This document shows positions 1-23,071 of a DNA stretch of 23,071 nt, one piece after another. This DNA is from Balanoglossus misakiensis (lineage: Eukaryota > Animalia > Hemichordata): the NCBI GenBank assembly GCA_040954595.2, contig CM082577.2:11108483-11131553 (forward strand), given 5' to 3'. Both the position numbers and the translations under genes were made by a program. Within the stretch, counting starts at the first letter, position 1, and each line of letters starts with the position of its first letter. The notes below the pieces were generated by a model. It did no database searches. It was not told the DNA's origin and saw only the letters and a program-made list of their open reading frames with translations.

Positions 1-247
1 ATTCAGGTTTCAGGATAAATGATGTTTTGCGTTACCGAGAGCAGTTTATAACCTTTTTTCGTATAAGATATATTACACAACTGTGTTGAAGGATTCAAAT
101 GAAACATTTTTTATTCCTGATAGAGTAGTCTTTGTAGTTATATTTTAAGCTGTAAAGGAACAGTGCATAGATACTTGAAAATCTTGAATAACAGAATAAG
201 CGGCAAATATTTTACCCACAGTCTGAATAATATTTGAGAAAGAGAGT
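1..247 (+). repeat. Diverged dispersed copy of the ~465-bp unit that is tandemly repeated at 3363-4360
   Basis: Shares ordered blocks with 3381-3630: ACCGAGAGCAG, ATATTACACAA.TGTGTTGA, TTCAAA(A)TGAAA, AACAGAATA, ATATTTTAC. It ends in GAGAAAGAGAG where the other copies have (GA)n. Confidence 0.65.
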
Positions 248-927
248 TTTTAATAATGCCATTGTTTCACAAGGATATCAGCTTTCATCAGAAATAGCCA
301 TGACTTTTATTACGCTATTTTTCGCTATCAGTTTATTTGTATATACTATTTTACAAAACTCTGTTAATTTTGCATCAGAAATAAATGTTTACTTAAGTTT
401 TTCTTTCGAGAGTAGTTTATCACCGTGTTGGGAGTTCACATGTTTAAAACTTGTACTGAAGATTTCTGTTTGTACATTAAAGCACGGGCGTCATGGAACA
501 ATAAAGTGTATAGATATTAATAAACTTATCATAAACGCGACGTCCTCAATGAACAAAGAATAAAATATTTCATGGGTTTGTTTGGTGTGGACGAGAAATG
601 CACTAAAGCTAGGTCAGTGTTAACTTTATGTGCAAAACCACACCGTACGCGTACCTCTATAGGGGATAGGCACCGTGTGTATACGATCTCGTCTTGAGCA
701 GTAAAGGCGATGTCTACGCATGCGTGCGCGCCCGCAACTGATCTGTGTACGTGAGCACAGAGGTACGAATTTTCAACCCAACGCCATTTGGCAACTATTA
801 CGAAGAGAATCGCTACCAAATCAGAGTATGCGTTTTAGATGACAGAGAAACCTAATGTCTGGCTAATCATGTTTCAAAAAGTCGGTCGAACATTCGAGAT
901 ATTATCGATCGAAAAGTGTCACTCGTC

Positions 928-1348
928 CTGGGGACGTGCGTTACCGACGTAAAATGGCGTTTGGGCGATGTCGCAAATTTCGCCATTAAAGGTATACATA
1001 GGACATACTGTTTTCATGCAAAAAAAATTATAGTAAATATAACAGTGATGCACATGAACAACGTCCACCATGACTGGGAGGAGCTGAGCTGAGCTCACGC
1101 ATAGTTTCATACACATGATATAAAACCCGACGATCGATCACGGCACTTCCGGTCACCAGATTCGCAATGGTTTTGTATACGGATTTGTTGTATTTTTCAC
1201 GTTTTCCTTTTTTTAATCATGATTAATCCAACACTTTTCAAACACATTCTAAGCAAAAATTAAAATTATTGACTACACTTCGATGGCACTCTGCTCCGTA
1301 GAACAAAGTGTCCCCCTGTCCCCCCTTTTTGGTAACGCACGTCCCCAG
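928..1348. mobile_element. Putative MITE / non-autonomous DNA transposon (421 bp, perfect 18-bp TIRs)
   Basis: CTGGGGACGTGCGTTACC (928-945) is the exact reverse complement of GGTAACGCACGTCCCCAG (1331-1348). No convincing coding capacity. No clear TSD (flanks ACTCGTC / ACTCATA), so the superfamily is unassigned. Confidence 0.65.
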
Positions 1349-1498
1349 ACTCATATGAAGCGATTGCATACCCTTCCTTTACATACACTGTATACGAACG
1401 CGTCTGTCCTGGCTAGCAACGGAGTCGTACGATCGTCTGCCGCGCGCGCTGGGCCGGGCGCGTGCGCGCGTGCGGTTGTAGATTGCTCCATCACTTCC

Positions 1499-1529
1499 GC
1501 GTTCGGCGCGTTCGGCGCGTTCGGCGGCG
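1499..1529 (+). repeat. Short 9-bp tandem repeat (GCGTTCGGC)x3
   Basis: Seen directly in a GC/CpG-rich patch. Confidence 0.8.
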
Positions 1530-1828
1530 CTAGTGCGTTCGCTCGCATATTTTGCGAGTCCAGCTGTAGCTAGGCCGTTCGTGAGTGTAGTTCTCGTTCA
1601 CATAAAAAAAGGAAATAATTTATTGTGTGTTCGTTTAGACCTATGCTAAATTATCCATACACTTTATTGTTCCATGACGCCCGTGATTAAAGTAGCCTTT
1701 GAAATGAGTTTCGAGTAAAATTGTGGTTTCGTATAATGAAAAAGTTTACTAAAACTTTTAAGTCTTGAACAGCTGAGTCTGAATAAAAATTCTGAATGAA
1801 TATGGCAAATAAAACTAAAAGGAAACAT

Positions 1829-1829
1829 C

Positions 1830-1896
<67 letters not shown>

Positions 1897-1928
1897 TAAA
1901 CAACATAAACAACATAAACAACAACAAC
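1829..1928 (+). repeat. (CAA)n microsatellite with CATAAACAA variants
   Basis: Seen directly; explains the poly-Leu ORF 1664-1927. Confidence 0.97.
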
Positions 1929-3300
1929 TACCACAATCGTAATATCAGCCTAGCTGTGTATAAATTAACGTCTTTTCGAATCGATTTTACTGTATATTTT
2001 AAGAAGTTAATGTTTCACTGTTGCTCATTGTTTTTGCCCAGTGACATGATTTATTTAAATAATAACACATGTTAGCGAGGGCAACATCACAATTTGAATC
2101 CTGCACAAGGGATGGTGATCTCTGACCATAATATTGATGATGCCCGATCGATACGAAATGATGTTAATTTATACACAGTCGGTATTACGATTGTTGTAGT
2201 TTTAAGAAGACCATTGATTCACGATATCCCTATACTACATGAACACATATAGCTAAAATTATTTGATACAAATGCTAGGCGAAATAAAATTGCATAGCAG
2301 GAGCTATGTAAATGCTTAAAAAAGAGCATAAAATTGAAGTGTGCCTCGTAAAATTATCTACTGTATCACATTATCTCAATCAATTGCTATCATGACAACG
2401 AAACATTGGAATGACACATGCAGTATACAAGGAAGTCAAAAGTTTTGATGAAGTTCATCATTAGTGGTGTTGCACACTATATTTTCAATCCCCCCAGCAA
2501 ACAGATTATGTCCAACGTGGAAATGTTGAAATTCCTGTCAACATTGCAAATTGTAGCGACGTGCGATGTCAATGGACATCTTTGCCGTGGCAGTGACGTA
2601 TAGATAAAAAGATTCATAGCTGATTTACTTACTAACAAGGTACCTTTATAGGGTGGATGAAAACAAACCAGGATTGTATTAGTATTATAAGTAGTAACTG
2701 TTGATTATTGTTTACTATTGAATTTTCTTTACCGTTTTCATTGTTTCAATTTATAAGTTGTTGTTTTTTTACGGAGGCAGTAACCAGGCCAGGACTCTGT
2801 TGTTCAAAACTTGACATTTTCAGTAAAACTTTACATCTAAGCAAAATTTCATTCAAGGCTCGTTTCAAAGGCTTTTGATGTACGCAATACTGCATTTGAA
2901 TGTCCCCGCACGTGACAGGGCTTTATCAGCTCTTGCCATGCCTGTCTGTGTTTACTGATGTTAGGAAACTATAACATATACAAGCTATGTTAACTAGGCA
3001 GTATGTTGGGTATTTTATGATTTGTAATAGAGAATAGAATAAGAAAACTGTCGGTGAGACACTGCACACAAAACAAAAGTGACGTAGTGAACATAAGGGT
3101 ATCTTGGCGTAATACGGAACAATATAATCATCATATTGTCCTCTAAGAAAATATACCTGAACTTGCATGTTATAGTAGACACTCTTGAAATTGCGGTTTC
3201 AGTTAACTGCTATGAATGTGATACAGCTTGAACTTAATATTAACATACGATATATTGATTTGTTAGTAAGGCTAAATACTTGATCTTGCTTACCAGCACT

Positions 3301-3326
3301 GTAGAGGTAGAGGTAGAGGTAGATGT

Positions 3327-3359
<33 letters not shown>
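3301..3359 (+). repeat. (GTAGAG)n / (GA)n compound microsatellite
   Basis: Seen directly. Confidence 0.9.
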
Positions 3360-3362
3360 CTT

Positions 3363-3621
3363 AAACTTCATTTAGTAAGAATTTCGGGTTCCAGGGGAGA
3401 TGTTGTTTGACATAACCGAGAGCAGAATATAATATTTCTCTGATTAGACATATTACACAAGTGTGTTGATGGCTTCAAAATGAAATATTCATTATTCATG
3501 GTAAAGTAGCTTGTGAAGCTATTTTTGAAGTTGTGCTTTTATACTATAATTTGAAAAATCTTTCAAGTCTTATTAAACAGAATAGGTAACCACATATTTT
3601 ACTCACCGACTGTGTATTATT

Positions 3622-3712
<91 letters not shown>

Positions 3713-4089
3713 TTGTAACCTAATTGAGACCAAATGACATGATAGGTATTCGCCACACTTCTTTGGACATAGGGGCAAAATGTATTATCTAAAAAGTTCT
3801 TCAAGTTTAAAGTAACAACCAGACTAAAACTTCATTTAGTAAGAATTTCGGGTTCCAGGGGGGATGTTGTTTGATGTAGCCGAGAGCAGTTTATAACATT
3901 TTTCTGATTAGACATATTACACAAGTGTGTTGATTGCTTCAAAATGAAACATGCATTATTCATGGTAAAGTAGCTTTTGAAGCTATTTTTGAAGTTGTGC
4001 TTTTATACGATAATTTGAAAAATCTCCTTTGTCTTAATTATTAAACAGAATAGGTAACCACATATTTTACTCACCGACTGTGTATTATT

Positions 4090-4177
<88 letters not shown>

Positions 4178-4360
4178 TAACAAAATTAAAACCAAATGAC
4201 ATGTTAGGTATTCGTCATACCTATTTGGACATAGGGGCAAAATGTATTATCTGAAAAGTAATTCAAGTTTAAAGTAATAACGAGGCTAACTTAAACTTCA
4301 TTTAGTAAGAATTTCGGGTTCCAGGGGACATGTTGTTTGACGTAACCGAGACCAGTTTAT
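3363..4360 (+). repeat. Tandem duplication, ~465-bp unit x ~2.15, each full unit containing a long (GA)n tract
   Basis: AAACTTCATTTAGTAAGAATTTCGGGTTCCAGGGG starts at 3363, 3827 and 4293; (GA)n at ~3623-3710 and ~4093-4173. Confidence 0.92.
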
Positions 4361-4507
4361 AAAATTCTGTTCCATACTAGACTTATATTAGTAGTGCACA
4401 GCGGCATACTGCATTTTACTGTAGTGTTATGTACTGTGTCGATATCGCTGGGAATACATATATTTCTTTTTTTCGGGATACCGGAATGCACTTTATAATC
4501 ATAATAC

Positions 4508-4789
4508 CTCTGTATTGCTGCTCGAGGAGAGCTAAATCAGTCCTTCCGATGTTTTCAAGAACAGCAAACAACTCATCCGTCTCATTCCACATCACAACTT
4601 TCTTTTCATCTAAAGTTTGCAATAGACCTTGGGTGGTGGTGATGTGGTTTAGATTTCCGACTTCAGGATGTCGTTTTCTTATCTCTGTCTTCATTCTCAA
4701 CAGTTCATCTATTATACAGCATGACAAAACGCATCAAATCTTTCGTTATGCCTCGTGCCATTTCTTCAGACATTAAAGTACAGCTGATT
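4508..4789 (-). pseudogene. Disrupted death-effector-domain (DED)-like exon
   Basis: Reads ISCTLMSEEMARGITKD / ELLRMKTEIRKRHPEVGNLNHITTTQGLLQTLDEKKVVMWNETDELFAVLENIGRTDLALLEQQYR, with the DED-type L-x-x-I-x-R-x-D-L motif. A 31-bp segment bounded by ATCT repeats (4707-4710, 4738-4741) shifts the frame. Candidate donor AG|GTATTA at 4507. The 5' side abuts the nested transposon cluster. Confidence 0.6.
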
Positions 4790-4846
4790 ATTATTATTAG
4801 GGTTTCGAGACCAGAGGGGTCTCGAAACCCTCTTGAAATCGTGTTG

Positions 4847-7821
4847 TTACGGGCCCAAGCCAAGCCAGGCTTGGGCCCGTATTGGTTTCGTTGGGGTTTT
4901 TTACGGGCCCAAGCCAAGCCAGGCTTGGGCCCGTATTGGTTTCGCTGGGGTTTTTCTGTCTTTCTTTCTTTCTTTCTTTCTTTCTTTATTCTTGGTTCCA
5001 TTCTTTATCGCTCTAGATCTCAGACACCGCTGCAGGTACAGTTCTCAAACTTGCTACAGTGGTCAAGGTCAATGAGTAGATGTGCAGTGACTTGTGAATA
5101 CTTAATTAGTCACGTGACATGGCGGCCATATTGGATTTTCTGAAAAAATGCAAATCTCAGATCTCAGAAACTGCAAGTCAGATTTACTTCAGATTTGGTG
5201 TGCTGGTAGAGTACCTTCTGCCCATCATTTTTGTAATTGGATATTTTGCTGTCAATGTTGCAGTTTTTTTGCTACAGTTGTTTTTCTGAAATCTGGTCAT
5301 AATTTCAAAAATCTTCTTCTCCAGAACCGGCGATAACCGAGTCACGCGGTTTGGGGTATGTGGTCACCAAGCTGAGGTCTATCAAGTTTGCGAAGATCAT
5401 TGTGATTGGTCGAAGATTATGGCGGCCATATTGGATTTTCGAAAAACCCTGGTAAAATTTCAAAAATCTTCTTCTCAAGAACCGGCGATAACTGAGTCAC
5501 AAGATTTGGTGTGTGTGGTCATTAAACATATGTCTATCAAGTTTGCGAAGGGGAATGTGATTGGTCAAAGATTATGGCGGCCATATTGGATTTTGTGAAA
5601 AACGATTAAAAAGTAAAAATTCCTTTTCTAGCCTAAAAATTGATAGCACAGAAATTATTTTTATGGATATGAATCATCATATGCCAAGAATAAGCTATAA
5701 ATATTTTGGTAATTTTGGCAATGACCTTTGACCTACTTTTGACGCATGATTTTTCTGCATATCTAATTCTAGGCTAACCAATAGGGCTATAAGTTTGGTT
5801 TTTGATGTATGTGGATTTGTATGTGATCCAAAAATTTTGCTACTTTTCATGACCCCTTTGACCTCTCCTGACCTCATTAAATATGCACATACCTAATTAC
5901 AGATGAACCAATAGACCTAGAGGTTTTGTTTTTGTTATACATGGACCAGTATGGGGTCAAAATATTTTGCCCAAATGTTGGGTGATCTCGGGTGACCTTT
6001 GACCTACTTTTGCGTATCTCGACATCCACAGCAGATACAGCCTTGGCGTTTGGAGGTATGGGGCCATAATGAAAAGCCAACGTTATAGGTCACCTGTGAC
6101 ACCTGCTTAACTCATTAATTATGTGCATACCTAATTCTAGGCTAACCAAAAGGGCTAGAGGTCTGGTTTTTGTTGGACACGGACCACTATGGGTCAAAAT
6201 TTTCTGCCCAAATTTTGGATGACCTCAGATGACCTTTGACCTACTTAACACTTAAACAGCACCAAACATAGATTTAACCTTGATATTTCATGGGATAAAA
6301 CAGCATTATTTTTCTACTCATTAATTATGTGCATATCTAATATCAGATCAGATAATAGAGCTTGGGCCCGGACAATGCTGCTTGCAGCTTTAATCTTTCT
6401 TTCTTTCTTTATTCTTGGTTCACTTCTTTCGCGCTCTAGATCTCAGACACCGCTGCAGGTACAGTTCTCAAACTTGCTACAGTGGTCAAGGTCAATGAGT
6501 AGATGTGCAGTGACTTGTGAATACTTAATTAGTCACGTGACATGGCGGCCATATTGGATTTTCTGAAAAAATGCAAATCTCAGATCTCAGAAACTACAAG
6601 TCAGATCGACTTCAGATTTGGCGTGCTGGTAGTATACCCTCTGCCCATCATTTTTGTAATTGGATATTTTGCTGTCAATGTTGCAGTTTTTTTGCTACAG
6701 TTGTTTTTCTGAAATCTGGTCAAAATTTCAAAAATCTTCTTCTCCAGAACCGGCGATAACCGAGTCACGCCGTTTGGGGTATGTGGTCACCAAACTGATG
6801 TCTATCAAGTTTGCGAAGATCATTGTGATTGGTCGAAGATTATGGCGGCCATATTGGATTTTCGAAAAACCATAGTAAAACTTCAAAAATCTTCTTCTCC
6901 AGAACGGGCGATAACCGAGTCACAAGATTTGGTGTGTGTGGTCATTAAACAGATGTCTATCAAGTTTGCGAAGGGGAATGTGATTGGTCGAAGATTATGG
7001 CGGCCATATTGGATTTTGTGAAAAACGATTAAAAAGTAAAAATTCCTTTTCTAGCCTAAAAATTGATAGCACAGAAATTCTTTTTATGGATATGAATCAT
7101 CATATGACAAGAATAACCTATAAATATTTTGGTAATTTTGGCAATGACCTTTGACCTACTTTTGACGCATCATTTTTCTGCATATCTAATTCCAGGCTAA
7201 CCAATAGGGCTATAAGTTTGGTTTTTGATGTATGTGGATTTGTATGTGATCAAAAAATTTTGCTACTTTTCATGACCCCTTTGACCTCTGCTGACCTCAT
7301 TAAATATGCATATACCTAATTACAGATGAACCAATAGACCTAGAGGTTTTGTTTTTGTTATACATGGACCAGTATGGGGTCAAAATATTTTGCCCAAATG
7401 TTGGGTGACCTCGGGTGACCTTTGACCTACTTTTGCATATCTCGATATCCACACCAGATACAGCCTTGGCGTTTGGAGGTATGGGGCCATAATGAAAAGC
7501 CAAAGTTTTGGGTCACCTGTGACACCTGCTTTACTCATTATTTATGTGCATACCTAATTCCGGGCTAACCAAAATGGCTAGAGGTCTGGTTTTTGTTGGA
7601 CATGGACCACTATGGGTCAAAATTTTCTGCCCAAATTGTGGGTGACCTCTGGGTGACCTTTGACCTACTTAACACTATATCAACACTAAACATAGATATA
7701 ACCTTGATATTTCATGGGATAAAACACAGCATTATGTTTGTACTCATTAATTATGTGCATATCTAATAATCAGATCAGATAATAGAGCTTGGGCCCGGAC
7801 AATGCTGCTTGCAGCTTTAAT
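4847..7821 (+). mobile_element. Middle HINE-like element, family 2 (head 4847-4900, body 6395-7821)
   Basis: 5' hairpin TACGGGCCCAAGCC-aagcca-GGCTTGGGCCCGTA (4848-4881); (TTTC)n resumes at 6395; 3' subTIR GCTTGGGCCCG (7787-7797) plus stem-loop GCTGC-tt-GCAGC (7804-7815) followed by TTTAAT. Confidence 0.75.
4901..6394 (+). mobile_element. Inner complete HINE-like element, family 2 (~1.49 kb)
   Basis: Same 5' hairpin (4902-4935), (TTTC)n at ~4960-4987, body highly similar to 6395-7821, 3' subTIR 6360-6370 and stem-loop 6377-6388. Confidence 0.78.
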
Positions 7822-8456
7822 TTTTTATTATTATTATTATTATTATTATTCTTCCCACTTTTAAAAACAGCCGCTATTCGAAGACCTTTGCACCCAATGA
7901 CTTGAAATTTGGCTCATAGGTAAAACTCAAAGCAAGTAATTTTTTGATCATGTCACTATGGCAACAGGTCACATGACCTGGCAGCCATCTTGGATTTAAA
8001 CTTTTAAATTGGTCTAATTTGCATAAAAAATGAAGAATCCAAATTCTGTTCAGAAACTTTGTGGACCATATGGCCAGGGTCCTATATGCCAAATTTCAAT
8101 GTCTAAGTCCTTGCCGATTTTGAGGAGATGATTTTTAAAGCATAATTTTTCATATTTTCCATGACCATTGGACCCAGCCATTGGCCTATACTTTCCATGG
8201 TTAAGCAATGGCCCCCTAGGATTTTAGATTTATGCCCAATATCTCAACATCCGCTGGGCTGATCAGCTTCAAATTTTGTGTGCAGCTAGCCTACCTTCCG
8301 ACAATCAGTTCCAACTGGAAAAAATAATATGGAAAATCGACCGATTTTTTTATATTAATTTTTTTATGAAATCTATACCTATACTTATTCCACTATACTT
8401 AAGCTATGGCCACATAGTTTTGTAGAATTCTGGTCGGTGCAATAGTCTGCAGCATA

Positions 8457-9600
8457 GGACCAAAATAAGAAGCCAAATTTAAGGCTCACCTGTGACACCT
8501 GCTCAACTCATTAATTATGTGCATACCTAATTCCAGGCAAACCAATAGGGCTACAGGTCTGGTTTTTGTCGGACATGGACCAGTATGGGGTCAAATTTTT
8601 TCCCCACATTTTGGGTGACCTTGGGTGACCTTTGACCTACTTTCGCATATCTCAGCATCCAGAGCAGATACAGCTTAGGTGTTTGGGTGGATGGGACCAA
8701 AATAAGAAGCCAAATTTAAGGCTCACCTGTGACACCTGCTTAACTCATTAACTATGTACATACCTAATTCCAGGCAAACCAATAGGGCTACAGGTCTGGT
8801 TTTTGTCGGACATGGACCAGTATGGGGTCAAATTTTTCCCCCAAATTTTGGGTGACCTTTGACCTACTTTCGCATACCTCAGCATCCAGAGCAGGTACAG
8901 CTTAGGTGTTTGGGTGGATGGGACCAAAATAAGAAGCCAAATTTAAGGCTCACCTGTGACACCTGCTTAACTCATTAACTATGTGCATACCTAATTCCAG
9001 GCAAACCAATAGGGCTACAGGTCTGGTTTTTGTCGGACATGGACCAGTATGGGGACAATTTTTTTCCCCAAACTTTGGATGTCCTTGGGTGACCTTTGAC
9101 CTACTTTCACATATCTCGGCATCCAGAGCAGGTACAGCTTAGGTGTTTGGGTGGACGGGACCAAAATAAGAAGCCAAATTTAAGGCTCACCTGTGACACC
9201 TGCTTAACTCATTAACTATGTGCATACCTAATTCCAGGCAAACCAATAGGGCTACAGGTCTGCTTTTTGTCGGACATGGACCAGTATGGGGACAATTTTT
9301 TTTCCCAAACTTTGGATGTCCTTGGGTGACCTTTGACCTACTTTCACATATTTGGCATCCAGAGCAGGTACAGCTTAGGTGTTTGGGTGGACGGGACCAA
9401 AATAAGAAGCCAAATTTTAGAGTCACCTGTGACACCTGCCTAACTCACTAATTGTGTGCATACCTAATTCCAGGCAAACCAGTAGGGCTACAGGTCTGTT
9501 TTTTGTTTGACATGGACCAGTATAGCGTAAACATTTTCTGCTCATATTAAGCGTGACCTCACGTGACCTTTGACCTACTTTTCCACATCTCAGCATCCTC
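8457..9600 (+). repeat. Internal minisatellite, ~237-bp unit x ~5
   Basis: GGACCAAAATAAGAAGCCAAATTT starts at 8457, 8694, 8921, 9158 and 9394 (periods 237, 227, 237, 236). Confidence 0.93.
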
Positions 9601-10889
9601 AGCACATACACCCTTGGCATTTGGAGTGATAGAACAACTAATGCAGTAATTAAATATGCACAAATCTATCTCCAGGCGAACCAATAGGGCTAGTAGTGTC
9701 TCGAAACCCGCTTATTGCTGTTCACAGCTATATTTGATCTAACATTGGTGAATAATTTTCTCATAATAAAATTATCCATCATGAGGAAACATATCTTTTC
9801 ACTTGTTTATCTAGGTTTGCAAGTTTACAGCCGTTCAATATTTCCTGTTACTCTACCTAAATGTATTCTGTTAATTATCTTAAGTAGAAGACATTCCATT
9901 GTGGAATAGTCTGCGCATACCTGGTGTTATTTCTCGATGGAGTTTTTCCTTCAGAGCATTCCATTCTCTCCTTGCGTCGTCTGGTATCCATGACGCCATG
10001 GTTATATCCTATGTTTAAGACATACAAAGGCTGCGAACGGGAAATAACATTCGCATGTTATAACATCATGTATGCATATGAAAGAATACCCCAAAATGTT
10101 TCCGGGTTGGAGTTCTGTCGTCCGATTTCAATTTGATTGATTCGCAAATTTGGAGAATCGCGAGAGGAAACAAACCTATACATTGCGTCAACGAAACACC
10201 ATCATTTGCTAAGTGGTATTGAATTTTATTTTGTTTTTAAAATGTTACTGGTTCAAGCGTCTCTATCGGCTCTTGATGATGCTCAATTTAAAATTGTTAC
10301 ATACAGTTTGAGTTTGGTTTGAAGTTATTGTAGAGATCTAAACAATGAGAATTATAATTCCGGTAGTTTTAATCACTGTTTTATGTTTACTAAATAACAT
10401 TACGTTGAAGTATTCATGATATTTCCAATAGTCAAAAGACCCAGGAAAAGTTAGAAACGCAGACGTTTACTTATTTTCACCCAAACCCTCTGCTGGATAA
10501 AGACCCGAGTTTTCAAATTGTAGATTTCAATAAGGTGACCTACCGTGTATCCAAAGGTCTTTCGTGCGAGTGGTCGAATCCAACGTCGATCACAATGTGG
10601 TCAAGAATTACTGCCAAAATAATCACACAACGCATCAACAGAATGATAAATGACAGTTCAAGAGACATTATGGATTAACATTCTGAAATTTCCCCCTTAC
10701 ATCGATGAGTGTTTATAAAATAGTTTTCTCTCAGCTTGACACCCCCCCCCCCCTTCACCACCGGAATTGTTGCGCTTTCAAAATAAATTTCAGAATAAGC
10801 ACGCACTGGTACAGTGTCACCCTGGTAGTTTGGACTTATTGTAGTAAATGCAAATACTAAACTCTTTGACGTCCACACACTATACGCGT

Positions 10890-11785
10890 AATGGCCGATA
10901 TGGCGGTGCTTCACACCCAAATCGTGAACTGTCAGTATACGGTATATAGCGGGAAAATTGACCTCTTACAAATATAATAGAAATTTCTACCTTGACTATT
11001 GTTTACTTCTCAACATATTTTTATGAGTGGTTTTATCCAGTCTTTTTGAGCATTTTGATTAGGCCTACAGTCAAAATTTTGAAGGAAATTAAAACAAGAA
11101 CTTACTTCAGGTTCTCTGCAGTTCTGTGTCCATGTATGCCAATCCGAATAACTCAGTGTGTTAGTGGCGACGGCTGGACTTTGGTAAAAATACACGCACT
11201 TGTAGCTTCCCTATTAACGCTATGAATAATATGACAAAGCTCTAGGCCTGTAACCTTTGACATTGGCCTGAACACTAGCGGAATGCAAATATGGCGTGAT
11301 AACACATGTATTTTGGTATTATTTGACCTCTTACAAATATAATTGAAATTTGTACATGAACTTATTATAGTCATGGTGCAATTTGCGCAATTTTATAAAG
11401 ACTATACGACGGTCATTTTGACCTGACGGAAATGATGGCTTAATATAACACTGAAACTATGCCTTGACTTAAATGTGCCGTTTACTTCTCGCCATATTGT
11501 GTACGTCGAGTGGTTTTATCCTACCAACCCCGTTTATATTCTCATGCACACAGAGGAATAATTGTGATTAGGTATACAATGTAATATGGTTTGTCGCGAT
11601 TTAGGAAATTAAAACAAAAACTTACTTCAGATCCTATGTCCATATACACCAGTCCGAGTGAGTTTAGTGGGTTAGTCTCGGTGGCATCTGCTGGACTTTG
11701 GCAAACACACCTGTAGCTCCGCTGGACGTTGACCCTAACTCTAGCGGAATGTAAATAAGGCGTGATATCAATGTATTTTGACATG
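10890..11785 (+). repeat. Old degenerate tandem duplication (~400-520-bp period)
   Basis: Paired blocks: TTGACCTCTTACAAATATAAT (~10959 and ~11323), GAGTGGTTTTATCC (~11025 and ~11508), AGGAAATTAAAACAA.AACTTACTTCAG (~11083 and ~11603), GCTGGACTTTGG (~11172 and ~11690), CTAGCGGAATG (~11275 and ~11741). Confidence 0.8.
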
Positions 11786-11930
11786 ATTGATGTGTTTTGT
11801 TTCACGTAGTTCTTTTTATGGCAACCGGAGGGAACATTGCATTTTCTTCGTATTATTGAGGCAATTTTATATATAAAAAAAATAGTGCATGTTTAATTCT
11901 AATGCCAATCAGTTATCTTAAAATAACAAA

Positions 11931-12087
11931 ATACTGATCCGTAATCCTTCTTTCCAGCGACTTGTCCGTGAAATTGCGCAGGACTTCAAGACCGATCCTC
12001 GCTTCCAGAGCTTTGCCTTCATGGCCCTGCAAGAAGCTAGCGAAGCGTACCTGGTCGGTCTCTCTTTGAAAACATCAACCTGTGAGC
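11931..12087 (+). pseudogene. H3: Histone H3 pseudogene fragment (approx. H3 residues 60-111)
   Basis: Translates [44 protein letters not shown], then a 2-bp insertion, then FENINL* (H3: [51 protein letters not shown]). It has a frameshift and a Cys->TGA stop, and lacks the N-terminal tail. Confidence 0.93.
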
Positions 12088-12474
12088 GTCCGAGAGCAGT
12101 GTGCGCGTCAGATATAACACTGCTCCTCGTACGCGAAGAATTCTGAAGAGCGACTTTCATTTTAACATAATGACCATAACAGTTTTCTTTGAATGTCATG
12201 TAGACGGCTTTGCCTAAATATTTTGCTTCTTTTCCGTACATTAACTTTCAACTTGAAAATAAACTTTGGGTAGAAATACGAGTAACTGAGGTTGTCGCTG
12301 GTGGATCAAATTGTTCGTGTGTTCCAGATTATGACGCCATTCGTTCGAAAGTTGACAACGCGATAGAACTTTCATAGTTACGATCAACCACCACACAACT
12401 TTATTTCGTTGCTGTGCATCGCTCATCCATTTCGGAAGAGAGGAAGTTATCGCCGCAGTCTGAAAATCCTAACA

Positions 12475-13873
12475 ATGACTGTTATCCGCGTGAGTGGTGG
12501 GGCCGAGGACCCCACCGACCTCGAGATTATCGCCCTGGATTCAGCGTCAGCCGCTGGCCACAATGCTCGGTCGGACGTCGACGAGGCGACACCTCCCACG
12601 GTGACCGACGATCTTATTAGTGGGTGCGTGGACGACGTGAAGACTGGCACGACAGGGGAGGACTCCGCCCGGATTGTGATCACCAAACCAGCGCTGATTT
12701 TGGGAGAGACAGTCGAGGATGGTGATGTAGCCAAGGAGACGGTCAAAAGCAAGAAGAAACGCGGTCGCCAGGGGAAACGGGGAAAGAGAAGCGGAAGTAA
12801 GAAGTCCAGAGGAAGTAAGAGGAAGAGCGAGGAGAGCGATTCCATCGCTGCTCATCAGGAAAACACCGCAAAGCAGCCGCCGGAGAAGCTGGAATCCACC
12901 GACTCCGAGTCTAACCCGTCATGCTTCGCCGCACTTCGTAAACGTCTGAACGGGATTAGAGAATGGTTTCTGTTGAGATTCAATCGCACCGTGTCCATCG
13001 GCCCATCCGACTCAACCACCAGTTCCATGTTTCCTCAGATTGGATCCAGGAGCGCCTCTGATCACGTTTTCGGCAATCAGAAATCTTCACTTGATAGTGG
13101 CCTTGGAAATAACAAGGGGAAGTGGTCAGTCGGTAAGTTAATACACTTTTTTAACTGAGTAGGACTAATTTTTAATTGTTCTGGTTTGAGAAATGTTCTC
13201 GAAAGTTGTTTGTTTATAAACCCAAAGAGCAATGTAAACAACTTTTGAACATCATATGCTTCGAATTATCAAATTAAACATAAAATACCTCAATTCTAAT
13301 ACGTACCAGTGACAGAGTACAATTTATAACTTGCGATTTTTTCCGCCGTTTTTGATAATGTGTTCCAGAAAATAATCTTGGGATTGGTTTTGAAATCAAC
13401 AGGTGTCTAAAATTATGGTTGTATTTTCTTCAGGTAACGGGCCAAACTACATTGGTCGCCTTGATGGCCACACTTCTAGCATCTCAGCCAAGACATCCAT
13501 CGCCGACGGACGCAAAAGCGTAGCCTATAAACTGGAGTTCGACATCTCCAAGCCGGTGAAAGCGCCACCAAGGCACGTCAGTTTTCTGGACAGAAGACCT
13601 AACACTCCCCACACCGTCTACAATCTGAACCAGAAGATAAAACAAGCGGAAGAGAGACGGAGGGAGGCGGAGGAGTACAAGAGCGCAAAGGCCGCTCTGA
13701 TGAGTGCGGGGATCACCGCGACTGTGGCAGGTGACGGCGAACAAAGTCACGCCATGAAGGAGGAGGCCAAGAAGCAAGAATTGGCAGAAAAGGCGCGCAG
13801 GGAATACTGCGAGCTACTCCGGAACAGGATCCGCGAGCAGAAGCGGCTGCAGGGACAAAAGAAGGGGAAATAG
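12475..13873 (+). CDS. Two-exon gene (12475-13132, 13434-13873; ~365 aa), low-complexity/basic N-terminus and stathmin-like (STMND1-type) C-terminal region
   Basis: ATG in ACAATG context; donor G|GTAAGT at 13133; acceptor TTTTCTTCAG at 13433. The phase-1 junction joins the 249-aa and 156-aa ORFs in frame, and the exons are GC-richer than the intron. VAYKLEFD...APPRH...TVYNLNQKIKQAEERRR resembles the stathmin-family pattern. The product call is tentative and an upstream exon cannot be excluded. Confidence 0.72.
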
Positions 13874-14384
13874 ATGGCGTGTTTAATGACCACGTTCCGA
13901 GGTCCGCGAGTGAAGGAGAAGAAGAGCGGCGGGCAGATGAGAGAGACAGGACATCTTCGCCAGCCAATGACTTTATTCGGTCCGGGACTCTCCTTCAAGT
14001 CATCAAGACGGACCGTTAGCCAAGCCGTGCGGACCGTGGAGATAGGGGAACTCAGTCAGTCGGGGTACCGGTGAAAAGAGAACGTGGTCGGTCAGAGGGG
14101 TGTATATTGAATGAGTAGAGGGTGGGGTAATTGACAATTCTTCCTTTCGCAAAAGTATTTCTTTTTATCCCGAACTGGTGATATCGAAACAGCAGAGATT
14201 TTCCATACTGCCACAGACGGAAAAACCTGGAGGAGCTTGGAACAGAAACAGTCTCAGCTAAGAACTCTCAATCCATTAGCCGCTGCATGTGAATTGACGA
14301 TAGTTATTTTTAGAGACACATTAATGTTGTCTATAGGTGCTAACAAATCATTGATGATCGAGGGCTGCGTGGCAAAATCTCATC

Positions 14385-14417
14385 TGATCTGATCTGATCT
14401 CATCGATCTCATCTCAT
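14385..14417 (+). repeat. (GATCT/CATCT)n pentanucleotide repeat
   Basis: Seen directly. Confidence 0.75.
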
Positions 14418-15574
14418 CCTAACATTTCGCTTCTAGTATTCTTTAATTTAGTTTTCCGTTGCTGTTGTAAAATGTTGTTGAAATCTTCCGTTTCACTTTT
14501 TTTCTGTTTATCCTTGGGAACCGAGACGTCAAATGGTTTGTTTGTTTCAGATCAAGCGGGACTATGTCTCCCTGTAAAATAGCGGTGTGACTTTTATGGT
14601 TGCGGTACCTATTTGCATATACCATCTTTTTCATAGTCGTTTTCGGATTCTCAGACCAGATCCCAATTCTTCGCCTGTTTGTTCGTCTCTGAATGTTTTT
14701 TTCTTCTTCTCAAATTTCTTTTCATGTTCACTTGATGCCATTGCAATTTTGGTCTTTCCTACCAAAACGACCACCATCATTATCATCACCATCACCATAC
14801 ATATAAATCAACATTCCTTTTCCGCTCTCCCTGTATCAAACGGTCTCTCATCGTTACACCAATGAAAGAATGAAAGTTCACGATCCCGTGTGTCAACCAG
14901 TCGATTTACTGTTAGTCGGTATAACAAAGCGACAACATTCTTATGCTCTTATTGTCATAACATATAGTTCACTATCGGCCGCGCCAACCTGAGGTCAAAG
15001 GTCATAACCTGACACGCACAGAGAGGTCTCTCGCATTTCGTGGGGTGGAGAATACATGAAGTCAGTATTGTCATTGAAAATTGAATAAAAGTCCAGATTA
15101 ATACATGTAGTATGGAATGTAAAAATAACCATTTATTTTATCATAAAGATAATCTGATTGGTGACAAATATATCGATCCAGTATAGATCCAGTATCTTAC
15201 AAAAACAACTTTATCAAGGCTATCTCAGGTGTTCAATGTTTTGCATACCTCATTTTGCACCAAATTGCTGAGGGATGCACTCCGGACCCATATCGTTTGC
15301 AGTACAACACACATATTTAGAGTTGGTCAGGGCCATAATGATTTGAAATGTCAAAAACATGACAGAACTAGTTTCGATTGCATTCAGTAACATTTATTCG
15401 AACATTTTTGATAGTACGCATACATCATTTTATATATCATCCCCAAATCTGCAAATGACAATTGTCTGAGATTTATCAGGCAAACAGACCCGACACATGT
15501 GTAAACGAAGCTTTGTCGTTGAGGGCGGTGTTTTACTTCGGCGTGTGTACGTTCACCGCTTGATCAGTTGATGA

Positions 15575-15655
15575 AATAACTTAATATTTAAAGCCTTATC
15601 ACTTCGCTCAAGGATATGCCTATTGTTATAGGATTGGGTCGAAGTTCTGGGTGGC
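15575..15655 (-). repeat. Split direct repeat B2 (81 bp, 3' terminus)
   Basis: Identical to 15873-15953. Confidence 0.95.
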
Positions 15656-15773
15656 GTGTCCATGGCGAAGCACGTGACTCGTTCATAGAGGGTGGGCGGG
15701 TGGGTTATAGTTTTCTTATCGGAAACCGCATAACTTTCCCTATCAATTCCGCCATATGTGTCCTTGACTCGGC

Positions 15774-15878
15774 CTGTTGCAAATGAGGGAGAAAGTCCGG
15801 CTGCATTGTTACCTATTTATACCCCACAAATTTGCATATTGCGGATCCATATCACTCAGTGATGCGGCTTTGAATAAC
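15774..15878 (-). repeat. Split direct repeat A2 (105 bp)
   Basis: Identical to 21576-21680. Confidence 0.95.
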
Positions 15879-15893
15879 TTAATATTTAAAGCC
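15866..15893. other. Putative tyrosine-recombinase site (11-6-11) at the B1/A2 junction
   Basis: GGCTTTGAATA-acttaa-TATTTAAAGCC; the arms are 10/11 inverted matches. Confidence 0.7.
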
Positions 15894-15953
15894 TTATCAC
15901 TTCGCTCAAGGATATGCCTATTGTTATAGGATTGGGTCGAAGTTCTGGGTGGC
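15873..15953 (-). repeat. Split direct repeat B1 (81 bp), overlapping A2 by AATAAC
   Basis: Identical to 15575-15655. Confidence 0.95.
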
Positions 15954-16148
15954 TCTCCTGGCGTGAACACCATGCCTCATACATACGTACCCGCCTCCTT
16001 AAATCTGATATATCAGAACATATCATGCACATGCCCATTCCAAATCCTAACCCCCCATACCCCACACCCATTTCACAATTCTACTCCCCTATCCTACATA
16101 CATGTACGCACACAAAAGAGATACACATGTATTATGCCTGAAGACTTA

Positions 16149-16154
16149 TTTATT
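16149..16154 (-). terminator. Candidate polyadenylation signal AATAAA downstream of YR
   Basis: TTTATT on the + strand, ~125 nt after the YR stop. It is followed on the minus strand by a GU/U-rich tract (TGTGTATCTCTTTTGTGTG). Confidence 0.45.
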
Positions 16155-16277
16155 GCATATGTCATTTCAACAATAGGTTACACAAGGAGAACGTCTGAAA
16201 CCCTACCTCTCTATCTTATTTGCTTATCGGAGAAAGGTAGTTTTCTGGACTCGCGCTACACAATGCGGATATACTAA

Positions 16278-17558
16278 TTAATGACTACTGGGAAAGGCCT
16301 TAGAGAAGCCCACCAGGTCGTTCATATATTGATAAGCCTCTGCTTTCTGGTCTAAATTATCCACTATAGCCATTAAGCTATCTGCTATGGCTCCAACTTG
16401 AGTTACTTTTGCTAGTTGCATATAATAGTTGGCTGTCTCTTCTGCCCGCCAACCCACATGGCTCATTAGCGCATGAAGGTCATTACCCTCCATAGCCAGG
16501 GAAATAGCGCAAGCACTTCTGCAGCCATGAGGAGTTTCACCTGCATCTATCCCTACTTTTTGTAAGTAGGTTTTTAGTCGGGAATACGCCAATTGAGATG
16601 AGAAAGGTTTTTGATCCGTAGAGCCATGTGAATTGATTGGCCGGAAGAGATAACCCGTTGACAAATCGATTCCAACACTCTGCGCCAGCTTGAAATAAGC
16701 TTCGACGGTGTTAACTGGACATACGAAGGGATCGGCGCATCGCTTAATTGCAAATACATTAGTAGACGAGCCTCTCAAGGTTTTTCCAAAAGTATGATTG
16801 AATAATAATCCAGAGTTATCGGGAAAACGCATAATTTCCTGAGTCTTGACATGACCTAGGTCATGTGCCCTGTCCCCTGAAAAGGATAACATCTTAAAAT
16901 ATGCGAGATCCCTTGCCAATACGTACATGCGAGCTGGTGCGGTAGATGACACCATCTGATTAAGTATATGCTCAAAAACCAGCTTCAATTTATTTATAAA
17001 AAGGGGTGTGGCCTGTTTTGCTGTTATCATGGCTCTTGCTTGTTCTTCTGCTATTTTCTTTAAGTATCTAGCGACCAAAGGCGATTCTACCGGGTTAGGC
17101 CTATCTAAACCGACCTGTGAGGAAAAGGCTTGATAGAATGTTTTCAATTTTGAAACCATATTCTTAGCTGTGGTAACACGAATTCTCTTAGGGCATTGGC
17201 ATTGTTGATATCCAGGGAGACCTAAATAGGGACAGATTATTGCGTGTACTTGTGTTTTAGCATCCTTGTCCTTATAAATGAGAAACCGAACTATATCTTG
17301 TGCTGATGCCATCAATAATGATTTTGGTTCATCCAACCCTGTTAGGAAAGCTTCGAATTGTTGGATTAAACGATCCTTTTGTATGTCGTGTGCCGACCGA
17401 TTACCCAGCACTTCCTTCATTCTACTGTCGATGGCTTCAAGATTAAGTGTGCTACCACTATCATGGATGGGCTGCTGTGGCTGTAGGGGCACTTTTGTGC
17501 CACACGCCTTGCATCGTTGGGAAGCACCATTGGTCGTACCACACATCCAACATGCTTG
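16278..17558 (-). CDS. Tyrosine recombinase with N-terminal CxxC...CxxC Zn finger and ALOG-type DNA-binding domain (3' exon)
   Basis: Catalytic set, numbered on the 422-aa ORF: R226 (SGDR), K255 (GKT), H340-x-x-R343, W366 (HVGW), Y375. ALOG-like KTQVHxxxC...CxCP...NP...VARYL...EQARA. Acceptor TTCATTTCCTCACACAG at 17559 opens QACWMC in phase 0. Confidence 0.93.
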   Translation of the reverse strand, partial: QACWMCGTTNGASQRCKACGTKVPLQPQQPIHDSGSTLNLEAIDSRMKEVLGNRSAHDIQKDRLIQQFEAFLTGLDEPKSLLMASAQDIVRFLIYKDKDAKTQVHAIICPYLGLPGYQQCQCPKRIRVTTAKNMVSKLKTFYQAFSSQVGLDRPNPVESPLVARYLKKIAEEQARAMITAKQATPLFINKLKLVFEHILNQMVSSTAPARMYVLARDLAYFKMLSFSGDRAHDLGHVKTQEIMRFPDNSGLLFNHTFGKTLRGSSTNVFAIKRCADPFVCPVNTVEAYFKLAQSVGIDLSTGYLFRPINSHGSTDQKPFSSQLAYSRLKTYLQKVGIDAGETPHGCRSACAISLAMEGNDLHALMSHVGWRAEETANYYMQLAKVTQVGAIADSLMAIVDNLDQKAEAYQYMNDLVGFSKAFPSSH

Positions 17559-17732
17559 CTGTGTGAGGAAATGAACATTAATATAATTACCAAATCAAGA
17601 GGTTTTTCTTTTTCTTTTCCTTATTGTTGCTGTTATTCTGTTGTTGTCGTTATTTTTCGTCTTTTCTACTTCTCATATTGGGCTAAAATGTCATACATCC
17701 TGACTCGAGCGCAGTGTACACCCATTGTGTTC

Positions 17733-19910
17733 TCACTCATGACGTACCAATTTAACAGCGAACAGTGCACACGGAGCTCTACATGGCTTATACCCCTCTC
17801 GTGAGGGCGCTAGGATTACTCCCATGTCACCCTCCTCAGCCAGTTTTACGAATTTTGACGCTGACTGCCGGATCTCCGGCCAATACGAGGGGTAAGCGCA
17901 GCGTTTATGGACGATGATGGTAGCATTCAAATGCATTTGCCTAACGTGTTTAATGACGGCATGCGTGAGATGGAAAGGCGGATACACGTAAATTCTATCC
18001 CTTGGCGAGAAGTGATAGTGGAAAAAATTTACCCCAGCACTATCGGCTTGTGGAAATGGGGACACAAAACTCTCGAGTCTGGCGTTCGATGACGTGGCCA
18101 TAGCGTCAATAGAGTGGGGGCCACACTCCTTCTGCACTATAGCCCATGCTCTATCTGACAATTTCGCGTGGCACATGTCTAACTCTCTAGAGGCAAAATC
18201 GGCTAGATTCTGGTGTGAGCGGACGTGAGCAATTGTTAGGCGGGTATTATGGGTAACACAGAAGTGGAAAATTTTCTTTAGCAATTCATTTAACTGCACA
18301 GATTTAGATCCCGGGTACCCCTGGTTCCAGGCATGCACAAGGATTAATGAGTCTGACAAAACGTCGAGACGAGAATTTGAAACTTCTTGGCTAAATGCCG
18401 TGAGGGCTCTACAAAGAGCTTCAGTTTCTTTATCGATAATCGACTTTTTTTGCCATTCCTCCTCCCAACCATCACTTACGGTAACTGCTTTTTCCGAATG
18501 TGGCTGAAACACCGCCCCCCATTTATATGAACTGGCATCAGTGTACATTTTCAGTATAACGTGAGTTTCGTCTGGCCACCTAAAAGTCCCTGCTGTCTCG
18601 ACAATTTCCAACCATTGGCTGAGTTCGCGTCTGAGAGGGCCTTTAATCTGAACAAGGCTTCGTGCTGACACTTGCGCACTGGCCAGTGCGCGAGCCATTC
18701 GTCGTATATACAGCCTAGCGCACGGAATCGCGAGGGAGAACGAGATACACTTTCCCATTATTTTTTGCAATTCTGTGACCAGGATTGCAGATCGTAATAA
18801 GGCGTATCTAACCAACTCTACAAAACGTGCCTTCTTTAAATCTGGTATACTGAAGGCCCGCTGGACGGAATCTACCGTCATACCCAGGAGGACCAAGGAT
18901 TGGACTGGCGAAAGTACACTTTTTTCCAGGGCTATAAAGTAACCTGCGTCAATACATAATTTTAACAAGATGTAGGCAGATGCTTCGGTCAGCTCGAGGC
19001 TCGTCCAGTGGCTCGCATTTAAGCGGAAGGCCCCTGCAATTCTCAAAGGCCCCCCATGCCTGTCATCTATATATTGCAAGCATGGAACACCGAGCATACG
19101 CGCGTGACTAGTTATTGTGTACCCTAACGTATGATAAATGTATGCTGAAGATTTCCAACCAAACGGCAATGTGTTATTAACAAACCAGTATCCGGCCCAC
19201 TGGAAACCAAAATATGTGCGATCCTCCTCTCTGATAAACACATGATCATACCCACTTTTGTCATCTGATTTAAAATGATAATCATACTGGTTCAGATAAC
19301 GTGAAACTTCTATTAGTTTATCTAGTTTAAAGGGTTTATCTACCATCCACAGATTAAGGTACCTCATGTCGATACACATCCGGGGCTTTTTAGGCTCTAT
19401 TGTGATAGGCATCACAATATGCGGTGGAGGATCAATTCCGACCAAACCTACAGCTGATATCGCCCCGGTTTTAATTTTTTCATTAATCGTACTTGATATA
19501 AAATCTATAAATTGTTGACAAGCTGGGGCATTTGCAAAGACCTTTGCAGGAGGGGTAGGAGTGTCGTAGAAAACTCCCTTAAATGTTCCCTTAAACGGCT
19601 GAAAATATTCAGTCACGTTAGCCCCTTCCCTAATCCAATTCATAATTTGAGCCTGATTACTAGTGTCATGAGCCATTTGCCGCCATATCGCCTGGTGTCT
19701 GTGTACTTCCCCAGCTATGAAGTCGTGAGGGTTTCGGAACTGGAGGAGGCTGGGAGATGCCTTGCACAAACCGGCTGCCACTTCATGTGGGTCCGGGGAC
19801 TGAGCACTTCGGTCCTGTTGAGGGACTCCCTCAAGTGTTACCCATGCGTAAGTAGAACGTCTAACTGGCCAAAGTTCAGAAGAGAATTTTTCCCAGGGCT
19901 GTGGTACCCC
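17733..19910 (-). CDS. Pol: reverse transcriptase - RNase H - DNA N6-adenine methyltransferase-like domain (3' exon)
   Basis: RT: KSDDKSGYDH, LPFGW, YIDD. RNase H: TDAS, KETEA, LSDS, NLADFASR. MT-like: IDAMA, YVYPPF. Acceptor TTGTCTTACAG at 19911 (phase 0). The upstream part of the 808-aa ORF runs through a poly(A) tract and looks intronic. Confidence 0.93.
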   Translation of the reverse strand, partial: GVPQPWEKFSSELWPVRRSTYAWVTLEGVPQQDRSAQSPDPHEVAAGLCKASPSLLQFRNPHDFIAGEVHRHQAIWRQMAHDTSNQAQIMNWIREGANVTEYFQPFKGTFKGVFYDTPTPPAKVFANAPACQQFIDFISSTINEKIKTGAISAVGLVGIDPPPHIVMPITIEPKKPRMCIDMRYLNLWMVDKPFKLDKLIEVSRYLNQYDYHFKSDDKSGYDHVFIREEDRTYFGFQWAGYWFVNNTLPFGWKSSAYIYHTLGYTITSHARMLGVPCLQYIDDRHGGPLRIAGAFRLNASHWTSLELTEASAYILLKLCIDAGYFIALEKSVLSPVQSLVLLGMTVDSVQRAFSIPDLKKARFVELVRYALLRSAILVTELQKIMGKCISFSLAIPCARLYIRRMARALASAQVSARSLVQIKGPLRRELSQWLEIVETAGTFRWPDETHVILKMYTDASSYKWGAVFQPHSEKAVTVSDGWEEEWQKKSIIDKETEALCRALTAFSQEVSNSRLDVLSDSLILVHAWNQGYPGSKSVQLNELLKKIFHFCVTHNTRLTIAHVRSHQNLADFASRELDMCHAKLSDRAWAIVQKECGPHSIDAMATSSNARLESFVSPFPQADSAGVNFFHYHFSPRDRIYVYPPFHLTHAVIKHVRQMHLNATIIVHKRCAYPSYWPEIRQSASKFVKLAEEGDMGVILAPSREGYKPCRAPCALFAVKLVRHE

Positions 19911-19966
19911 CTGTAAGACAATTAACAAGGTATGTATGAGAAAAGAGATCAGCCCGAAACCTACAG

Positions 19967-19973
<7 letters not shown>

Positions 19974-20001
<28 letters not shown>
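19974..20001 (+). repeat. Poly(T)28 tract (poly-A on element strand) in the gag-pol intervening sequence
   Basis: Seen directly. Confidence 0.9.
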
Positions 20002-20274
20002 GGCTCGAGGGAATCCCTAGACAGGACCTCGCAAACGCAAGGTTGCAAAATGCAAAGGGCCACATGGGCCTTCCCTGTGTGCGGGATATAACGGTAATGC
20101 AAAATGGCAAAGCATGCATGGAGAAATCGGGAACAGGGACAAGGGGGGAAAAGAAACACAATCTACAGTTATTCCTCTCGAACGAAATCTTTAATATAGA
20201 TACTCAAATGAATTACATATCAGTGTGTGAACCATGAAAAGAGCGTGCCACGCAAATCACAAAGTCCGTGTAAT

Positions 20275-20736
20275 CTAAGACTTCTTTTTAGTAGGGCAAG
20301 CTCTGGCCATATGGCCAGCTTCTCCACATGCATAGCAGGTAATGTTATTAACATTCCTTCTCTGTCGGTTGTATGGCTCATATCGTTGACTCTGGGGGTG
20401 ACGCGGCGAGTGTCGCAAAAACTTGGTAACTTTCGCCGCGATCTCTTCCTCCTCCTTGTTCCCTAGGAGTAACACCAACAGACGCCCTGCATCCTTTCCA
20501 AATTCGTTGGATTCGAACTGCGCCAGGACAGCTCTAAATCTAGATAACTTGGGGTGGGCGGCTACAGTAGCCCTATCCACCAGCGCCCGCAAAGCAGTAA
20601 TTAGCTGTTGACGAGTTGACAGTGCGGGTGTGTGAGCCATTTCCATAACTTTTGTTAAAGCATCATCTACAGACGCAGTCTCTGCTATATCCTGCAGTCG
20701 TTTCACCTGCCGTTTGAGTGCTTCTAACTCGCTCGC
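20275..20736 (-). CDS. Gag-like protein with CCHC zinc knuckle (3' exon)
   Basis: CYACGEAGHMARAC (CX2CX4HX4C) near the C-terminus after a helical region. Acceptor TGCTTGGTTTCAG at 20737 (phase 0). Confidence 0.88.
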   Translation of the reverse strand, partial: ASELEALKRQVKRLQDIAETASVDDALTKVMEMAHTPALSTRQQLITALRALVDRATVAAHPKLSRFRAVLAQFESNEFGKDAGRLLVLLLGNKEEEEIAAKVTKFLRHSPRHPQSQRYEPYNRQRRNVNNITCYACGEAGHMARACPTKKKS

Positions 20737-20898
20737 CTGAAACCAAGCACAGTACATGGTATTATTGCTGATATAGTTCAAGCTTATGAACGTAATTCTT
20801 ACTCGTTTTGTGCAAGCCACCGCATACAGTATCAATCCATTGATACCCCTGAAGCACCCATCACTCGTCACTGGGTTCCTGCCTAACCAATCACATCA

Positions 20899-21019
20899 GG
20901 CCACCCTCGCAGGCACTCGCCTACCTGGGCCTTAAACTATCGGCACCCTCGCAGCGACCCCGGGTTACTGCCTGGCCGATCTCATGGCCACCCTCGCAGG
21001 CGTTCAGCCTACCTGGGCC
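20899..21019. repeat. Three imperfect ~44-bp GC-rich repeats inside the predicted first intron
   Basis: CACCCTCGCAG...CCTGG(G)CC at ~20899-20931, 20942-20977 and 20986-21019. Confidence 0.75.
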
Positions 21020-21357
21020 ACGCTCAACATAAACGTGTATGACATACGAAAACATAGGGTACATGACTAAAACGTATCGAGAGAGAGAGTGAAAGAGAGA
21101 GCAAAAGTGAGAAAGAGAACGCAAGATACGCACCTGTCGCTCATACCATATCGACAGGCACACACACCTGCAGAGGAGCTGGGGGAAACAGCCAGCAACC
21201 ATAAAAACTACCTAGGACGGAAAACAGCGTGGAACACACGAACACACCGCGAAGAATGAGAGAGAGAGAGGGAGAGCGAGCGAGAGAAACAACGGAAAGA
21301 AGCACGTTACCAGCCACGCACCAACGCAGAAACCACGTAATCGAAACAGGAGCTCAC

Positions 21358-21555
21358 CTGGCTGGTATCCTTTTTTGTGACTGGTTGGGGCTCTCCTCTA
21401 GCTGTCGCACTAATCGCAGGACCAGTAGCAGGCTGCGGATTTCCACCGTGTAACGCAGCAGCAGGAGGCGGCTGTGGGGCCGTAGACGCCCGGGCTGGCC
21501 GGTGCTGTTCAACGAATGCCGTAGCGGCTGGTGCAGCTGGTTGCGACGAAGCCAT
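21358..21555 (-). CDS. Putative shared leader exon (66 codons, Ala/Pro/Gln-rich) of the retrotransposon
   Basis: First ATG downstream of repeat A1 (ATCATGG context). It ends at a strong phase-0 donor CAG|GTGAGC (21357). Unspliced, the frame stops after 82 aa. Confidence 0.7.
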
Positions 21556-21575
21556 GATGTGTGTGCAACGTGTGA

Positions 21576-21680
21576 CTGTTGCAAATGAGGGAGAAAGTCC
21601 GGCTGCATTGTTACCTATTTATACCCCACAAATTTGCATATTGCGGATCCATATCACTCAGTGATGCGGCTTTGAATAAC
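21576..21680 (-). repeat. Split direct repeat A1 (105 bp, 5' terminus)
   Basis: Identical to 15774-15878. Confidence 0.95.
21616..21639 (-). promoter_or_regulatory. Candidate Pol II promoter in repeat A: octamer ATGCAAAT plus TATAAATA
   Basis: Minus strand ATGCAAAT (21639-21632) and TATAAATA (21623-21616), ~60 nt upstream of the leader ATG. The same motifs occur in A2. Confidence 0.6.
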
Positions 21681-22841
21681 AAACGCCACCTCACTATTAA
21701 ACTTCGCATTCATATAGTACAGGCTTGAAGACGATGCCTTGGTTTGAAATTACATGTGCATATTATGCTATTTCAAGAATACCAGCAAATTACAAGTAAT
21801 CAATTCATAAATCTACATCAACTTGAATTACTTTTTTCTCCTCGCCGGAAATGTGTAAAGCTCACACAGCAAATCTAAATAGTGAGAAAAACAAACACAT
21901 TGAAATGCTTCATTGATATATGGTTCAAGAATATGTTTAAAGATCACACAAGTATCTTAAATGTCAGAGAATTTTTACGGCATTAAAACGCTTCGTGGAT
22001 CAAACCAGTGTTCCCTCTAAGGTCTGTTTGCACTAGAATTTCATGTTTTTGCGCTCATAACTTTCAGTCATAATGTTTGATTTTCGATGTTGATTTCACT
22101 GAAATCTAAACTCAAGGCCACAGACGATATCCCAGTGCCATGTGCAGTGTGATTTAAGGAAATAGTGTTTGAGTAAAAGAAAAAAGTAATGGTTCAGTTT
22201 TTTCGTCCAGTCAACGGTATGTCCAGAAGAGAGATATGATATGATACTTCATGAGAGAATGAGTTGTTACTTTTTTAACATTTCCCATTTACTTATATAT
22301 AGCACATACACTGGTTGTCAGGGTCTACTTGAACACTGGGGAAATGCCAATGGTGTTTTTATAAACAAAAAGTCGCACATGTGCAGTTGGGACGACCGAC
22401 ACCCTTTAAAATAAAAAGGGTTAACCATACCAACACATTATCCGTAAACTATGCTAGTAAAACAAAAGTTATGTTTTCATCTGTTTACATAAATTGTATA
22501 ACACTCAAATCTACTCAAAATAACACCTTAATAAAAATGCAAGAATCATGAGTAATGATTTTTTAACAAGAATTAATGAGTTGATCTATACGAAACATTT
22601 TCGTGTTATTTCCTAATAAACTGTTGAAATTTTATGCGTAGCAGGATGAAAAAAGCTCAAATTACATGAAAAGAAATATTAAAACATATTTTTATCAGGT
22701 TGATAAATCACAGAAATGCGATATCAATGATTTACAATACCAAACGTAAAAGCAAAGTCTATGCCATCCACGCCAAAATTGGTGAATCGAACTTTCTGTC
22801 AAGACTATTTAACCCTTAAGCTAAATCCTGGTGTCAGAGAA

Positions 22842-23071
22842 TACTGAAATCATCGCTTGTTAGAAAATGATAAAATATGGTTTGAATAAAACACCATCCT
22901 TATACCCTAGGCTTATAACCAAACACACTAACAACGAATGTAATACAATCTGTCCAGTTTGGGATAACAGGGTACATTTTCCTAATCATGTCTTACACAG
23001 TACTGAAATCATCAGTTTTAAATCTTACCGTGACGTTACTGACAAAATGATAGAATATAGTTTGAATAAAA
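22842..23071 (+). repeat. Short local duplication
   Basis: TACTGAAATCATC...AAAATGATA.AATAT.GTTTGAATAAAA at ~22842-22891 and ~23001-23071. Confidence 0.6.

Follow-up and report, generated by a model that had tools for sequence, protein, structure and literature searches.

Introns have been mentioned for some fungal retrotransposons encoding a tyrosine recombinase (YR). Among the described elements closest to the one analysed here, the ALOG-containing DIRS1-like retroposons of marine invertebrates have direct terminal repeats, a Gag zinc knuckle, reverse transcriptase–RNase H (RT–RNase H), an adenine methylase-like region and a YR with an N-terminal zinc ribbon, an ALOG domain and a catalytic domain (Iyer and Aravind 2012, PMC3537659). 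The available main text of that study contains no mention of splicing, introns or exons, and every metazoan ALOG copy was inferred to be inactive. Echinoderm-form Pat1-like elements carry split direct repeats in the order A1-ORFs-B1-A2-B2, a Gag zinc finger and a methyltransferase (MT)-like region, and the available sections of their description give no expression strategy (Szitenberg et al. 2014, PMC4157794). Ngaro elements share the split-repeat layout (A1-ORFs-B1A2B2; PMC8547959, PMC4157794), usually have ORFs without overlap (PMC3266345) and lack an MT domain. Natural splicing of the ORFs of DIRS-order elements was not found in the available text of PMC7192593, PMC4157794, PMC2632668, PMC3537659, PMC3266345, PMC6681497, PMC9210276, PMC3783388, PMC8547959, PMC5718144, PMC1965478 and PMC5633606, and these partial sources are silent on how three proteins arise in such elements when neither a protease nor a polyprotein is present. 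Outside this order, the available sections describe foamy viruses as using a single major 5′ donor with alternative acceptors, so that Pol is made from its own spliced RNA apart from Gag, which comes from unspliced RNA (PMC5294762). In plant Ty1/Copia elements, which have a single ORF, one splice yields a short subgenomic GAG mRNA and balances structural versus enzymatic proteins (PMC5580714; for BARE, PMC3735527).

The window, a 23,071-nt stretch of Balanoglossus misakiensis DNA, contains on its minus strand (21680–15575) an intact split-direct-repeat YR retrotransposon of the ALOG-domain, Pat1-like kind; all features given below lie on that strand. The original prediction had placed the element at 16278–21555, which holds for the ORFs, but a repeat search extended it to the ends given here. 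Repeat A1 (105 nt, 21576–21680) forms the 5′ end and is 100% identical to A2 (15774–15878). Repeat B1 (81 nt, 15873–15953) overlaps A2 at TTATT and is likewise 100% identical to B2 (15575–15655), which forms the element's 3′ end. TTATT is common to both element ends, and there is no target-site duplication. Within A1, TATAAA at 21623 and an initiator-like TCATTT at 21588 are likely the promoter and start site, and a candidate mRNA polyadenylation signal that may be used (AATAAA, 16149–16154) lies approximately 125 nt past the YR stop, upstream of B1. Repeat A also scores strongly as an acceptor where its 3′ end lies (15774 and 21576), but this candidate for a fourth acceptor was set aside, as the A repeats of three relatives (L012, L017 and L036) end without AG.

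The gag exon (20275–20736, 153 aa) ends in a CCHC zinc knuckle (PF00098, E 3.8e-07, above the cut-off). The pol exon (17733–19910, 725 aa) encodes RT with a YIDD motif and RNase H (PF00078 and PF17917). The YR exon (16278–17558, 426 aa) encodes an N-terminal zinc ribbon (weak match, E 0.018), an ALOG domain (PF04852, E 6.7e-17) and a recombinase domain (PF00589, E 1.2e-08), with the recombinase residues R-H-R-W-Y all in place in the translation. As predicted, the ORFs do not overlap and are separated by intron-like spacers, of 364 nt between gag and pol (19911–20274) and 174 nt between pol and YR (17559–17732). Unlike the copies considered by Iyer and Aravind (2012), as far as the available text describes them, the copy in the window is intact in all three frames, its repeats are identical, and it has a leader exon with three acceptors. 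In related DNA of approximately 94% identity, long YR and pol contigs were free of gaps and gag carried a 3-nt insertion, and the frameshifting indels among the 12 of 24 indels listed fell in the spacers and UTR. Those in the gag–pol spacer were of 1, 2 and 4 nt.

RT–RNase H and a tyrosine recombinase, with no Pfam match to a protease or DDE integrase (rve) in the three ORFs, place the element in the order DIRS. Its split direct repeats, whose internal members come after YR, and its Gag zinc finger and YR orientation resemble those of echinoderm-form Pat1, a PAT-like likeness of repeat layout and domains that refers to the published description rather than to reference PAT or Ngaro sequences. 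The last 155 aa of Pol, after RNase H, are probably adenine methyltransferase-like, with a weak match to Dam (PF05869, E 0.052) below the cut-off. This tail is conserved; Dam was matched in 2 of 40 homologues (best 1e-4), and no methyltransferase occurred among the 60 PDB matches listed. The tail argues against Ngaro, although the match is weak. Given its zinc ribbon (weak), ALOG and catalytic domains, the YR is that of the ALOG-containing DIRS1-like retroposons. The terminal repeats are direct and no inverted pair linking the ends occurred among the 25 longest listed, which sets the element apart from DIRS1-like elements in the strict sense. Foamy-type LTRs, protease, DDE integrase and env are all lacking, and the likeness to these viruses is confined to expression strategy.

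Upstream of gag, the first ATG below the initiator-like motif opens a coding leader of 66 codons (198 nt, 21358–21555) that is rich in Ala, Pro and Gln and carries an FVxxH motif. It ends at a phase-0 splice donor, CAG/GTGAGC (21352–21360, first intron base 21357), which ranked first of 364 GT sites when positions 21700–15570 were scored with a generic metazoan weight matrix not trained on the host. Acceptors end directly in front of gag (20737), pol (19911) and YR (17559); among 400 AGs, they ranked 15th, third and 11th, respectively. All three are present as predicted, but they are not equally strong: the pyrimidine tract of the gag acceptor is weak, while the pol acceptor has a polypyrimidine tract and branch-like CTCAT/CTGAT, in a spacer that also contains a 28-A run. 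Past each acceptor, only frame 0 is long (153, 725 and 426 aa), and in-frame joining to the leader gives products of 219, 791 and 492 aa. The donor, the acceptor positions and these joins agree with the original prediction, as does the 82-aa product of the first ATG on unspliced RNA. Read from the DNA, these features make it probable that Gag, Pol and recombinase are made by splicing one coding leader to three alternative acceptors. Like foamy viruses, the element would use one major donor and several acceptors. In contrast to those viruses, its Gag is predicted to be spliced too, its shared exon would encode one N-terminal peptide for all three proteins and its integration would rely on a tyrosine recombinase. 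Plant Copia elements, in turn, lack a shared coding leader joined to three acceptors.

The start codons bear directly on this reading. YR has its first Met at residue 5, within the first CxxC (CWMC), and in Pol none occurs until residue 79 past the acceptor, both as predicted; neither ORF has a usable Met, and 77 and 32 ATGs, respectively, lie upstream on unspliced RNA. For gag, the prediction had overlooked an in-frame ATG (20755–20757) seven codons above the acceptor, a possible alternative start preceded by 13 ATGs on unspliced RNA; a related protein (P0295) likewise has an in-frame ATG above a weak gag acceptor. L1 ORF2 is a known case of AUG-independent reinitiation. With this precedent and the gag ATG, gag alone (or no ORF) might be spliced, with Pol and YR produced by reinitiation or by internal, possibly non-AUG, initiation and the AGs being incidental. 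We consider this improbable, since conserved coding sequence (the zinc ribbon and the Pol N-terminus) extends upstream of the first Met and spacers of 174–364 nt with many ATGs are poorly suited to reinitiation.

Comparison with metagenome relatives pointed in the same direction. A zinc ribbon could be recognised in 21 of 79 metagenome YR loci; upstream DNA was present for 20 of these, representing 15 families at 80%. The best AG within 90 nt upstream of the ribbon was in phase 0 in all 20, lay at exactly 42 nt in 17 and formed an in-frame TAG in 14. With a different anchor, the window itself removed and 36 entries skipped (no anchor or too little DNA), the YR acceptor was in phase 0 in 27 of 44 relatives and in 22 of the 28 whose upstream frame was open. 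The pol acceptor was in phase 0 and open in 13 of 18 relatives (10 of 14 families), and in phase 0 in eight of nine relatives whose downstream frame is intact. No phase bias was seen in control windows taken within pol ORFs (51/55/38, n = 144; 19/18/17, n = 54), which had median scores of −0.3 and 1.9. Position and phase 0 were thus kept across 10 families for pol and 15 for YR against a flat control, which argues for more than chance. The polypyrimidine-AG before YR, so constant in phase and position, also speaks against incidental AGs. The expectation that relatives would keep the acceptors and lack starts of their own was borne out in its first part for YR and mostly for pol, but the second was not uniformly so: 16 of 20 YR loci had no Met before the first Cys, whereas early Mets occurred in the other four and in five of 13 Pol relatives, as reinitiation or internal initiation would allow.

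The gag acceptor and the leader were more variable in these relatives. The best gag site was in phase 0 in six of the 12 relatives listed; in L036 the phase-0 site ranked third, four broken copies were off phase and the site of L009 was off the contig. Under a rule set after leaders had been seen, a leader ending at a phase-0 G/GT was found in five of 15 relatives, in none of 15 reverse complements and in none of 60 shuffles each; the 10 relatives in which no leader passed the rule were mostly broken or truncated copies. The leader ATG lay 62 nt (L012) and 40 nt (L017) after repeat A1, and a leader plus all three phase-0 acceptors occurred in L008/L001, L036 and L054. Viral contigs yielded one pattern match and no relatives. 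Among reads resembling the DNA of the approximately 94% relative, none of the five joints listed matched a predicted splice, a result with no bearing on expression.

Gene models in other animals, which are RefSeq predictions, provided further support. A Ptychodera flava Gag model (XP_070546524.1), 93% identical to the Gag in the window, reads KDTNQAGELEALK across the predicted leader–gag junction, matching the leader end KDTSQ and the gag-exon start ASELEALK, which are 621 nt apart in the window with intervening stops. The leader itself is 68% identical to the N-terminus of this model, and all eight aligned P. flava Gag models have a low-complexity leader with the FVxxH motif. Leader-like N-termini also occur at the expected place in a Branchiostoma Pol (XP_078673738.1) and a Mytilus YR (XP_052067764.1). 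The leader-to-gag join is thus matched at its junction by an independent prediction, and the pol and YR joins are backed by conserved acceptors and these two models. Strong acceptors before each ORF would also suit a polycistron resolved by trans-splicing of a leader other than the element's own exon. This is very improbable, because a non-coding spliced leader needs no phase 0 and supplies no Met, and because the cis leader shows conservation at the protein level and RefSeq models join it to Gag.

Other models and relatives hint at a longer or two-exon 5′ part, and splicing might be real with pol and YR receiving a leader extended by the beginning of gag, another 5′ exon or one from an internal promoter. 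Consistent with this, a phase-0 donor (CAG/GTGAAA) is present at 20706, 10 codons into gag; in a Saccostrea model (XP_062580551.1) and P0367, a helix resembling the Gag start separates the leader from YR; and L036 offers two candidates for a 5′ coding exon. In addition, P. flava Pol isoform X1 (XP_070561811.1, 63% identical) lacks the leader and begins with an internal Met, while isoform X2 (XP_070561812.1), apparently of the same locus, is leader plus Gag. Among the 120 YR matches listed, only one, an NCBI model, had a leader-type N-terminus directly before the zinc ribbon. A few leader-like extensions (P0322, P0364, P0367 and P0466) occurred among 32 of 150 representative matches examined, and these four were left out of the supporting counts. 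However, the 20706 donor falls at Gln-Val, and P0293 and P0294 have Gln-Ile there, so that the site cannot be GT in these proteins. In the models of Branchiostoma Pol and Mytilus YR, a low-complexity leader is attached directly, and the leader donor is the strongest of the element. A different 5′ part for pol and YR is thus unlikely, and direct joining of the shared leader is preferred.

Under the shared-leader scheme, transcription would begin where repeat A1 ends, at its TATA/initiator, and competition among acceptors, instead of frameshifting or proteolysis, might set the Gag:Pol:YR ratio. The unspliced RNA, with only its 82-aa peptide, would serve as the genome. Intron 1 (621 nt, 20737–21357), as delimited by the donor and the gag acceptor, would be absent from all three predicted mRNAs. 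It contains three related GC-rich stem-loops (20880–21025; TRF period of about 89 nt) with a fold z of −2.91 and no equally stable structure in 200 shuffles. These stem-loops are a candidate packaging signal confined to unspliced RNA; lost from every spliced mRNA, they could select the unspliced RNA for reverse transcription. Introns would then survive retrotransposition because only RNA bearing the stem-loops would be selected. The shared leader peptide could perhaps allow Gag, Pol and recombinase to co-assemble without a polyprotein. Taken further, across hemichordate, coral-associated, amphioxus and bivalve elements, we lean slightly towards a widespread animal clade of YR retrotransposons with fully separated genome and messenger roles, in which all proteins, Gag among them, would be leader-spliced and share the leader as a tag, and only unspliced RNA marked by the structured repeats of intron 1 would be copied.

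In the literature covered, which lay outside the founding papers, Repbase and the Iyer–Aravind supplement, no description of such a retrovirus-like shared-leader scheme, here predicted from sequence, was found for DIRS-order elements. If true, the use of one coding exon for three acceptors would be a distinct solution and more complete than that of foamy viruses or plant Copia, because even Gag would be spliced and the genomic RNA would be nearly non-coding. Hundreds of database proteins whose starts have been called internally or falsely would have their N-termini corrected. The scheme also suggests that intact copies have in some cases been judged dead for an ORF that begins at a stop codon or lacks an ATG, and it poses the tractable question of how an intron-rich retroelement retains its introns.

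The retroelement occupies 6.1 kb on the minus strand (21680 to 15575) in the order A1, ORFs, B1, A2, B2, and the two copies of each split direct repeat are 100% identical (A: 105 nt; B: 81 nt). Both ends share TTATT and no target-site duplication was found, the pattern expected when a recombinase integrates a circle, which is the established mechanism of this group. Its three frames are intact and do not overlap: Gag with a CCHC knuckle, an RT-RNase H (Pol) with a weakly matching adenine-methyltransferase-like tail, and a tyrosine recombinase (YR) with zinc ribbon, ALOG and catalytic domains. Among named relatives, the closest are RefSeq entries from an acorn worm, Ptychodera flava, with 93% identity for Gag and 63% for Pol. 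The end of A1 carries TATAAA (21623, minus strand) and an initiator-like TCATTT (21588, minus strand), and the first ATG downstream of the latter opens the 66-codon leader. The end of repeat A itself (15774 and 21576, minus strand), pyrimidine-rich with CAG, is the top-scoring acceptor-like site in the whole element; the A ends of three related metagenome loci (L012, L017, L036) lack this acceptor-like form. Two other such loci, L001 and L008, carry elements arranged head to tail that recur every ~6.1 kb; in L001, the 5' part of the first copy is missing.

Elsewhere in the window, ~465-nt repeat arrays with GA microsatellites (3280-4370 and 4970-9700) occur together with repeats of 237-nt and 1423-nt period. 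A 105-aa frame (4416-4733, minus strand) weakly matches the death-effector domain (PF01335, E 0.017) and is possibly a host exon or relic. On the plus strand, frames of 263 aa (12367-13158) and 159 aa (13394-13873), both charged and GC-rich, had no convincing Pfam match and are probably host exons.

The original prediction derived Gag, Pol and YR from this one leader by alternative splicing, and all of its coordinates were reproduced when the sequence was rechecked. The donor after the leader (first intron base 21357) ranked first among 364 GT sites under a generic, not host-specific, matrix. As predicted, the joins are in frame; after each acceptor (gag 20737, pol 19911, YR 17559), frame 0 alone is long (153, 725 and 426 aa). 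Two points had been missed: the acceptors rank 15th (gag), 3rd (pol) and 11th (YR) among 400 sites, and an in-frame ATG (20757) lies seven codons upstream of the gag acceptor. The first Met of Pol indeed comes late (residue 79 after the acceptor) and that of YR lies inside CWMC (residue 5); in unspliced RNA, 32 and 77 ATGs, respectively, precede them. Internal initiation, towards which early Mets in 4/20 YR and 5/13 Pol relatives point, is very improbable.

All 13 Gag matches were examined, and each of the 11 P. flava RefSeq models among them opens with a low-complexity N-terminal extension. One predicted gene model, XP_070546524.1 (P0292), is 68% identical to the window across the leader and 93% across Gag, and its change from leader to Gag falls precisely on the predicted junction. 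Its start (MDPQYAN) has a window equivalent near 21652 (minus strand) that lies upstream of the TATA box, in repeat A, and is closed by a stop; this is likely a model or copy difference. The leaders of eight aligned P. flava models are otherwise divergent and share an FVxxH motif, indicating conservation as protein. In the window, leader and gag are 621 nt and several stops apart and are therefore joinable only by splicing.

Relatives of YR were collected by a metagenome scan with a 41-sequence alignment, which kept 79 loci from the best 80 of 176 confirmed stretches, ~29-51% identical to the window protein. The zinc ribbon was recognised in 21 loci, 20 of which had upstream DNA and fall into 15 families at an 80% identity threshold. 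In all 20, the AG that scored best in the 90 nt upstream of the ribbon was in phase 0; its distance was exactly 42 nt in 17 loci, 36 nt in two and 45 nt in one. This acceptor is an in-frame TAG in 14/20 loci, so that the YR ORF starts at a stop codon, and in 16/20 no Met precedes the first Cys. With a looser anchor that included decayed copies, phase 0 was found in 27 of 44 rows (36 entries skipped), and in 22 of the 28 with an open upstream frame; L009, L036 and L054 have lost the ribbon and kept a phase-0 acceptor. The signature recurs in proteins called from raw DNA (P0007, P0035, P0057, P0075, P0083, P0095, P0103), as a stretch of Phe/Leu/Ser/Ile and a Gln 15 residues before the first Cys. 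A Mytilus RefSeq model of YR (XP_052067764.1) has a ~52-aa leader and a second reaches the same residue from another upstream exon, a convergence that pins the boundary to 12 codons upstream of the Cys.

For pol, 13/18 scoreable loci combine an open frame with a phase-0 acceptor 57-77 codons above a conserved motif, three others lying too near a contig end; the combination was present in 10/14 families and in 8/9 copies whose downstream frame is intact. Control windows taken from within pol ORFs showed no phase bias and far lower scores. A Branchiostoma Pol model (XP_078673738.1) bears a 73-aa Gln/Pro-rich leader. Two Pol homologues (P0245, P0278) end in an SGNH-hydrolase-like domain (PF13472). 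Pol and YR might receive a different 5' exon rather than the single leader. The P. flava Pol isoform XP_070561811.1 starts at an internal Met, isoform X2 (XP_070561812.1), apparently of the same locus, being leader plus Gag; either this copy is damaged upstream, perhaps, or in-frame use of the leader may be lacking in its Pol RNA. Some gene models also point to a shared 5' part that is longer. A different 5' exon is nevertheless unlikely.

A leader was defined post hoc as an ATG-led, Ala/Pro/Gln/Gly/Asn/Glu-rich frame ending at a phase-0 G/GT; the rule found leaders in 5/15 relatives (L008, L012, L017, L022, L054), in 0/15 reverse complements and in none of 60 shuffles each. In L036, a leader below the composition cut is visible by eye. 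The leader starts 62 nt after repeat A1 in L012, 40 nt in L017 and 20 nt in the window. The complete set of leader, donor and three phase-0 acceptors occurs in L008/L001, L036 and L054. In a subgroup (L036 1028-1225; P0116, Saccostrea XP_062580551.1; P0338; P0367), an extra, better-conserved N-terminal domain precedes the low-complexity leader and appears to have a separate exon.

Three sequencing runs, DNA-like in appearance, contained a family ~94% alike. Related long contigs were gap-free across YR (1363 nt, 78 differences) and pol (2014 nt, 107 differences), as was one across leader and donor (195 nt, 18 differences). Among the 12 of 24 indels listed, gag had a single 3-nt insertion, and 1-, 2- and 4-nt indels fell in the UTR, intron 1, gag-pol spacer and 3' region, a placement in keeping with the proposed division into exons and introns.

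The anatomy, the in-frame joins, a conserved leader and acceptors conserved in both phase and position are established directly; from these sequence features, one leader exon is probably spliced alternatively to the gag, pol and YR acceptors. RNA polymerase II would start near 21588, and the donor at 21357 would be joined to any one of three competing acceptors, giving Gag (219 aa), Pol (791 aa) and YR (492 aa) with one N-terminal peptide in common. An AATAAA at 16154 may terminate the mRNAs ahead of the 3' repeats, and full-length unspliced RNA would be the reverse-transcription template.

In domain content, the element belongs with ALOG-containing DIRS1-like retroposons (Iyer and Aravind, PMC3537659, the main text of which does not mention splicing), and in repeats and Gag finger with echinoderm-form Pat1-like elements (PMC4157794). 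Non-overlapping ORFs alone are not unusual, since one survey gives long overlaps in half of 28 DIRS1-like elements and usually none in Ngaro (PMC3266345). The proposed mode of working is closest to that of foamy viruses, whose Pol comes from spliced RNA but whose Gag comes from unspliced RNA (PMC5294762); plant Copia elements, which make a single spliced GAG RNA, are less alike (PMC5580714). No description of a three-acceptor scheme for the DIRS order was found in the literature covered, founding papers and Repbase lying outside it.

Intron 1 contains three related stem-loops (20880-21025, minus strand; fold z -2.91, 0/200 shuffles). Tandem repeats of at least 20 nt occur in the matching region of 7/11 relative intervals tested (L008 and L001 being one family), with tandem or structured repeats at L008 1847-2406, L012 620-1665, L017 3482-3843, L022 1873-2600, L030 613-925 and L065 842-1128. 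These repeats are candidate packaging or splicing-control signals. Retroviral packaging signals mark unspliced RNA only; the stem-loops, because they lie downstream of the donor, would likewise tag unspliced RNA alone.
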